64,000 nt of DNA from contig CAYOYV010000005.1 of assembly GCA_964408285.1 (NCBI GenBank), positions 1-64,000 of the forward strand. The letters run 5' to 3'. The DNA is from an uncultured Nitrososphaerota archaeon (GTDB lineage: Archaea > Thermoproteota > EX4484-205 > JAAOZO01). The position numbers and the translations under genes are program-made. A model generated the notes under the pieces. It saw only the letters and a list, made by a program, of their open reading frames with translations. It made no database searches and was not told the origin of the DNA. This document shows positions 1 through 64,000 of the stretch, piece after piece. The stretch's first letter is position 1. The number at the start of each line of letters is the position of its first letter.

Positions 1-1767
1 GGGAACTTCAAGGTAACTGTCAAGAGGAGTCCTTCGTATGTCTCCGCGGATTGCATAGGCTGCGGCAAGTGCATTGATGCATGTCCAGTTCTGGTGCCTG
101 ATGAGATCAACGGCCCGATATCAAACAAGAAGGCTATCTACTTGGTGAAGAATCCGACGCTTCCGATGCCATGCCAAGGAGAGCGAATTGAACCCCGGAA
201 AATCCTCCATCTAACAACCTTGCCCAAGAACCCAGAAGTGGCCGTGATAGATCCTCAGAATTGCTCAAGATGCGGTGCCTGTGTCAAGACATGTCCTACG
301 AACTCGATAGACTTGAAAGAACCTTCTATGGAGCAGGAGTTAGACGTCGGTTCCATTGCCTTAGCCATAGGTTTCGATCTCTTCGACGCAAGAAGAAAGC
401 CGGAATACGGATATGGCAGATACCCAAATGTGATCACTAGCCTAGAGCTTGAGAGAATGCTCAATCCAATGGGTCCGACCCAAGGTGCTCTTCTCATGCC
501 TTCAAACAGGAAGGTCCCCAAGAGGCTCTCCTTTGTTCAGTGCGTCGGTTGTAGAGATGATAGAACGAATGCCTATTGTGGCAGGATATGCTGCATGATC
601 TCCCTTAAGCAAGCCATCTTGGTGAAGGAGAAATACCCGGATTCGCAAGTCACGATGTTCTACATAGATATCAGGACTGGAGGAAAGGAATACGAGGCAA
701 TCTATTCTAAGGCTCAGCTATTGGGGGTTCGCTTCATTAGAAGCAGGCCAAGTGACATCAGGGAGAGACAAGGTAGAATGATAGTCAGGTCTGAAGATAC
801 CCTGGCTTCGGCTCCAATGGAGGAGGAATCGGACCTCGTCGTTCTATCGACTGGGATTGAAGCTCCCAGGGATGCGAGCTTGATAGCCGAGATGCTGAAG
901 GTACCAAGAGATCCGAATGGCTTCTTCATGGAAGCTCACATTAAGCTGAAACCAGTTGAGACGGTTATAGACGGAGTCGTATTGGCAGGCGCTTGCTCGG
1001 GACCCATGGACATACCAATGAGCACTGCTCGCGGAGACGCGGCCTCTTCGAAGATCCTGTCCCTGTTTTCAAAGGATATGATAGAGCTGGAGCCGATAAC
1101 CAGCTTCATAGATTTGGAGAAATGCAAAGGCTGTTTTGCCTGCACAAAAATGTGCCCTTTCCAGGCAATCAAAGCCGCAGAGAAAGATGAGAAGAAATAC
1201 GCTGAGCTGCTAACATCTTCCTGCAAAGGTTGCGGGACATGCGTCGCAGGCTGTCCGTTTGCAGCACTGGACCAACATCATTTCACCGATGAACAGATGC
1301 TCGCTCAGATCGATGCAGCTCTTGAAGAAGAGCCATCCGACAAGATCATCAGTTTCAATTGCAATTGGTGCAGTTATGCTGGAGCAGATTTCGCTGGAGT
1401 TTCAAGACTTCAATATCCAGCCAACGCGAGAATTATCAGAGTGATGTGCTCGGGGAGAGTGAGTCAGAAGCTGATTTTCAGGGCATTTGAGAAAGGAGCA
1501 GGAATGGTCCTAGTGGCACCATGTCATCCTGCTGATTGCCATTACATATCCGGAAATGCTTGGGCGAAGAAGAGAGTGGATCAAGTGAAGGGGCTCTTGC
1601 CCAAGAAGGGAGTGAATCCAGACAGATTGGAGTTCGTGTATGTTTCTGCTGCAGAGGGGAACGTGTACCAAAAGAAAATAGTAGACATGTCGAAGTTCCT
1701 TCAGAGAATGAAAGAGGGTGAGGAGAGTTGGCAAGCCAAAGAGGAAATAGAACAGATCGGGGCTTAG
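1..1767 (+). CDS. hdrA: Heterodisulfide reductase subunit A fused to a C-terminal MvhD domain (5'-truncated by window edge)
   Basis: Frame 1 is open from base 1 (GNFKVTVKRSPSYVSADCIGCGKCIDACP...), so the gene starts upstream of the track ORF at 94. HdrA motifs YGYG..PNVITSLELERML, QCVGCRD..YCGRICC..LKQA, GACSGPMDI and C-terminal ferredoxin motifs, followed by MvhD motifs CNWCSYAGAD, RVMCSGRV, CHPADCHY. Confidence 0.93.
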   Translation, partial: GNFKVTVKRSPSYVSADCIGCGKCIDACPVLVPDEINGPISNKKAIYLVKNPTLPMPCQGERIEPRKILHLTTLPKNPEVAVIDPQNCSRCGACVKTCPTNSIDLKEPSMEQELDVGSIALAIGFDLFDARRKPEYGYGRYPNVITSLELERMLNPMGPTQGALLMPSNRKVPKRLSFVQCVGCRDDRTNAYCGRICCMISLKQAILVKEKYPDSQVTMFYIDIRTGGKEYEAIYSKAQLLGVRFIRSRPSDIRERQGRMIVRSEDTLASAPMEEESDLVVLSTGIEAPRDASLIAEMLKVPRDPNGFFMEAHIKLKPVETVIDGVVLAGACSGPMDIPMSTARGDAASSKILSLFSKDMIELEPITSFIDLEKCKGCFACTKMCPFQAIKAAEKDEKKYAELLTSSCKGCGTCVAGCPFAALDQHHFTDEQMLAQIDAALEEEPSDKIISFNCNWCSYAGADFAGVSRLQYPANARIIRVMCSGRVSQKLIFRAFEKGAGMVLVAPCHPADCHYISGNAWAKKRVDQVKGLLPKKGVNPDRLEFVYVSAAEGNVYQKKIVDMSKFLQRMKEGEESWQAKEEIEQIGA

Positions 1768-2258
1768 TTGAGCGACTGAGGAAAAGAGGAGGAGAGAGCA
1801 TTCTTCGTTGCATACAATGTGGGACTTGCACCTCCAGTTGCACTGTGAACGCGATCACGTCATCATATAATCCGCGAAGGCTTATTCAGATAATACTGAC
1901 AACGGGCCTTATCCCAGGAAAGGAAGACGTATGGCTGTGCGCTACCTGTGGAATCTGTGTTGAGAGATGCCCAAGAAACGTAAGTCCTATGGACATCATT
2001 TTGGCGACGAGGTGCCTTCTTTTCGAAGAAGCTGGAAAAATCCCCCCGGATAGCTCGAGAGCCCTAAGATCTGTCCTCAGGTTTGGTCGTGCAGTCAAAC
2101 CTAGGGCGAATATCAAGGAGAGAAGGGCAGCACTCGGTCTTCCGAAACTCGGTCCTGACAGCGGCGATCTCTCTCAGATCAGGGGTCAGTTGAAAGCTGC
2201 TGGCTTGCTGAGACTCGCCAAGATAGAGAAGAAGTCAGCTCGGAGGAACAGCAAATGA
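1728..2258 (+). CDS. hdrC: Heterodisulfide reductase subunit C
   Basis: CIQCGTCTSSC and WLCATCGICVERCP ferredoxin motifs, NPRRLI, C-terminal R..LGLP. TTG start preceded by GGTGAGG; lies between hdrA and hdrB. Confidence 0.88.
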   Translation: MASQRGNRTDRGLVERLRKRGGESILRCIQCGTCTSSCTVNAITSSYNPRRLIQIILTTGLIPGKEDVWLCATCGICVERCPRNVSPMDIILATRCLLFEEAGKIPPDSSRALRSVLRFGRAVKPRANIKERRAALGLPKLGPDSGDLSQIRGQLKAAGLLRLAKIEKKSARRNSK

Positions 2259-3007
2259 CCCGATTCCTTTACCTAGGATGTCTCATACCGATCCAATTCC
2301 CAGAGGTCGAGAAAGCAACACGAGATACCTTGGAAAGGTTAAAGATCGAATATTCAGACATGAATCGAGCATCATGCTGCATGCCTCCTGGTCTATTCGG
2401 GTTTCACAAGGAAAGTTGGTTACGTCTGAACAGGAGGAATCTCAGTCTAGCCAATGACACGGTGATCACCCCGTGCGACGAATGCTTCGCTAGTCTCCAG
2501 GATGCAAGAGCGATATTGATCGAAGAAGCGAAGAACATTCCAGAGATCAAGCCATTCCCACAACTCATAGCGGAGAATCTGGGGGCAGCCAAAGAAGCTG
2601 TCCAACGAAATCTGGGCCTGAAGTGCGCGGTTCAGCAAAGCTGTCATCTACTCAGACCCTCTCAAATAAGGAAGATAGACGATCCTGAATCACCAAGCCT
2701 GCTCGGGGAATTGTTGAGGAATATTGGTTGCGTGAAAGTTGATTGCATTGATGAATTGGCCTGCTGTGGCGGATTAGTGGCCGAATATACTGGTGTCGGC
2801 CTAAAGCTTGGGCAACAGAAGGCCAAGGCATTCGCCGAAAGCGGCGCTGATTGCATAGTCACTACTTGTGCTCATTGCCTAAGGCAATTGACAAGGGTCA
2901 ATCATACCCTTCCGATATTCCACCTCGCACAGCTATACGCTCTGGCATTTGGTTCGAAACCCAGTCTGGTCGGGATTCCCAGGATGCTGAAGGTGGGTAG
3001 GCGATGA
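2255..3007 (+). CDS. hdrB: Heterodisulfide reductase subunit B (two CCG domains)
   Basis: LGC..., ASCCMPPG, TPCDEC, SCHLLRPS, ACCGG, TTCAHC give the ten Cys of two non-cubane cluster sites. ATGA overlaps with hdrC and hdrA. Confidence 0.88.
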   Translation: MTRFLYLGCLIPIQFPEVEKATRDTLERLKIEYSDMNRASCCMPPGLFGFHKESWLRLNRRNLSLANDTVITPCDECFASLQDARAILIEEAKNIPEIKPFPQLIAENLGAAKEAVQRNLGLKCAVQQSCHLLRPSQIRKIDDPESPSLLGELLRNIGCVKVDCIDELACCGGLVAEYTGVGLKLGQQKAKAFAESGADCIVTTCAHCLRQLTRVNHTLPIFHLAQLYALAFGSKPSLVGIPRMLKVGRR

Positions 3008-4932
3008 AGCGAATCGGCATATTCATCTGCAGATGCGGATCAGTAATCGGAAACGCGATAGATTCGAACTATGTCTATCAACGTTTGATGGAAGATCCCT
3101 GCGTGAAAGGTGTCTTCTTTCACGACTTCCTGTGCAGGCCTTCGGGAATGGATTTCATCAGGAAGGCCTTGGCTCGGGATGTTTTTGATCGCGTCGTCAT
3201 CGGCGGATGCTCCACGAGGCTCTACGAGGAGAATCTCCGTGACAATATCCAGAGTTGCCATCTTGATAGGACGATGCTTGAAATGATCAATCTCCGGGAA
3301 CAATGCGCCAATGTGCACAACGATATAGGACGGAGCACATCCAAAACAGTCAGCCTATTGAGAGGCGCGAGTGCCAGGGTAGCAACCTTGACCCCGGTCG
3401 CAACAGGAAAGGCGCGAGTCGTGAAGAAGGCGCTTGTAATAGGAGGTGGAATTGCCGGGGTACAATGTAGCCTTGACATAGCGGCGGCAGGATATCCAGT
3501 TTGTCTCGTTGAGAAGGGACCGAGCATAGGAGGCATAATGGCCCAGCTTGACAAGACCATTCCCACCCTTGATTGCTCCATCTGTATAGAAGGTCCGAAG
3601 CTGTCCGATGCCGGAAGGAACAAGAACATAACAGTGATACCAAACGCCGAGGTCAAGCATGTTACAGGAAGAGCCGGCGACTTCACTATTCGAGTAGAGG
3701 TCAAACCAACCTATGTTGATCCAGAGAAATGCAACGGTTGCGGGGCTTGTATTGACGTGTGCCCCGTCTTCCAGCCTAACAAATATGATGTGGACCTAAA
3801 GCCTATCAAGGCCATTTACTCTCCTTTTGCCCAAGCAGTGCCGCTCAAGTATGTAATAAACAAGGACATATGCACTGAATGCGGGCTTTGCATGAAGGCA
3901 TGCGGCCTGTCGGCAATCAACCTGAAGGACGGACCCAAGACAACCGATTTGAACGTGGGTGCAATAGTAAATGCAACGGGAGCCGAAGTCTTTGATCCAA
4001 AGCTGAAGCCTCAGTATCATTACGGTGAATACGAAGGAGTAGTGACAAACATGGAATTCGAGAGGATAATCTGCGCATCAGGACCCACTGGAGGAGAGTT
4101 GCTCCTAAGGGACAAACGCCATCCGAGAAGAGTCGCATTCATTCAATGCGTTGGTTCGAGAGACGAAAAGGTTGAGATGGAAGACTGCTCGTTCTACTGC
4201 TGTGCAGTGAGTCTGAAACAGGCAAGACTGATAAAGGAACACGCGCCAGAAACAGAGGTCTACATCTTCTACACGGATCTCAGGGCCTTTGGCAAGGGCT
4301 GGGAGGAGCTCTACACTCGGGTTAGAGAGGACGGAGTCGTGTTCATCAGATCTAGGCCATCGGAGATCATAGAGAACAGAGAGAAGGGACTCATCATACC
4401 CTATGAGGACAGCTTGACTGGGATACGACGGCAGCTCGAGGCTGACATGGCGGTATTGGCACTTGGGATGCGGCCAAGCGAACCAGCCATCAAGCTGGCC
4501 AAAATGCTCAGGATACCCACTAGGCCTCCGGGATTTATCGAAGAGGCCCATCCGAAGACAAGGCCTCTTGAGACGATTGTTGATGGGGTATTCATTGCTG
4601 GAACCTGTCATGGTCCTCGGGATATCTCTGAAAGCGTTGTTGAGGGGTCAGGCGCTGCTGGGCTTGTGGTCTCTTTGTTCAAGAAAGATGGGATCGAGCT
4701 CCCTGCAAGCGTTGCCACTGTGGATGCCAAGAAATGCAGCGGATGTTTGAGATGCATTGATGCATGTGAGTATGGTGCCATTGTTGCCGATGATTCCAAA
4801 GTGAAGGTTCTCGAGCACATCTGCAAAGGTTGCGGCTCTTGCACAGCAACTTGCTTCCAGGAAGCCATAGTCATAAAGAATTGGTCCAGCGATCAGTTGC
4901 TTCCTCAGGTCAATGCAATCCTTGAGGTGTGA
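3004..4932 (+). CDS. hdrA: Heterodisulfide reductase subunit A (second copy, full length, no MvhD fusion)
   Basis: RIGIFICRCG N-terminus, NLREQC, VIGGGIAG FAD motif, DCSICI, inserted and C-terminal ferredoxin domains, QCVGSRD..CC..LKQA. Confidence 0.95.
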   Translation: MKRIGIFICRCGSVIGNAIDSNYVYQRLMEDPCVKGVFFHDFLCRPSGMDFIRKALARDVFDRVVIGGCSTRLYEENLRDNIQSCHLDRTMLEMINLREQCANVHNDIGRSTSKTVSLLRGASARVATLTPVATGKARVVKKALVIGGGIAGVQCSLDIAAAGYPVCLVEKGPSIGGIMAQLDKTIPTLDCSICIEGPKLSDAGRNKNITVIPNAEVKHVTGRAGDFTIRVEVKPTYVDPEKCNGCGACIDVCPVFQPNKYDVDLKPIKAIYSPFAQAVPLKYVINKDICTECGLCMKACGLSAINLKDGPKTTDLNVGAIVNATGAEVFDPKLKPQYHYGEYEGVVTNMEFERIICASGPTGGELLLRDKRHPRRVAFIQCVGSRDEKVEMEDCSFYCCAVSLKQARLIKEHAPETEVYIFYTDLRAFGKGWEELYTRVREDGVVFIRSRPSEIIENREKGLIIPYEDSLTGIRRQLEADMAVLALGMRPSEPAIKLAKMLRIPTRPPGFIEEAHPKTRPLETIVDGVFIAGTCHGPRDISESVVEGSGAAGLVVSLFKKDGIELPASVATVDAKKCSGCLRCIDACEYGAIVADDSKVKVLEHICKGCGSCTATCFQEAIVIKNWSSDQLLPQVNAILEV

Positions 4933-4935
4933 ACT

Positions 4936-5349
4936 GTGGCAAAGATAATCGCCTTCATGTGCTGGTGTTCATTCTCTGGAGCAGATGAAGCCGGTGTGCT
5001 GAAAGCGCAATATTCGCCTGAGGTCTCCATCGTGAGGATTCCATGCTCCGCGACATTAAGTCCATCTACGATACTGAAGGCATTTGAGAAGGGAGCTGAT
5101 GGGATAATAGTTTCAGCCTGCAAGCCAAGTGAACTCAGGTTAGTGGCACCAAGTCGTCTCACCGAGTTGCGTATCCAGGTCGTCAAAAGCCTGCTAAGGA
5201 CTGTGGGCATTTCAGAGCAGAGGCTGAAGCTTGTCTGGATATCAGCGCCCGAAGGAGCCAAATTTGCAGAGGAAATCGAGAGGGCAGTCTCTGAGATAGA
5301 GGCGCTAGGTCCTCTTCGGCTGAAGGAGGAGATCGCCATCATTGAGTGA
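4936..5349 (+). CDS. flxD: MvhD/FlxD-like Fe-S subunit, degenerate (last Cys ligand absent)
   Basis: FMCWCSFSGADEAG..QY...RIPCS...AFEKGADG..SAC...RL.LVWISAPEG is the MvhD fold. The canonical CHxxDCHY reads CKPSELRL. Confidence 0.82.
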   Translation: MAKIIAFMCWCSFSGADEAGVLKAQYSPEVSIVRIPCSATLSPSTILKAFEKGADGIIVSACKPSELRLVAPSRLTELRIQVVKSLLRTVGISEQRLKLVWISAPEGAKFAEEIERAVSEIEALGPLRLKEEIAIIE

Positions 5350-6193
5350 AATCGAGGAGAACCTGAGGAAATCCGTTGCCGAGCTACTTAGGGCCGGACA
5401 GGTGAAATTCGTTATCGGTTATGAGGCGGGCCCAACACGAAATAGCACTAGGCCATGTTTCGTCGATAGACCGGAGGAATCTGCCAAGCTCGTATGGAAT
5501 GAGAACTGCAGACTCAATCTCACAAGATACCTCCCGGGGACGAATGAGAAAATCGGAATAGTGGTGAAGGGTTGCGACGGTCGTGCACTCGTAGAACTCA
5601 TCAAAGAGAACCAAGTCAAACGGGAGAACATGAGGGTAATAGCACCAGAATGCTCGGGAGTGTCATCTGCTACCCCGGTCGGGTCTACTTCAGGTGTCGA
5701 GAGGACCACAGCTGAACACTGTCGACAATGCAGAGTCAGAATCTCGCCGATATCGGACATCCTTCTTCGATGTGCCAAACAATCGCCTCCTTCTGTCGCT
5801 GAGCCAAGCGAAGCAGGCCATTCTCCTCGCGACAGCAAGACATCTTGGTTGGGGCTGTTTAGGGAATGCATAAAGTGCATGGCATGCGTCAAGGCTTGTC
5901 CGCTTTGTTACTGTGTTGAATGTGTAATAGGAGGGCAGAAGCCTATTCTCGTCTCCAAGCTGAGAATGCCAGACGAACTTCTTACGTTCCACCTCATAAG
6001 AGGCCTTCACATGGCTGGAAGATGCACTGAATGTGGAGCATGCGAATCTGCTTGTCCCGTGGGTATACCCTTAACGAGGTTCTACTCTCAACTGAACAAG
6101 GAATTCAATAGGATCGCCAACTACACTCCCGGTATGGACTTGGAGTCGAAGTCCCCTGTGAAGATGCTTGAGATCGAAGGTGTTGTGAGATGA
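5342..6193 (+). CDS. flxC: FlxC-like (FdhB/FrhB C-terminal-like) 4Fe-4S protein
   Basis: KGCDGRA, CIKCMACVKACPLCYCVEC, FHLIRGLHMAGRCTECGACESACPVGIPL. Position between flxD and flxB. Confidence 0.78.
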   Translation: MSEIEENLRKSVAELLRAGQVKFVIGYEAGPTRNSTRPCFVDRPEESAKLVWNENCRLNLTRYLPGTNEKIGIVVKGCDGRALVELIKENQVKRENMRVIAPECSGVSSATPVGSTSGVERTTAEHCRQCRVRISPISDILLRCAKQSPPSVAEPSEAGHSPRDSKTSWLGLFRECIKCMACVKACPLCYCVECVIGGQKPILVSKLRMPDELLTFHLIRGLHMAGRCTECGACESACPVGIPLTRFYSQLNKEFNRIANYTPGMDLESKSPVKMLEIEGVVR

Positions 6194-7197
6194 TAGGTCT
6201 ATCCTACATAAATTCTCATGAGTTCGCAGAGCTAGTAGACAGACTTCTATCTAGCTATAGGCTTGTTGCGCCGATTGAGCATATGGGGTATTTCGCATTT
6301 GGCATACCCCATGACGGCGACGAAGTTAGACTTGACTATTCGATCACGAGACTACCCCCAAAATTCGTTTTCCTACCTCAATCAGAGGAGCTTTTTCGAT
6401 ATGACATAAAGGATGGTCACATATTCTCCGATTCAGCAGAACCAAATAGGACGGTTCTCTTCGGGATCAGGCCATGTGATGCTTCTAGCATATCGATTCT
6501 TGACTCCGTCATGCTCGGCAAGTATGCGGATCCATACTATGATTCAAGGAGAAAGAACACAACAGTCGTAGCTCTTTCATGTCAGAAGCCACTCGAAACT
6601 TGTTTCTGCAATGTCTTCAGAACTGGCCCGATCGAAGGACGAACGACAGATCTGACTCTGACTAAGATAGACGATGGATATGTCGCGAAATCCGTTTCGC
6701 CAAAGGGAGACAGCCTAATCGCCAACAACCAGGACCTTTTTGGAGAGGCAGACAGAAGTCAAGAGGAGAAGTACATCTCACTCAAGAGATCCATCGAGGC
6801 CTCATTCAGCAGTGATTTCAAGCTGGATCAGGCATGGCAGACTCGGTCCGAGGCTTTTGAGGATCCGATATGGGCTGATTTGGCAAGGAAATGCATATCT
6901 TGCGGAATTTGCTCTTTTGTATGCCCAACATGCTATTGCTTCGATGTGTGCGATTTCGCTTCGAGAGGCTCCGGATCAAGGGCAAAAGGATGGGACTCAT
7001 GCGTTTTTTCCACCTTCTCTAGAATGACTAGTGGACTGGACCCGAGACCGACCGGAACCGAGAGATTGCGTCACAGATTCTACCACAAATTCGAATATGT
7101 CCCCGAATCATTTGGGCCCACAGCATGTGTTGGATGCGGCAGATGCCTTGCACTTTGCCCAGTTAACATAAGCCCGAAGGAGGTGCTGGGAATATGA
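6190..7197 (+). CDS. flxB: FlxB / AsrA / sulfhydrogenase beta-like Fe-S subunit
   Basis: PPKFVFLPQ.E, FGIRPCD, CFC, CISCGICSFVCPTCYCF, WDSC, RLRHRFYHKF, CVGCGRC...CP. Confidence 0.85.
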   Translation: MIGLSYINSHEFAELVDRLLSSYRLVAPIEHMGYFAFGIPHDGDEVRLDYSITRLPPKFVFLPQSEELFRYDIKDGHIFSDSAEPNRTVLFGIRPCDASSISILDSVMLGKYADPYYDSRRKNTTVVALSCQKPLETCFCNVFRTGPIEGRTTDLTLTKIDDGYVAKSVSPKGDSLIANNQDLFGEADRSQEEKYISLKRSIEASFSSDFKLDQAWQTRSEAFEDPIWADLARKCISCGICSFVCPTCYCFDVCDFASRGSGSRAKGWDSCVFSTFSRMTSGLDPRPTGTERLRHRFYHKFEYVPESFGPTACVGCGRCLALCPVNISPKEVLGI

Positions 7198-8030
7198 CGG
7201 AGAATCCATACTTGCCCATCCCCGCCGTCATACGTGATATCAAGCCCGAGGCAGAGGAAACCAAAACCTTCACTTTAAGCCCTGGGGAACAATGGACGAG
7301 AGCCATCCCTGCATTCTCACCTGGGCAGTTCGTCCAAGTGAGCGCATTCGGGGTGGGCGAGGCACCGATCTCAATCTGTTCTTCACCTTTGAATGGAGAC
7401 GATCTTCAGATAAGCGTGAGAAGGGCCGGAAAAGTCACGACCGCGCTTCACGAATCAATTGTAGGGGACTTCATCGGCCTAAGAGGGCCCTATGGGAATG
7501 GTTGGCCATTGAAGAAAATGACTGGCAGGAACATTCTTGTGGTTTCAGGCGGAATAGGTATGGCGCCTCTTAGATCCCTCATCAATGCAGCAATCGCGCG
7601 CAGGAATCAATTCGGAGATATAGCCGTCTGCTACGGAGCCAGGACTCCTGAAGGTCTCATGTATAGAAATGAATACAGTGACTGGACGGATTCTGGGGTC
7701 GAAGTACTCCTGACAGTTGATGTCCCAACCGAGCAATGGAAACATGACGTTGGAGTGGTGACGAAACTCTTGGACAAAATCAAAGTTTCACCTGAGAACA
7801 CGATCGCGAGCGTCTGTGGACCGCCCGTGATGATAAAATTCGCTTCAAGGAGACTTAGGCAACTAGGATACCCCTCACAGAATATCTACGCTTCATTGGA
7901 GAGCATGATGAGATGTGGGATAGGCAAATGTGGACACTGCCATTTCGGAGGCAAGCATGTCTGTCTGGACGGACCCATCTTCTCATACGACGAAATACTC
8001 GGCCTGCCTAGGGATTTTGTTGAGTTATAA
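7194..8030 (+). CDS. flxA: FlxA / AsrB / sulfhydrogenase gamma-like FAD/NAD(P)H-binding subunit
   Basis: PGQF, GEAPISICS, RGPYGNGWP, GGIGMAPLRS, CGPPVM, MRCGIGKCGHC..HVCLDGP ([2Fe-2S]). Confidence 0.88.
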   Translation: MTENPYLPIPAVIRDIKPEAEETKTFTLSPGEQWTRAIPAFSPGQFVQVSAFGVGEAPISICSSPLNGDDLQISVRRAGKVTTALHESIVGDFIGLRGPYGNGWPLKKMTGRNILVVSGGIGMAPLRSLINAAIARRNQFGDIAVCYGARTPEGLMYRNEYSDWTDSGVEVLLTVDVPTEQWKHDVGVVTKLLDKIKVSPENTIASVCGPPVMIKFASRRLRQLGYPSQNIYASLESMMRCGIGKCGHCHFGGKHVCLDGPIFSYDEILGLPRDFVEL

Positions 8031-8120
8031 TATTCCGATTCTGACCGTTCGCGCAGTCTGCCGTCCGATCACAAAAGCCGTTCTGAACCAGTATTGACTC
8101 CCCTGAAGAGCTTTGAGAGC

Positions 8121-9329
8121 CTATTTGAAAAGATGAACCTCAACAGCGTCTCCTTTCTCCAGCGTATCTGTGTTCTCAGGAACAACTATGTATCCATCAG
8201 CTTCAGCCATGCTGGTTATCGCCGAGGATTCCTTGAAGACAGGAACAGCTTCGCCATCCACGACTTTGACTGCCAGGAAAACCCTTCGCCCCAAGGTCGA
8301 TACGACCCTTCGAGCAAGCTTGGCCGCCAATTTGTCTGGTTTCTTCTCTGGCAGCCTGGCCAATCTTCTGAGGACCGGTACAAGTAGCAGGTATGCATTG
8401 CTCAGACACGATGTGGGATGCCCGGGCATTGCCAGAATGATTTTTCCGCCGATCAAGCCGCAAAGTGTGGGCTTCCCTGGCTTAACTTGGATCCCATGGA
8501 ACAGGATTTCTCCCTTGTCTTTGAGAACATCATAGACTATGTCCCTATCGCCAACCGAACTGCCTCCGGTCAAAACGACCATGTCATTGTCCGATGTTCG
8601 AACTAGAGCTTTCTCTAGTTTGTCTCTCTCATCTGGAACGATTTCGAAAGTAATAGGAGTCCCGCCGTTCTCCTTTATGACTGAGACAAGAGTGTGGGAG
8701 TTGATGTCGTATATGCTAGTCCCGCTTAGAGGCGTGCCAAGTTCAACCAATTCACCTCCAGTAGGCAGAACTGCTATTCTCGGTTTCGCATAAACTGAAA
8801 TTCGCTCAACACCGATGGCAGCTAGAACGCCGACTTTGGCAGGAGTAAGCCAATCTCCCTTTCTCAAAACAACCTTACCTTTCTCCAGGTCTGACCCCTT
8901 CTTTGAGACATTCTCACCCGGATGAACAGGTCTGTAGATCAGGACCGTTCCCCCTTCTTTGTCGGTGTTTTCGTACATGACCACAGAATCTGCCCCTTCA
9001 GGTATGCTAGATCCAGTTGACAACTGGACGCACTCTCCCTTCAGAATGGCTTTGGTTGGAGGAATTTCCGTCCTTAGTGATTCAACGAGCTTCAGTCTTG
9101 CCGGACTCTGCTGAGAAGCTCCATATGAGTCTTCTGCTCTCACAGCATAACCGTCCATAGCGGACCTGTCGAAGGAAGGCACATCAATCTCTGCGATGAT
9201 ATCTTTTGCGAGAACTCTTCCGGATGAATCATCTAGGGCGACTTCCTCCGTCCTGGAAATGGGAATCAGGTTCATCTCCATCCTTCGCATCGCATCCTCA
9301 AGCGATATGAGAGCTCTGAATGGCTTCAA
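8121..9329 (-). CDS. moeA: Molybdopterin molybdo/tungsto-transferase MoeA
   Basis: PSFDRSAMDGYA, STG..IPEGADSVVMYE, TGGEL, GGSSVG, VKPGKP, PGHPTS. Confidence 0.95.
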   Translation of the reverse strand: MKPFRALISLEDAMRRMEMNLIPISRTEEVALDDSSGRVLAKDIIAEIDVPSFDRSAMDGYAVRAEDSYGASQQSPARLKLVESLRTEIPPTKAILKGECVQLSTGSSIPEGADSVVMYENTDKEGGTVLIYRPVHPGENVSKKGSDLEKGKVVLRKGDWLTPAKVGVLAAIGVERISVYAKPRIAVLPTGGELVELGTPLSGTSIYDINSHTLVSVIKENGGTPITFEIVPDERDKLEKALVRTSDNDMVVLTGGSSVGDRDIVYDVLKDKGEILFHGIQVKPGKPTLCGLIGGKIILAMPGHPTSCLSNAYLLLVPVLRRLARLPEKKPDKLAAKLARRVVSTLGRRVFLAVKVVDGEAVPVFKESSAITSMAEADGYIVVPENTDTLEKGDAVEVHLFK

Positions 9330-9372
9330 TTCGCATCACCAGGATAGGGTGGCAACGTCCGAAGTCTGCATG

Positions 9373-9879
9373 TCATTTAGACACCTCAGAAATGATGTGA
9401 GACAATTCTGGGGCGATGAGCGCCTCACCGGCCAATTCCACAGCTGAGGGAGACCCGGGTATGCTGAATATCATCTTCCCCTTTACCAATCCAGCTGATG
9501 CTCTGCTCATCATAGCCGAGCTGCCGATTTTGCGGAAACTGAGGTACCTGAAGAGTTCTCCAAATCCCTTCAGCTCCTTCTCGTAGAATTTTGAAACAAC
9601 ATCTATTGTCATGTCCTTTCTACTTAACCCTGTTCCTCCGATTGTCACCACGGCGTCCACGTCTTGCCTCATGACAACATCCCCAATGGCATCGGATATC
9701 GATTTCTCATTATTCTTCACTATTGTGTGTCTGGAGATTAGGTGCCTCTTGCTCTCTAGAATGGCCTTGATTATTCTGCCGGATCTGTCTGTGTCAGGTG
9801 TCTGCGAATCGCTGATACAAAGCAGTGCCACTTTTGCCCTTATTTTGGAGGAGCTCTTCTTGTGTTCTAGATGCACCAA
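9373..9879 (-). CDS. moaB: Molybdopterin adenylyltransferase MoaB/MogA
   Basis: ISDS....DRSG, TIGGTGLSRKDMT, GFGELFR..S, SRA.AG, PGSP. Confidence 0.92.
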   Translation of the reverse strand: MVHLEHKKSSSKIRAKVALLCISDSQTPDTDRSGRIIKAILESKRHLISRHTIVKNNEKSISDAIGDVVMRQDVDAVVTIGGTGLSRKDMTIDVVSKFYEKELKGFGELFRYLSFRKIGSSAMMSRASAGLVKGKMIFSIPGSPSAVELAGEALIAPELSHIISEVSK

Positions 9880-9880
9880 G

Positions 9881-10333
9881 CTATTCCTTCACCTTTTTGA
9901 CGACCCTTATCCCTCCGAGGGACGTGCTGGGGTATTGCCCTTTCTCATCTTTCTCCAACTCCTTCACCATGTCCCAGATCGTCAGAAGTCCCACGCAGGT
10001 TCCTGTCAGAGCTTCCATTTCAACACCTGTCTTTGATTGAGCTAGGACCTTACAGATGACTTCGATTCGGCGGGCCCCCACTGTGTAGCTGATATCTATG
10101 TTCTCAATTGGAATATTGTGGCAGGCTGGTATCAGCTCGCTGGTTCTCCTGACCGCCATTATGGCTGCCACCTTCGCCACTGTCAATACATCACCCTTGG
10201 GAATTCTGCCCGTTTTCACTGCTGCCAGAGTTCTTGGTTTGAGCTCGATCGTGCCCTTGGCAACGCAACTCCTGAGCGACAATCCCTTCCGAGAGATGTC
10301 GACGATCTCCAAGCGCCCTCTCTTAGGCGTCAT
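9881..10333 (-). CDS. moaC: Cyclic pyranopterin monophosphate synthase MoaC
   Basis: VDIS.K, KGDVL, LIPACHNIP, TGVEMEALT, IWDMVK. Confidence 0.95.
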   Translation of the reverse strand: MTPKRGRLEIVDISRKGLSLRSCVAKGTIELKPRTLAAVKTGRIPKGDVLTVAKVAAIMAVRRTSELIPACHNIPIENIDISYTVGARRIEVICKVLAQSKTGVEMEALTGTCVGLLTIWDMVKELEKDEKGQYPSTSLGGIRVVKKVKE

Positions 10334-10746
10334 TCTCCTCCCTCATCTTCCACCCACCGACTACCGAGAGAAGTATATTCCTTCTTCCAGAAGGGAACCG
10401 TTTTCTTCAATTCGTCTATCAGCCAACTGCATGCTTCAAAGGCCTGGCGTCTGTGAGTTGCAGATGCGGCGACAAGGACAATATTCTCTGAGGGATTCAG
10501 ACGGCCCTTTCTGTGGATAATGGATATATCTGTGACCCCGAATCTTCCAATTGCGATTTTCTCGAGTTCAGTCATCTTCTTTCTTGCCATTTCCTCATAC
10601 GCTTCTACCGTCATCTCTTTGATCTTTTCCCCTTGGCTGAGCCCTCGCACGATACCGAGGAATATGACCAGGGCGCCGACCTCAGGTCCCTTCATTCTCG
10701 AGATGATCTGATCAACAGAGAAATCCTTTTCCGTTATGTCTATCAT
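10330..10746 (-). CDS. moaE: Molybdopterin synthase catalytic subunit MoaE
   Basis: GA...F.G.VR, EAYEEMA, HR.G.L, HR..AF, LKK.VPFWKKE. Start moved to the ATG at 10746 (MIDITEKDF) because the track start overlaps moaD. Confidence 0.93.
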   Translation of the reverse strand: MIDITEKDFSVDQIISRMKGPEVGALVIFLGIVRGLSQGEKIKEMTVEAYEEMARKKMTELEKIAIGRFGVTDISIIHRKGRLNPSENIVLVAASATHRRQAFEACSWLIDELKKTVPFWKKEYTSLGSRWVEDEGGE

Positions 10747-10750
10747 GGCT

Positions 10751-10990
10751 TCATCCACCACTGACGATTGGAAAGATGGCCACGGAGTCCCCATCGTGAA
10801 GCAATGCTGAACTGTCTACGGACATGCCATTCACTGCAGTGAAGATCCGTTCGTCGCTGAGGCCTGGATACCTGGATATTGCCTCTCGTATCAGACTAGC
10901 AACTGGCGTATTGTTTGGAAGATCATAGAGCTCTTCGTTCTTGTTCGTTATGTCTCTGAACGAAGCGAAATAGAGGACTCTTATCCTCAA
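10751..10990 (-). CDS. moaD: MoaD/SAMP ubiquitin-like sulfur carrier
   Basis: RVLYFASFRD...AVN...L.DGD.VAIFPIVSGG with C-terminal GG. The TTG at 10990 follows a GGGGTGA SD and overlaps the moaA stop. Confidence 0.92.
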   Translation of the reverse strand: MRIRVLYFASFRDITNKNEELYDLPNNTPVASLIREAISRYPGLSDERIFTAVNGMSVDSSALLHDGDSVAIFPIVSGG

Positions 10991-11910
10991 TGTTTCACCC
11001 CCCAATATGGCTCCCTTCTTCTAACGGCCTCCACATAACTCCGCGCAAGCGTTTCCTGAGTAGCATTGGCTCTTAGTAGACCAACGAAATCTACAAGATT
11101 GTCATTTCTCAAGAGGCAAGGTTTCAGTCTTCCGTCAGAAGTGACCCTCATCCTTGTGCAACCTTTGCAGAACTCGGGATTGGTAAGAGGCCTGACTACT
11201 TCGATACTCGCAGAACAACCGTTTGAACTGATTACATATTTCCTCCGCCTGGTGTCATCAGATCGAATTGCTTCTTTGAACTTCCTGGAGATCATCGCCT
11301 CTATTGGATCCATGTCCGCGTGGTATGACTCGAACAATGCCGCATTTGACGGAAGCGGCTGCATTTCTATTAGCTGAACTGTTGCACCGAGCGAAGCACC
11401 GAAATCAATGATGTCTCCAACCTCGTTTTCGTTGGTGTTTCTCAGCAAAACCATATTGATCTTCACTGGCATCAGACCAAATCGGACTGCCGCTCCGATG
11501 CCTCCTAGTGCCTGGGCCAAAAGGTCGGCTCCACAGATTCTCTGATATTTCTTCTGGACAAGCGAGGGAAGGTTGACGTTGACTCTTCTGAGGCCCGCTT
11601 CCTTCATGTCCTTCGCTAGTGTCTCCAAGAGAATCCCGTTGGTGGTCAGTGATACGACGTCTACGATGGCACTGACGTCTTTCACGACATCCACTATGTC
11701 TTGTCTGACCAGGGGCTCTCCCCCGGTTATCTTCACCTCCTCTATGCCGAAGTTCTTTCCCATTTCGACTACTCTCCTTATCTCATCTCTACTGACCTCT
11801 TTGTCTTGAGGGATGTTCCACTCTCTGTGACAGAAGAAGCAATTCAGATTACATCTCTGGGTCACCGAGATTCTCAGTCCCGTAGTGGGTCTGCCAAACC
11901 TATCAATCAT
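10987..11910 (-). CDS. moaA: GTP 3',8-cyclase MoaA (archaeal type)
   Basis: DRFGR...LRISVTQRCNLNCFFCH radical-SAM motif, TGGEPL, FCKGCTRMRVTSDG.LKPCL. Ends PYW without the bacterial GG tail. Confidence 0.95.
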   Translation of the reverse strand: MIDRFGRPTTGLRISVTQRCNLNCFFCHREWNIPQDKEVSRDEIRRVVEMGKNFGIEEVKITGGEPLVRQDIVDVVKDVSAIVDVVSLTTNGILLETLAKDMKEAGLRRVNVNLPSLVQKKYQRICGADLLAQALGGIGAAVRFGLMPVKINMVLLRNTNENEVGDIIDFGASLGATVQLIEMQPLPSNAALFESYHADMDPIEAMISRKFKEAIRSDDTRRRKYVISSNGCSASIEVVRPLTNPEFCKGCTRMRVTSDGRLKPCLLRNDNLVDFVGLLRANATQETLARSYVEAVRRREPYWGVKH

Positions 11911-11935
11911 CGGGAGGGTATAACACGGTTTTAGG

Positions 11936-11947
11936 TTTAAACTTATC
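11936..11947 (-). promoter_or_regulatory. Putative BRE/TATA of the moaADECB-moeA unit
   Basis: Minus strand reads GATAAGTTTAAA, about 26 nt before the moaA ATG. Confidence 0.5.
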
Positions 11948-11959
11948 GGGCACGAATTG

Positions 11960-13036
11960 TCACGCCTTAATCCTGATGATCTGACCAGTATTCCTGGAGG
12001 GAATCAGTCCGGGTGCCTTCTCACCCAGCTCGCGCCTGAATTGTTGGCTCCTCAAGACCGCGATAAAGCTCGATATAATCTGCTTTTTGACGTCTTGTTT
12101 TCTTATGGCGAAGTCAAAGTGCTCATCGGCTACCCTAATGAATGTCAGATTGTGTCTCTTGGCCGCCGGCATTATGCCGATTGCGACATCTGATTCGTTC
12201 CTAGACACTGAGAGAGCCGCTTCAGCATGCGATCTCGCTTCCTTGTCATATCCCTTTATCGTATGACTCAATTCGCTGAACCCCAGATTCATGGAATTCG
12301 CAAGTCTCGCGAGGTTGTGATCTATGAGAATCCTAGTGCCAGATCCCTGATTCCTGTTTATCATCGATACATCTTTTCTAAGCAGATCTGTCCAGCCTCT
12401 TATCCTCTTGGGGTTGCCTCTCTCAATGATCAGTCCCTGCTTTCTCGTATAGCCTCTGATCAGAATGACCCTGTCAGCCAAACCTCTTTGCCTTGTGTAA
12501 GGTATGTTATAGGTCGAAGTCACCTTATCAAGGATATGGATCCCCGACACATCGCTTATCCCGTCGATCAAATATTGCAGACCCCTTTCGGATCCTACAC
12601 TCACATTTCTGACCTTTGCATTTGGCTCCTTCTTTTTCAAGAGACTGACAATAACATCAATCCCGATGCAATTGCTTCCTATGATGCTCAGATCTGCACT
12701 TCTGGAGTATTCATGCTCTGCGGTTCTCGTCATCCTCTCATTCAGATATTCGAAATCTTGGATCATTGTTTCCGCGAAAATCGTAAGCGTTGTGCCTCCG
12801 CCACCGTGACCTCCGATTCTTGATTCAACCAACGCCTCGCCAGTAGCATCTTCCATTGCTGTCAACGACTTCCAGAGATGCCTATATGAAATCCCCAGAT
12901 GCTTGGCAGCTTCGTTGAAGGAGCCGCAGTCTCTTACCGCCTTCAGTATCTCTATGCCTTCTTTGTTTGCCGCTTTCATGTTTTCTCTGGCCAGCCACAA
13001 TTCAAAACGTGGCCTCAGGGAGCTCGCATCAACCAT
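11960..13036 (-). CDS. ModE-type wHTH fused to a periplasmic-binding-like (molybdate/tungstate sensing) domain; transcriptional regulator
   Basis: N-terminus LKAV..CGSF..AAK.LGISYR..W..L..ME...G..LV....GG.GGGGT.LT is the ModE HTH. C-terminus GSNCIG.D...VGSERGL...GIH.LD...YN...GY.RKQGL...NRNQGSGTR...SH is the PBP domain also found on MoeA-PBP fusions. Confidence 0.85.
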   Translation of the reverse strand: MVDASSLRPRFELWLARENMKAANKEGIEILKAVRDCGSFNEAAKHLGISYRHLWKSLTAMEDATGEALVESRIGGHGGGGTTLTIFAETMIQDFEYLNERMTRTAEHEYSRSADLSIIGSNCIGIDVIVSLLKKKEPNAKVRNVSVGSERGLQYLIDGISDVSGIHILDKVTSTYNIPYTRQRGLADRVILIRGYTRKQGLIIERGNPKRIRGWTDLLRKDVSMINRNQGSGTRILIDHNLARLANSMNLGFSELSHTIKGYDKEARSHAEAALSVSRNESDVAIGIMPAAKRHNLTFIRVADEHFDFAIRKQDVKKQIISSFIAVLRSQQFRRELGEKAPGLIPSRNTGQIIRIKA

Positions 13037-13169
13037 CTTTTGACAACATCAGCCCTAATTGCATTTAAAACCTTAATCGAGAACAGCAAGCACATATCAA
13101 GAAACGTGGTTGCAGTATGGCGATTTGCTTCATTTTGGATCTTCAGGCCATTTATTGAACTCAGGGGGA

Positions 13170-13181
13170 GAAAATTTAAAT
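13170..13181 (+). promoter_or_regulatory. BRE/TATA of tupABC
   Basis: GAAAATTTAAAT located about 35 nt upstream of the tupA ATG. Confidence 0.6.
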
Positions 13182-13189
13182 GGGCATGG

Positions 13190-13215
13190 GCGCTATGCTC
13201 GGCCGAACATAACGC
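13190..13215. promoter_or_regulatory. ModE-like operator palindrome
   Basis: GCGCTATGC-TCGGCCGA-ACATAACGC is a 26-bp inverted repeat with two mismatched pairs. It lies between the TATA box and the tupA ATG, and the arms resemble the CGyTAT..ATAaCG ModE box. Confidence 0.7.
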
Positions 13216-14196
13216 ATGAGCAGCAGGCTGAAGTTTTTGACTGGCTTTGTCGGGTTTCTAGCGCTGCTTTGTATTCTGTTCGCCATCGTGTGGGCTCAGG
13301 TAAACAATATGAGATCCAGAAGGCTAGTGATAGCAACGACTACGAGCACTGTCGATAGTGGACTTCTCGACTTCCTGAAGCCATACTTCGAGAGCGAGTT
13401 TAACGGCAACATGACATGGCTCTATCTTGGAACCGGACAGGCCATGGCGGTTGCTTCTCGGGGAGACGCGGATATTCTTCTTGTGCACGACAGAGTGAGG
13501 GAAGATGCTTTCATCAAATCTGGGAATGGAACTCACAGGGTGACCATAATGTACAATGACTTCATATTGATTGGTCCTGCAGATGATCCTGCTGGAATCA
13601 AGGGATCCCGCAACGCGACGGATGCATTTCGAAGAATCGCGCAGGCTGGTAATCAAGGGAAAGCGATTTTTGTCTCAAGGGGCGACGGATCGGGCACTGA
13701 GGCCCTGGAGCTTAGGATATGGGCAAGGATCGGCTTCGCCTATCCTAACGCGACGCGAACGCCGGCGCTTTCGGCAAGCAAGTGGTACCTCCAGGCGGGA
13801 CAGGGAATGGCCTCCACAATAAAGATTACGAACGAGAAGTTGGGGTACACGATCTCCGATAGGGCCTCCTTCGCCAAACTCGTGAGTCAAATGGGCTCGA
13901 GCCTTCGGTTGTCCGTACTATTTGAAGGTGACAGCATCTTGCTGAACCCTTACGGCCTCATACTGCTCAACCCTTCGAAGTATCCCAATATCAACAACAG
14001 ACTAGCTGAGAAGTTCTTCCTCTTCATGGTTTCTGCGGAAGGTCAGGGGCTGATTGCGAACTATACTCTGGGAGGCCAACAGCTTTTTCACCCAGTCTTC
14101 GGAAACCCTGAATCGATAGGACTTCCTTCCGAGAAGATAGAAGTGGATTACTGGATTGAAAAGCTGAGGACGAATGGAATGGAGCCGCCTGAATGA
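13216..14196 (+). CDS. tupA: Tungstate ABC transporter substrate-binding protein TupA
   Basis: N-terminal TM anchor; ATTTSTVDSGLL (TTTS tungstate motif), GTGQA, GDAD..LVH, MYNDF..IGP..DPA, SRGD.SGT, NPYG. Confidence 0.93.
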   Translation: MSSRLKFLTGFVGFLALLCILFAIVWAQVNNMRSRRLVIATTTSTVDSGLLDFLKPYFESEFNGNMTWLYLGTGQAMAVASRGDADILLVHDRVREDAFIKSGNGTHRVTIMYNDFILIGPADDPAGIKGSRNATDAFRRIAQAGNQGKAIFVSRGDGSGTEALELRIWARIGFAYPNATRTPALSASKWYLQAGQGMASTIKITNEKLGYTISDRASFAKLVSQMGSSLRLSVLFEGDSILLNPYGLILLNPSKYPNINNRLAEKFFLFMVSAEGQGLIANYTLGGQQLFHPVFGNPESIGLPSEKIEVDYWIEKLRTNGMEPPE

Positions 14197-14263
14197 ATGG
14201 GATATATTTTTTGGCCAATGACAATGTATCTGTATCTGTCGGCCGGCAGGGAGACAAACGAGA

Positions 14264-14998
14264 ATGGACGGCTGGAATGAGATAATACGGGGGATATTAA
14301 GGGCATTGGAACTGATACTGTCGGGGGATCCTGAGGTATTGCGAATCACACTGCTCTCTCTCACTGTGTCAGGTTCGGCCACCTTGATAGCTTCCATGAT
14401 CGGAATCCCTCTCGGTGTAGTTCTAGCGCTAGTCGATTTCCGGGGAAAGACACTTCTGCGAAACATAATCAACACGCTGATGGGTCTGCCCCCTGTGGTA
14501 ATAGGGTTGGTTCTCTATCTGCTTCTCTCGACCGCAGGTCCTTTCGGTTTTTTGCGTTTGCTGTATACGCCAGAGGCCATGGTAATGGCCCAGATGATCG
14601 CTGTGTTGCCGCTTAGCGTGGGAATATCGATATCGGCAGTTGAAGCTGTCGACCCCAGAATAAGGGAAACAACGATCTCTCTCGGAGCTTCACGCCCTTG
14701 GCAGACTTTGATGATGCTCAATGAGGCCAGAATTGGAATAATCACATCAATCGTTGTTGGATTTGGCGCGGCAATATCTGAAGTGGGAGCGATAATGATC
14801 GTTGGCGGGAATCTTCTCGGCTACACAAGAGCCTTGACGACAGCCATCGTCCTATTGACGAATCAGGGTGCCTTTGAAGAGGCCATAGCGCTTGGAATGA
14901 TCTTGTTGGCACTCTCTTTCGTTGTTAATCTGATCCTAGTCTTCATTCAGCTAGGGCTGAAGAGACATGATATCACAGGGGGCCGATGGCGGATCTGA
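14264..14998 (+). CDS. tupB: Tungstate ABC transporter permease TupB
   Basis: NTLMGLPPVVIGL..Y.LLS..GPFG, GFG.AISEVGA.MIVGGN....TR.LTTAI. Confidence 0.93.
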   Translation: MDGWNEIIRGILRALELILSGDPEVLRITLLSLTVSGSATLIASMIGIPLGVVLALVDFRGKTLLRNIINTLMGLPPVVIGLVLYLLLSTAGPFGFLRLLYTPEAMVMAQMIAVLPLSVGISISAVEAVDPRIRETTISLGASRPWQTLMMLNEARIGIITSIVVGFGAAISEVGAIMIVGGNLLGYTRALTTAIVLLTNQGAFEEAIALGMILLALSFVVNLILVFIQLGLKRHDITGGRWRI

Positions 14999-15014
14999 AT
15001 ATCCCGGAGTAGAG

Positions 15015-15755
15015 ATGAGGATGTCTTCTTTGATCAAGCTTGACAACATCTGCAAATCGTTCTCAGGCAAATCCGTGTTGGAGAATGTGAGCCTTGAGGC
15101 ACAAGCAGGAGAGCTACTCGTCATAATAGGACCGAATGGCTCCGGCAAAACAACACTGCTTAGGCTGATCGATCTCTTGGAAACTCCGGACTCAGGTAGG
15201 ATTCTCTTCCAGGGCAATGATGTCTTAAGTGATCCCGCGATGAAGGATGTCACCAGGATGAAGATCGGGATGGTCTTTCAGCAGGCCACGGTCTTCGACA
15301 CTTCGGTCTACAATAACGTCGCATGGACACTAAGGATGAGAGGAAGCGAGGACAATTCGTTGGGCCGAAGTGTTGAGAACGTCTTGGAGCTGGTCGGTCT
15401 GCTGACGATTAAGAGTCAGCGCGCGAGAACACTGTCTGGAGGTGAAGCCCAAAGATTGGCTCTAGCGAGAGTTATGGTCTATCAACCACAACTGCTATTG
15501 ATGGATGAACCGACGGCCAACCTTGATCCATATAACGTTGGAGTAATAGAGGAAGTAATACTGCGGGTGAATCGGGATCTTGGGACAACCATAATCATGG
15601 CTACCCATAATATGTTTCAGGCACGGAGATTGGGAAGGGAGATTGCTCTTTTGCTCGACGGAGAGATAATCGAGACGGGTTCACCGGAGGACATATTCGA
15701 GCATCCGGTGGATGAGAAAACAAGCTCATTCGTTAAGGGAGAGATGGTGTATTGA
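15015..15755 (+). CDS. tupC: Tungstate ABC transporter ATPase TupC
   Basis: GPNGSGKTT, LSGGEAQR, MDEPTANLDP, THN. Follows tupB; start placed at the ATG after the tupB stop (track start 14967). Confidence 0.9.
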   Translation: MRMSSLIKLDNICKSFSGKSVLENVSLEAQAGELLVIIGPNGSGKTTLLRLIDLLETPDSGRILFQGNDVLSDPAMKDVTRMKIGMVFQQATVFDTSVYNNVAWTLRMRGSEDNSLGRSVENVLELVGLLTIKSQRARTLSGGEAQRLALARVMVYQPQLLLMDEPTANLDPYNVGVIEEVILRVNRDLGTTIIMATHNMFQARRLGREIALLLDGEIIETGSPEDIFEHPVDEKTSSFVKGEMVY

Positions 15756-15831
15756 GCCAGATGTGCGTTACACGTGAGAGTCTCGCAAGGCAGAAGGATT
15801 ATTACTCCACAGGTTACAGACATCAGTAAGC

Positions 15832-16353
15832 ATGGCGCGCGTTCCTGTGATCAGGATCATAGGGAAAAGGGACTCCGGTAAAACCAGACTGATCGCAAGC
15901 ATCACTTCGCAACTCGTCCACAGGGGCTACAGGGTTTCCGTGATAAAGCACTCGATGCACCGCTCATCGTTTGATCAACCAGGGAAAGACACCTGGAGGT
16001 TTTCAAGGGCAGGGTCAAGCGTCTCTGCACTGTGCTGTCCAAATGAGATCGTAATCGTGAAAAGGACGAAAAAAGAACCCAGGCTAGAAGATGTCGTCAG
16101 TCAGACAAAGGAAGATGCTGACATAATCCTCGTTGAGGGGTTCAAGAACGCAAAGGGTCCCAAGATCGAGATCCGGAGAAAAGGAGAGAGAGCAAATGGT
16201 GTCAAAGGCTTGATAGCTGTGGTGGGGAATCCCAATGAGAAGGCAGGGGTCCCGCAATTCGGCTTTCGAGAGAATACCAAATTAGTGGACCTGCTTGAAG
16301 CAACCTTCTTGGCAAGAAGAACGGGAAGGAAGCGATACGCCAGTCATAAGTAG
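15832..16353 (+). CDS. mobB: Molybdopterin-guanine dinucleotide biosynthesis protein MobB
   Basis: IIGKRDSGKT, VIKH, D.PGKDTWRF..AG, DIILVEGFK...PKIEI. Confidence 0.9.
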   Translation: MARVPVIRIIGKRDSGKTRLIASITSQLVHRGYRVSVIKHSMHRSSFDQPGKDTWRFSRAGSSVSALCCPNEIVIVKRTKKEPRLEDVVSQTKEDADIILVEGFKNAKGPKIEIRRKGERANGVKGLIAVVGNPNEKAGVPQFGFRENTKLVDLLEATFLARRTGRKRYASHK

Positions 16354-16400
16354 CGCAAAGGGATTTATGCCCTGATCCATGCCTCAGTGAGTGAATCAGC

Positions 16401-16562
16401 ATGAAAGTGAAGGTATCCGTTGACGGGAAAGATATCCCCCTGAACGACTTCGCCTCAAAGGTTGTCGGAAGGACAGCATTGGGTCTGGTATCATCCCTGA
16501 AGTATGTGGACAGACCAAGAAGAGTCACGATTGATGTGGAACTGGAAGAAACAAATGGCTAG
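16401..16562 (+). CDS. 53-aa protein resembling the C-terminal domain of long archaeal MobB proteins (not in ORF track)
   Basis: My translation: MKVKVSVDGKDIPLNDFASKVVGRTALGLVSSLKYVDRPRRVTIDVELEETNG. Preceded by GAGTGA and fills the mobB-moeB gap. Confidence 0.72.
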   Translation: MKVKVSVDGKDIPLNDFASKVVGRTALGLVSSLKYVDRPRRVTIDVELEETNG

Positions 16563-16617
16563 GCCTGCCTTCTCATAATTGGAATGCTTATATTCGTTGG
16601 ATCGAAAATCAATCGGC

Positions 16618-17394
16618 ATGTCGATAAACTTCGATCCCCTAGGGTTCTACTCTCGGCAAGCTAGGATGCGAGAGATAGGTAGCGTGGGTCAGACTAGGCT
16701 GCATGAGTTCAAGGTCGCCATTGTCGGCCTGGGTGGTTTGGGGAGTTTTGAGGCTCTGCTGCTCGCCTTGGCAGGAGTCGGAGAAATAAGGTTGATAGAC
16801 GACGATATTGTGGCCGTGGAGAACCTACATAGATCTCCTATCTACACTTTCGAAGACATAGGTGTTCGGAAAGTCTACGCAGCCGGTTCGAAACTCAAGA
16901 GATTGAATCCGGAGGTCAAGGTCGTGTCGCATAATCAAAGAATCATGGAGGACGAGACAAGGCTGATCGAGCTCCTCCGAGGCGTCGATTGTGTCTTGGA
17001 CGGACTGGACAATTTTGAATCCAGGCGGATCGTCAACAGGTATTGCGCAAGGAATGGGACAATCTATGTCTATGCCGGTGTTCAAGCCTTCGAGGGAAAT
17101 GTCTCCGTATTTCGAACTCCGGGGACTGCCTGTTTGGAATGCCTTGTCCCCGAGTCCGGACCTGATCTCATTGACTTCCTGCCGAGATGTGATTCGTTGG
17201 GCGTCATTGGGACCTCCGTTGGAGGTGTCGCATCAATCGCAAGCACCGAGTGCCTGAAACTTGGCCTGGGACTGAGTTCGAATCTCTTTGGAAGGCTGCT
17301 GGCCATTGACCTAAGGAATATGGACTTTAATGTGATTGACATTCAGAAGAATCCTGAATGCCCTGTCTGTGGCAGAGGCAATCCACATAGCTGA
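16618..17394 (+). CDS. moeB: MoeB/ThiF/UbaA E1-like adenylyltransferase
   Basis: YSRQ, GLGGLG, D.D.V...NLHR, DGLDNFESR, CLEC, catalytic-position C (PRCDSLG), CPVC. The ATG at 16618 lies about 27 nt after a TTATA box. Confidence 0.9.
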   Translation: MSINFDPLGFYSRQARMREIGSVGQTRLHEFKVAIVGLGGLGSFEALLLALAGVGEIRLIDDDIVAVENLHRSPIYTFEDIGVRKVYAAGSKLKRLNPEVKVVSHNQRIMEDETRLIELLRGVDCVLDGLDNFESRRIVNRYCARNGTIYVYAGVQAFEGNVSVFRTPGTACLECLVPESGPDLIDFLPRCDSLGVIGTSVGGVASIASTECLKLGLGLSSNLFGRLLAIDLRNMDFNVIDIQKNPECPVCGRGNPHS

Positions 17395-17483
17395 AATGTA
17401 CAGATTGCTCTTGAGTGTTCGTTCTTGCCTTCACGGATCTTCAAGTGAAATGCTGTCTATTGGTCTCAGGGACGGGAGCACAT

Positions 17484-17969
17484 CTACTTTTGAGTTGGTT
17501 CAGGTCTGAATGCGATTCTGCCGGAAGCCACACCAGACATTAGAATCACAAGACTCACTACAGAAATCAGGGGATCCTTGTATTTTGACCCTTTCAGTTC
17601 AACGTCATATGTGATTTGGGTATCCCTTGTAGCATCGAATTTGAGCAGGATCGGTTCATATTTGTACGAACGAACAAGAGCGATCCCAACATGCAGGTCA
17701 TACATCTCCTCGGAACTTCCCAGAAGGATGCTCACTGTGGCCTCTTCATCCGAGACAAGGACAATACTGAAACTCTTGTCGAACATGCCGCCCGATACAG
17801 TATAATTCGCCTCGTCAATGATGATCTGCGATGAGGACTCCGAAATGAGTAGCTTTCCACCGAGCCTCTCGCTCACCTTGTCAGGAATAGTAGCATAGAA
17901 AGCTAGGATCCAACTCATGCAGAAGAGAGCAAGAGTGGCGATTAGCATTAGCTTTCTTTCGCGAGTCAT
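17484..17969 (-). CDS. Hypothetical membrane protein (N- and C-terminal TM helices flanking a beta-rich domain)
   Basis: Hydrophobic segments LMLIATLALFCMSWILAFYA and LISVVSLVILMSGVA. ATGA overlap with the upstream gene. Confidence 0.65.
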   Translation of the reverse strand: MTRERKLMLIATLALFCMSWILAFYATIPDKVSERLGGKLLISESSSQIIIDEANYTVSGGMFDKSFSIVLVSDEEATVSILLGSSEEMYDLHVGIALVRSYKYEPILLKFDATRDTQITYDVELKGSKYKDPLISVVSLVILMSGVASGRIAFRPEPTQK

Positions 17970-19672
17970 TTCTTCATTCCCCTTCTTGTTGCGAAATAGG
18001 CCAAGAGGGAAACCACAATCAGTACTGGAATCGCAATCAAGGCATTGAATCCAGTGCTTTTTTCTTCGCTATATGAGAATAGGCCGTAACTACCGCTTGT
18101 CTCGATCAGGGTTGCAATCACGTGGGAACTCTCGTTGATCTCTAGCTTTGAAGGCTTCCGCCATATGGCATTGTCGGTGGTGAAGAGAATCGCCAACTTG
18201 TCCGAAGTTATGCCGCCGGGTATATCTCTATAGCTCAGATTGAGAAGTAGGTATGATCCTTCCGTGACATTGACGAATATCCCCTTTCCAAGATAGGTGT
18301 AGTTCTGGGGGAATTGAATGTCAAAAACCGGTCTGCTCGCGGCAAAAGCCCCGAGGAAGCGGAAATCGAATATCTGGTTGTCCAGCAGCAGATTCGTTGC
18401 ATAGTTGTAATATTTCGAGGAACTCCTGATATACCACGATTCTGCATTGTCAATGGAAACACCCCTTATTATATTGTATTCGGACTGGTACAGATAGATT
18501 CCCGTGGATGTCATGTTTACCCTGTTGTTCTGAAGGATGTTGTAGTTCGACTTGTCTAGGACGATGCCGTTGTCTGAACTCGCGATGCTGTTGCCTTCGA
18601 TTGTGACGTTGTTTGACTTGTATAGGCTTAATGCGTGCGCTGCATTACCTACAAGGCTATTTCCCGAAATGCTATCGTTGTAGCCCTTGTCTATCATCAT
18701 GCCGATCTTATTCCGAACTATTGAGTTAAGAGAACAGGTATTGCTGATAGTATCCATGCACCATATTCCTATTGTCCCATCCTCCACTGAGTTCCGGGTG
18801 ACGATATTGCCTCTGCAGTTGGTCAGGCTTATTCCGAACATCGAGCGGTATATCCAGTTATCAGTTGCAAGGTTCGAATGTGCTGCGTCAATCACTATTC
18901 CATATTGACTGGAGGCGATCGTATTTTTCACAATCGAGGCGTCCGTCGAGAATCCGGTGAGATAGATTCCCGTGTCATCATCAACTAGCTCGTTGTCGGT
19001 GATTGACGCATACTTGGATCTGTACAGGTATATTCCATATTCATCTGCAGTGAGGTTATTACTTCGTATGATGTTGTTCTCGCCTGAGTTGATCAATATC
19101 CCGTACTTATTCGAACTCACGAGGTTCTGTTCGAAGACATTCGCTGAAGAAGCATTGAATGAAATGCCAAAGACATTCCGGGCTACTATGTTGCCTCTAA
19201 TCGTGTTCCCTGAACTTCTGTCCGATTGAATCCCGAAGTAGCCATTCGTTATCGTGTTGTTCAGAACCTCATTTGAAGTAGAATCAGGCAGTATCTTGAG
19301 GACCGCGACGAAAAGCACTCCTCCCGAGCGCAAGTTGAATCCCTTTACAACGGTTTCTCTGCTCGATATCGAGACAGTTGGCTCGAGGTCATTAGAGCCA
19401 ATCACGGTCACATTTCCTCTTGCGACCAGTGTCAGCCTCTTGTTCAATATCAGATTCTCTTCGTATATTCCCTGGTGCACTATTATCTGGTCGCGATCGT
19501 CAGCGATCTCTATTGCGTACGTTATTTTTGTTATTGCATAGCCACCTCCGACGTGTATAATAGCCGAAGGATTCGATCCGAATGTAGGAGGCGCAATCAG
19601 AGAAATGATCAGGAGACATGCAATCAGGAGAGATCTTTCTTCCTTCAACTCCCGAGAATTTCCTAATCGCAT
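17966..19672 (-). CDS. Secreted NosD/CASH parallel beta-helix protein with C-terminal membrane anchor
   Basis: Signal-like LLIACLLIISLIA, I..AI..A...D.I.V..G.Y.E, about 13 repeats of the N.I..N..GI type, C-terminal TM helix plus RRGMKK. Start probably the ATG at 19672 (track start 19735). Confidence 0.82.
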   Translation of the reverse strand: MRLGNSRELKEERSLLIACLLIISLIAPPTFGSNPSAIIHVGGGYAITKITYAIEIADDRDQIIVHQGIYEENLILNKRLTLVARGNVTVIGSNDLEPTVSISSRETVVKGFNLRSGGVLFVAVLKILPDSTSNEVLNNTITNGYFGIQSDRSSGNTIRGNIVARNVFGISFNASSANVFEQNLVSSNKYGILINSGENNIIRSNNLTADEYGIYLYRSKYASITDNELVDDDTGIYLTGFSTDASIVKNTIASSQYGIVIDAAHSNLATDNWIYRSMFGISLTNCRGNIVTRNSVEDGTIGIWCMDTISNTCSLNSIVRNKIGMMIDKGYNDSISGNSLVGNAAHALSLYKSNNVTIEGNSIASSDNGIVLDKSNYNILQNNRVNMTSTGIYLYQSEYNIIRGVSIDNAESWYIRSSSKYYNYATNLLLDNQIFDFRFLGAFAASRPVFDIQFPQNYTYLGKGIFVNVTEGSYLLLNLSYRDIPGGITSDKLAILFTTDNAIWRKPSKLEINESSHVIATLIETSGSYGLFSYSEEKSTGFNALIAIPVLIVVSLLAYFATRRGMKK

Positions 19673-19742
19673 ATGAGCGGACTCACCCTGGTCACATCCG
19701 AGCACATCCAAACTCGCAGGGCTCCTATCCCCCACCAGCTTC

Positions 19743-20723
19743 TCAGAGGAATTTCTCTGAATAGTGACAGGCAGAAAGATGACCCGCCCTGATCTCTCTA
19801 AGCTCTGGTTCTTCCTTAGTGCATAGTTCGGTGGCGTATGGGCATCTCGGATGGAATCTGCACCCGATCGGGGGATTGATCAGATCGGGGGGTTCTCCTG
19901 GAGGTATCTCTTTGAATCTCCCCCTGTTATCCGGATCTGGATCTGGGATTGCTTTTAACAGAGCTTGATTATATGGGTGAAGGGGATGAAGAATGATCTC
20001 GTCGGACTCCGCCATTTCGACGATTTTGCCTGCGTACATGATTGCGATTCTCTCAGAGAAGTACCTTGTCGTTGCCAAGTCATGGGTAACATACATGAAT
20101 GATATCCCGAACCTCTCCTGCAATTCCTTAAGCAGATAGAGTATGTCTATTCTTATGCAAGCATCGAGCATGCTCACCGGTTCATCAGCCACTATGAATT
20201 TTGGCCTAAGTACCAGGGCCCTTGCGACTGCAACTCTCTGCCTTTGTCCCCCGCTTAGCATATGGGGATACTTCGATGCCATGAGCTCAACAGGTGTTAG
20301 CTTAACATTTCTCAGGACATCATGAATGATTTGCTTTCTTTCCCGTTCATCGCCTATCTTATGAATCAAAAGTGGCTCCTCAAGAATCCGATAGATTGTA
20401 AAGAAAGGAGCTAGACTGCTGAATGGATCCTGATAGATTATCTGAGCATGTCTGCGATAAGCCAAGAGCTCCTTTGCCTCGACATGGGTTATGTCAGTCC
20501 CATTGAAGGTAAGCTTGCCGCCTGTGGGCCGGTATAGCCTGACCAATGTCTTACCTAGAGTGGTCTTGCCGCTGCCAGATTCCCCAACCACAGCGATCGC
20601 CTGCTTTTCCCTTATTCCAAGGCTAATGCCGTCGACGGCCTTGATATAGACTGATTTGGAGAAGACTCCTCTCCTTACGTCAAACCATGTTCGAAGATTT
20701 TCGGTCCTGACTAAGTAATTCAT
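19743..20723 (-). CDS. oppF: Oligopeptide ABC transporter ATPase (OppF/DppF)
   Basis: GESGSGKT, YPHMLSGGQRQR, ADEPVSMLD, HPY, GCRFHPRCP..C...C C-terminal domain. Confidence 0.92.
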   Translation of the reverse strand: MNYLVRTENLRTWFDVRRGVFSKSVYIKAVDGISLGIREKQAIAVVGESGSGKTTLGKTLVRLYRPTGGKLTFNGTDITHVEAKELLAYRRHAQIIYQDPFSSLAPFFTIYRILEEPLLIHKIGDERERKQIIHDVLRNVKLTPVELMASKYPHMLSGGQRQRVAVARALVLRPKFIVADEPVSMLDACIRIDILYLLKELQERFGISFMYVTHDLATTRYFSERIAIMYAGKIVEMAESDEIILHPLHPYNQALLKAIPDPDPDNRGRFKEIPPGEPPDLINPPIGCRFHPRCPYATELCTKEEPELREIRAGHLSACHYSEKFL

Positions 20724-20733
20724 GTCTCTTTCA

Positions 20734-21702
20734 CTAGTACAACCAACATGCTACCTTTGTTCCCTCCTCGATCTGCTTGTATGGTGGTTCCTTCGTCCTG
20801 CAAATGTCCATCACGTACGGGCATCTCGGGTGGAATCTGCACGCCTTCGGTGGGAATACGAGGTCCGGTGGTTCTCCAGCGATACAGGTCAGGGTCTTCT
20901 TTGTACCTAGGGTGGGCACGCTCTGCAACAGCCCTTGTGAGTATGGATGCTTTGGATTCCTATAGAAGACCTCAGCCGGCGATGTCTCAACAATCTTCCC
21001 AGCATACATGACAGCCGCGGAATCCGCCAATTCGCTGGTCAGCGCTAAGTCGTGTGTGATGAATATGAAGCTCAGTTTCATATCCTTCTTGAGGATCTTG
21101 AGGAGATTGATTATGTTTGCCTGGGTAAGAACATCAAGAGCCGAAGTCGGTTCATCAAGTATTACTATCTTGGGTCTGAGAGTCAGGGCCATTGCTATGA
21201 CTACCCTCTGCTTCATTCCCCCACTCAACTGGTGTGGATATCTATTCACATAAGAGGAATGGATTCCTACCATCTTGAGCGCCTCTGAGGATTTCTGAAG
21301 GGCTTCTTCTTGCTTCATCTGCTGATGGACAATAAGTGGCTCGGACATCTGAAAGCCAATGCTCAATACCGGGTTCAGTGAGTTCATGGCGCCCTGGAAG
21401 ACCATGGATATGAGTTGCCATCTCACTTTCTTCCTGTATTCTTCGTCATCATATTTCATAATGTCCTGTCCGTCCTGGAAGACCTCGCCTTGGTATCTCT
21501 CCACATTCTTAGGCAGAATCCTGAACACAGCATTTGCAAACGAGCTTTTCCCGCACCCTGATTCCCCAACGACCGCTACTGTTTCGCCCTCTTTCAAGTC
21601 GAAAGAAATCTGATCGACTGCCCTAACTACTCCCCTTGTTGTCCTATAGTGCAGGACGAGGTCCCTTGCTGCCAATACGCCGTCGGAGAGACTCGGTGTC
21701 AC
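20734..21702 (-). CDS. oppD: Oligopeptide ABC transporter ATPase (OppD/DppD)
   Basis: GESGCGKS, FQGAMNSLNPV, YPHQLSGGMKQR, DEPTSALD, CRFHPRCP. Confidence 0.92.
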   Translation of the reverse strand: MTPSLSDGVLAARDLVLHYRTTRGVVRAVDQISFDLKEGETVAVVGESGCGKSSFANAVFRILPKNVERYQGEVFQDGQDIMKYDDEEYRKKVRWQLISMVFQGAMNSLNPVLSIGFQMSEPLIVHQQMKQEEALQKSSEALKMVGIHSSYVNRYPHQLSGGMKQRVVIAMALTLRPKIVILDEPTSALDVLTQANIINLLKILKKDMKLSFIFITHDLALTSELADSAAVMYAGKIVETSPAEVFYRNPKHPYSQGLLQSVPTLGTKKTLTCIAGEPPDLVFPPKACRFHPRCPYVMDICRTKEPPYKQIEEGTKVACWLY

Positions 21703-23138
21703 TGTTCTTTCAACCTCGGATTAACCATCTTCTCGAGCGAGTAGCCAATGGATGCAAATGCAATAGCGATTCCTATGATCATGGCAATCGGCATGGCTAA
21801 CCACCACCAATACCCTTGGTAGGCTGCTCCCGTGGAGTAAGCCTCGCTTATGGACTTGCCCCAGGTCGGCAGAGTTGGATCTCCGAGTCCGAGTACAGCC
21901 AAAGCTGACTCCAGGAATATGAATCCGGGAATCGCCCCTATCAGACCAGGTACGACCAGAGGAAGGATTCTGGGCCAAAGGTACATGAATACTATCCTGA
22001 GATCGCTTGCCCCGTATGAGGTTGCCGCCTCGACATATGTTTCCTCTTTTATTTGGAGGATCTGGCTCCTCGTGCCTTTCATCCCTCCCCCAAATAGGCT
22101 AAGCAGCACGACCGAAATCAAAAGATTCCATATGGAAAGCTTGTAGAACATCGACACTATGATGAGGATGTTAAGGAACGGAACAACCATATATATCTCT
22201 GCGATTCTCTGGATAATCGAATCAAGGGTGCCGCCCTTCCAAGCTCCCGCTATTGCGACAAAGCTCTGGAGAAACGTAATCAGGAAGGACGCTGTGAATC
22301 CAAAAGCAATAGCGATTGGATCTCCCCATAGGAGGCTGATCATAAGGTCCCTGCGGTAACTGTCTGTCCCGGCAAGCCCGAACACCTTACCATAGACGAC
22401 AAGTTTCACGTCGGCTACTCCGTTCATGTCCTGCATCAATAAGCTGACTCTAAGTCCATATCTTCCCTTGAGGAGTTTGGCGGTCCTTGAATACGACATG
22501 CCGCGATCCGCGACCGCGAATAGGGCAACATGGGCGTCAGTATAATTTGCCTCCTCTCCGGTCCAGGATCTGACGGCGTTCGCTATTACCTTGACTATCT
22601 TCGTATCTAGGGAGATATAGAAAGTGACATCCGATGACGTAATCGTTGAGCTTATCAAATGAATTTCCTTTCCGTCTGGTCTAGAGAAGTACGCGTTCAG
22701 CAGCGGGAATCCGCCCGTGAAATTCGAGAATACTCTAAGAGTAATCTCACTGGGAAAGTCATCGTAAGAGAAGAAGAAGCTCTCCTGGATGTTAATCTCC
22801 TTGAAACCGAATCCTCCTATGATATTGTCCTGCTTGTAGACTCTTGGGTCCCCTTTGTCTCTGCTGTCGATTATTATTGTATCAGGCAGATTCCTGCCAG
22901 TAAGCAGATTCACCCACGTTGGTTGAGCCAACCTCGGATTATCTCTCCAGTGATTTGGGTCAATCCAGTGGCTCGTTACATAGTCATATGGATAAGCAAT
23001 TGGGGTCACTAGTGCGACTAGAAAGTAGAAGGCCAAGATGATCATCCCGATACGCGACGATTTGCCTTCCCATAGGGCTCCCAAGAGCCCTCTTGCTCTG
23101 GACCAATCAAAGGAGCTCATATTTCTCTTCCATCTCAT
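21699..23138 (-). CDS. oppC: Oligopeptide ABC permease OppC with large extracellular insertion
   Basis: W..NP.LA.P.W, GLAGTD..RRDL, EETYVEAA..YGAS (EAA loop), LGLGDP..PTWG. Confidence 0.88.
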   Translation of the reverse strand: MRWKRNMSSFDWSRARGLLGALWEGKSSRIGMIILAFYFLVALVTPIAYPYDYVTSHWIDPNHWRDNPRLAQPTWVNLLTGRNLPDTIIIDSRDKGDPRVYKQDNIIGGFGFKEINIQESFFFSYDDFPSEITLRVFSNFTGGFPLLNAYFSRPDGKEIHLISSTITSSDVTFYISLDTKIVKVIANAVRSWTGEEANYTDAHVALFAVADRGMSYSRTAKLLKGRYGLRVSLLMQDMNGVADVKLVVYGKVFGLAGTDSYRRDLMISLLWGDPIAIAFGFTASFLITFLQSFVAIAGAWKGGTLDSIIQRIAEIYMVVPFLNILIIVSMFYKLSIWNLLISVVLLSLFGGGMKGTRSQILQIKEETYVEAATSYGASDLRIVFMYLWPRILPLVVPGLIGAIPGFIFLESALAVLGLGDPTLPTWGKSISEAYSTGAAYQGYWWWLAMPIAMIIGIAIAFASIGYSLEKMVNPRLKEQ

Positions 23139-24184
23139 GACACTTTGATTCTTGGATCTATGTAGCTATACATAACATCGAGCACCAGTACGGTGATTGC
23201 CAAGAGATACGCGTATATGACAGTGGTTGCCAGTATCACTGGCGTGTCCATATTAGCTATGGCCCTAGCGGTCAGCGTCCCGAGTCCAGGCCAAGAAAAC
23301 ACAGTCTCGGTGATTATGGCCCCGCCCCATGATCCAATGAGCCCGAGAGCCAGACCAGTAACTATTGGGGGCAAAGTTGGCCTGAAGACATATCTGTAGA
23401 GCAGATCCTTTTCTGGTACGCCCTTGGCCTTGCCCATCGTGACATAGTCCTCCGAACTGAACAAAAGGAAGAATGTCCTGCTTCCGTAGATGCTCCCGAA
23501 GAAGCCTGCCGTGATCCAAGCACCCATCGGTAGGATCATATGCCTGAGAACACTCAGGCCATAGCTCAATGGATCCTCGGGAGGAGGCACATCAACCATC
23601 CCTCCATAAGGAAGCATCCCAAGCGCGGACGCAAAAATCATTATGAAGATTATGCCGTATAGCCACCCTGGCACCACGGATGTTGGGGCAAGCGAAACGA
23701 CGAGCCTGTCCAGCCGGCTACCCCTCCTAGTCGAAAGATAAAGGCCAAGGCTGGTATAGAGTAGGAACTGAACTATGTTGAGAGTCGTGAAAAGAAGGAC
23801 AGATGGTGGAAGCCTTTCCCATATGATCAGCCTGACCTCCTTTGACCCACTATTGCTTGTAATTGTCAATGCCTTCCCAAGATCGAATGTCATGGCGCCT
23901 TTGAGGTAGATGAGGCTCTTGATGAGGAATGGCTGATCCAGGCCCAGTTCCTTCACCCTGACTTGGTATAGTCCCTCGATGAGCCTCTCCTGCTCTTCAG
24001 GTGTAAGCGCTCTGTATGCAGGATTCCTCTTTATCATTATCGCGAGGTCTTCTCTTAGCTGGGACCTAATGACTTCGTCAACATAGCCACCCATATTGAC
24101 GATGACTATCGTGAGGTAAGTTGCGATCACTATTGTCAGGAAGAGCGCCAAGCCGCGCTTGGACAGGTAGCTGAGAGCCCCCAT
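23135..24184 (-). CDS. oppB: Oligopeptide ABC permease OppB
   Basis: LGLDQPF, FDLG, ERLP.S.LL, EDYV..GKAKG, IITETVFSWPGLG. Confidence 0.9.
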   Translation of the reverse strand: MGALSYLSKRGLALFLTIVIATYLTIVIVNMGGYVDEVIRSQLREDLAIMIKRNPAYRALTPEEQERLIEGLYQVRVKELGLDQPFLIKSLIYLKGAMTFDLGKALTITSNSGSKEVRLIIWERLPPSVLLFTTLNIVQFLLYTSLGLYLSTRRGSRLDRLVVSLAPTSVVPGWLYGIIFIMIFASALGMLPYGGMVDVPPPEDPLSYGLSVLRHMILPMGAWITAGFFGSIYGSRTFFLLFSSEDYVTMGKAKGVPEKDLLYRYVFRPTLPPIVTGLALGLIGSWGGAIITETVFSWPGLGTLTARAIANMDTPVILATTVIYAYLLAITVLVLDVMYSYIDPRIKVS

Positions 24185-24210
24185 TTTTCGAGTTCGCGCA
24201 AGTCCTATCG

Positions 24211-24292
24211 CTTATAAATATTTTCACCTGACAAAGCCGTCACGATGCCGACTCTTATAAGGGAAATCAAACCCCGCATGAAAGCTTATATA
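24211..24292. promoter_or_regulatory. Back-to-back BRE/TATA promoters for oppB (-) and oppA (+)
   Basis: Minus strand GAAAATATTTATAAG at 24225-24211, about 27 nt before the oppB ATG. Plus strand GAAAGCTTATATA at 24280-24292, about 28 nt before the oppA GTG. Confidence 0.6.
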
Positions 24293-24320
24293 GACATATT
24301 CCGCGGATAAGATTTCTGGT

Positions 24321-26936
24321 GTGAAAAAATTGAAAAAACAAAATGTCTACTTAGGCACTGCGCTGATTCTTATGCTAATTCTGACAGCATTCGCCCCTGG
24401 ACTGCTAACGACAGCCCAACCCAATGGACCCTGGCCAGATGAAATCGCCTTCTTCGAGGAATCTGATGAGAACAAGGCCGTGGACATGTTGGCAACGGGA
24501 GCCGCGGACATATATCTGTGGGGGACTAGCACTGCCGCAGTGTTTCAGAAGATCAGAACCTCTCCCGCCATCAAATATGGCGTAGCTTATGGTATGTTCA
24601 ATGAACTAAGCATCAATCCCGCCGAATTCAAGACTGGTTGGAACCCGTTCACCAATCCTCGTATGAGGGAGGCCATCAACTACATCATCGATAGAAACTA
24701 CATCGCCAACGACATCTTTGCCGGGCTGGCTATCCCCAAATGGGTTTCCATCGTCTCGGCATTCCCCGACTACGGGAAGCTAGCCGATGTGATAAAGCCC
24801 ATGGAGTTCCAATACAGATATGATTTCGAGAAGGGCAAGCAAATCATATATGAGGAGATGGCGAAGATGGGCGCGACTCTCGTTGATGGCAAGTGGAACT
24901 ACAAAGGTAGTCCAGTCGTCCTCAAAGTCCTGATCAGAACCGAAGACCAGAGAAAGGATATCGGAATATACACTGCTAATCAGCTCGACAAGCTCGGCTT
25001 CACAACAGACAGAATGCTAAGACGAAGAACGGAGGCTTCGCCCATATGGAACACCGGAGATCCAACTCTCGGTCAGTGGAACATCTACACCGGAGGATGG
25101 ATTGCAGGGATAATAAGCTTGGACGACAGCGGTGATCCGGGATACTTCTACACTCCTCTAGGTGGTGGCGCGGGCGCCGGTGGCTTCCTCTCGTGGGCAA
25201 AGCCTGATCCAATATTCTACGAGATTGCCACAAAACTGTGGAGAAGCGAATACAAGGATGACGCAGAGAGGATTGCTCTAATGGGCAAAGCACTTCCTTA
25301 TGAGCTCAAGGACTCGACGAGGGTGTGGGTGGTTGACCAGATATCGGCCTTCCCAGCCAGATCCAACGTCGAGGTCGCGGTGGACTTCGGAGCTGGAACT
25401 AACAATCGCATCTGGACCAGAACTATCAAGTTGGGGGGAGCGGCAGGAGGAACTGTGAAGGCGGCGAGCATGGGTGTTTTCGTGGATCCCTGGAACCCAG
25501 TCGCCGGAAGCAACTGGCTCTACGACGCATACATCCAACATGGAATCGATGATACGGCCCTGCTGATCAGTCCATACACGGGCAAATACATGATGAACAG
25601 AGTGGTAAATTATACTGTCACAGTTGACGATAGGGGCATGAAGGTCCCGACCGATGTCATCACCTATAAGTGGGACTTTGCCACGAACTCACCGGTGTTT
25701 GCCAAGGATCTAGTCGCGACCACAAAAGTGACCGCTACCTATGACACAAACTGGGGCAAGTATCATGACGGAACAAGCGTGACGCTCGCAGACTTCTTCG
25801 GAATACCCGCACTTGCTCACGAAAGGGCCAATCCCGCAAGTCCTCTGTACGACGAGGCTTCACTTCCGGGCTACCAGTCGACGAAGGCTTGGTACGCAGG
25901 CTGGAGGATTGTCAGCACAAATCCATTGAAGTATGAATGGTACGGAAATCAGTCGAATCCGGTGGAGCCCAGCTGGACAGCTGCATCATACATAGGCTGG
26001 CCAAACATGCCATGGACCGTGCTTGCAGTAGCTAGACTGGCTGAACAAAACGGAGAGCTGGCCTTCTCATCACCAAAGTCGGCAAGGACGAAGCTGGACT
26101 GGATGAACCTCATTGGAGGACCAAGTCTACCCATCCTCGCGAAATGGCTTGACTGGGCAATAACCAATAAGTACATCCCTGAAGACCTGAAGAACCTGGC
26201 CGCCAAGTATAATGTTCAGATAACGCCAGACGAGGCAGTTGCCAAGTATCAGGCCCTGAAGAAGTTCTATCAAACCTACGGACACTTCTGGGTAGCATCG
26301 GGACCGTTCTTCCTATACAAGGCCGACTTCACGGCCCATCAGGCAGTCGAAAGAGCATTCAGGGATTATCCATACAAGGCCGACAGATGGGCATTCCTTG
26401 CGACCCCACCTGTCCCAGAACTGGGAATCAAGGTCCCAACGCAAGTTGTTCCCGGACTAGAGACGAAGATCAATGTCACTGTGAGTTACAAAGGCCAGCC
26501 ATATGCAAAGGAAAAGGTTCAGTTCGTGAAGTATCTTGTGACTGATCCCTTCGGAAACAATGTGGGCAAAGGTGAAGCGGCATTTGGAAGTCCTGGAACC
26601 TATGTCGTGACCCTTAGCGCACAGACCACAGGCTCTTTCACCCCTGGCGCATACAGCATCCTTGCGATCGCCACAAGCACAGATGTAGCAGTTCCAGCAA
26701 CGATGACATCTCCATTCACCGTAATACCCGCTCTGGTATACTTCACCACCATGACCAACGCACTACAGGCTCAGCTTTTGGGTAGGATCCAAACAATAGA
26801 ATCGTCGACGACAACTCTGCAGGCCAGCATAGATAGCTTGAAGTCATCGCTGAACATGGCCTACGCAGTAGCAGGTCTTGCCCTGGTTGTAGCCCTAGCC
26901 GCAGTGTTCCTAAGCTTGAGAAAGCCAAAGGCCTAA
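24321..26936 (+). CDS. oppA: Large archaeal peptide ABC substrate-binding protein (family 5) with C-terminal Ig-like domain, coiled coil and TM anchor
   Basis: Signal peptide; NPF...RMREAINY.IDR.YIA..IF.G.A, W.IYTGGW, PWNPV.G.NW.YD, WHDG-like YHDG, GH..V..GPF.L; C-terminal hydrophobic helix plus basic tail. Confidence 0.9.
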   Translation: MKKLKKQNVYLGTALILMLILTAFAPGLLTTAQPNGPWPDEIAFFEESDENKAVDMLATGAADIYLWGTSTAAVFQKIRTSPAIKYGVAYGMFNELSINPAEFKTGWNPFTNPRMREAINYIIDRNYIANDIFAGLAIPKWVSIVSAFPDYGKLADVIKPMEFQYRYDFEKGKQIIYEEMAKMGATLVDGKWNYKGSPVVLKVLIRTEDQRKDIGIYTANQLDKLGFTTDRMLRRRTEASPIWNTGDPTLGQWNIYTGGWIAGIISLDDSGDPGYFYTPLGGGAGAGGFLSWAKPDPIFYEIATKLWRSEYKDDAERIALMGKALPYELKDSTRVWVVDQISAFPARSNVEVAVDFGAGTNNRIWTRTIKLGGAAGGTVKAASMGVFVDPWNPVAGSNWLYDAYIQHGIDDTALLISPYTGKYMMNRVVNYTVTVDDRGMKVPTDVITYKWDFATNSPVFAKDLVATTKVTATYDTNWGKYHDGTSVTLADFFGIPALAHERANPASPLYDEASLPGYQSTKAWYAGWRIVSTNPLKYEWYGNQSNPVEPSWTAASYIGWPNMPWTVLAVARLAEQNGELAFSSPKSARTKLDWMNLIGGPSLPILAKWLDWAITNKYIPEDLKNLAAKYNVQITPDEAVAKYQALKKFYQTYGHFWVASGPFFLYKADFTAHQAVERAFRDYPYKADRWAFLATPPVPELGIKVPTQVVPGLETKINVTVSYKGQPYAKEKVQFVKYLVTDPFGNNVGKGEAAFGSPGTYVVTLSAQTTGSFTPGAYSILAIATSTDVAVPATMTSPFTVIPALVYFTTMTNALQAQLLGRIQTIESSTTTLQASIDSLKSSLNMAYAVAGLALVVALAAVFLSLRKPKA

Positions 26937-26975
26937 AGGCCCTCTTTCTCTTTTTATTTTTTTGTTTTTTTGCTC
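26937..26975 (+). terminator. Oligo-T archaeal terminator after oppA
   Basis: AGGCCCTCTTTCTCTTTTTATTTTTTTGTTTTTTTGCTC directly after the stop codon. Confidence 0.75.
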
Positions 26976-27111
26976 ATCATTTCCTTGGGACATACGGGTG
27001 TCTTTTCTTCCAGCGGCCATTATTGTGGCATAAATGCATCAGTGGCTCGCTCGGTGACCTGTTCTTTGAGCGCAATATTATTAATTTACCCTGACCGCAC
27101 ATTGGCAGTAT

Positions 27112-27786
27112 ATGTACAAAGAGCTTCCCGATAGATTCATCGAGTGGGCTTATTTCCAAAGGACTGGTTTCGTCAAGTCTATCATGAATTCCGCCGGGAA
27201 GGATTCAGCCAAATTCCTCATAGAGTCGACAAGGCACAATCCAACGTTATGCACTGGCAGGATTGAGGGAAATAGGTTGATATTGAACGCCAAGGTGGTT
27301 GGTTCAGGCTTTGTGCCCAAGCGAGAATTCATTCAACCTGCAATCCAAGACCTGAAGGCTCATGTCGAGACATCCGATCACGCTTCCGATAGCGAGTATT
27401 CCGAACATGGAGTCCGATTGCTTCTCAAGCATTTGTATCACGAGGACAGGGCCGAAGCTCGAAGGAGAATGGACTTTTCGAAGCTTTCAACCCTCGAAAT
27501 GGCAGCAGGGATAGGCAGATCATCAAAACACACTTGGCTGAACGTTCAGAGTTCGAGTACAGCGGTCCTCACTTACTACATGCCTCCCAACATCAGCTTC
27601 GAGGTAAGGGGCCAACTCGATGTTCACACCGCCGGAACATATCATGAGTTCGCGAATTTAGTTCATGACACTTTCCATCGGGCTCCGGCAACTTCGAGAA
27701 CATACAAGCCCTGCTACATCGTCAACGTTGAGGAGGTCTACGACAACAGTGTCACAAATAACGGCTTTGGCGTGCGTCTTGTTTGA
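27112..27786 (+). CDS. Uncharacterised split-barrel (pyridoxamine-phosphate-oxidase-like) protein
   Basis: LP..FIEWAY, HNP.LC, NAKV.G.GF.PK, KHTW.N, PP.ISFEVRG, H..FH, VEEVYDNS. Family recognised by eye only. Confidence 0.55.
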   Translation: MYKELPDRFIEWAYFQRTGFVKSIMNSAGKDSAKFLIESTRHNPTLCTGRIEGNRLILNAKVVGSGFVPKREFIQPAIQDLKAHVETSDHASDSEYSEHGVRLLLKHLYHEDRAEARRRMDFSKLSTLEMAAGIGRSSKHTWLNVQSSSTAVLTYYMPPNISFEVRGQLDVHTAGTYHEFANLVHDTFHRAPATSRTYKPCYIVNVEEVYDNSVTNNGFGVRLV

Positions 27787-27826
27787 TCAGTGAAGTAGAG
27801 TTCCCCGAATGGACCGCGGCTCCGGA

Positions 27827-29089
27827 CTAGACTGACTTCTCTCCGAGTTTCTTCTCGAAATAGTCCTTCACTTTCTTCGTGACGTTGTCGGGTATTTCCC
27901 TCGCCAACGGGAACTCCTCCGCCATCGTGAGCCTATGACACAGGTTCTCCAGTATTAGGCCAATCGACACAAAGCCGTGGGGCAATACCCCCGCGGTGTC
28001 ATCTTCCCTAGTGTGAGTGAAGAAGGAGGCTCCGCCTGATCTCAGAAATGAAACAGCTGGTACGCCTTTCATAGCAAACGACGCACTATCAGACGACACA
28101 TTGTCTTGGGAGATCTCTAGGCTGAGTCCAAGTTCCTTCGTCATTGACTCGACATAGTCCTTTGTCTGATCGGATCCGGTCACCGTGCAATTCGTCCAGC
28201 CCAAGGCCTGGCCGTGGATATCGACGTTCACTAGCAATTTGATCTTCTCCAATTCCTTGGCATGTCTGCCAACGTAGTCCCTTGAGCCCCTTAGTCCAAG
28301 CTCCTCTGCGCCGCAGAAAATGAACCTCAAGGTTCTCTTAGGAACTGTGCGTGAAACGGTTCTCATTAGCTCAAGAAGGATTGCCGTTCCTGCTGCATTG
28401 TCTGTTGCACCGATTGTCCCTTTCGTGCTATCGTAGTGAGCCGCAAGCCCGACTATCTCATCTGGGTATCTAGACCCCCGGATGTCCACAATTACGTTCG
28501 CGGATTTCGCCTCCATTTCGTTCTGAACCAGTTTTATCCTCGAAGTCTTTGCCCCTCTCTTGATCATTTCAAGCGCTTCCTCATAGGAAATCACGACCAT
28601 TGGAAGCCTACCTTTGCTGAGCCACTCGACGGGTATGTCTCTTGACGTGGGTAGCTTGCGGGGCGTGCCCTCCACAAGAATCACTGCCACCGCGTTCGAA
28701 TTGATCAGCGCGACATATTTGTCAAGATTAAGTGCAGCTGGATAGAGAGCTATCTTTCCTAAAGCCTCATTGAGGTAGTATCTTCCAGCGTCCTCCACAT
28801 AGCAGATGCCGGACTCGATGCCATCAGGAGCCGTCGAACCACTTAGTCCGACTGGTTCATGAGGCAAAACCTTGTGATATGGCTCGGTGACTTGGACCTC
28901 TGATTCCTTTATCGAGTAAGTCTTCAGGTCGAACTTCTCGATGGTCGGATAGAGCCCCAGGACATTCGCCATTTCTGCGATTAGATGGGCTGCCCTCGAC
29001 TCGCCCTCCGTCCCTGCGAATCTTTCGAAAGCTAGTTGCTCAAGATAACTGAAGGCACTTTCTGGACTGAATCGTTGATCATCCCTCAT
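27827..29089 (-). CDS. M28 family aminopeptidase with PA domain
   Basis: R.AGTEGE..AA, AHYDS, GATDNAAG, GAEELGLRGS, NVDIHG, SDSASF, HTREDD. Start probably the ATG at 29089 (track start 29134). Confidence 0.88.
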   Translation of the reverse strand: MRDDQRFSPESAFSYLEQLAFERFAGTEGESRAAHLIAEMANVLGLYPTIEKFDLKTYSIKESEVQVTEPYHKVLPHEPVGLSGSTAPDGIESGICYVEDAGRYYLNEALGKIALYPAALNLDKYVALINSNAVAVILVEGTPRKLPTSRDIPVEWLSKGRLPMVVISYEEALEMIKRGAKTSRIKLVQNEMEAKSANVIVDIRGSRYPDEIVGLAAHYDSTKGTIGATDNAAGTAILLELMRTVSRTVPKRTLRFIFCGAEELGLRGSRDYVGRHAKELEKIKLLVNVDIHGQALGWTNCTVTGSDQTKDYVESMTKELGLSLEISQDNVSSDSASFAMKGVPAVSFLRSGGASFFTHTREDDTAGVLPHGFVSIGLILENLCHRLTMAEEFPLAREIPDNVTKKVKDYFEKKLGEKSV

Positions 29090-29165
29090 GAGGAGGTCTG
29101 CCAATTTCGAGGATAAAATGTTTAGCCGACACAATCCAGCGATGACCAGATACGAGGCATTGCGC

Positions 29166-29516
29166 CTAATCCTGCCTTAGGTCACCTTCTTTGGCTTCTG
29201 ATTGGCCCTTCTGCTCCGCATCTCGATTTTTCTCCCGGAGAAACGCGAAAGTCAGCACTGCGATTGTCAGCGCAATCGCCAAGAGGGCGAGCACTTGGCC
29301 CATGGGTCCGCTTCCGAATATGATCGGTACGGGACCAATCAACAGGATCCCCCCTGTGCTGATGCTTCCTCCGGGAACAAAGCCCTCAATAAGAATCAGA
29401 ATCGTCCCCAGAAGTATCAAGATGAATCCGAAGACGAAAAAGAAACGTGACACCACAATACTTCTCCGGCGTTGATTCACTTGAGTCACACCCGCGCCAA
29501 TAGTATCATCATGCAT
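29166..29516 (-). CDS. DUF131 (TIGR00304-like) small membrane protein
   Basis: TM helix, GGILLIGPVPIIFGS signature, second TM helix. Exact start uncertain. Confidence 0.75.
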   Translation of the reverse strand: MHDDTIGAGVTQVNQRRRSIVVSRFFFVFGFILILLGTILILIEGFVPGGSISTGGILLIGPVPIIFGSGPMGQVLALLAIALTIAVLTFAFLREKNRDAEQKGQSEAKEGDLRQD

Positions 29517-29845
29517 AGAGAAGCGAGAATCAGAAATGATGCCAGAATCATTAGGATCTTGGCTGTATCTGCGTCATCTGCCAGCACTATTGGAAAAGGT
29601 CCTATCATCAGCACGGCTCCTCTCCTTGACTGCTTTCCGTTCCCACCCAAAAAAGAGGCGAGTATCCCAAGTAGAACTAGGAGGCCTCCTACGATGACCA
29701 ACCCGATGCCCGTAAGAAGAAGGTACTCTGCCACATTATCGATAGAGGTGACAGATCTTTTTATGTTTTGCATGCATGCACGGGGGGTCCTCCAAGCGTC
29801 AAAGGCGGCTGTTTCATTCTTTGTCACGCTGTCAGAATTGGTCAC
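29486..29845 (-). CDS. DUF131 (TIGR00304-like) small membrane protein, second copy
   Basis: TM helix, GAVLMIGPFPIVLA, TM helix. True start probably downstream (for example the GTG at 29734). Confidence 0.7.
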   Translation of the reverse strand: MTNSDSVTKNETAAFDAWRTPRACMQNIKRSVTSIDNVAEYLLLTGIGLVIVGGLLVLLGILASFLGGNGKQSRRGAVLMIGPFPIVLADDADTAKILMILASFLILASLCMMILLARV

Positions 29846-31562
29846 TCCTCTGGTGGAGCAAGTTGTTCGCTTGTCGCCGTTTCCCTAAATCCTCGAGCTT
29901 AAGTCTTGCTCCTACTCGCCACCCCGAGAAGGCCTTCCTTATCAAGTCGATGGTCATTGCTACTGCATCTCTCTTCGAAATGCCAGTTCTCTGCAGTATC
30001 GTATTGAGATCATAGCATTTTGTTGCCTTGAACAGTAAATCGAAAAGCTCGAATTCTTGATCCAAAGTGTACGGTCTTTTCTGTCTGTCCAAGTCGAATT
30101 CATCCGTCACCTTGGAATTCCTCGTTTCGGCCCGCTCGAATATGTTCTTCAGATACTCCTTCTCCTCATCATCATCTGCGGCCCTATAGTCGTTATATGC
30201 AATCTCCCATCTTCCATCGGGGGTTTCCCCTTTCAACAGTCTTTCAACAAACTTCTCGCGATCCAGTTCGACCATTACCTCTTCAGAGTTGAGATCTCTC
30301 TTGATCAGTACTGCCATCTCAATTCTGACCGGTTCAAGAGGATCTATGATCACCTTATGAGGCATGAAAGCATGCGATTGACTAAAAATAGCCCGCGCAT
30401 TGCCGAAAACTATCAACCTCGCTGCTTTCTGCCTGAGCTCGCCAAATCTCATCTTTTCGATTGTTTCCTGCACCGTGGGATCCTCTGAAACGAGGAGGTC
30501 ACACATCATGCTTTCGACAGCAGCCGAAGACCTTTGCTGATAGCGATCGGTGATCATAGGAACATTTTCAGTCTTCGAGTGGACCATCTCGGGCAGAGCA
30601 TAGGGGAAGCTCTCGACAATGTTGGTTCTAAGGTAGAATTTCTTCTCTGATATGTATGCGAAAGCCTCAGGGCTATCTGAGACACCTAGATCGGCTAATT
30701 TCTCGCTGACCTCGGTATTCTGGAGTCCGATTGCTTGGACATTCGCGTCTCCGTTGTCTCTCCAATTCTCGGCAATCCATCTGAAGACTCTATATCCCGA
30801 GATCGACTCTCCATCCCTGTTTGTCACACGGTAGGGAGCGATGTACTTGCCGTCTGACTTCCTACGATAGGCATATCTGACATACACCCAGTCATCTGAA
30901 TGGAATCTTGCGTCCGGGTCAAGAGTCAATCCATAAGAGCTAGTTGTCTTACCGGTTCCGGTTGGTGCTATGTATAGGATCCCTCTCCCATCTATAGCAA
31001 CGCATGCGCCATGGATGGAATGGATTCCGTATTCTTCGGCCAATATTCTGCCTACGGCTCCGAGAGTCCAGCTTTTCAGTTGGCCGTAGTAGGAAGTGTT
31101 GAAAAAGAAAATCTCATTGGTCGATCTATTGTAAAAGGCCGACGCGTCCTCGCCCTCAACACCTATCAGGGCATAGATGAGGACCCTTGGCTCTTCTTCG
31201 TGAATTTCCCCCGTCCTAACCTGCCATTCCTCGCGAGAGAACCAATTCTCCGTCCAGAAGTCATATAGATGCTCACTGTTTGTGAGAACCCTTGCCCCGA
31301 TCCCGTGTATGATTGCATCGCCTGTCCTCATCGAATCTCGCATCTTCGAAATGAAATCGGCAGCCTTCTGCCTTATCCTGCTGTATTTCTCGAGCTGTTT
31401 ATGTAGCGATTTGTCCTTGCTTGCCGTTCTTCCCTTCATCTTTGTGATGGTGGCGGAAGGACCTGGCCCCTCGGCCTTCCATTCAAACGCACCAACGAAG
31501 GGTGGCGGAGGAAAGAAATAGTCCGTGCCCTCACCTTCTTGGACAGAATCGCTTGTCGGCAA
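29832..31562 (-). CDS. Uncharacterised HPr-kinase/PEP-carboxykinase-like P-loop protein
   Basis: YYGQLKSW, IHGACVAIDGRGILYIAPTGTGKTT (Walker A preceded by HG), HSDDWVY (DD motif), SEKKFY. Confidence 0.7.
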   Translation of the reverse strand: MPTSDSVQEGEGTDYFFPPPPFVGAFEWKAEGPGPSATITKMKGRTASKDKSLHKQLEKYSRIRQKAADFISKMRDSMRTGDAIIHGIGARVLTNSEHLYDFWTENWFSREEWQVRTGEIHEEEPRVLIYALIGVEGEDASAFYNRSTNEIFFFNTSYYGQLKSWTLGAVGRILAEEYGIHSIHGACVAIDGRGILYIAPTGTGKTTSSYGLTLDPDARFHSDDWVYVRYAYRRKSDGKYIAPYRVTNRDGESISGYRVFRWIAENWRDNGDANVQAIGLQNTEVSEKLADLGVSDSPEAFAYISEKKFYLRTNIVESFPYALPEMVHSKTENVPMITDRYQQRSSAAVESMMCDLLVSEDPTVQETIEKMRFGELRQKAARLIVFGNARAIFSQSHAFMPHKVIIDPLEPVRIEMAVLIKRDLNSEEVMVELDREKFVERLLKGETPDGRWEIAYNDYRAADDDEEKEYLKNIFERAETRNSKVTDEFDLDRQKRPYTLDQEFELFDLLFKATKCYDLNTILQRTGISKRDAVAMTIDLIRKAFSGWRVGARLKLEDLGKRRQANNLLHQRSDQF

Positions 31563-31830
31563 TCGGAAGACTGTGACGAGGTCGGTCCCAGTCTATTAAG
31601 AATTTTCCCCTGCAGAAACAAAATCCAGATATTGGCTGATTCTGCAAAGCGTTTCTGCTCTGTCCTTCGATGAGTGCAACCAAGGGCATGTTCTGACCCC
31701 GAACGAACTCGCCCAGAAAGCTCCCATTGAAGAGACCTTCTGAAACGATTGACGAAAATTGGAAGCCGCTTGAACATCAGAGGCTGGCAAAAGAGTTATA
31801 GGCAATCGATCTGGATTTGTTTTTTCTAGC

Positions 31831-33411
31831 TTGTATACATCCAAGATGGTCTACGACGGGACCATCTATGTCTCTTTCAATCCCATGAGGAAAGCCGAGG
31901 CGCTTATCACCATATGCGACATAGTCGCCTACGCTGGAACCAAGTCCACGGCCACAAGGCTGGGAGATATTCTGGGGGCAGAGAAAATAGACCTTGTTGG
32001 ACGAACAGTGATTCCAGGCTTCATAGATGCTCACGCTCACCTTGATGGAATTGGTCAAGGGCTTGAGACGCTTGATCTTAGAGGAACAAGATCAATAGAC
32101 GAATTGAAGGAGCGGCTCGGATCCCATTCCGAGAGGGAGAAGAATGCTCGATGGATTCTAGGAAGGAACTGGGATCAGGAGCTATTCGAGGAGAAAAGGT
32201 GGCCGGCCTCCAAGGACCTGGATGAGGTGGTCCATGAACGGGCTGTGGCCTTGGTTAGAGTGTGCGGCCATGCTGCGGTTCTCAACTCAAAGGCATTGGT
32301 GGAATGTGGAATTCAGACGAAAGATCCAGAATCATTAGGCATAGCGAGAGACGAGCAAGGAGTACCCACGGGCGTCCTGACTGGAGATGCCCTTCGGTAT
32401 CTCAATCAGAAGCTTATCAGCTTGACCTCGGACGCGGATCGGGCTAGACAGCTTCGAAACGGCCTAAGATTGGCTGCAAGTCTTGGCGTGACGACTTTGG
32501 ATTTCGTGAGTTGCGATGCGGATTCATTCAGAGTGTTGCAGGAATTGAGAAGAAAGGACGCACTCCTCGTCAGAATCAGGATTCATATTACGCCTGACAT
32601 GCTCCAAACCATGGTGACAACAGGACTTGGGGTAGGTTTCGGCGACCGCTGGCTCAAGGTCTCTGGGGTGAAAACGTTTGCAGATGGTTCTCTCGGGGCA
32701 AGGACGGCTTGGTTGTCTTTCCCCTATGAGGACGACCCTGATAATCAAGGGAATGCAAGTTCGAGCGAGGACGAGCTCCTCGCCTTGGCAAGCTTGGCTG
32801 AGAAACAGGACCTTCAGCTCGCAGTACATGGGATAGGTGACAGAGCAGTCGATCTGATTCTGGGGATCTTTAGCAGGTTGGAGAAAATCAAGAGCTTGAG
32901 GCATAGGATAGAGCATTGCTCAATCGTAAGAGGCGATCAGATTCGGAGGATAGAGGCGCTTGGGGTGCCGTTGGTCGTCCAGCCTCACTTCGCAATCACG
33001 GATTGGTGGGCGCTGAATAGGGTTGGATCTAGGAGAGCGGATTATGTCTACCCATTTGGGACAATGATCAAGGAGGGTATCAGAGTCGCATTCAGCACCG
33101 ACTCCCCAGTTGAACCACTTGATCCGTGGAAGACAGTATATGCAGCGGTAACCAGGGGAGTCTATGAGGAGGGATCTCTCTCCCTTCAAACATCGGGTGA
33201 AGGAATCAGCCTTGAGCAGGCCCTCGATTGCTATACCCGCGGTTCCGCATTTGCTCTCAATGAAGAAGCGAATCTGGGAACCTTGGAGCCTGGCCATTTC
33301 GCTGACTTTCTGATCCTTGAGCCAGACCCATTCGACGTAGACGCCAAGGAGCTAGGGAACATTAGGATCGATGAAGCCTATGTCGGGGGCAGGAGAGTTC
33401 ATCCCATGTGA
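31831..33411 (+). CDS. Amidohydrolase family 3 (YtcJ-like) metallohydrolase
   Basis: PGFIDAHAH, WILGRNWDQ, R.CGH, K.FADGSLGARTA, HGIGDRA, RIEHCS, STDSP, G.LEPG..ADF. Confidence 0.9.
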   Translation: MYTSKMVYDGTIYVSFNPMRKAEALITICDIVAYAGTKSTATRLGDILGAEKIDLVGRTVIPGFIDAHAHLDGIGQGLETLDLRGTRSIDELKERLGSHSEREKNARWILGRNWDQELFEEKRWPASKDLDEVVHERAVALVRVCGHAAVLNSKALVECGIQTKDPESLGIARDEQGVPTGVLTGDALRYLNQKLISLTSDADRARQLRNGLRLAASLGVTTLDFVSCDADSFRVLQELRRKDALLVRIRIHITPDMLQTMVTTGLGVGFGDRWLKVSGVKTFADGSLGARTAWLSFPYEDDPDNQGNASSSEDELLALASLAEKQDLQLAVHGIGDRAVDLILGIFSRLEKIKSLRHRIEHCSIVRGDQIRRIEALGVPLVVQPHFAITDWWALNRVGSRRADYVYPFGTMIKEGIRVAFSTDSPVEPLDPWKTVYAAVTRGVYEEGSLSLQTSGEGISLEQALDCYTRGSAFALNEEANLGTLEPGHFADFLILEPDPFDVDAKELGNIRIDEAYVGGRRVHPM

Positions 33412-33527
33412 TTGCAATTCGGCCATATCGTACTCAAACAAAGCTCAAAGGCATTGGACGGACTAAGTGCAGCAGCCAGCCTCAGTGGGGGAAACCTTTT
33501 CATCGAAGCCGAAGTTGTTCTATCTCA

Positions 33528-34325
33528 ATGGTGCGAATCGAAATCAGAGAGGTCAGCAACGAAAACCTCGATGATCTATGCCAGCTCTGCGTGCCAGTAG
33601 AAAGACGCAGTTCCCCAATCTATGGCAGAGGCATGGAAGATAAGAAGAAGTGGGCTACCCATGTCTTGGAGAGATCCGGCGTCATAGGGAAGCTTGCCTA
33701 CTATAGATCCAAACCGGCCGGGTTGTTGCAGTATGAACTAGTCGAAGAAGAGAAACTGATACGGATTCAATGCATCTATGTGCCCGACAGCGAGCACTGG
33801 AGGAAAGGAGTAGCTACCCGGCTTTTTTCTACACTTCTGGACGAAGCCAAGGAATCCAGGAGATGGTTTGGTGTTGGGCCCCTAGATGGGATTGTCGTAA
33901 GGACATTCCCTGCAGAGCAACACGGGCAATACCCTGCGAGACTCTTCTTCAAGCGATCGGGCTTCGTGCAGGTGGGAAATGATCCAGATCAGCTTTTCTT
34001 TCCGCTGAGGAGAGGTGCATCATACAAGCCACTTCAGAGGATCCCTTCAGAGTATTTGCCGCAGGAGGAGGATAGGAATAGGGCGACAATCCTATACAAC
34101 CCCTCTTTCTGTCCTTTCTCCTATGTTTTCTCAAGAAAAGGTGAGGATCTGATAAGGGAGGTGATCCCTGAGATTCAGGTCCACTGGATAGATAAGTCAG
34201 AGCAACCGGGCGAATTCGAGAAGCGAGGAGGCTTCGAGGGATGCGTTGTGAATCTGAATCCAATCAAGTCCTTCGTTCTGAACGAGGAGCAGTTCAAAAA
34301 GGAAGTCAAGCTTGCGGTCCGATAA
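33528..34325 (+). CDS. GNAT acetyltransferase with YoaP-like C-terminal domain
   Basis: IQCIYV....WRKGVATRL (acetyl-CoA motif A), FF...GF, C-terminal CPF motif. Start set to the ATG of MVRIEIREV (track start 33408). Confidence 0.72.
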   Translation: MVRIEIREVSNENLDDLCQLCVPVERRSSPIYGRGMEDKKKWATHVLERSGVIGKLAYYRSKPAGLLQYELVEEEKLIRIQCIYVPDSEHWRKGVATRLFSTLLDEAKESRRWFGVGPLDGIVVRTFPAEQHGQYPARLFFKRSGFVQVGNDPDQLFFPLRRGASYKPLQRIPSEYLPQEEDRNRATILYNPSFCPFSYVFSRKGEDLIREVIPEIQVHWIDKSEQPGEFEKRGGFEGCVVNLNPIKSFVLNEEQFKKEVKLAVR

Positions 34326-34440
34326 TCACGGAACAATTGCCCCTGCTCCCATCGTGAGATTGCCAAGGGCAGAACATGTCGCGTCCCTAGATGCTGGCCA
34401 AAGTTAATATCCGAAAGCTGAATTCACCGATGCTAGGTGA

Positions 34441-35133
34441 ATGGAAAACCAAATGAGGACGAAAAGATTGTTGATGCTCACGCATTCAGCAGCGTTCCGG
34501 CATGACTATCTCCCGGTTGCCTCCCAGTCAATAAAGGAACTTGGAGAAAACTCGGGCATGTATGAAGCCGTCGCTACGGAGGATTGTGAAATGATTACGG
34601 AAGCGAAGCTAAGGGATTTCTCCGCGATTCTATTCGCTACAACCGGCGAGCTTCCCCTGAACAATGAGCAGAAGACCGCCTTATTGGATTTTGTCAGGAA
34701 CGGGAACGCCTTCGTTGGTATACACAACGCAGCCGACACTTTCTACAAATTCCCCGAGTATGGGGAGATGCTTGGAGGCTACTTCAACGGGCATCCATGG
34801 ACTCAAGAGATCGCGGTCATAGTCGAAGATCCCTCGCACCCCTCCGCAAGGCATCTGCCAATGAAGTTTGTGACAAAGGAAGAGGTGTACACGTTCAGGA
34901 ATTGGCAAAGGGACAAGACCCACGTGCTGCTAAGCTTGGATAATTCTTCAGTTGACCTTGGCAAGGGAACGAGAGAAGATAATGACTATGCTCTTTGTTG
35001 GTGTCATAACTATGGCAAAGGAAGGGTGTTCTACACAGCTTTCGGTCACTTCAAGGAGATTTGGGGCCAAGAGTGGCTCAGAAAGCATCTGCTGGAAGGC
35101 ATAGTGTGGTCGATGGGTTCCCAAACCAAATAA
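34441..35133 (+). CDS. ThuA-like (class I glutamine-amidotransferase-like) protein
   Basis: FRHD, GNAFVGIHNAADT, LGGYFNGHPW, EE.Y.F, YGKGRVFYTAFGH; GGTGA SD. Confidence 0.82.
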   Translation: MENQMRTKRLLMLTHSAAFRHDYLPVASQSIKELGENSGMYEAVATEDCEMITEAKLRDFSAILFATTGELPLNNEQKTALLDFVRNGNAFVGIHNAADTFYKFPEYGEMLGGYFNGHPWTQEIAVIVEDPSHPSARHLPMKFVTKEEVYTFRNWQRDKTHVLLSLDNSSVDLGKGTREDNDYALCWCHNYGKGRVFYTAFGHFKEIWGQEWLRKHLLEGIVWSMGSQTK

Positions 35134-35214
35134 CGCGCTTCTGGCGAAGTCCGGATGCCGGTCAACGTGAAATAACAGCCTGACTGGTAGAGCTCCTCTT
35201 CACACAACAATGAC

Positions 35215-36345
35215 CTAGCGGAATAATTCGTCCTGGAGCTGGTGCCAGATGGCAATCGCTTCACCCGCCCCTTCCCCTTCGCGTAGGATGGGTTGAAATA
35301 TCAGATTTCCCTTTCTCTCGAGTGGAGAAAGAACTCTCCTGAAGTAGGCTGAAAGGGTTTCGCCGTCATCTCTGCTCACTTGGCCATAGTATATCTTCTG
35401 GGCATCCAAAATGCCTTTCATGATCGCGGGCCAATGATACATCTCGGGATTGCCCAGATTGACGCCCTTAACCTCTTCAAGCTCAAGGTAGATCTTCATT
35501 ATGTGCAGACCATTTCCGCAGAAGTGAATCCAGCAGCTGAATGGTTTCACGGCTTCTTTAAGGTAGGGTACTGCAAGACCTGCAAGCTCAGGAGACAGCA
35601 GGGTCGTACTATCCTCGCAGCAACGAGCGCCGCAATTCGACATAACCAAGTTACAGCTGTGATATCCGCCATCCAATGGCTCGCCAATCAGCGACTTAAG
35701 CCAGGAGGTGGTTTCTCTGTAGATATAACCAGTCAACGAAAGGAGATGCAGAACCAACTCCGGCCTTCTGTGGAATTCGCTGAAGATAGAGTCTCCCATA
35801 GCAAGATGGGCAATATCGAAGGGCCCTTGAGTATCAGGGAGATAGACCTTAACCGGTTTTCTCGCGAGATGCTCACGATAGGTCTCTAGGTATTGTCTGA
35901 ATCTCGGAAGAAGACCCTTCTCGATAATAGGATCAAGACTTTCTCTGGCAATCGTTGATATCTCTTGCTTACGAAGATGCTCCTTCAGCCAAGGCATCTT
36001 ATCCGGGAATATCTGCTGAGTCAGGCCAAATATCGATGCTAGAAACCCGACTCCGAAATTTATCCTCACGGAAGGAATGGCATCAGACTTGGCCCTTATG
36101 GCTCCCAAGGCAGACCAGAGTTGCTCGTAAAGCATCTCCTCCGCATCTAGGAACTGCTCTCTCATATCATATGAGGGAAGGCCCTTCCTGTCGATGACCG
36201 ACTCGTTGATCAGGATAGGCAGATAGTCTGGTTCTTTGCCCTCCCACGTCTCTCGTTGTCTTGTTTCTCCCTGACGTAGAATCTCCATGTCTGCCTCGTT
36301 ATCAATGAGATCGATTAGTTCTGTGAGGGGAACCTCGCTTGCCAT
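35215..36345 (-). CDS. URO-D / MtaA-CmuA (cobalamin-independent methyltransferase-like) TIM-barrel protein
   Basis: NFGVG..AS.FG, PW, PDTQGPFDIAH..MG, C.D...LLSP, IHFCG. Start probably the ATG at 36345. Confidence 0.65.
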   Translation of the reverse strand: MASEVPLTELIDLIDNEADMEILRQGETRQRETWEGKEPDYLPILINESVIDRKGLPSYDMREQFLDAEEMLYEQLWSALGAIRAKSDAIPSVRINFGVGFLASIFGLTQQIFPDKMPWLKEHLRKQEISTIARESLDPIIEKGLLPRFRQYLETYREHLARKPVKVYLPDTQGPFDIAHLAMGDSIFSEFHRRPELVLHLLSLTGYIYRETTSWLKSLIGEPLDGGYHSCNLVMSNCGARCCEDSTTLLSPELAGLAVPYLKEAVKPFSCWIHFCGNGLHIMKIYLELEEVKGVNLGNPEMYHWPAIMKGILDAQKIYYGQVSRDDGETLSAYFRRVLSPLERKGNLIFQPILREGEGAGEAIAIWHQLQDELFR

Positions 36346-36474
36346 CAATCTGTATCGGAAGCTGGCATCTTTATGATTTATGGTGGCGGGATTGCTGACG
36401 GATGCCAGCCCCGTCTGATGGTTCAAATGCAGGTTCGGGGTGGATCTTCTACAAGAATTGATCTCAGCTTTGGT

Positions 36475-37629
36475 CTAGAGCGTCTTCTCCCACATCTGGC
36501 TGGCTAGCTTACCTTCTCTCATGTACAGCTTTGTCTTGTCTCTTGCGGCGTCCTTACGCTGCCTCTGCTTTTCCAAGAACTGATTGAGCTTTTCTATGAA
36601 GATCTCCTTCAACTCACCAGTCAGGAGCTCTCCTCTTCTGTATCTTTCGGCTATGCCCTCTATCTTTGAGTCGTCCTCCTCGAGGAACATATACAGCCAT
36701 TGAAATGGAACATCGACATCAGGATTTCCTCCCAGCTTCCTGTGGAGTTCGATCGTCGCTTGGCCTCCCGAAAAAGCGTACTTGTAGATCTTCTCAGCCA
36801 CGATCTTCGGTTCATCGTCTAGATATATCGCTGTTTCTGGTCTGGAGGTGCTCATCTTTCCTTGAAAGCCGATCAACGGTGGAATAAATTTGGAATGAAT
36901 TGCCGCTGTCTTGTAGTAGCCCATGCCTTCCGCTACGTCTCTCTGGACACGCCAATAGGGATCCTGGTCTATCGCGGCTGGAATGAGGCACCTTTTCCTC
37001 TCGAGCATTGTCGGCACTATCTGTACTGCAGGATAGAATAGCATGCCTATGTTGGTTTGGAGATTGAACCCGAAGACAGCCTTGACAGTGCTGTAATTGA
37101 TCCTCCTTGCAATCTTGATCGCCATGTTGTACATTCTTCCCATGAATTCCGTATCCCGAAATATGAACGTCCTATCTGGGTCGAATCCCACGGCTATTAT
37201 GTCCAGTATATTGTCCAATGACCATTTATGCGCGTCCTCAAGAGTGAGGTTTCTTCTTTCCTCGAGAAATTTCTCATCGTCCGTTATTTGGATATAGAGG
37301 TTGACCTTGAACCGGTCCTGCAGCCATTTGGTGAAGTAGAAAGCGACTATGTGTCCTATATGCATTCGGCCGCTAGGCCCTCTTCCCGTATAGAGGAAGA
37401 AGCCCTTTCCGCTCTCATAATCGTCCAACACCTGATTCAGGTCTCTATGGGAGAAGAAGACTCTTCTTCTGAGCATGTGATGGCTTCCTTTCGCGTCTCG
37501 CTCAAGTCTAGCGTATAGCTCGTCGCTTATTTGCTCCGTTCCGAATTCCTGAATGAGTTTGTCATAATCGACTATTCCGCTGACTTCCCATGGAGTCACA
37601 ACGAATTCCTTTTCCTCTTCTGCGGACAT
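36475..37629 (-). CDS. trpS: Tryptophanyl-tRNA synthetase (archaeal/eukaryal type)
   Basis: VTPWEV, LYTGRGPS..MHIGH (HIGH), TDDEKF, IPAAIDQDPY, KMSTS (KMSKS), AFSGGQ. Confidence 0.97.
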   Translation of the reverse strand: MSAEEEKEFVVTPWEVSGIVDYDKLIQEFGTEQISDELYARLERDAKGSHHMLRRRVFFSHRDLNQVLDDYESGKGFFLYTGRGPSGRMHIGHIVAFYFTKWLQDRFKVNLYIQITDDEKFLEERRNLTLEDAHKWSLDNILDIIAVGFDPDRTFIFRDTEFMGRMYNMAIKIARRINYSTVKAVFGFNLQTNIGMLFYPAVQIVPTMLERKRCLIPAAIDQDPYWRVQRDVAEGMGYYKTAAIHSKFIPPLIGFQGKMSTSRPETAIYLDDEPKIVAEKIYKYAFSGGQATIELHRKLGGNPDVDVPFQWLYMFLEEDDSKIEGIAERYRRGELLTGELKEIFIEKLNQFLEKQRQRKDAARDKTKLYMREGKLASQMWEKTL

Positions 37630-37973
37630 TCCCCCATTTCAGGTTCAACAGCTGACTGAAGTTAAACATTCCTTCGCGTACCGTATGAATCTGTGGTAAT
37701 CGTACTTCTCAACGTGGGTGCGCCGGTCGAATCAGAATCAGGGGCGCTCTCGGATTAGCCTGAACTCAGATGAGAGTTCAGACAAAAAGATCCCTTACAG
37801 GATGAGTGATAAGTACAGAGCCCGTTCAAGAATATGGCCGAGCGTCCAGAATAATGAAACTTCCTCTCCGACAAAGCAATGGTTGAGAATCAGGAGCGCG
37901 CGGCAACAATCCTGGATCGCAGCGAGATAAACAAATGCTTTTCTAGTTTGCTCTCTCCTAGAGCGTTCCGATA

Positions 37974-38801
37974 TTGGCTGGTCCTAGGATAATCGTGCTG
38001 ATTAAGGCTGTGCCTGACATAGAGCGAGTTAAATTCGACCAGGAAACAGGAAGGATAGACAGGAGCTCCGCCCAGCTAGAGCCGAACCCGTTCGATCTTA
38101 ATGCACTCGAGGCTGCGCTGAGGATCAAGGAACGGTTGGGCGGGATCATAACAGCGCTAAGTATGGGCCCACCTCAGGCTGAGACCGTACTGAGAGATGC
38201 GATTGCCAGGGGTGCCGACAAGGCTATTCTCTTGACAGACGAAGCTTTTGCTGGATCTGACACTCTCGCTACTTCCAGAGCCCTAGTCGCTGGAATCAGA
38301 AAAACAGGGGAGTTTGACCTCGTGATCGCTGGGGAGAAGTCTGTCGACGGAGACACTGGACAGGTTGGCTCTGAGGTGGCTTCCCTCTTGGGGCTTCCAT
38401 CCGATTCATATGTGGATTCAATCGAAGATGTCACCGACAACCGAATCACGGTTACCTGTGACTATGGAACTCGCCGATATGTTAGGGAGTCGACGTTCCC
38501 GTGTGTTATTTCTGTCACCAAGAATGTGGCTAGTCCCAGGCTGCCGAAGCTCGCTGACGCCCTTAGGTCAAGAAAGGCGAAAATCGAGATCAATGGGGCG
38601 TCAGATTTGGGCGAGTTTGTGGATAGGAAGACATTGGGGACACTGGGTTCTCCAACACATGTAATGAAGATACGAATTGGCTCGGAATCCAGACGAGACA
38701 GCAGAAGGCTTGCTGGAAGTCCGACAGAGGTGGCCAAAGAGCTTGCAGATTTGATAGAGTATTGGCTGCATGGGGGGAAGGGGATTGAAAAGACAGTCTG
38801 A
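37974..38801 (+). CDS. etfB: Electron transfer flavoprotein beta subunit
   Basis: IK.VPD, NPFD..ALE.A, SMGP, FAGSDTLATS, GEKSVDGDTGQVG, PRLP, GSPT.V. Confidence 0.93.
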   Translation: MAGPRIIVLIKAVPDIERVKFDQETGRIDRSSAQLEPNPFDLNALEAALRIKERLGGIITALSMGPPQAETVLRDAIARGADKAILLTDEAFAGSDTLATSRALVAGIRKTGEFDLVIAGEKSVDGDTGQVGSEVASLLGLPSDSYVDSIEDVTDNRITVTCDYGTRRYVRESTFPCVISVTKNVASPRLPKLADALRSRKAKIEINGASDLGEFVDRKTLGTLGSPTHVMKIRIGSESRRDSRRLAGSPTEVAKELADLIEYWLHGGKGIEKTV

Positions 38802-39774
38802 TGGGATTTTGGTGTTCTCTGAATTCATTTCCGGTTCTCTGCACCCTGTAACACTGGAAATACTTGGGAAGGCACGTGACCTAGCAGATAAGGTGTCTTC
38901 AGACGTACTTGCTGTGATGGTCGGAAGCGGCCTATCCGAGGCAGCACGTGAGCTTGTCTTTCACGGAGCAGATGTTGTGTATTCCATCGATCATCCATCG
39001 CTGACGGATTTTGATCCTTTGCTATTCCAGCAGAATCTCGTGCCCTTGTTGCGCGAACTGAATCCCTTGACATTTCTGCTAGGGGCAACCCAAATCGGAA
39101 GGTGCCTCGGACCAAGAATAGCCGCTCAGCTCGGAACCGGCATAACCGCTGACTGCACCGATCTCGATATGACCCCTGAAGGGAATCTCGTTCAGGTGAG
39201 GCCAGCGTTCGCAGGAAACATCATTGCGACAATAATCACAAGGACAAGGCCGCAGATGGCCACGGTCAGGTACAGGGTAATGAAACCCGCCTCCAGGGAC
39301 CAAAGTCGCGAAGGAAGGATAATAGCCAGAGACGCTGCTTTCACGACCCCGAGCGCCAAGGTGATAACAAGCTCCAGATCCACTGGCATTGACATCTCGT
39401 CAGCGGACATCATAGTTTCAGTCGGTCGTGGCCTCCCGAGACGCGAAGATCTAAGACTAATCGAGGATCTAGCAGACGCATTAGGGGGAATCGTGGGCTC
39501 AAGCAGGCCTCTGGTTGACGACGGTTGGATTTCAAAGGAGCACCAAGTAGGATTCAGCGGGAATGTTGTCAAACCCAGGCTCTACATAGCTTGCGGCATT
39601 TCAGGGTCTCCTCAGCACTTGTTCGGTATGAAGGACTCCGAATATATAATCGCCATAAACAAGGATCCAAGCGCCGCGATCTTCAGGGTTGCCGATGTCG
39701 GCGTCACAATGGATCTCAACGAGGTATTGCCTTTGCTCGCACTCGAGATCAGAAAAAGAAATTTAAGCCATTGA
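38770..39774 (+). CDS. etfA: Electron transfer flavoprotein alpha subunit
   Basis: GITADCT, RPAFAGN, PQMATVR, VSVGRG, SSRPLVD.GW, QVGFSG..V.P.LYIACGISG..QH..GM. Confidence 0.95.
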   Translation: MGGRGLKRQSDGILVFSEFISGSLHPVTLEILGKARDLADKVSSDVLAVMVGSGLSEAARELVFHGADVVYSIDHPSLTDFDPLLFQQNLVPLLRELNPLTFLLGATQIGRCLGPRIAAQLGTGITADCTDLDMTPEGNLVQVRPAFAGNIIATIITRTRPQMATVRYRVMKPASRDQSREGRIIARDAAFTTPSAKVITSSRSTGIDISSADIIVSVGRGLPRREDLRLIEDLADALGGIVGSSRPLVDDGWISKEHQVGFSGNVVKPRLYIACGISGSPQHLFGMKDSEYIIAINKDPSAAIFRVADVGVTMDLNEVLPLLALEIRKRNLSH

Positions 39775-39794
39775 GCACGAAGTCGGCCACCACA

Positions 39795-41186
39795 ATGGTA
39801 GATGCAGTGCCAGAGGATGTCATATCGCAGCTTAAGGCCATCTTGGGAGAGCAATATGTTCTGACAGATCCTGCCATCACAAAGCCCTATCTTCTAGACG
39901 AGACTGCACCTTGGGTCAGGCCGAATCCGAGCAAGGCTATAGTGGTCGTCAAACCCGGAAGGACAGACGAAGTTTCGAGCATAATGAAAGTTGCGCATCA
40001 GAACGCGATATCCGTGTTCCCCCGAGGAGGTGGTACCGGACTATGCGGGGGGGCAGTACCCACCATTCCCGGAATCGTGATCGCCATGGAAAGAATGAAT
40101 CATGTGGAAATAGACAAGGAGAATCTATTGGCCATATGCGAAGCTGGCGTGACACTGCGCGATCTTTCCGCTGCAGCAGAGGAGGCCGGTCTGTCATTTC
40201 CTCCTCATCCAGGGGACGATAGTGCCCAGGTGGGGGCGATGGTTGCCACAAACGCGGGTGGTTCTAGGGCAATAAGGCATGGGGTGATGAGGAATGCGGT
40301 AAGGGGCCTTGAGGTCGTATTGGCGGATGGTCAAACAATGAAAATGAGCTGGAAGTTGCAGAAAGACAACACTGGATACAATCTCATGAATCTCTTCATA
40401 GGAAGTGAGGGGACTCTCGGAGTCATAACAGGCGCCGCGATCAAGCTTTCCCCTCGTTCCCCTTTCACGATGACGATGCTCATTCCTTATGATGATATCT
40501 ACGATGCGATCGGGACAGTTCCAGACATGCTTGTCTCAGGAATGACTCCGTTGGCCGTAGAATACGTCCAACGAAGAGAGATCTCAATTGTGGAAAAACA
40601 CCTCAATCAGGAATGGCCAGCAAGGCAGGGATCTGTCTTCCTTCTGGTAATCCTGGACGGGATGGACCAAGATGAAGTCTTCCGTATGGCGGAGAGGCTA
40701 TCCGAGATATCCAAGAAACGCAAGGCTCTAGATCCCATCGTTGCGGAATCAACAAAGGAGCAGGAGAGAATATTAAATATGAGAAGCAACATCTACACGG
40801 CCCTCAAGTCGGACTCGTACGATATCCTAGATGTTTCGGTTCCACCACCCATGATGGCCGAACTTGTCCAGAAGATCAATAAGATATCAGAAAGATTCGG
40901 GATATACATAGCACTCTACGGACACGCCGGAGATGGAAACCTGCATCCTCAGCTCATCTTCAAGGAAGGCATCGAATTGTCAACATATGAGAGAGCTAAG
41001 GAGGAGATATATGCTGAAGCGACTTCAATGGGAGGCGCCATCACAGCAGAGCACGGCATAGGAAAGATAAGGTCGAAGTTCCTTCATCAATACCTATCGG
41101 ATCGCCAACTTCAGCTTATGTCCGGGATAAAGAGGATATTCGATCCAAAAGGCATTCTGAATCCGGAGATCTCATTCGCAAGCTAG
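39795..41186 (+). CDS. FAD-linked 2-hydroxyacid dehydrogenase (GlcD/LctD/D-lactate dehydrogenase family)
   Basis: PRGGGTGLCGG, TNAGG, KDNTGY, IGSEGTLG, GHAGDGNLH, AEHGIG, FDP.GILNP. Start set to the ATG at 39795 because the longer track ORF overlaps etfA. Confidence 0.9.
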   Translation: MVDAVPEDVISQLKAILGEQYVLTDPAITKPYLLDETAPWVRPNPSKAIVVVKPGRTDEVSSIMKVAHQNAISVFPRGGGTGLCGGAVPTIPGIVIAMERMNHVEIDKENLLAICEAGVTLRDLSAAAEEAGLSFPPHPGDDSAQVGAMVATNAGGSRAIRHGVMRNAVRGLEVVLADGQTMKMSWKLQKDNTGYNLMNLFIGSEGTLGVITGAAIKLSPRSPFTMTMLIPYDDIYDAIGTVPDMLVSGMTPLAVEYVQRREISIVEKHLNQEWPARQGSVFLLVILDGMDQDEVFRMAERLSEISKKRKALDPIVAESTKEQERILNMRSNIYTALKSDSYDILDVSVPPPMMAELVQKINKISERFGIYIALYGHAGDGNLHPQLIFKEGIELSTYERAKEEIYAEATSMGGAITAEHGIGKIRSKFLHQYLSDRQLQLMSGIKRIFDPKGILNPEISFAS

Positions 41187-41382
41187 CAATCACGCGTGAC
41201 TCTTGATCTGGATTGGCATATGGCTATTGATACAGTAGATGCTCAGTGCAGAATCGCATGGGTGCGAGTCGGAATCAGCCAATCTTGAAACGTTCCTGTC
41301 ATCCGAGGTTATGCTTCTCGAATCGGCTTCCCGTTCAAAGGGTCTCAATGATGTTTGCGATCATTTGCGCTACGCTTCATGC

Positions 41383-42282
41383 TCAAGTCTCTTCCCTCTT
41401 GGGCGGCTTCCTCTGGGCAAGCTTGGCGAGATATGAGACCTTGAAGTATCTCCGGATATCGGGTTGGGAACTGATGGTGTCATATCTCCTGCTTTCTATT
41501 TGTTGGATTCGGCTTTGTGTCAGATTTCTCTTGATCCATGTCAGATAGCTGCTTCTGGCCAGGATGCTCGCCGCAGCAACAGATGGCGCTCCCCCGGCGT
41601 GGGGCATCGCTTGGATCCGCTCTCCCTCTAGGAGGCCCTCAATCACCCTTGTCTTGGCCTTCTTCTTGCTCGAGTCGAACTCGTCAACAATGATCTTCCC
41701 GGGTTTCATTGGCAATCCTTGGATAACCGCCTGCAGAACGCGACCATGACCCCAAGCAAGTATGTCATTCAGATTCTTCCCGATGCTTTTCGACGCATCG
41801 AAGAGTTCATTGAACCTGAACGGCTCAATTGTGAGGACTTTGTGAGCAATGGATTCCAGCCTTATGGCATTGGCGAGTCCCCCCATCATTCCTTCTGGAA
41901 CGACCTTGCTGTCAGCAACGCCCATCGACTGCAAGTATGAGGCTTGTCTTGGATCAAGGGCAACGGCTGCTATCACCAGCGGTCCTGCCACCTCGCCTTT
42001 GCCTGCCTCATCAGAGCCAACGATCACTCCTTCTTGACTGTATTTGCCGTACAGGATCCTCTCTATCACATGTCTGGTTTCTTCTGATTGCTCATACACC
42101 ACCTTACCAGAGGAGTAGACTATCACAAGTCTGCCGTGCAGGCGACCTCTTAAGGACTCGTATCTGCTTGTAGGTTCATCCCTCAAAAAACCAACCGAGG
42201 AGGTCAAAGCCTGACGCAGAGGGCTGTTCAGATCGGCCGGGATGAACGCAGATAGTTGCGTTTTCTGATTCCAGTACTTCAT
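41383..42282 (-). CDS. rnhC: RNase HIII-like protein (TBP-like N-domain plus RNase H2 domain)
   Basis: N-terminal VYSSGKVV (TBP-like), GSDEAGKG..GPLV, GV.DSK, NLN..LAW.H, IVDEF, VAAASILAR. Confidence 0.75.
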   Translation of the reverse strand: MKYWNQKTQLSAFIPADLNSPLRQALTSSVGFLRDEPTSRYESLRGRLHGRLVIVYSSGKVVYEQSEETRHVIERILYGKYSQEGVIVGSDEAGKGEVAGPLVIAAVALDPRQASYLQSMGVADSKVVPEGMMGGLANAIRLESIAHKVLTIEPFRFNELFDASKSIGKNLNDILAWGHGRVLQAVIQGLPMKPGKIIVDEFDSSKKKAKTRVIEGLLEGERIQAMPHAGGAPSVAAASILARSSYLTWIKRNLTQSRIQQIESRRYDTISSQPDIRRYFKVSYLAKLAQRKPPKREET

Positions 42283-42343
42283 TCTAGCTCGAATCTAGCT
42301 CGCTTTGGAAGATCACGCCAGAACCATAGATAAGAGTTTCGAG

Positions 42344-42826
42344 TCATTTGCCGGACTTCCTTCTCTGGATCGGCCGTTCCTCCCAAGGGAAGATGACGCA
42401 CCGAGCTTCGCTTTCCGAAAAGAAATCAGGAGGGAAACGAGGATGGGGCTTGGCAAAAACAGAAGCAGTGAGCACCCTCCTGGAACCCATTTGGAGAAGT
42501 CTCATCTTTGCTTCTTCTAGAGTCATACCGGTTGATATTATATCATCGACCAACACGAAGCTCCTCCCCTGGGTCTCGAAGTCCGGTCTTTCAACCACTG
42601 GATGCGAGAATAACTCGTTCGGAGGCTTCCCTTCCCCATAATGGATTACCCTAATGGAGTGAAGGTTCGGCGATCCGAGAGCTACGGCCAGCATGCCGGC
42701 GCATACCAGGCCCCCTCTTGCCACCCCCACAACTGCATCGAACTGGCCCTGGCTTGATATGAACTTGGCCACCTTCCTTATCAAAATCTCGAGTTCTTCC
42801 CACCCAATCTTTCTTGTTTCGATCAA
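42344..42826 (-). CDS. Purine phosphoribosyltransferase (Gpt/HGXPRT-like)
   Basis: VGVARGGL, VLVDDIISTGMTL PRPP motif, PDF, FPWE. Confidence 0.85.
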   Translation of the reverse strand: MIETRKIGWEELEILIRKVAKFISSQGQFDAVVGVARGGLVCAGMLAVALGSPNLHSIRVIHYGEGKPPNELFSHPVVERPDFETQGRSFVLVDDIISTGMTLEEAKMRLLQMGSRRVLTASVFAKPHPRFPPDFFSESEARCVIFPWEERPIQRRKSGK

Positions 42827-43108
42827 TCATAGCCAATCCTCCGATGTGTCTTATATCCATTGGGCGCGCCGAGTGGAATGGAAGACCGCTCGCCTTTCTC
42901 TAGCATGGCAGACATCTTGCAGGACCTACCCCCCCAAATCGAAATCTAGCGACTTCTCCTCAAGACATGCTGAAGCGCGTCTTTCTGGCCTGTTGAACCG
43001 AAATAAACGATATTCGCAGATTCGGGGCTGATTCTGCCGAAATTGGGAGGAATGAGGTCCAGAAAAGGCGCGATATGATTATAGTGAAAGTCCAGCCCCG
43101 GTCAATCA

Positions 43109-43732
43109 ATGAATGCGAGGGGCCTGTGGGCGGCGCTTGTGATTTCAATTCTGGTTGGAGGCTCGATCGTGAGATATTCGGTCGGCCAGGATGAATCAGG
43201 AGCTGAGGACGAAGAAACATTGCCGATTGGTCTTTTGATTCACGCTCAGATCAAGGAATTGATCGCTGAACGTTTGGTCCGTATCCATGAGCTGATAATG
43301 GACCACAAGTTGGAGAAGGCGGAACAGAACGAGGAGAAGCTTCAGTTGATACTCCAATTCCACGAAATGATAAGGGATAGGAACATGATGCTCAAGCAGG
43401 AACTCGAAGACCTCAGGCGCAGATTCGAAAATGGCGAGATAACACAAGAGGAATACAGGATGGAAATGGAGAGACTGAAGTCAGAATTCCGGGAACAGAA
43501 GGGCAGTTTCCTGCATCTGGGCCAGCAGCTCAAGGCACTGATGGACACGCTCAAGGATGGCGGAGGAAATCTCGGACAGCAGATCTCTGCAGTAAACAAG
43601 GAGATTCACGAGCAGATGGCCGCAATCAGAGATGAAATGAAGGAAGCAGAGAAGGCAGCGAAAGAACAGGAAGCAAAGGGCAAGGGCCATGACAACGACA
43701 ACAATAGCAACAACAACCGAGGAGGAAGGTAA
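43109..43732 (+). CDS. Secreted or membrane-anchored coiled-coil protein of unknown function
   Basis: N-terminal hydrophobic signal, E/K/Q/M-rich heptads, LRRRFENGEITQEEY (SHOCT-like) motif, low-complexity N/G tail. Confidence 0.75.
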   Translation: MNARGLWAALVISILVGGSIVRYSVGQDESGAEDEETLPIGLLIHAQIKELIAERLVRIHELIMDHKLEKAEQNEEKLQLILQFHEMIRDRNMMLKQELEDLRRRFENGEITQEEYRMEMERLKSEFREQKGSFLHLGQQLKALMDTLKDGGGNLGQQISAVNKEIHEQMAAIRDEMKEAEKAAKEQEAKGKGHDNDNNSNNNRGGR

Positions 43733-43734
43733 AC

Positions 43735-43983
43735 ATGATGAGCCCTGATTTCTTCAAGAAGGCAGGAAGCCTACCGGACGGGGACTTTGCAAAGCTTGCG
43801 AAGTCTTGCATGAATGAATTGCTGGGCGAGTCGATCTCGCTTGCCATAGTATATCACTTGGGTGGTTCTGATGTTCTACACAACCCCAAGGTCTTCGAAA
43901 GCAAGCTCCAAAACACGTTTGGGCCGGGAGCAGACACAATCCTGAACTACATCTATAGAAATCTAGAGACGAAGCAGCCATAG
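43735..43983 (+). CDS. Small helical protein, DUF3227/NitrOD5-like
   Basis: LLGES...AIVYHL.......NP..FE..L...FG.GA..I...I..NL pattern; GGAGGAAGGT SD directly after the upstream gene. Confidence 0.6.
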   Translation: MMSPDFFKKAGSLPDGDFAKLAKSCMNELLGESISLAIVYHLGGSDVLHNPKVFESKLQNTFGPGADTILNYIYRNLETKQP

Positions 43984-44159
43984 GAAGATCGGGGAGATCC
44001 CCGTCACTGCGAGTGATCGTCTGCGCCCCCGGAGGCTAATTCCTTTCGCCCAAGAGGGGGTGTGTGCAAAATTATTAGAAAATCGCACGCAATCGAATGA
44101 TTCTTTTGCCAATGCATATAAGGGGATGTTTGTAACAAAAACATCAGGCATCGGGCGCT

Positions 44160-45731
44160 ATGTCAATAGGCGGGAGAAACATCGGGCGCGGATTGGGCCT
44201 TTCCGAAGGCTTTCGTGCCTGCTTGATCTTACTGATATTGCTACAGTTATTGCCCGCCGCAACTGGGGAGTTCCAGGAGCTTGGAACAACCATAAAGATT
44301 CAACTGCACAGAGATGGAACAGCCAGATGGACATTCCTCAAGAAACTGAATCTCACAGATGAAGATCAAGTCGAGGCATTCGAGCGGTTTGCGGAGGAAC
44401 AGGAACTGAACAGGAGCAATCTAATATCTGAATTCTCTTCAAGATTCGATTCAATCGTTGGCAAGGCTGCCACTCTGACTAACCGCTCGATGAGGGCCTA
44501 CGATTACAATGTTTCCTTCTCGATTTCTCCGATAATCACCGGAGGAAGCATTGGGCTGATAGAGTATTCCTTCAGCTGGGAAGGATTTGCGGTGAAGACA
44601 GATAGCAGATTAGTAATAGGCGACGTCTTCGAAGGTGGTTTCTATCTCTACGACGGCGACAGATTGATCGTGAGTTATCCCTCCGATTATTCAGTGTCCA
44701 GCGTAGTCCCTTCGCCAGACCAAGCAACATCAACTGAAATCACATGGTTTGGAAGGAGGATCTTCGAGGCTGGAAGACCCTCGGTAGAGCTGAGAAGCAG
44801 AATCGTCAATGTGACCCTGTATCCGACCAACGAAGAAGTCAACGTCGGGCACCCGATGTCAGTCTTGGGGAGGATAACTCCTGCATATAGACTGAGTCTC
44901 TCGATCGTCTATCTCAGGCCGAATGGTACCAGCTTCGAGAGATTAGTAACTAGCTCACTCGATGGCACTTTCAATGACACGACACAGGCGGACCAAGAGG
45001 GAACCTACAAGATACTTGCTAGATGGATTGGAAGTGAACAACTCAACCCCGCTGAGAGCAACATCGTGACGGTCAAGACCGTTGCGGCGCACGCGCCCAC
45101 AATCACCAATGTGACGATCCTCCTGCACCTTTCAACAGACAGAGCGGAGGTCGGCCAATCTCTGACAATCACTGGTAAGGTGATTCCGGCCTTGGTGCTG
45201 AATCTCACCCTGACTTCTCTCAGGCCCGGAGGATCGATGTCTGAGGTCTATCTAAGAACACATGCGAACGGAACATTCGAGCACGAGATGAAGGTGGACC
45301 AGGAAGGAAATTATTCATTCATCGTTAATTGGAACGGAAACGAATCGGTTAATCCTGCTCAAAGCAATCCCGTGACCGCCGTAGCGTACCAGACGTTTTC
45401 CGGCATTATCATGTCTCATTGGATAGAGATAGCTTTGGTGAGCCTCATTGCAGTTCCTGGGGCGTATTTCGCATGGAGAAGCATAAATATGTCAAGGAAG
45501 ATCGAAGGCGAGATCCCCCCGGACGTAAGGGAACGGGATGAGGCAATTGTTCTGTCAATACTCAAGTCAAAAGGTGGGAGTCTTCCGCAATCAGAAATAA
45601 AGAGGCACACTCGCTTCTCCAAGGCAAAGACGTCCTTCATTCTCAAGTCCCTCCAAGACAAGGGTCATATTTGGAAGGAGAAATGGGGAAGGGAATTCAT
45701 TGTACATCTGAAGGCGGAGGCCGATCGCTAG
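44160..45731 (+). CDS. Membrane-anchored regulator: signal peptide, extracellular domain, two Ig-like repeats, TM helix, C-terminal winged HTH
   Basis: DG.A.W, F.W.GFA, IGDVFEGGFYL, PSPD; two repeats of about 95 aa (RP.G..., DQEG.Y....W.G....NPA.SN.V); TM IALVSLIAVPGAYFAW; DE..VL..L...GG...QS.I......SKAKTS..L..L...G.I...K.GRE. Confidence 0.8.
   Translation: MSIGGRNIGRGLGLSEGFRACLILLILLQLLPAATGEFQELGTTIKIQLHRDGTARWTFLKKLNLTDEDQVEAFERFAEEQELNRSNLISEFSSRFDSIVGKAATLTNRSMRAYDYNVSFSISPIITGGSIGLIEYSFSWEGFAVKTDSRLVIGDVFEGGFYLYDGDRLIVSYPSDYSVSSVVPSPDQATSTEITWFGRRIFEAGRPSVELRSRIVNVTLYPTNEEVNVGHPMSVLGRITPAYRLSLSIVYLRPNGTSFERLVTSSLDGTFNDTTQADQEGTYKILARWIGSEQLNPAESNIVTVKTVAAHAPTITNVTILLHLSTDRAEVGQSLTITGKVIPALVLNLTLTSLRPGGSMSEVYLRTHANGTFEHEMKVDQEGNYSFIVNWNGNESVNPAQSNPVTAVAYQTFSGIIMSHWIEIALVSLIAVPGAYFAWRSINMSRKIEGEIPPDVRERDEAIVLSILKSKGGSLPQSEIKRHTRFSKAKTSFILKSLQDKGHIWKEKWGREFIVHLKAEADR
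44805..45385 (+). repeat. Two diverged tandem Ig-like protein repeats inside the membrane regulator
   Basis: DNA copies are recognisable: CAATGTGAC at both starts, TCTCAGGCC in both, GGACCAAGAGGGAA vs GGACCAGGAAGGAA, GCTGAGAGCAA vs GCTCAAAGCAA. Confidence 0.7.
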
Positions 45732-45744
45732 AACAAAGAATTGA

Positions 45745-46929
45745 TTGGGAGGCCATGGGGGTATTAGGGATAAGAGATATTTCGTCCTTCGTGTGTACGG
45801 ATCTCAGATATTAGTGGTGTCCTTCGGCCAGCTACTAGAGATTCTCAAAACGATCAGATCGAGAGATAGACGCCAAGAGCAGATAGAAGCCTTCTTCTCA
45901 GCGACTAGGAGGGAATTCCCCATAGTCGAGGGAGATTCGGTATATTTCGTATACAAAGGAGAGGTTCTGTTCGGTATTGGCGTGGCAGGGGACATGAACA
46001 ACTGGGACACAAGATCGCATCCAATGGAGTCAATCCCTATGACGGATCTGCACTATTTGAGGTGCCAATTCCCTTCCAATGCAAGAATAGAATACAAGTT
46101 CGTGAAGGATGGCGCTTGGATTGTCGACCCGCTCAATCTGAAAACATGCACCGGGGAGATAGGGCTCAATTCATTTCTGACCATGCCAGAATATTCTGAA
46201 CCGCCCCAATATGCTCTCCAGGGGACTCATCGGGGGAGATCATGCTCTCACTCATTCGAGAGCGACTTGTTGAGGACTCGTGTTGACCTCGGCGTACATT
46301 TTCCTGCCCCCGCAGTGGATGCAGAGACCTGCTCCCTGCTTTGTGTCCTAGATGGCGAGAAATTCAAAAGATACGCCCAAGTGGACTTGGTTTGTCATCT
46401 ACACAATGCTCAAGAGGAGACAGAAAAGGTAATTCTCGCATTGATTGACTTCGAACACAGCAGAGATCTCAAGGAATCTCGCCTAATATCAAGAATGATC
46501 ATAGAGGAGGTGTTGCCCTTCATAGGGTCGAGCTATCCGGTTGACAAGAAGCTCAGCGCAAGAGCACTATTGGGTGCTTCCTTCCTAGGAGTCATTCCCT
46601 TTCTCACTGTGCTGGAAAGTCCAGGGGCATTTGGGAAAGTGGGCTGTATGTCTGGCTATCTAGGCAGGTCCGGGGGCGCCATTATTCAAGATTTCTTGTC
46701 CAGGTCAAGACTCGAATTGAAGGTCTACATGAGTTGCGGAACGTTCGAGACCAACATAGGAGGCGCTGGAAGCTTCATCGACTCAGCTCGACTCATGCAC
46801 GAGGCCCTAATGTCACGTGGATATGATGTACTCTACGAGGAATCTCCCGAGGGACATAGCTGGTTCAGCCGAAGGGCCAGACTCATATCGCTTTTTCGCT
46901 TCTTTTTCAGTGGATCAAAGGCACTTTGA
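45745..46929 (+). CDS. Fes/enterochelin-esterase-like alpha/beta hydrolase with N-terminal CBM48/AMPK-like domain
   Basis: VAGDMNNW, EYKF.KDG.W..DPLN, LDG, GASFLG nucleophile elbow, GTFE, EGHSW. True start may be near 45814. Confidence 0.72.
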   Translation: MGGHGGIRDKRYFVLRVYGSQILVVSFGQLLEILKTIRSRDRRQEQIEAFFSATRREFPIVEGDSVYFVYKGEVLFGIGVAGDMNNWDTRSHPMESIPMTDLHYLRCQFPSNARIEYKFVKDGAWIVDPLNLKTCTGEIGLNSFLTMPEYSEPPQYALQGTHRGRSCSHSFESDLLRTRVDLGVHFPAPAVDAETCSLLCVLDGEKFKRYAQVDLVCHLHNAQEETEKVILALIDFEHSRDLKESRLISRMIIEEVLPFIGSSYPVDKKLSARALLGASFLGVIPFLTVLESPGAFGKVGCMSGYLGRSGGAIIQDFLSRSRLELKVYMSCGTFETNIGGAGSFIDSARLMHEALMSRGYDVLYEESPEGHSWFSRRARLISLFRFFFSGSKAL

Positions 46930-47246
46930 GGCTCGATATACCAATGACCGCAACCCACCGATAGACCTAGGCCATGCAATAGAGATCATATTCCACATTT
47001 CGATGGTATACAACTGGATAGATGGATGTGGGACATAGGATCGGCTTGAGAGCCAAAGCTAAGGCGCGGACGCGCGTGCTCTCTAGCCTCTATGGTTCGA
47101 GGGCAGGTACTGTTTTGGCAGTCTTCACAAGCAAACCTCAAGACACATTCGAGGTTATGGGAGAAGACGACGCGATAATGGTTGGCTTGGAAGCTGCCGC
47201 CGATCTCAGCGGCGCCATGGAGCGCTAGAAGACTGAAAGCCAATCC

Positions 47247-47978
47247 TCATAGCGGAAGAAACTCACCTACCTGTCTCCTTGTTGCCCATTCGTTTGGAAT
47301 CATGAACACTTGAGCATATTTGCACCGAGCCTCGATGCCTCTTAGCCTCGCAAGGGCCCTATAGTACCCTATGTAGTCGAAGCCTGAGTACTTCCCATCC
47401 GTGAAATCATAGAGTGATATCGCATCGATGTAGGCCTCCAGTTGATCGCTCACATCGACATAGATATCGTGCTGAAAGCCTTGAGGGTCCTCCCAATTCT
47501 CGGGGAAGAAGAATCCCCTTACCCTTGGCGATGGCTTGCCCTTGGTGGACGCATTGTTCTTGGCTCGATTGATGCCCTCGTTAACGTTGAGAAAGGTCAA
47601 TATGTGATCCGGATGATAGCTTCCTTTCCAGTGTGTCAACACTATGTCAGGTTCAAAATCGGCGAGGACGCCGCAGACCTTGGATATCATGTCCTCGCTT
47701 TCAAAAGGTTCACCTTCCTTGTATCCCATGAATCTGATTTGAGTGCCCAGGAGCTTCCCGACCTGAAAGGCTTGGTCATATCTTTGCTGCGCATACTGCT
47801 CAACGGTGAGATTAGGGGGCTTGGCCCATTTCCCTGATGGTCTCAATGCATGTATTGTCATTGTACTGGCACCGTGATGGCTGTACTTCATCAGAAGCGC
47901 GCCTGCAGTTATCTCCATGTCGCCCGCATGTGCCCCAAACGCGGCTATTCTGATGTCGCGAAGCTTCCCACTTCTCAA
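47247..47978 (-). CDS. PIG-L/LmbE family deacetylase
   Basis: GAHAGDME (variant of HPDDE), PDIVLTHW...HPDH, ENWED, YVDVS, A..RG. Confidence 0.85.
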   Translation of the reverse strand: MRSGKLRDIRIAAFGAHAGDMEITAGALLMKYSHHGASTMTIHALRPSGKWAKPPNLTVEQYAQQRYDQAFQVGKLLGTQIRFMGYKEGEPFESEDMISKVCGVLADFEPDIVLTHWKGSYHPDHILTFLNVNEGINRAKNNASTKGKPSPRVRGFFFPENWEDPQGFQHDIYVDVSDQLEAYIDAISLYDFTDGKYSGFDYIGYYRALARLRGIEARCKYAQVFMIPNEWATRRQVGEFLPL

Positions 47979-48036
47979 TGATTCTCCGGGTTGAGGTTGC
48001 GTACCGTTGGATATTAGGATATTCCGAGGAAGCCGT

Positions 48037-48957
48037 TTAGATTTCCTTCACCAAAATCGCGAATCTCCTACCTTCTATCATACCATGTCTTGAATAGAAC
48101 CTGTAGTTCCTTCCTCCTCCCCAAGCGAACCAGACGTTCTTTGCTCCCATTGACTGTATTGTCTTCAGGCACCTATGAAAAATGACAGCGCCTATACCCC
48201 TACCTCTGAGGTCAGAGGACACAGCAAATGGTCCGAAGTGTTCGATCAAACCATCAGTGGCGATTTGGCAATAGCCAACAACCTTCTGGTCCTTCAGTGC
48301 TATTGTAACCCAGTCGAGCTTGTCTGGATGGGAATCAAGGGTTTTCCTTAGATCCTCGTCCCAACCCGGCAATTCTCTCTTCAGGAAATGGATGAGGTCA
48401 ACAAGATGTTCATCATCAAGTTGCTGGAACGTAAATCCTTCCATGGAAAGTCGCCTTTCGAGTTCAAGAATCTGTTCTGGCACGTCATAGTCCATGAGGG
48501 TCCTATACATCGAGACTGAGTCCCTATTGGTCTCATTGAATCCGTTTTTGAGGAAGAAATCGATTGCAGTGGGATAGGCCTTTACATCTACACCAGGAAC
48601 GACATATCTCGGACCTCCAGACACCACGATTCTTCTGGCGCCTCTTTCCTTCTGTCTTTTCTCAATCTCGTGTAGCAGAGCAGTACCGATTCCTTTCCTT
48701 CGCCAGTCAGGCCTTACTGCTATGATATTGACATAACCAACGTCCTTCCGCATCGGCGCAAATATGAAACCTATTATATCTTCGTCCTGTTCTGCAACCA
48801 GGCAAAGACCCAAGTCAAAGCCCTCCTGCAGAATCACTTTCTGCCTGAAATTCACGGCACTGAGGCGATCCTGAGGAGTTGAAACATCCAATATCGAGAG
48901 GACTCTGCTCAGATCTCTTCCATTGAATTCTCTCATTCTCATAGTGGCAGATATCAC
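48037..48957 (-). CDS. Tandem (two-domain) GNAT N-acetyltransferase
   Basis: AVRPDWRRKGIGTALL and FGPFAVSSDLRGRGIG acetyl-CoA motifs; FF..NGF and FY...G. Confidence 0.85.
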   Translation of the reverse strand: MISATMRMREFNGRDLSRVLSILDVSTPQDRLSAVNFRQKVILQEGFDLGLCLVAEQDEDIIGFIFAPMRKDVGYVNIIAVRPDWRRKGIGTALLHEIEKRQKERGARRIVVSGGPRYVVPGVDVKAYPTAIDFFLKNGFNETNRDSVSMYRTLMDYDVPEQILELERRLSMEGFTFQQLDDEHLVDLIHFLKRELPGWDEDLRKTLDSHPDKLDWVTIALKDQKVVGYCQIATDGLIEHFGPFAVSSDLRGRGIGAVIFHRCLKTIQSMGAKNVWFAWGGGRNYRFYSRHGMIEGRRFAILVKEI

Positions 48958-49008
48958 AATCCGGACCTAAGAGATATTAGATAAAGTTTGGCGATAAGCC
49001 GCCGGCAA

Positions 49009-50094
49009 TTATAGTTTCGTAAAGGCCTCGACCGTATTCCAGTCGAGCCTCTCGACTATTCCGCTTGTCCATTTGATTGCGTTGGTCAAGTCTGATGTGC
49101 TCAGCATCGCAATGTGGGAGTGTATATGCCTCGTTGGAACGCAAATCACGATCGTCGGGCAGCCGGTCTTATGAAGGTGGATTCTGCCAGCATCGGTCCC
49201 ACCCCTAGTGGTCAAAGACAATTGGTATGGTATTTTCTCCTCCTCAGCAACCTGTATAGCGAGGTCCTTGAATGCTTGATTCGGTATCATTGTTGCCTCA
49301 TATGTCTGTATTGAAGGGCCCTTACCCATCTTCGTTGGCGCCTCCCTTGGCTTGATTCCGGGTACATCCCCGGCTATGTCCACTTCGAGCACTATGGCAG
49401 CATCTGGATCCACGACATGAGAGGAGGTGCTCGCTCCCCTCAATCCGACTTCTTCCATTACCGTTGCCGCGCCGTATAGCGTATTCGGATGCTCTGATCC
49501 CGACTCTGCGAAGCTCCTGATAGTTTCCATCGCAATCACGGCACCAAGCCTGTCATCGAATGCCTTTCCAATCGCAACCTTTCCGTCATTTACTAGGACA
49601 AAGGGAGAGAATGGAACGACTGGGTCTCCTATCCTGATGCCCATTCGATGGACATCTTCTTCACCCATTGCCCCCACATCTATGAACATGTTGTCCTTCT
49701 TCACGACCTGGTTCTGTTCGTCGGGAGTCAACAAATGAGGAGGCTTCGAGGCGATGACTCCCGTGTAGTCGCCTTTATTTGACCTCACGATCACCCTCTG
49801 TGCGAGAAGTACTTGATCGAACCAGCCCCCCAAAGTGGCAAAGCCAAGATATGCAGTCTCTTTCTCTATGCTTGTGACTATGAAGCCGACTTCGTCTACG
49901 TGTCCGGCCAGCATTACCTTCGGCCTGTCAGATTTTCCTCTTTTGGCGAATATTACGCTGCCCAGCTTATCGGTAGTGACCTGGTCCGAAAAGCGAGATA
50001 CATGCTCCTTTATCTTCCGTGAGACCTCCCTTTCGAATCCGGCGGGACCAAACGACTCTGAAAGCTCTTTAAGCAATTCGACCTCTGGGTTCAT
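49009..50094 (-). CDS. M42 family (TET) aminopeptidase
   Basis: G..GFE, AGHVDEVG, LGG, KAFDDR.G, EEVGLRGA, GGTDA, PTRHIHS. Confidence 0.95.
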   Translation of the reverse strand: MNPEVELLKELSESFGPAGFEREVSRKIKEHVSRFSDQVTTDKLGSVIFAKRGKSDRPKVMLAGHVDEVGFIVTSIEKETAYLGFATLGGWFDQVLLAQRVIVRSNKGDYTGVIASKPPHLLTPDEQNQVVKKDNMFIDVGAMGEEDVHRMGIRIGDPVVPFSPFVLVNDGKVAIGKAFDDRLGAVIAMETIRSFAESGSEHPNTLYGAATVMEEVGLRGASTSSHVVDPDAAIVLEVDIAGDVPGIKPREAPTKMGKGPSIQTYEATMIPNQAFKDLAIQVAEEEKIPYQLSLTTRGGTDAGRIHLHKTGCPTIVICVPTRHIHSHIAMLSTSDLTNAIKWTSGIVERLDWNTVEAFTKL

Positions 50095-50187
50095 GAGACG
50101 AGTGAAGGTCTGGTAGTCAGTTATAACTTTTTTGTGTGATAGTGCTCAGACTTAATTACCGAACTCAATCTTCATCCAATTGAGAGC

Positions 50188-50574
50188 ATGAGCGGAAAAA
50201 GGAATCCGGTCTACGTGGTGCAGAAACACGAGGCGTCTCATCTTCATTATGATCTGCGACTCGAAATGGAGGGGGTACTCAGGAGCTGGGCCGTACCGAA
50301 AGAACCCAGCAACGAACCCAATGTAAGGAGGCTAGCCATACAGGTAGAGGATCATCCTCTCGACTACGCCAAGTTCGAAGGAGTCATTCCTGAGGGGGAA
50401 TATGGGGCCGGGAGAGTTCAGATCTGGGATTCTGGCAACTATGAGATCATCGAACGAACTGGATCGCGCTTAAGCGTTGAAATCCACGGCAAGAAGTTGG
50501 AGGGAAAGTTCGCCTTAGTGAAATTTGGCAAGGCAGGGGAGAATAGCTGGCTTTTCTTCAAGCGAAAGGAATGA
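50188..50574 (+). CDS. Stand-alone LigD 3'-phosphoesterase (PE) domain
   Basis: VVQKHEASHLHYDLRLE..GVL.SWAVPK, RLAIQVEDHPLDY..FEG.IPEGEYGAG.V.IWD.G. Confidence 0.93.
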   Translation: MSGKRNPVYVVQKHEASHLHYDLRLEMEGVLRSWAVPKEPSNEPNVRRLAIQVEDHPLDYAKFEGVIPEGEYGAGRVQIWDSGNYEIIERTGSRLSVEIHGKKLEGKFALVKFGKAGENSWLFFKRKE

Positions 50575-50632
50575 TGTCCACGATTCATCGTCATGCGATC
50601 AGTCCAAGGCCGGTTCATGTAGATATATTTCC

Positions 50633-51802
50633 TCAAAAAAGCTTCTTGGGTTTGGGAAACCTGGAGGGTGTCAATTTCGCCTCAGGAGCTGGAGGCTGAA
50701 TTTCAGTAATCTCGTATTTCATTTTTCCCAATCCGTATTTCTCGCAGAACATAGGCAACAGATATGGATCCTTGTAGGGACCATGGACTTCCTGGAAGGG
50801 ATGGAGGCGGCCATCACGTACTATCTCCAAGCTTTGTGGAACATTCTCTTGGATGAGAGGCTTGTCGGCTAGAAGATCGAGAGTTGCCTTGTCAATGGCC
50901 ACAATATCCCTAGAACCAAGAACGCCAAGATCAGGTAGTATGTTCCCGGTCGTTATGCCCCAACAATCGCACACGACTGTTATGTTGATCCCGACGTTTA
51001 TGTAAAATCGTTCCTTTTCATCGAAGAATGACAGCGTCTCCTTGGTGCTCAATGCGTTGGCCTCAGGGAATGAGGCGAAATTGACCTGATTCACCTGAAG
51101 ACAGCCCTCTTGCTTCGTGGCCTCGACGCATCTCATGCATTGGTTGCACATGTCAAAGTCTATGGAAAGGCACATCTTCTTCTCATTGTATTTGAGCGCT
51201 CCAAACGGACAAAGCTTGGTATGCGACCTTGGATTTTCGCACTTCTCGGAGAACCAGTATCTGTCGAATTGCATGACATCATGCATCTTCGATCTGGATT
51301 CACTAACAAGCATCCCGATTGCAAGATTTTTTATCGCCGCGCCGAAGCCCTCTGTGTTATGTCCCTTTACATGAGATAGATCGACTAACACGTCAGCATC
51401 CTGCAGAGTCCCGCCCAACTTTATCTCACTGATGCTCTTGTAGTTGATCTCTCGAGTCAGAAAGTAGTTCTCTCTCGGCCCAGCAACGGGGAATATCGGG
51501 CAACCGATGACCTCAGGCGTGTATCCTCTCGCAGTCGCGGCATAGAATCCTTCAATAGTATCAACTGCGAAGGGTCTTCCTCCGGCCTTCTTTATCAATC
51601 TGGCGAGTTCTCCCACGAGGAAAGGATGGACAGTAGTGAATCCCAGATGAGAGCCCAGATGCAATTTGATCATGACATTCTTGTCCTTGACAGATTCTGG
51701 GATACCCAGCTTCTGTATTGTCTCCCTGTACTTCCCGACAAAGGAGTGGTCCGGGTTTAGGGAACGGGACCTCATTGATGCAAAAAGCACTTCTGTCGTC
51801 AT
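50633..51802 (-). CDS. DUF362 domain Fe-S protein
   Basis: IKLHLG, SHVKGH...GFG.AIKN..IG, degenerate ferredoxin segment (C..CP..CNQCMRC), CDCWG, D.G...S.D.VAIDKA. Confidence 0.82.
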   Translation of the reverse strand: MTTEVLFASMRSRSLNPDHSFVGKYRETIQKLGIPESVKDKNVMIKLHLGSHLGFTTVHPFLVGELARLIKKAGGRPFAVDTIEGFYAATARGYTPEVIGCPIFPVAGPRENYFLTREINYKSISEIKLGGTLQDADVLVDLSHVKGHNTEGFGAAIKNLAIGMLVSESRSKMHDVMQFDRYWFSEKCENPRSHTKLCPFGALKYNEKKMCLSIDFDMCNQCMRCVEATKQEGCLQVNQVNFASFPEANALSTKETLSFFDEKERFYINVGINITVVCDCWGITTGNILPDLGVLGSRDIVAIDKATLDLLADKPLIQENVPQSLEIVRDGRLHPFQEVHGPYKDPYLLPMFCEKYGLGKMKYEITEIQPPAPEAKLTPSRFPKPKKLF

Positions 51803-51937
51803 GTGTAGAAGGGAATGTCGGCAAATAATAATAGTTTCCGCGGAAGGAATCCCACCATAGATCTGCCGTCCCGCCTTGGGCGCGAATCATGGATCGCCAA
51901 GAGGTGTGCTCAAGCCTGCAGACAGAATGTGAGGCGA

Positions 51938-53212
51938 TCAGCGTCCATTCCACTTATTTCTCCAGATCCTCGGTTCCTGAACGCTCGAAAGTAACATAGC
52001 GCCAATGGCACTGGCAATGCAAGACAACATGAAGACGGGGGGATATCCCATGGCATCCGCTATGATTCCTCCTAGTACTGGGCCCAAAGCTGCGAAGGGA
52101 GCCCTGATCATGCCGGTCACACCATAGTACGTGGGCCTGCGCTCACTCGGAGCGAAATCCATCAGTATCGAAAAAGCTGAGACCATATATGCACTTGACG
52201 ACGCTCCTGCCAAGAGAAACACGATCAGAAATCCGGCGACGTCAACGCTGAATATACAAACTAGACTCGCGAGGAGTGAAAGCAGCCCACTCAAAAGCAA
52301 GACTGCTTTATGGCCCTTTAGATCCCCCAGATACGCCCACAGGAGATTGCTCAGGATCTGCGCAGCAGCGAAAGCTGCGGTGAACAAACCTATTGCCTGC
52401 TCTCTCAAGCTTAATACATTAATCGCATGGACCATGAAGAATGATGACGCCATACCGCCTATTCCGCTGACAAGAGTAGCCACCAAGAATCTCCGGAAAT
52501 TCGCATCTTCTCTCACTATTTGCAGCGATAGCAATCCCTCAGTTTGCAGATCAGCCCTATTCTTTTTCCCTAGGGAGCCAATCTCTTCCACCTTGCTAAA
52601 GACATAGTAGCCCGCCATCATAATCACAAATGCGGAGAGAAAGCATGCTCCGTAGCCCAAGGGAAAGGCAATATTTTGGATTAGAAGACCAGCTGCAATT
52701 CCTCCCATAACGCTTAGGGCTGATGAGGCAAAATTCGAGATTCCAAAGAAGGCGCCTCGCCTCGTCTCCGGTATAGCCTCTGCAACGATCTCGAGCCAAG
52801 CCGGAGCACCCAAACCCCCTGAGATGCTAATCACAGCATAGAGTATAAAGAAGGATGATAGTAGTAGAGGCTCCATGCTGCTAGCCTGAGCAAAGGACAA
52901 GATAGCCAGCAGAAGCCAAGGGATTCTCTCTCCCAGCGTAATCTTCATCAGATATGGCTTCTTCTTGGGAAAGGCCTCCACTTTCCTCGAGACGAATATC
53001 TGAGGGAGGTTGAATCCGAGGATCATGATTGATGAGATCATACCCACGGCCACGCTGCTCGTCGTGAGACTTGAAACGAAGACTGGCAGGATGGTGACCA
53101 TAGAAACGAAACTCATGCCGAAGCCGAAAAGCGCGAAATCACAGACCAAGAGAAGGAAATTCCTCCTGTAGTTCTGAAGCAACTTGCCATCGCCAGTCAA
53201 GCTGTCGAGCAT
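51938..53212 (-). CDS. Major facilitator superfamily transporter
   Basis: About 12 hydrophobic segments; IP...RG.FFG, LGD..G.K, P...RPTY.G. Confidence 0.88.
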   Translation of the reverse strand: MLDSLTGDGKLLQNYRRNFLLLVCDFALFGFGMSFVSMVTILPVFVSSLTTSSVAVGMISSIMILGFNLPQIFVSRKVEAFPKKKPYLMKITLGERIPWLLLAILSFAQASSMEPLLLSSFFILYAVISISGGLGAPAWLEIVAEAIPETRRGAFFGISNFASSALSVMGGIAAGLLIQNIAFPLGYGACFLSAFVIMMAGYYVFSKVEEIGSLGKKNRADLQTEGLLSLQIVREDANFRRFLVATLVSGIGGMASSFFMVHAINVLSLREQAIGLFTAAFAAAQILSNLLWAYLGDLKGHKAVLLLSGLLSLLASLVCIFSVDVAGFLIVFLLAGASSSAYMVSAFSILMDFAPSERRPTYYGVTGMIRAPFAALGPVLGGIIADAMGYPPVFMLSCIASAIGAMLLSSVQEPRIWRNKWNGR

Positions 53213-53566
53213 TGTTCGATCCTTCCGATGCGGCTAGCCATTCATTCTCTTAGATAAGGATTTGGAAAGCTCACACCGATTTGCTGGGCCATCAAGAGCA
53301 TTTCCGGTACTCGCACCCACATTCTGGGGCACCAAAGGCCCACTGGGATTGCGCTCAGACAACGCGGAGAGTCTATTGACTATATGACTGAAGTCTAGAA
53401 TCAATCGCTTCGTCTATCAGATCCTCGCGCGCGTTGGCCTTCTCGCTGGCCCAGTTCTGGCGATTCGATGCAAGGTCTCCGGCGACCGGCCTAAAACGGA
53501 TACGAGTCTCAGTTCCGGAACAGAATTGTTTTAAAGCACCCGGGATACTGGCCTTCCAATCAGAAC

Positions 53567-54313
53567 TTGAAGCACGCAGAGGCTAGTATTGTCATCAGCA
53601 GTCTGACCAAGGATTTCGGCAAACTCAGAGCCGTAGACGGACTGAGCTTCGAGGTCAACCCCGGTGAGGTCATCGGCCTGTTGGGCCCAAACGGGGCAGG
53701 GAAGACCACAACGATTAGAATCCTGAGCACGATACTGCAACCTACCGGAGGCGAAGCATTCGTCATGGGCCATAACGTTGTCTCGGAGCCTGAAAAAGTG
53801 AGAGCATCTCTTGGAATTATCTTCGAGAACACTAGCCTATACGATAGATTGACAGCAATCGAGAACCTAGAGTATTTTGCTCGCCTCTACGGAATGGGTG
53901 GTGACATGCTACGTTCCAGAATAGAAGAGCTGATCAGGGTCGTTGGACTGGCAGATAGGGCAAATGATAGGGTACACCAATTCTCAAGGGGGATGAAGCA
54001 GAGACTTGCTATAGCGAGATGCCTAGTTCACGAAGCTCCTGTCCTGATAATGGACGAACCAACCGCTGCACTGGATGTTCCGACTGCGAGAGCAATAAGG
54101 GATCTCATCAAGACGACGACTAGTGCAGAGAAAAAGGCAACAATCATCTGCACGCACAACATGCTCGAAGCCCAATATCTCTCAAGCCGAGTGGTAATCA
54201 TGAATAAGGGACGAAAAGTCGCGGAAGGAACCCCAGAGGAGTTGGAGAGGATCTCGAATACACACGGGCTTGAAGACGTCTTCCTCCAACTGATAAGGAG
54301 CGAGACCCCCTGA
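53567..54313 (+). CDS. ABC exporter ATPase (NatA-like)
   Basis: GPNGAGKTT, FSRGMKQR, MDEPTA.LD, THN. Confidence 0.88.
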   Translation: MKHAEASIVISSLTKDFGKLRAVDGLSFEVNPGEVIGLLGPNGAGKTTTIRILSTILQPTGGEAFVMGHNVVSEPEKVRASLGIIFENTSLYDRLTAIENLEYFARLYGMGGDMLRSRIEELIRVVGLADRANDRVHQFSRGMKQRLAIARCLVHEAPVLIMDEPTAALDVPTARAIRDLIKTTTSAEKKATIICTHNMLEAQYLSSRVVIMNKGRKVAEGTPEELERISNTHGLEDVFLQLIRSETP

Positions 54314-55515
54314 TGAACCTGAGCCGGATATCTTGGATTGCATTGAAGGAATTAGTCGAAACCCTCAGGGATAGACGCGCAATGCTCAGCATGCTCATAT
54401 TTCCTCTGGTCTTTGTCCCAATCGTGGGGCAGATCTCTTTGATTGGAATGTCTCCCTCCATAGCGAAATATGCCGTAGCCGTTGTGAATCTCGATGGTGG
54501 ACCACTAAGCAATCAGATCGGGGAACTGCTCAAGATGACAAACGGAACCCAAACCACGTTCTTTGCATCCGTTCCTGCTGACCTCGAACAAGCATTGAAG
54601 AGCTCCAAATTCGATGTTGCACTGATTATGCCACAAGGCTTTTCGTCAAACATAACTCAAGGTTTGCAGTCCCAGATCACAATCGTGACGTATCCTGGCA
54701 GCACAAGATCGCTCATGGCCATGTCCATTTTCACTCAAGTGATTGATTCATTTGAGCAAGTACTCATTGCCCAAAGGCTTACTTCGCTAGGACTAAGCCC
54801 TGACATCGTGAACCCGATAGGCTTGAATGTGACATCCTTCGCAAAAGAAGGAGAGCAGCAGTTCAGTCCGCTTGGTTTCATGCAACCTTTCTTCATAGTC
54901 ATCACAGCATTCACATCTATGCTGGGCATTGGCCTCGAAAAAAGCGTAGGAGAGAAGGATAAGGGAACCCTAGAGGCCTTGCTTTCTTCGCCTGCCTCGA
55001 GGATCGAGATTCTCATGGGCAAGCTGACCTCCATGCTGCCTTTTGGGCTGCTTTCTATACTTGCAACGATAGGTGGACTTGTCATCGGAGGAGTAATAGG
55101 ATCCTCACTGGTTGGAGAAATCGGAGGTGGTGTGAGACTGTTGAGCTTTGACCCAATCTATCTGCCAATAATAGTCGTATCTATACCGATTTTCTTGGTC
55201 CAAGGAGGGGGCTTGATTCTCCTCATAGGTTTCTTCGCGAAGACCCTAAAGGAGGCGCAGACATATGCCTCAGCACCTACCCTTTTCCTCTCGGTCGGCA
55301 CAATTGTCGCGTTCTTCCTTCCCTCCTACATGGGAAGGATATTATCCCTGGTACCTCTAATGGGCATAGCCATCCTGCAGAATCTGTACATTTCAGAAGG
55401 ATTCTCCTACTTTGTAATGTCCGTGTTGTCGATTCAGATCGCATATGCCGCCTTGTTCACGACCTTGGCTGCAAGAATCGTAAACGCAGAGAGACTCCTG
55501 GCCTCCTCTTCCTAG
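54313..55515 (+). CDS. ABC-2 exporter permease (NatB-like)
   Basis: KEL....RDRR, large extracellular loop, GEKDKGTLEALL..P.SR.EIL.GK, KEAQ. Confidence 0.85.
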   Translation: MNLSRISWIALKELVETLRDRRAMLSMLIFPLVFVPIVGQISLIGMSPSIAKYAVAVVNLDGGPLSNQIGELLKMTNGTQTTFFASVPADLEQALKSSKFDVALIMPQGFSSNITQGLQSQITIVTYPGSTRSLMAMSIFTQVIDSFEQVLIAQRLTSLGLSPDIVNPIGLNVTSFAKEGEQQFSPLGFMQPFFIVITAFTSMLGIGLEKSVGEKDKGTLEALLSSPASRIEILMGKLTSMLPFGLLSILATIGGLVIGGVIGSSLVGEIGGGVRLLSFDPIYLPIIVVSIPIFLVQGGGLILLIGFFAKTLKEAQTYASAPTLFLSVGTIVAFFLPSYMGRILSLVPLMGIAILQNLYISEGFSYFVMSVLSIQIAYAALFTTLAARIVNAERLLASSS

Positions 55516-55674
55516 AATACGCTGAGGAATGCGTACTTGGCAGATCGAATCATTTCAGGTCCGCGGCTGGAGCATTTGGCCGATGTGTCGCTATTGGGTA
55601 GCTAGTTAGTGGCGCGATCAAGATTCCTGTCCTGCCAACGCTTATTAACTTGGCAACAAATCATCGATTTGCAG

Positions 55675-56058
55675 ATGTCGGTAACGAATCTTGGTCGTTT
55701 GATATACACGCCCGATTCCGCAAAAGGCGAGGCGATAAGCAAGGTAGAGTCTCATACCCCAAAGATAGATGCGCCAGATGCCGTGAAGGCAGATCAACCC
55801 TTTGAGATCAAGGCGACCGTGGGACCCCATCCCAATACCGTCGAACACTCTATAAGGAGGATCGAGATATATTTCTACGAGGAAGGCAGGCCATTCAATC
55901 CAGTGTTGTTGTTCTCCTCGAACTTGACTCCCGTCGTTTCCGAGCCAAATGTGAGCTTCAAAGCAAAGTTGAGCAAGAGCGGAACGATTTACGCCTTGGA
56001 ATACTGCAACCTCCATGGGCTTTGGGAAGGGCGCAGAGAAATCAAGGTTACAGAGTGA
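55675..56058 (+). CDS. sor: Superoxide reductase (neelaredoxin-type, 1Fe)
   Basis: E.H.PKI, PHP...EH.I, YCNLHGLW iron ligands. Start set to the ATG at 55675. Confidence 0.92.
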   Translation: MSVTNLGRLIYTPDSAKGEAISKVESHTPKIDAPDAVKADQPFEIKATVGPHPNTVEHSIRRIEIYFYEEGRPFNPVLLFSSNLTPVVSEPNVSFKAKLSKSGTIYALEYCNLHGLWEGRREIKVTE

Positions 56059-56104
56059 GAATCTCCTCCAATCCGCGGCAGCTGGGGTCATTGGGTCACG
56101 AATT

Positions 56105-56284
56105 CTATTCTTCTATGGGTTCGAAGAAGTCCTTTGTTACTCCGCACACTGGGCACACCCAGGATTCTGGCAGTTCCTCGAAGGAAGTGCCAGCTTGGAT
56201 GCCTCCCTCAGGATCGCCAATGGCTGGATCATAGATATATCCGCATGCAGTGCACCTGTATTTTGTTCTCGACTTTCCTGACAC
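56105..56284 (-). CDS. rub: Rubredoxin (not in ORF track)
   Basis: My translation from the GTG at 56284: [59 protein letters not shown], with CxxCGY..WxCPxCG. Confidence 0.95.
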
Positions 56285-56606
56285 ATTCGATCAGCCTGCG
56301 ATTGACCTCCTCGAGCGTATTTTAAAATTTGCCAGTACAATCCATCATCACCGCAGATCAGCGGCCGTTCTGTTTGGGGCAAACGATCAGCAGAGTGCAT
56401 AATCCATGTTGTGAAATCCATCGCAGCGGTCCCAAGTACCTCGGACCATTGGTCACTGATGTACGAAGGCTAATAGTCTCTTACAGAAGCAAGTTACACC
56501 TTCTCTACTATCGGCGCGTGCCATACATCCGGAATGAAAAAAGGATTTAACTGTCAATGGGATACTCACTTCGAAATCAGTAAACGGGAAGGTGAGATTG
56601 AGTAAT

Positions 56607-58274
56607 ATGAAAGTAGCTTTGGCTCAGATCAACACAACGGTTGGGGATCTGGAGGGCAACGTTCAAAGAATAGAGCAGAGTATGGATCGAGCCACAAGCC
56701 GCGGGGCTCATGTTGTTGTCTTTCCTGAGCTAGCTGTAACCGGATATCCTCCTCAGGATCTTCTTTTCGAGAAGGAATTCATCAGAATGAACATTCAGTC
56801 ATTGAAAGTGATGACTAGGAGGCGTAGGAAGACGGTGGCAGTAATTGGTTTTGTCGATCTGGAGTCCAATCGTTTATTCAATTCTGCGGCTGTCATTGCG
56901 TATGGAAGGAATCTTGGCGTAGTACACAAGACGCTGCTGCCAACGTATGACATATTTGACGAAGCTAGGTACTTCAGTCCAGGGACAAAGCGAGAGATCA
57001 GGCCGATATCTATCCAAGCGGAGGGGAAGGAGATCAATCTGGGCGTTGAGATCTGTGAGGACCTATGGGACAAGGCCTATGACGTGAAAGTCACCGACGT
57101 GTTGGCAGCAAGGGGAGCGGACATGATAGTGAATCTCTCTGCCTCACCCTTCTACGCCGGCAAATGGAGCGAGCGCCTGAGAATCCTCAAGCGAAAAGCA
57201 ATCAGGAACGGAGTACCGATGTTCTATGCCAACCTTGTGGGCGGACAAGACGAACTCGTCTTCGATGGAGGAAGTTTGGCAGTAGATTGCCGCGGGAACC
57301 TAATTGGCGCTTCCAAACGCTTCGAGGAGGACCTGACCATAGTCGAAATCGACCCAGCAAAGGGCAGGGGAACCAGAGTCAGTCCTCCTATCCAGAGTCA
57401 GGATCAGGAGATGTTCGATGCTCTGGTACTCGGGGTGCGTGACTATTTCAGGAAGACAGGTTTCCAGAGGGCTGTCGTGGCCATGAGTGGCGGGATAGAT
57501 TCCTCGGTCAGCGCGTGCATAGCAGTGGAGGCTCTTGGAAATGCGAATGTCATAGGGGTGTGGATGCCGTCCAGATTCTCCAGTCAACAGGGTCGAATAG
57601 ACGTGCAGACGCTGGCACATAACCTGGGAATCTTCCTCATCGAATTCTCAATCGAGGGAATCGTGGACGCCTATCACAGATCGCTAGAAGAACCGTTGGA
57701 ACAGATAAGATCTCACTATGGAGTAGGCAAAGAGAACGATGATCCTGTTGCCGATGAGAATATCCAACCGAGGGTGAGGGGAAATTGCCTCATGGACATC
57801 TCAAACAGACTCAAGCAGCTCGGAATCTTGATGCTTAATACCGGCAACAAGACTGAACTTGGATTGGGCTACTGCACCCTCTATGGTGACATGGCCGGTG
57901 GTATCGGGGCATTGGGGGATGTCAGCAAATTGGAGGTCTATAGGCTCGCACATTATGTAAACTGCAAATCTGGAAAGGATTTGATACCGAGAAATGTTAT
58001 GATGAAAAGGCCATCCCCTGAGCTCAGAGAGAACCACTACGATCCTTTTGACTTCAGCATCATTAGCCCCCTCGTCGATGACATAATCGAGAAAAGGATG
58101 GGTAAGGGTGCATTGATACGGAAAGGCTACCGCAAAGAGACGGTTGACGATACATACGATAGAATAAGGAGGGCTGAATACAAGAGGAGGCAGTCAGTTC
58201 CTTCCATAAAAGTGACTCGGACTGCATTTGGGATAGGATGGAGGATGCCGATAGTGAATAAATTCAAAGTCTAG
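56607..58274 (+). CDS. nadE: Glutamine-dependent NAD+ synthetase (nitrilase plus synthetase domains)
   Basis: FPEL..TGYPP, K.LLP.Y..FDE.RYF, ICEDLW (E-K-C triad), SGGIDS, ENIQ.R.RG, TGNK.E...GY.TLYGD, PS.EL, EYKRRQ. Confidence 0.95.
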   Translation: MKVALAQINTTVGDLEGNVQRIEQSMDRATSRGAHVVVFPELAVTGYPPQDLLFEKEFIRMNIQSLKVMTRRRRKTVAVIGFVDLESNRLFNSAAVIAYGRNLGVVHKTLLPTYDIFDEARYFSPGTKREIRPISIQAEGKEINLGVEICEDLWDKAYDVKVTDVLAARGADMIVNLSASPFYAGKWSERLRILKRKAIRNGVPMFYANLVGGQDELVFDGGSLAVDCRGNLIGASKRFEEDLTIVEIDPAKGRGTRVSPPIQSQDQEMFDALVLGVRDYFRKTGFQRAVVAMSGGIDSSVSACIAVEALGNANVIGVWMPSRFSSQQGRIDVQTLAHNLGIFLIEFSIEGIVDAYHRSLEEPLEQIRSHYGVGKENDDPVADENIQPRVRGNCLMDISNRLKQLGILMLNTGNKTELGLGYCTLYGDMAGGIGALGDVSKLEVYRLAHYVNCKSGKDLIPRNVMMKRPSPELRENHYDPFDFSIISPLVDDIIEKRMGKGALIRKGYRKETVDDTYDRIRRAEYKRRQSVPSIKVTRTAFGIGWRMPIVNKFKV

Positions 58275-58353
58275 GCTCATTCATCTTTGTCGTGTATGCT
58301 TGGCTGGAAGTGCTAGGCATTGCACTGGGATTGGTCAAGGCTAGAGATCTATT

Positions 58354-59352
58354 CTATGGGGGATAGCCCAGTGTGTAAATGTGCCTTCCTCCCTCGGCCA
58401 GCGGGCCCTTAACGACTGAATCGATCTCCTCATGTGGCCTCTGAGTTAGCTCATCGGCAGGCGGCAGCTTCCCTGGTGGGAATTTCGTCATGATCTCGTT
58501 ATGGAGCTCAACGACGTAGTCGAGCAGCGCTTCAAGACCGAATTGTGCTTTCTCAGCCTTCGCCAAGGTTGCCTTGCCTATGCAGCCTTGGGGGTATGCA
58601 ACGACTTCGATTGGCCCGCATCCGACCTGCCCATACCAACTTATGGGTCTCTGGTACACATTCCCTGCCTTGTCTATGTGCTTCGCGGCGATGTACGCGA
58701 TTGGCTTCGTGTCGACTGCTTTTCTCATATCAATGAATTCTGGGAAAAGAGCCAGAGAGAATGATGTCTCCACTTCGTCTGCATGGACGAACTGGGTTTC
58801 GAACGGCCCCCCATGCTCACGATCCTTGACGAACCCGGGGATTGCATGATACCAATTCAGATTCACGAAAACCCCAGGCACCTGGTATCTCTTGGCGAAC
58901 TGGTGCATTGCTGATGGAATCACGTATTCTTGGCCATGGCCGTTTAAGAGCACCTGCTTCCTGAATCCAGCATTCCAGAATCCTGCCATGATGCCTCTTA
59001 TAGATGCCTTGAAGATATCATCGTCAACGAAGACCGTTCCCGGCATCCCCATATGGTGAAAAGGATGAGACCCATACCAGACTGGCATCGCAACTGTGCA
59101 TCCGGTCTTTTCAGCTACAAGTTCAGCCATCCTTGTTACGAGGTATGTATCCTCACCCGTGCACGCGTGGGGTCCATGAGCTTCAGTGCTTCCGAGAGGT
59201 ATGATTATGAGGTCATTTCTCTTAAGCCTCTCCTGTATCTGAGCGCCGGTCATGTTCTGAAAGTATATTCCGGAGGGAGACTCCATCTGACCACTCTTGG
59301 GAAACTTCCATTCCATGTTTCCTTGAGATAGATCGAACGATGATTTAAGCAT
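58354..59352 (-). CDS. iolN: 3-dehydro-scyllo-inosose hydrolase (creatininase family)
   Basis: GSTEAHG, GEDT, HPFHHMGMPGT, LNGHGQE, HADEVETS, HIDKAGN...RPI.WYG.VG.GPIE. Closely matches Thermotoga IolN as I recall it; context fits. Confidence 0.88.
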   Translation of the reverse strand: MLKSSFDLSQGNMEWKFPKSGQMESPSGIYFQNMTGAQIQERLKRNDLIIIPLGSTEAHGPHACTGEDTYLVTRMAELVAEKTGCTVAMPVWYGSHPFHHMGMPGTVFVDDDIFKASIRGIMAGFWNAGFRKQVLLNGHGQEYVIPSAMHQFAKRYQVPGVFVNLNWYHAIPGFVKDREHGGPFETQFVHADEVETSFSLALFPEFIDMRKAVDTKPIAYIAAKHIDKAGNVYQRPISWYGQVGCGPIEVVAYPQGCIGKATLAKAEKAQFGLEALLDYVVELHNEIMTKFPPGKLPPADELTQRPHEEIDSVVKGPLAEGGRHIYTLGYPP

Positions 59353-59438
59353 GACTTGGCTCTCTAGCTTGACTTATTCGTGAGATTCGATGCCATTTTC
59401 CCCGAAGCGATTCTGATTGGCAAGAGATGTTTTTGGGC

Positions 59439-60248
59439 TTAGAGATATGTCTTATGCACCATGGACCTGAGGAATCGGATTGTCTCGGCAAGGACAACCT
59501 CAGAGCAAGGCGCTTGAAGGATCTCAGCGGAAAGGTACTGGTCATATCGGACCCTATTCAATGCCCTGAGTAACTGGAGGAACGGGATGTGTCCCTTGCC
59601 TGGGGCATTTCTATTGCTATCTGCTATGTGGACATGCTTGAGAAGATTGCCCGCCATAGCTATCGCCCCAGGCATCGATGGTTCCTCTATGTTCATATGA
59701 AACGAATCGAGTAGGATGCCCACATCTCTGAGCTCATTTTTCCTGATGAATGAAGCGGCTTCCGCTGCAGTGTTAAGGAACGGACTTTCATATCTGTTCA
59801 TCGGTTCCAGCACTGCCCTCAATCCCTTCAATTGCTGCAAGGATTTCCCCAGCGCCCTTTGGCTAGAAGCTTTGCCAGGCTGGCCCTTGATGGAACCTAC
59901 TATGACAGGACAATCGAAAGCTTCCGCCAATTTGGAGAAATTCAAAACACGAGCGACAGCTTTCTGCCTTATCGATTCAGATGGAGAACTCAACGAAAGG
60001 CCCTCCATAGCAGCTAGGCCGGTTCCTATTGCAGCTAGAGTCATTTCATATCTTGAGACTAAGCTTTCAAGAATCCTGGGATTGGCATCATCACTTCGCC
60101 TAAGCAGCAACTCGAATCCATTGTATCCCAATCTACTTAGCACCCGAACAGTAGTTTCCAGTGACCCGCAGAACGAGAATGGTACATGGGCGACGGGGCA
60201 TACAGACGCAGAAACCTTTGGGCCAGATGAAGGAGCGCGCTCTCTCAT
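59439..60248 (-). CDS. iolO: 5-keto-L-gluconate epimerase (xylose-isomerase-like TIM barrel)
   Basis: AIGTG....GLSL, IVGSIKG, LEPMNRYE, LLDSFHMNIEE, HVHIADSNR.APG.GH, SAEI; lies between iolN and iolM. Confidence 0.78.
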   Translation of the reverse strand: MRERAPSSGPKVSASVCPVAHVPFSFCGSLETTVRVLSRLGYNGFELLLRRSDDANPRILESLVSRYEMTLAAIGTGLAAMEGLSLSSPSESIRQKAVARVLNFSKLAEAFDCPVIVGSIKGQPGKASSQRALGKSLQQLKGLRAVLEPMNRYESPFLNTAAEAASFIRKNELRDVGILLDSFHMNIEEPSMPGAIAMAGNLLKHVHIADSNRNAPGKGHIPFLQLLRALNRVRYDQYLSAEILQAPCSEVVLAETIRFLRSMVHKTYL

Positions 60249-60368
60249 TTGGTGACTTCCTCTGTCCGCGATATATATCTTCTACATCAGATTGGCTTCA
60301 GTCTTGGAGCTGGAGCATATCAAAGACTTATATGTGATATAGCTCGATCTGTCTATTGCAGTAGGAGA

Positions 60369-61553
60369 ATGACCTCAGATACCAAAATGCATGCTGCTCT
60401 TTTGGAGGCCAGATGGGAACCGAGGTCGAGCTACAAGCTCTCAGAAGACGAAATAGCCACTCATCGCACATATTTCGGGGCTCAGACCTGGAGAGATCCT
60501 AGGCTGGTTCTAAGGGATGTTCGGAAGCCAGAGATCCGGTCGAAGGATGTTCTGCTTAGGGTAAGAGCGACAGGTATCTGCGGGAGCGATGTCCATATGG
60601 TCGAAAAGGACGGCGATGGTTACATGCTATATCCCGGGCTGACCAAGCTCCCGGTGATACCAGGTCATGAGGTCTCAGGTGAGATTGTTGAGGTCGGAGC
60701 CGATGTCAGGACTCTCAAGATCGGAGATTCGGTGACGTGTGAGGAGATGTGGTGGTGTGGGGAATGTGATGCTTGCCGCACCGACAATCTGAATCAATGC
60801 CATAATCTTGAGGAAATGGGATTTACAGCCAACGGTGGCTTTGCCGAATTCCTGGCTGTCAACCACAAATACTGTTGGAAGGCTAACGACCTGGTGGAGG
60901 TCTATGGCTCGGATGATTTGTTCGAGGCCGCCGCCACCACGGAGCCCTCTGCTGTTGCCTACAACGCCATTTTCAATAGAGCAGGAGGTTTCAAGCCCGG
61001 CGCCTATGTGGTGATATGGGGTGCTGGGCCAATAGGGCTGGCATCTCTCGCTCTCTGCAAAGCTGCGGGGTCAGGGAGGTTGACTGTCTTCGAGACCAGC
61101 CCAAATAGAAGGTCAATGGCCATGGCGATGGGGGCAGATGACGTTTTCGATCCTATCGAGCTTTCGAAGCGAGGGGTAGAACCTTTCGAGAGGATCTTGG
61201 ATGTATCCGGTGGCTCGGGGGCTGACTTCATGGTCGAGGCAGCTGGAGCCCCAACTTCGACGTTGCCGCAGATGAACAAGGCTCTGGCAATCGGCGCTAA
61301 AATAGCTTGGATAGGCCGTGCAAACGTCGAATCTTCGATATTCGTCGAGCTATTCCAGACTCATGCCTCACAGCTATTTGGTTCCCAGGGACACTCCGGA
61401 TATGGGACGTTCAGAAATGTCTTGAGATTGATGGCTGCGGGCAGGATAGACATGAGGAAGATGATAACGTCGAGGATAACGATCGATGAGATTCCAGCAT
61501 ACATAGAGAGACTCATTAAGAAGGAAGAAGTGAAGGTCATGGTAAAACCATAG
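60369..61553 (+). CDS. iolM: scyllo-inosose 3-dehydrogenase (Zn-dependent MDR)
   Basis: Distinctive N-terminus A.W.PR..YKL..., GICGSD, Y.LYPGLT..PVI.GHE, CGECDAC..C, GAGPIG, GSQGHSG.GTF. ATG at 60369 after GGAG. Confidence 0.88.
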   Translation: MTSDTKMHAALLEARWEPRSSYKLSEDEIATHRTYFGAQTWRDPRLVLRDVRKPEIRSKDVLLRVRATGICGSDVHMVEKDGDGYMLYPGLTKLPVIPGHEVSGEIVEVGADVRTLKIGDSVTCEEMWWCGECDACRTDNLNQCHNLEEMGFTANGGFAEFLAVNHKYCWKANDLVEVYGSDDLFEAAATTEPSAVAYNAIFNRAGGFKPGAYVVIWGAGPIGLASLALCKAAGSGRLTVFETSPNRRSMAMAMGADDVFDPIELSKRGVEPFERILDVSGGSGADFMVEAAGAPTSTLPQMNKALAIGAKIAWIGRANVESSIFVELFQTHASQLFGSQGHSGYGTFRNVLRLMAAGRIDMRKMITSRITIDEIPAYIERLIKKEEVKVMVKP

Positions 61554-61630
61554 CAGCAAGCCATGCATCGTGACGTCCTACGATCTGGCTCTTGGTGGCT
61601 CAAGCATTCTTCGATATCTTGCCTCTCGAG

Positions 61631-62644
61631 CTATTGAACGGCATCGACCGTGATCGGGACTCCCCTACTAGCCGACAATTTGCATGCCTCCGCGATCTCA
61701 ACGGCTCTAAGGCCATCGAGAACAGAGACCAAGGGCTGAGAGCGATTCAGAATGGACCTGATGAAGCTTCTGTCTTCCTCAACAAACGCGTTTCTGAATC
61801 TCCGCATGAACCATTGCCTGCCGCCATGCCTTATACCCTCTTGATCGGCGAAAGTAAGCATGGTGTCGCTCATGTCTCCGACCTGTATTGTGGCATCGCT
61901 TCCCACAATCTCGGTTCTCAAGTCATATCCATAGTTGCTTTTCCTGATTCCCTCGACGTAGCCATGCGCGGCGGAATCGAAGGTAAGAAGAACAGACGCT
62001 ACATCGTAGTCGCCCTTTTCCCCAATTTCCGTACTTAGGAGACTGGACCCCCTGGCATAGGCGCTTGTTACCTCGCTGTCTAGCATGTTTCTTGCCATGT
62101 CAAAATCATGAGATAGCATGTCGTAGAATATGCCGCCGCTCAAGCTTGGATCGGCAGCCCAACCCTGGGGAGGTGATGGGTCGTGAGCTATCGCTCTATA
62201 CAATATTGCCTTGCCCAAGTATGCCTGTTGGATTCTTTTCTTGGCCTCCAGGTAATATTCGTCGAATCTTCTCATATAGCCAACTTGAGCAATCAGTCCT
62301 GACTCTTCAGTTTTTCTCACAATCCCCTTGGCTTCCTCCAGTGATCTCGCTAAAGGTTTCTCGACTAGTACATTTTTCCCTGCATTGAGCGATGACAGAG
62401 CGACGACAGAATGGAGGTTAGTGGGAACGGAGACGACGACTGCTTGCACATCTCGCCTATCCAGAGCCTCCTCATAATCGATTGCCGAATCAACCTGCAA
62501 TTTCCTGCCTAGCTCCTTCGCTAGTTCTTCTCTTTCATCGATTACGCATCTCAATGTCGCTTCCTGGATTTCCGACCTGAAGATCTCAGCATGGAGTGAG
62601 CCTGCCCTGCCCATTCCTACCACGCAGACTCCGACAGAATCCAT
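61631..62644 (-). CDS. iolG: myo-inositol 2-dehydrogenase (Gfo/Idh/MocA)
   Basis: GMGRAG..H, VEKPLA, QVGYMRRFD, HDP..P, SGGIF.DM..HDFD, YGYD.R.E. Confidence 0.85.
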   Translation of the reverse strand: MDSVGVCVVGMGRAGSLHAEIFRSEIQEATLRCVIDEREELAKELGRKLQVDSAIDYEEALDRRDVQAVVVSVPTNLHSVVALSSLNAGKNVLVEKPLARSLEEAKGIVRKTEESGLIAQVGYMRRFDEYYLEAKKRIQQAYLGKAILYRAIAHDPSPPQGWAADPSLSGGIFYDMLSHDFDMARNMLDSEVTSAYARGSSLLSTEIGEKGDYDVASVLLTFDSAAHGYVEGIRKSNYGYDLRTEIVGSDATIQVGDMSDTMLTFADQEGIRHGGRQWFMRRFRNAFVEEDRSFIRSILNRSQPLVSVLDGLRAVEIAEACKLSASRGVPITVDAVQ

Positions 62645-62762
62645 GACTCAACCTCGGAGCTTGACTAGATAATCATTCTGCTCGGTCGTCGGACCTCAAT
62701 CCGCCGACATTTATGAAATCCATTTTCGGAAAGCGCCTCAACGAGGAATTGGCTTCTCTCCG

Positions 62763-63722
62763 TCAACGCTTCTGGCCCATAAGCTTCGCAAAAGCTGTGT
62801 AGAGGACGCCCTTGGCTGCGTTAATGACTTCAAGGCCTTCTTGGTCACCCTCTGGCTTGACTTCGAAGGATAGAGCGCCTTTGTAACCAATTCCACGAAG
62901 GACTTGCAGCAATTGCATCACATCATCGATGGAATTGATGGCTCCCTTCCTATAGAAGCCGGGATGCCAATCCTTCATTGAGCCATCCACGATCTTAGCA
63001 CAACCTATGTGCACATGCGTGATCAACTCCTTGAAGTCCGTGAGCAGAGATGGTTTCTCGTTCAACAATGGTCCATGGCTTAGGTCCCACAATATGCCGA
63101 TATTCTGGCATTTCTTTCGGACCTGTTTCACAACCTCAGCTGCCTCACCAATGGGACCGATAAGTTGCTTCTTGTCATGATCCCTGTCAAACGTCTCAAG
63201 GTGCACGAAAACCTTGGCATCTCGGGCTTCGGATGTTATTTCCACTAGGCTCTTGACAAGCATTCCAATGGCCTCTTGCCTATCTGTAACAGAGGGGTCA
63301 GGGCCTGAGCACAAGACAACGGACTTGGCTCCCATCCGTGAGGCTCGCACAATGGCTTCTCTCAGAGCATTCACCGATTCCCTTCTATGCGCTTCATCTA
63401 GGGCGCTTGGATTTCTTCCATCAGATAGGATCATAGGTTGGAGGCCGACGAAAACGGATTTTGAGGACCGAGAGACGATCGGTTGTATCTCTCTCCACAC
63501 CTCTTCCTTAAAAGGTGGAACTTCGATAAGATCGAAAAAAGGGTCCTCTGCAATGTCTTGGACAACTTCTTTCCATTTCCGGGCATCATTCGCCTGAGGA
63601 AAAGCGGCGAAGCTGACCAGGCCTATCTCCCACGGGAGCTTACCTCCATGTTCGGAACCACGCGTCTCGTGGTAGCCCAAGATCAAAGTCATGGCCTCGA
63701 CAATCCAGTCAGCCTTTCGCAT
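62763..63722 (-). CDS. Uncharacterised xylose-isomerase-like TIM-barrel protein of inositol/uronate clusters
   Basis: D.FFD.IE, SG.DP, LETFDR..DKK.LIGP, DLSH.PLL.E, HVHIG, D.HP.F, SFEVKP. Confidence 0.7.
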   Translation of the reverse strand: MRKADWIVEAMTLILGYHETRGSEHGGKLPWEIGLVSFAAFPQANDARKWKEVVQDIAEDPFFDLIEVPPFKEEVWREIQPIVSRSSKSVFVGLQPMILSDGRNPSALDEAHRRESVNALREAIVRASRMGAKSVVLCSGPDPSVTDRQEAIGMLVKSLVEITSEARDAKVFVHLETFDRDHDKKQLIGPIGEAAEVVKQVRKKCQNIGILWDLSHGPLLNEKPSLLTDFKELITHVHIGCAKIVDGSMKDWHPGFYRKGAINSIDDVMQLLQVLRGIGYKGALSFEVKPEGDQEGLEVINAAKGVLYTAFAKLMGQKR

Positions 63723-63847
63723 TTAAGTGTTGAATCGGGATCCCGCTCCTCCATTGAGCCTCTCAGGAAAATGAAGAATAGGGACAGGATGCAGTGTCTT
63801 AGATTGATCGTTGATGAATGCGAGTCGACAAGAGCAGAGTGCTGCTA

Positions 63848-64000
63848 TCAGTGCTTCCTCTCGTCAATTCTCAAAGCCTTCAAGTGAAGTTCAAGATTCT
63901 TTGCTATAGTCTCGTAGTATTCCTCTTCGTTGTCAATCAAGACCTCCATGATTCTGTCCTTCAGTGATCTTTTGCCCTTTCCAGACTGGGCCTTTTGGAC
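63848..64000 (-). CDS. uxaE: 3' end of a gene running off the window; probable tagaturonate/fructuronate epimerase UxaE
   Basis: My translation: ...VQKAQSGKGKRSLKDRIMEVLIDNEEEYYETIAKNLELHLKALRIDERKH*. Resembles the UxaE C-terminal helix (K.RI...L..NEE.YY......HL..L), and UxaE is the next step after IolO. Confidence 0.55.
   Translation of the reverse strand, partial: VQKAQSGKGKRSLKDRIMEVLIDNEEEYYETIAKNLELHLKALRIDERKH

Follow-up and report, generated by a model that had tools for sequence, protein, structure and literature searches.

A predicted single-pass transmembrane transcription regulator of archaea is genetically paired with a secreted helical protein and a candidate upstream operator

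Three co-oriented genes in a 64-kb archaeal window (the whole stretch of DNA analysed here) encode an exported helical protein (A), a small cytoplasmic protein (B) and a membrane protein that ends in a winged helix-turn-helix (wHTH) domain (C). The arrangement raises the question of which of these genes belong together and whether they could connect the cell surface with transcription. A preliminary description had claimed three co-oriented genes, and the list of open reading frames gives all three on the + strand at the coordinates claimed (Table 1). The A–B–C order is real DNA, as the A–B or B–C junction is spanned by contigs from three further sediment metagenomes. Our reading, which we consider fairly probable, is that A and C make up a conserved module of archaea, in which the single-pass transmembrane transcription regulator C is gated by its own secreted partner A. 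The evidence comprises computed domain content, hydropathy-derived topology, gene linkage and motif enrichment, together with a model-predicted A–C contact.

Table 1. Genes, protein segments and putative regulatory elements at the A–B–C locus (positions in the 64-kb window)
Feature	Position	Strand	Location or basis
Operator-like direct repeat TGAAC-N5-TAAAC, candidate	42994..43008	+	~70 nt 5' of the gene A TATA-like box; motif search, PWM scan
TATA-like box of gene A	43077..43086	+	23–32 nt before ATG; read from the sequence, putative promoter role
Gene A (207 aa): signal peptide or N-terminal anchor, long helical hairpin, SHOCT-like tip motif, N/G-rich tail	43109..43732	+	
GGAGG-containing stretch before gene B	43721..43729	+	6–14 nt before B ATG
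Gene B (82 aa): small cytoplasmic domain, REC-associated family, accessory at this locus only	43735..43983	+	
GC-rich palindrome	43991..44002		directly past the stop of gene B
TATA-like box of gene C, putative	44114..44123	+	37–46 nt before ATG
Inverted repeat, 7-nt arms and 7-nt spacer	44125..44145		between the TATA-like box and the start of gene C
Gene C (523 aa): predicted single-pass transmembrane transcription regulator	44160..45731	+	
C aa 1–35: basic N-terminus and hydrophobic signal peptide, predicted	44160..44264	+	hydropathy
C aa 46–177: DUF7345 ectodomain with invariant G-D-x-F-x-G-G motif	44295..44690	+	Pfam match
C aa about 214–410: two Ig-like repeats	44799..45389	+	Big_3_5 under cut-off; alignment A1
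C aa about 412–442: transmembrane helix, then basic residues	45393..45485	+	hydropathy
C aa 460–517: MarR-like winged helix-turn-helix (DUF7343)	45537..45710	+	Pfam match; conservation

The domain content of C is defined at both ends by Pfam. The ectodomain matches the complete DUF7345 model (PF24036, positions 1–132; 90.7 bits, cut-off 27.5, E = 1.1e-25), scores 94.3 bits in a genome-wide search and contains the sequence GDVFEGGFYL at residues 154–163. The C-terminal domain matches DUF7343 (PF24034; 52.6 bits, cut-off 27.6, E = 4.3e-14, and 56.6 bits in a second search), with weaker matches to MarR_2 (E = 0.0025) and MarR. The closest solved structure to the wHTH is the MarR-like protein 3lfk (E = 0.004), and Trans_reg_C gives no match to C at E ≤ 1 in Pfam. 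The topology is derived from Kyte–Doolittle hydropathy, in which windows above 1.5 start at residues 11–21 and 412–424. The predicted outer part is ~375 residues long, and 12 of the 13 N-X-S/T sequons of the protein fall within it, between residues 64 and 394, the remaining one being at residue 443. Two stretches of the outer part resemble the Ig-like family Big_3_5 (PF16640) at 29.3 bits, below the cut-off of 35.5; PF16640 is also assigned to C in a precomputed domain list. Most relatives of C have one such repeat and some have none, with an extra copy in C and P0005 (alignment A1). A short linker of ~18 residues connects the transmembrane helix to the wHTH, which is the best-conserved part of C in alignment A1 and is conserved across lineages too. 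The topology proposed in the preliminary description, with a signal peptide, an outer domain, one transmembrane helix and a C-terminal wHTH, agrees with both hydropathy and Pfam, the wHTH being of the MarR kind.

The DUF7345 domain was modelled with a pLDDT of 96.8. Fold comparisons led to no assignment: Foldseek TM-scores are low, and the match with the best E-value, an FMO protein, has a TM-score of only 0.30. VIA-align also places FMO at the top (Z = 9.2, rmsd 6.2, 137 aligned), followed by ribophorin I (7.8), lpg2210 (7.7), LppM (7.4) and then the N-domains of M1 and M61 peptidases; these Z-scores are within the tool's stated background, so we name no fold for DUF7345. A literature search found no paper naming DUF7345, DUF7343, DUF4897, DUF7096 or DUF5667.

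Protein A contains a single hydrophobic stretch at its N-terminus (19-residue windows starting at residues 3–8) and no further one. In the AlphaFold model it is a long helical hairpin formed by helices 40–107 and 113–192 (mean pLDDT 77.6), and its tail is rich in Asn and Gly. The sequence FENGEITQEEY lies within a match to SHOCT (PF09851) at residues 98–123 that scores 26.1 bits, below the cut-off of 27; relatives score 21.9 and 16.3 bits. This SHOCT-like motif is internal, at the turn of the hairpin, and not C-terminal. Hydropathy, sequence and the hairpin model thus agree with the earlier view of A as a coiled-coil protein with a signal peptide, the FENGEITQEEY motif and an N/G-rich tail. 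The kinship with CpxP/Spy raised at the same time is not supported, LTXXQ being absent from the seven Pfam families listed for A at E ≤ 1, and a Foldseek search with the A model gave no match at E ≤ 0.001.

The A family may be related to the DUF7096 secreted proteins of Halobacteria. The family profile aligns with the N-terminal region of a DUF7096 protein over 108 columns (hhalign probability 85.8%, E = 5.3e-6), and both share a G-D/E-I-x-x-x-x-Y turn. The haloarchaeal proteins differ from A in their size (545–717 aa), extra Ig-like parts and acidic tails; A itself has no match to DUF7096 (PF23379) at E ≤ 1, and a Thermococci relative reaches 21.2 bits against a cut-off of 27. Homology of A to the DUF5667 proteins that are partners of other C homologues was rejected, at an hhalign probability of 0.3%.

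The gene neighbourhoods of C homologues show which of the three genes belong together. No relatives of C among genome contigs were found by a single-sequence query, and an alignment query was needed. At least ten named archaeal groups contain the C family, among them Thermoproteota MAGs, Methanoperedens and Halobacteria. The coiled-coil protein had been proposed as the companion of C, and it proves to be a conserved neighbour. An A-like gene adjoins C in 20 of 25 loci from related genomes (19 upstream, 1 downstream), a set that is non-independent in that 16 of the 23 genomes with DUF7345 are of one genus. Of 91 evaluable non-redundant loci, 40 encode an A-like secreted helical protein no further than 1.5 kb from C, its gene preceding C on the same strand in 31 of them, and 51 have no A-like gene nearby. 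The linkage extends over Brockarchaeota-like MAGs, Bathyarchaeia, Theionarchaea, Thermococci, Methanocellales and others, and the loci together yield 60 non-redundant A-like proteins. The haloarchaeal pairing mentioned in the preliminary description is found in 3 of 80 genome loci. A short DUF7345 protein is encoded next to a secreted DUF7096 protein in Natrinema and Natronorubrum, the two genes overlapping by 4 nt. Some C paralogues that adjoin A (L017 and L026) lack the wHTH altogether, which indicates that A also pairs with a form that does not bind DNA.

Gene B does not share this linkage. It is missing from all other C loci examined, including those of the closest relatives (~50% identity), in which A and C are 85–106 nt apart with no B between them. 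A jackhmmer search for B at other C loci recovered only B itself, and an HMM search covering 194 loci found it only in its own genome and at unlinked places. The conserved unit is the A–C pair and not the A–B–C trio that had been put forward.

A direct repeat recurs upstream of the partner genes. We scored TGAAC-N5-TGAAC with at most one mismatch, in the sense of the gene. Of 55 regions ahead of A-type genes, 33 contain the repeat and 22 do not; it also precedes 10 of 17 DUF5667 partner genes, compared with 2 of 572 other genes in the same loci, and is present in 30 of 1113 random windows. Because it precedes two unrelated partner families, the repeat follows C rather than the partner family. 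The copy at our locus is the sole match to the 15-mer in the window at up to two mismatches. A PWM scan of the whole genome (1.82 Mb) ranks this site second; the other of the top two, at C7:38757-38788, precedes C7:37491-38666. The product of that gene is secreted, is not linked to the A–C locus and is homologous (37% identity, E = 3e-27) to a protein whose gene precedes a C paralogue in G007 and G009. A triple form of the half-site was counted 49 times in 41 related genomes and its reversed control 5 times; 44 of the 49 are within the 23 genomes having DUF7345.

Other regions have no such repeat. A search for motifs shared between 42830–43108 and 43984–44159 had been suggested; the repeat is present only upstream of A, and the second region, between B and C, contains none. 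Two further dimer sites on the minus strand, at 59681 and 59786, are inside a coding region and were taken as chance. None of the 55 C genes without a partner, most of them halobacterial, has the repeat upstream, despite a similar wHTH; with the recognition helix similar in these proteins, there is no signal of helix–motif co-variation. The conserved repeat upstream of the operon fits a wHTH with sequence-specific DNA binding better than a winged helix used purely for protein interaction. The position of the TATA-like box before gene A suggests a leaderless mRNA. Separately, a 14-nt match between 42850–42863 and 44109–44122 is located before an oppositely oriented PRTase gene and before C; as a shared regulatory motif it was rejected, since it resembles a promoter core.

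A is predicted to bind the DUF7345 ectodomain of C. The complex of A with this domain scored 0.90 in three runs, whereas the best control scored 0.01; contact agreement between the runs was at least 97% and partner pLDDT at least 86. In a calibration with 80 solved complexes and 110 mismatched pairs, 58 of the former and 2 of the latter reached the mark used for this score; the calibration is only roughly valid here because the model was built on our own alignments. The predicted interface includes C residues 156–164, which belong to the invariant motif, and the conserved first helix of A. The interface stretches of A, residues 39–70 and 112–122, are far apart on the straight hairpin of the monomer model, so A would have to bend. 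The predicted contact is consistent with the suggestion that the coiled-coil protein may be a ligand of C.

These elements can be combined in a working mechanism. The DUF7345 domain and Ig-like spacers of C would face outward, and the MarR-like wHTH would be held ~18 residues inside the membrane, a short distance that tells against this arrangement. Exported A would bind DUF7345 through its conserved first helix and SHOCT-like turn. We infer that C is the protein that binds the repeat, and the sign of regulation and the signal are proposed on the same footing. The membrane-held wHTH would engage TGAAC half-sites that recur every 10 bp and are thus all on one face of the DNA. The sites would sit ~60–70 bp ahead of the TATA box, both at the partner gene and at a small number of other genes whose products are secreted or on the surface, so that the module would control its own partner. 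A location upstream of the TATA box makes activation more likely than repression; given activation, A could be a feedback inhibitor or a stabiliser of the sensor. The resulting A–C feedback loop would report the state of the envelope.

The place of B in this scheme is best explained by insertion, in this lineage only, of an accessory, cytoplasmic, REC-associated small domain outside the core. B has no hydrophobic stretch by hydropathy, no Pfam match at E ≤ 1 and one NCBIfam match far under its cut-off. It nevertheless belongs to a real family, with 41 cluster representatives at E ≤ 0.001. Weak matches to NitrOD2 (PF18550) occur in 8 of 39 family members (best E = 0.0038; P0011 scores 15.3 bits against a cut-off of 25) and to NitrOD5 (PF11537, formerly DUF3227) in 5 of 39 (best E = 0.019). 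These are described as small thaumarchaeal output domains that are mostly stand-alone and sometimes fused to REC (Galperin et al. 2018, PMC5847659), a pattern that the B family shares; no member reaches a Pfam cut-off, however, and placing B itself in NitrOD5/DUF3227, as first suggested, is not supported. Two of the 39 members (P0039 and P0043) have Response_reg followed by the B domain, and in two genomes (G032 and G039) a REC gene directly precedes the B-like gene. We give little credence to the alternative that all three genes make up a single cassette in which B is the sensor's output or adaptor. The output-type character of the family would suit it, as would the start of B 2 nt past the stop of A and behind a GGAGG stretch, an arrangement from which the two may be translationally coupled, and the A–B–C order is seen again in contigs of other samples. 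Also in its favour, the genome of our locus has no REC match over cut-off, so B would need another partner here. This alternative is opposed by the absence of a B counterpart at every other C locus searched, by the spacing of A and C in the closest relatives and by the presence of B homologues in G032 and G039, which lack DUF7345.

Two further explanations leave the A–C pair in place and reassign its function. The TGAAC repeat could be the site of another, unlinked factor for surface genes, with A–C an envelope complex whose wHTH has another role, for example tethering DNA or binding a protein. Several observations point in this direction: genes with no linkage to C also have the triple repeat upstream in the related genus g6, namely a T2SSF gene, a V4R gene and those of a family of 205–229 aa proteins; perfect triple repeats occur in G027, a genome without DUF7345; and the lack of a wHTH in some A-linked paralogues and of a repeat upstream of partner-less C genes would be expected. 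We nonetheless consider an unlinked factor unlikely. The repeat accompanies C homologues across phyla and with two unrelated partner families, so such a factor would need to be co-inherited with C everywhere; the concentration of triple sites in genomes with DUF7345 and the strong conservation of the wHTH also argue for C. The other explanation is regulated proteolysis, in which a signal would trigger cleavage of the ectodomain and then, within the membrane, release of the wHTH of ~80 residues by a protease as a soluble regulator, A serving to shield the ectodomain. ToxS and TcpH protect their partners from cleavage, A is predicted to cover the conserved face of the ectodomain, and the short linker to the wHTH is compatible with release. 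In 16 loci a same-strand gene for an M48/HtpX-type peptidase also lies ~940 nt upstream; 14 of these loci come from a closely related Brockarchaeota-like set and so may reflect plain synteny. The three M48 genes of our genome are all on other contigs, and we rejected M48/HtpX as a member of the module because it is unlinked there. No site-2 protease or rhomboid gene was found in the conserved neighbourhood, and a tethered array would account at least equally well for sites phased at 10 bp on one DNA face. Release by proteolysis thus appears quite improbable, and we retain the membrane-held regulator gated by A as the preferred reading.

Functional parallels exist in bacteria. ToxR–ToxS, TcpP–TcpH and CadC of Gammaproteobacteria are systems in which a membrane-tethered wHTH acts at the membrane, with an outer sensor and a co-encoded outer partner, and the sites of ToxR are direct repeats phased at about 10 bp. 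The proposed A–C pair would resemble them in all of these features, including the ~10-bp phasing shared with ToxR. It differs in that the ToxR/CadC topology is inverted, C having a C-terminal wHTH and an N-terminal sensor behind a signal peptide; in that the wHTH is MarR-like and not OmpR-like (Trans_reg_C); and in that the partner is an exported helical hairpin and not a membrane-anchored β protein. A–C is archaeal and has no sequence relation to the bacterial ToxR, TcpP or CadC genes. In the Cpx system, the helical exported protein CpxP is under the control of its own pathway and is proposed to modulate it through the outer domain of the sensor CpxA. The proposed A–C pair would likewise have an exported helical protein acting on a sensor outer domain; the Cpx sensor is a histidine kinase, whereas C is a one-component regulator, and A has no homology to CpxP/Spy.

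Among archaeal proteins, C has the predicted DNA-binding domain and at least one transmembrane region in a single protein that characterize the transmembrane transcription regulators surveyed by Demey et al. (2023; PMC10269533). That survey counted 1,384 such regulators, ~4 per genome and mostly single-pass. We found no member of the DUF7345/DUF7343 family named there, and the survey describes neither a secreted partner nor a binding site. ArnR and ArnR1 of Sulfolobus are transmembrane HTH proteins that activate the archaellum promoter (PMC13286277). ArnR is similar to C in being an archaeal transmembrane protein with an HTH, but is described there with an N-terminal HTH followed by transmembrane helices and no large ectodomain, whereas C has a signal peptide, ectodomain, transmembrane helix and C-terminal wHTH. 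CsmR of Haloferax was rejected as a family member, as it is a soluble protein of 13 kDa.

More tentatively, the module may represent an ancient archaeal envelope-to-gene circuit, in which a membrane-held regulator acts on one-face TGAAC arrays and is gated by a secreted protein that it controls. Unrelated partners (A/DUF7096, DUF5667 and Ig-helical types) would have been swapped by lineage while sensor, wHTH and operator were kept, and the regulon would consist of surface proteins, joined in certain lineages by genes for pilus assembly. Few archaeal paths of signalling from surface to promoter are understood, and archaeal transmembrane regulators have been counted in genomes but rarely assigned a ligand, partner or binding site. 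For the DUF7345/DUF7343 family, the present analysis offers testable predictions as to which protein is the partner and through which interface it binds, together with an operator phased at 10 bp and a small set of target genes. If true, it would provide a handle on the regulation of surface proteins, and possibly of pili, in uncultured archaea.

The conserved unit at this locus is a pair of genes encoding a secreted helical/coiled-coil protein (A) and a membrane-spanning winged helix-turn-helix (wHTH) protein (C). The preliminary description had joined these with a small-protein gene between them (B) into one trans-membrane signalling cassette, and ORFs for all three co-oriented genes are found at exactly the positions it claimed. 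The locus is flanked by unrelated housekeeping genes, with an esterase gene downstream and minus-strand genes for a phosphoribosyltransferase and RNase HII upstream. C is preceded at window 44109–44122 by 14 nt containing an ATATAAG core. An inverted copy agreeing in 13 of 14 letters lies ahead of the phosphoribosyltransferase gene on the minus strand, at 42850–42863, and the two probably represent one promoter core. Sediment contigs from other samples contain a 6-nt in-frame insertion in the low-complexity tail of A (window 43675; two of four runs) and lack one base between B and C (window 44026; three of four runs).

Coordinates of the A–B–C locus, its upstream elements and the gene behind the best genome-wide site
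Feature	Coordinates	Orientation	Size	Remarks
Gene A	43109-43732	co-oriented with B and C	207 aa	ORF listing
Gene B	43735-43983	co-oriented with A and C	82 aa	ORF listing
Gene C	44160-45731	co-oriented with A and B	523 aa	ORF listing
TGAAC-N5-TGAAC repeat	42994-43008			own site, TGAAC-N5-TAAAC; ~70 nt upstream of TATA-like box
TATA-like box of A				23-32 nt before ATG
391-aa protein gene	C7:37491-38666	minus strand	391 aa	outside window; loci L195, L200

The only hydrophobic stretch of A is N-terminal, and its match to SHOCT, which contains the FENGEITQEEY motif, falls just below the cut-off (26.1 versus 27 bits). C has two hydrophobic stretches, one N-terminal and preceded by basic residues and the other at about residues 412 to 442, with 12 of its 13 N-X-S/T sequons located between them. 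Its ectodomain matches Pfam family DUF7345 (residues 46–177, E 1.1e-25) and its C-terminal wHTH matches DUF7343 (residues 460–517, E 4.3e-14); MarR matches are also present but weaker, and Ig-like matches to two stretches are below the Pfam threshold. Among solved structures, the wHTH is closest to that of a MarR-like Thermoplasma protein (E 0.004). C is present once in its own assembly (1.82 Mb, 93.7% complete), and its nearest named relatives, at 33–36% identity, come from MAGs labelled Candidatus Brockarchaeota or Thermoproteota.

DUF7345 is present in 23 of 41 related genomes. In 20 of the 25 loci of related genomes with this domain, phmmer identified an A-like ORF adjoining the C-like gene; in 19 it comes immediately before that gene in the same orientation, and in one it lies downstream. 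Two wider scans for C relatives, the first alignment-based, yielded 80 loci each, those of the first from genomes of many archaeal groups and those of the second from metagenomes; made non-redundant at 90% identity, they gave 91 with sufficient flank for judging. An A-like gene lies within 1.5 kb of C in 40 of these (same strand: 31 upstream, 5 downstream; opposite strand: 3 downstream, 1 upstream), one of the 40 having an impossible gap value because the locus contains a second C-like gene. A-linked loci include Bathyarchaeia, Theionarchaea, Methanocellales and an uncultured Thermococci contig with the order C-A-C', among others. The wHTH is absent from some A-linked C paralogues; on the Thermococci contig (L050:4980-7462), the second C-like gene encodes 237 aa without this domain.

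Upstream genes of the A, DUF7096 and DUF5667 types indicate that different exported helical proteins precede C homologues according to lineage. Among Halobacteria, an A-like neighbour is mostly absent. Natrinema and Natronorubrum have a gene for a secreted protein of 545–717 aa that shares 4 nt with a second, short DUF7345 gene; one such protein (L053, 545 aa) matches DUF7096 (E 3.7e-8) and aligns to the A family profile with a probability of 85.8%. A secreted helical DUF5667 protein is instead encoded by the co-oriented gene upstream of C in 17 loci of Methanoperedens type or from Methanoregula. Comparison by hhalign showed no relation between this partner and A (probability 0.3%).

Other genes also recur near C homologues. 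Sixteen loci (L028-L042, L046, L076; e.g. L032:1319-2296), 14 of them from a closely related Brockarchaeota-like set, have a co-oriented M48/HtpX-type peptidase gene ~940 nt upstream of A–C; our genome has three M48 genes, all on contigs other than that of A–C. A putative proteasome alpha subunit gene, identified from sequence, is the co-oriented gene directly ahead of the C homologue in five loci, four haloarchaeal and one of Archaeoglobaceae (L057, L060, L097, L104, L105). Among the closest relatives, a 350-aa ORF (L115, L116; 2881-3933, minus strand) is divergent from A–C and weakly matches the C family profile (E 1.6e-15).

B is a real gene and is not part of the core module. Its ATG lies 2 nt past the A stop codon, after a GGAGG stretch; the A–B or B–C junctions are bridged by contigs from three other sediment metagenomes, and 41 relatives occur among cluster representatives. 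No other C locus examined contains a B-like ORF, and in the four closest loci (49–51% identity) A and C are separated by 85–106 nt with nothing in between, so the proposed trio reduces to a pair. Among 39 aligned members of the B family, the domain (~65 residues) follows a receiver domain within the same protein in two and a transglutaminase-like core in one; a stand-alone receiver gene also lies directly before a B-like gene in two complete genomes that belong to the same phylum and lack DUF7345. The suggested resemblance to DUF3227/NitrOD5 was not borne out by B itself, which gave no match; family members match weakly (NitrOD2 in 8 of 39, NitrOD5 in 5 of 39), none with E below 0.0038. Galperin et al. 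(PMC5847659) describe NitrOD domains as a 'Death domain-like' family, mostly stand-alone and at times REC-fused. Our genome has no receiver domain above the cut-off, so that B, if it signals here, must act through another protein, for which the neighbouring C is a candidate.

A is predicted to bind the DUF7345 domain of C. The domain model (pLDDT 96.8, pTM 0.90, built from 51 sequences) consists of two strands, two long helices and then a β-rich part, and no solved fold stood out in structure comparison. A is modelled as a long helical hairpin with its turn formed by the SHOCT-like motif (pLDDT 77.6). The complex of A (residues 36–190) with the domain scored 0.90 in three runs, whereas the highest of three controls reached 0.01, the score being a model confidence; contacts agreed by at least 97%, with partner pLDDT of at least 86. 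In calibration, 58 of the 80 solved complexes passed the mark, as did 2 of the 110 mismatched pairs, figures that are only rough here because our own alignments were supplied. The predicted interface involves residues 156–164 of C, within an invariant motif, together with the two helices, and residues 39–70 and 112–122 of A, where the most conserved parts of the two proteins would meet.

On reading the upstream regions, we saw TGAAC half-sites at 10-bp spacing. The direct repeat TGAAC-N5-TGAAC, with at most one mismatch, occurs in the 250-nt regions upstream of 33 of 55 non-redundant A-type genes and upstream of 10 of 17 DUF5667 partner genes, as against 2 of 572 other genes in the same loci, 30 of 1113 random windows (both strands) and none of 55 partner-less C genes. 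All sites in the 33 A-type regions are in gene sense and 19–150 nt upstream of the start, often as arrays with three to five half-sites; the repeat is missing in the other 22 A-type loci and in Halobacteria. The repeat accompanies C in combination with two partner families that are not related to each other, which would be most simply explained if C bound it through the wHTH. In a sister genus (G001, G003, G005), these features are divided between two C paralogues: one (L018, L020, L027) has the wHTH, with neither A nearby nor an upstream repeat, and the other (L017, L026) ends just past the TM helix, with A directly upstream and the repeat before A.

A PWM built from 62 sites gave 15 matches of at least 14 bits across the genome, the site upstream of A ranking second. 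The best match is a triple half-site (G000 C7:38757-38788) located 91–101 nt before the gene for the 391-aa protein. Besides a signal peptide and a pair of Ig-like repeats, this protein contains a helical part with a FIMAH match just below the cut-off and a K/G-rich tail; in two related genomes (G007, G009), a gene upstream of a C paralogue encodes a homologue. Among the 41 related genomes, which are kin and in which overlapping arrays were counted more than once, the triple half-site with at most one mismatch matched 49 times and its reversed control 5 times, and the 23 genomes with DUF7345 account for 44 of the 49. In a Brockarchaeota-like genus (g6), triple sites precede A, a T2SSF pilus-platform gene (L207, L217), a V4R-domain gene (L213) and two unknown protein families. 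Conserved 205–229 aa proteins without a Pfam match (L202-L204, L210-L212, L214, L222) and 258–262 aa proteins with an N-terminal TM helix (L208, L209, L223) follow triple repeats in this genus. One 100% complete genome (G027), in which a DUF7345 match was not found, has two triple TGAAC repeats ~400 nt apart, one perfect and one nearly so (C14:1494-1518 and 1901-1925; L196, L216), with no ORF of at least 60 aa downstream within the stretch examined.

In the best-supported reading, C is a single-pass transmembrane transcription regulator whose outer DUF7345 sensor would be bound by its own secreted partner, and which would act on phased sites upstream of the partner gene's promoter. The position of these sites upstream of the TATA box, as for archaeal activators such as EarA, suggests activation of the partner gene, a sign that we infer by analogy. 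The working principle would resemble that of ToxR–ToxS or TcpP–TcpH and of CpxP feedback. A–C is not a member of these systems: C has the inverse topology and a MarR-like wHTH, and the sequences are unrelated. The general kind is already known: Demey et al. (PMC10269533) count 1,384 archaeal transmembrane regulators, and ArnR/ArnR1 are examples already studied in archaea (PMC13286277). What is new here is the conserved partner, the predicted interface, the putative operator and the candidate target genes.
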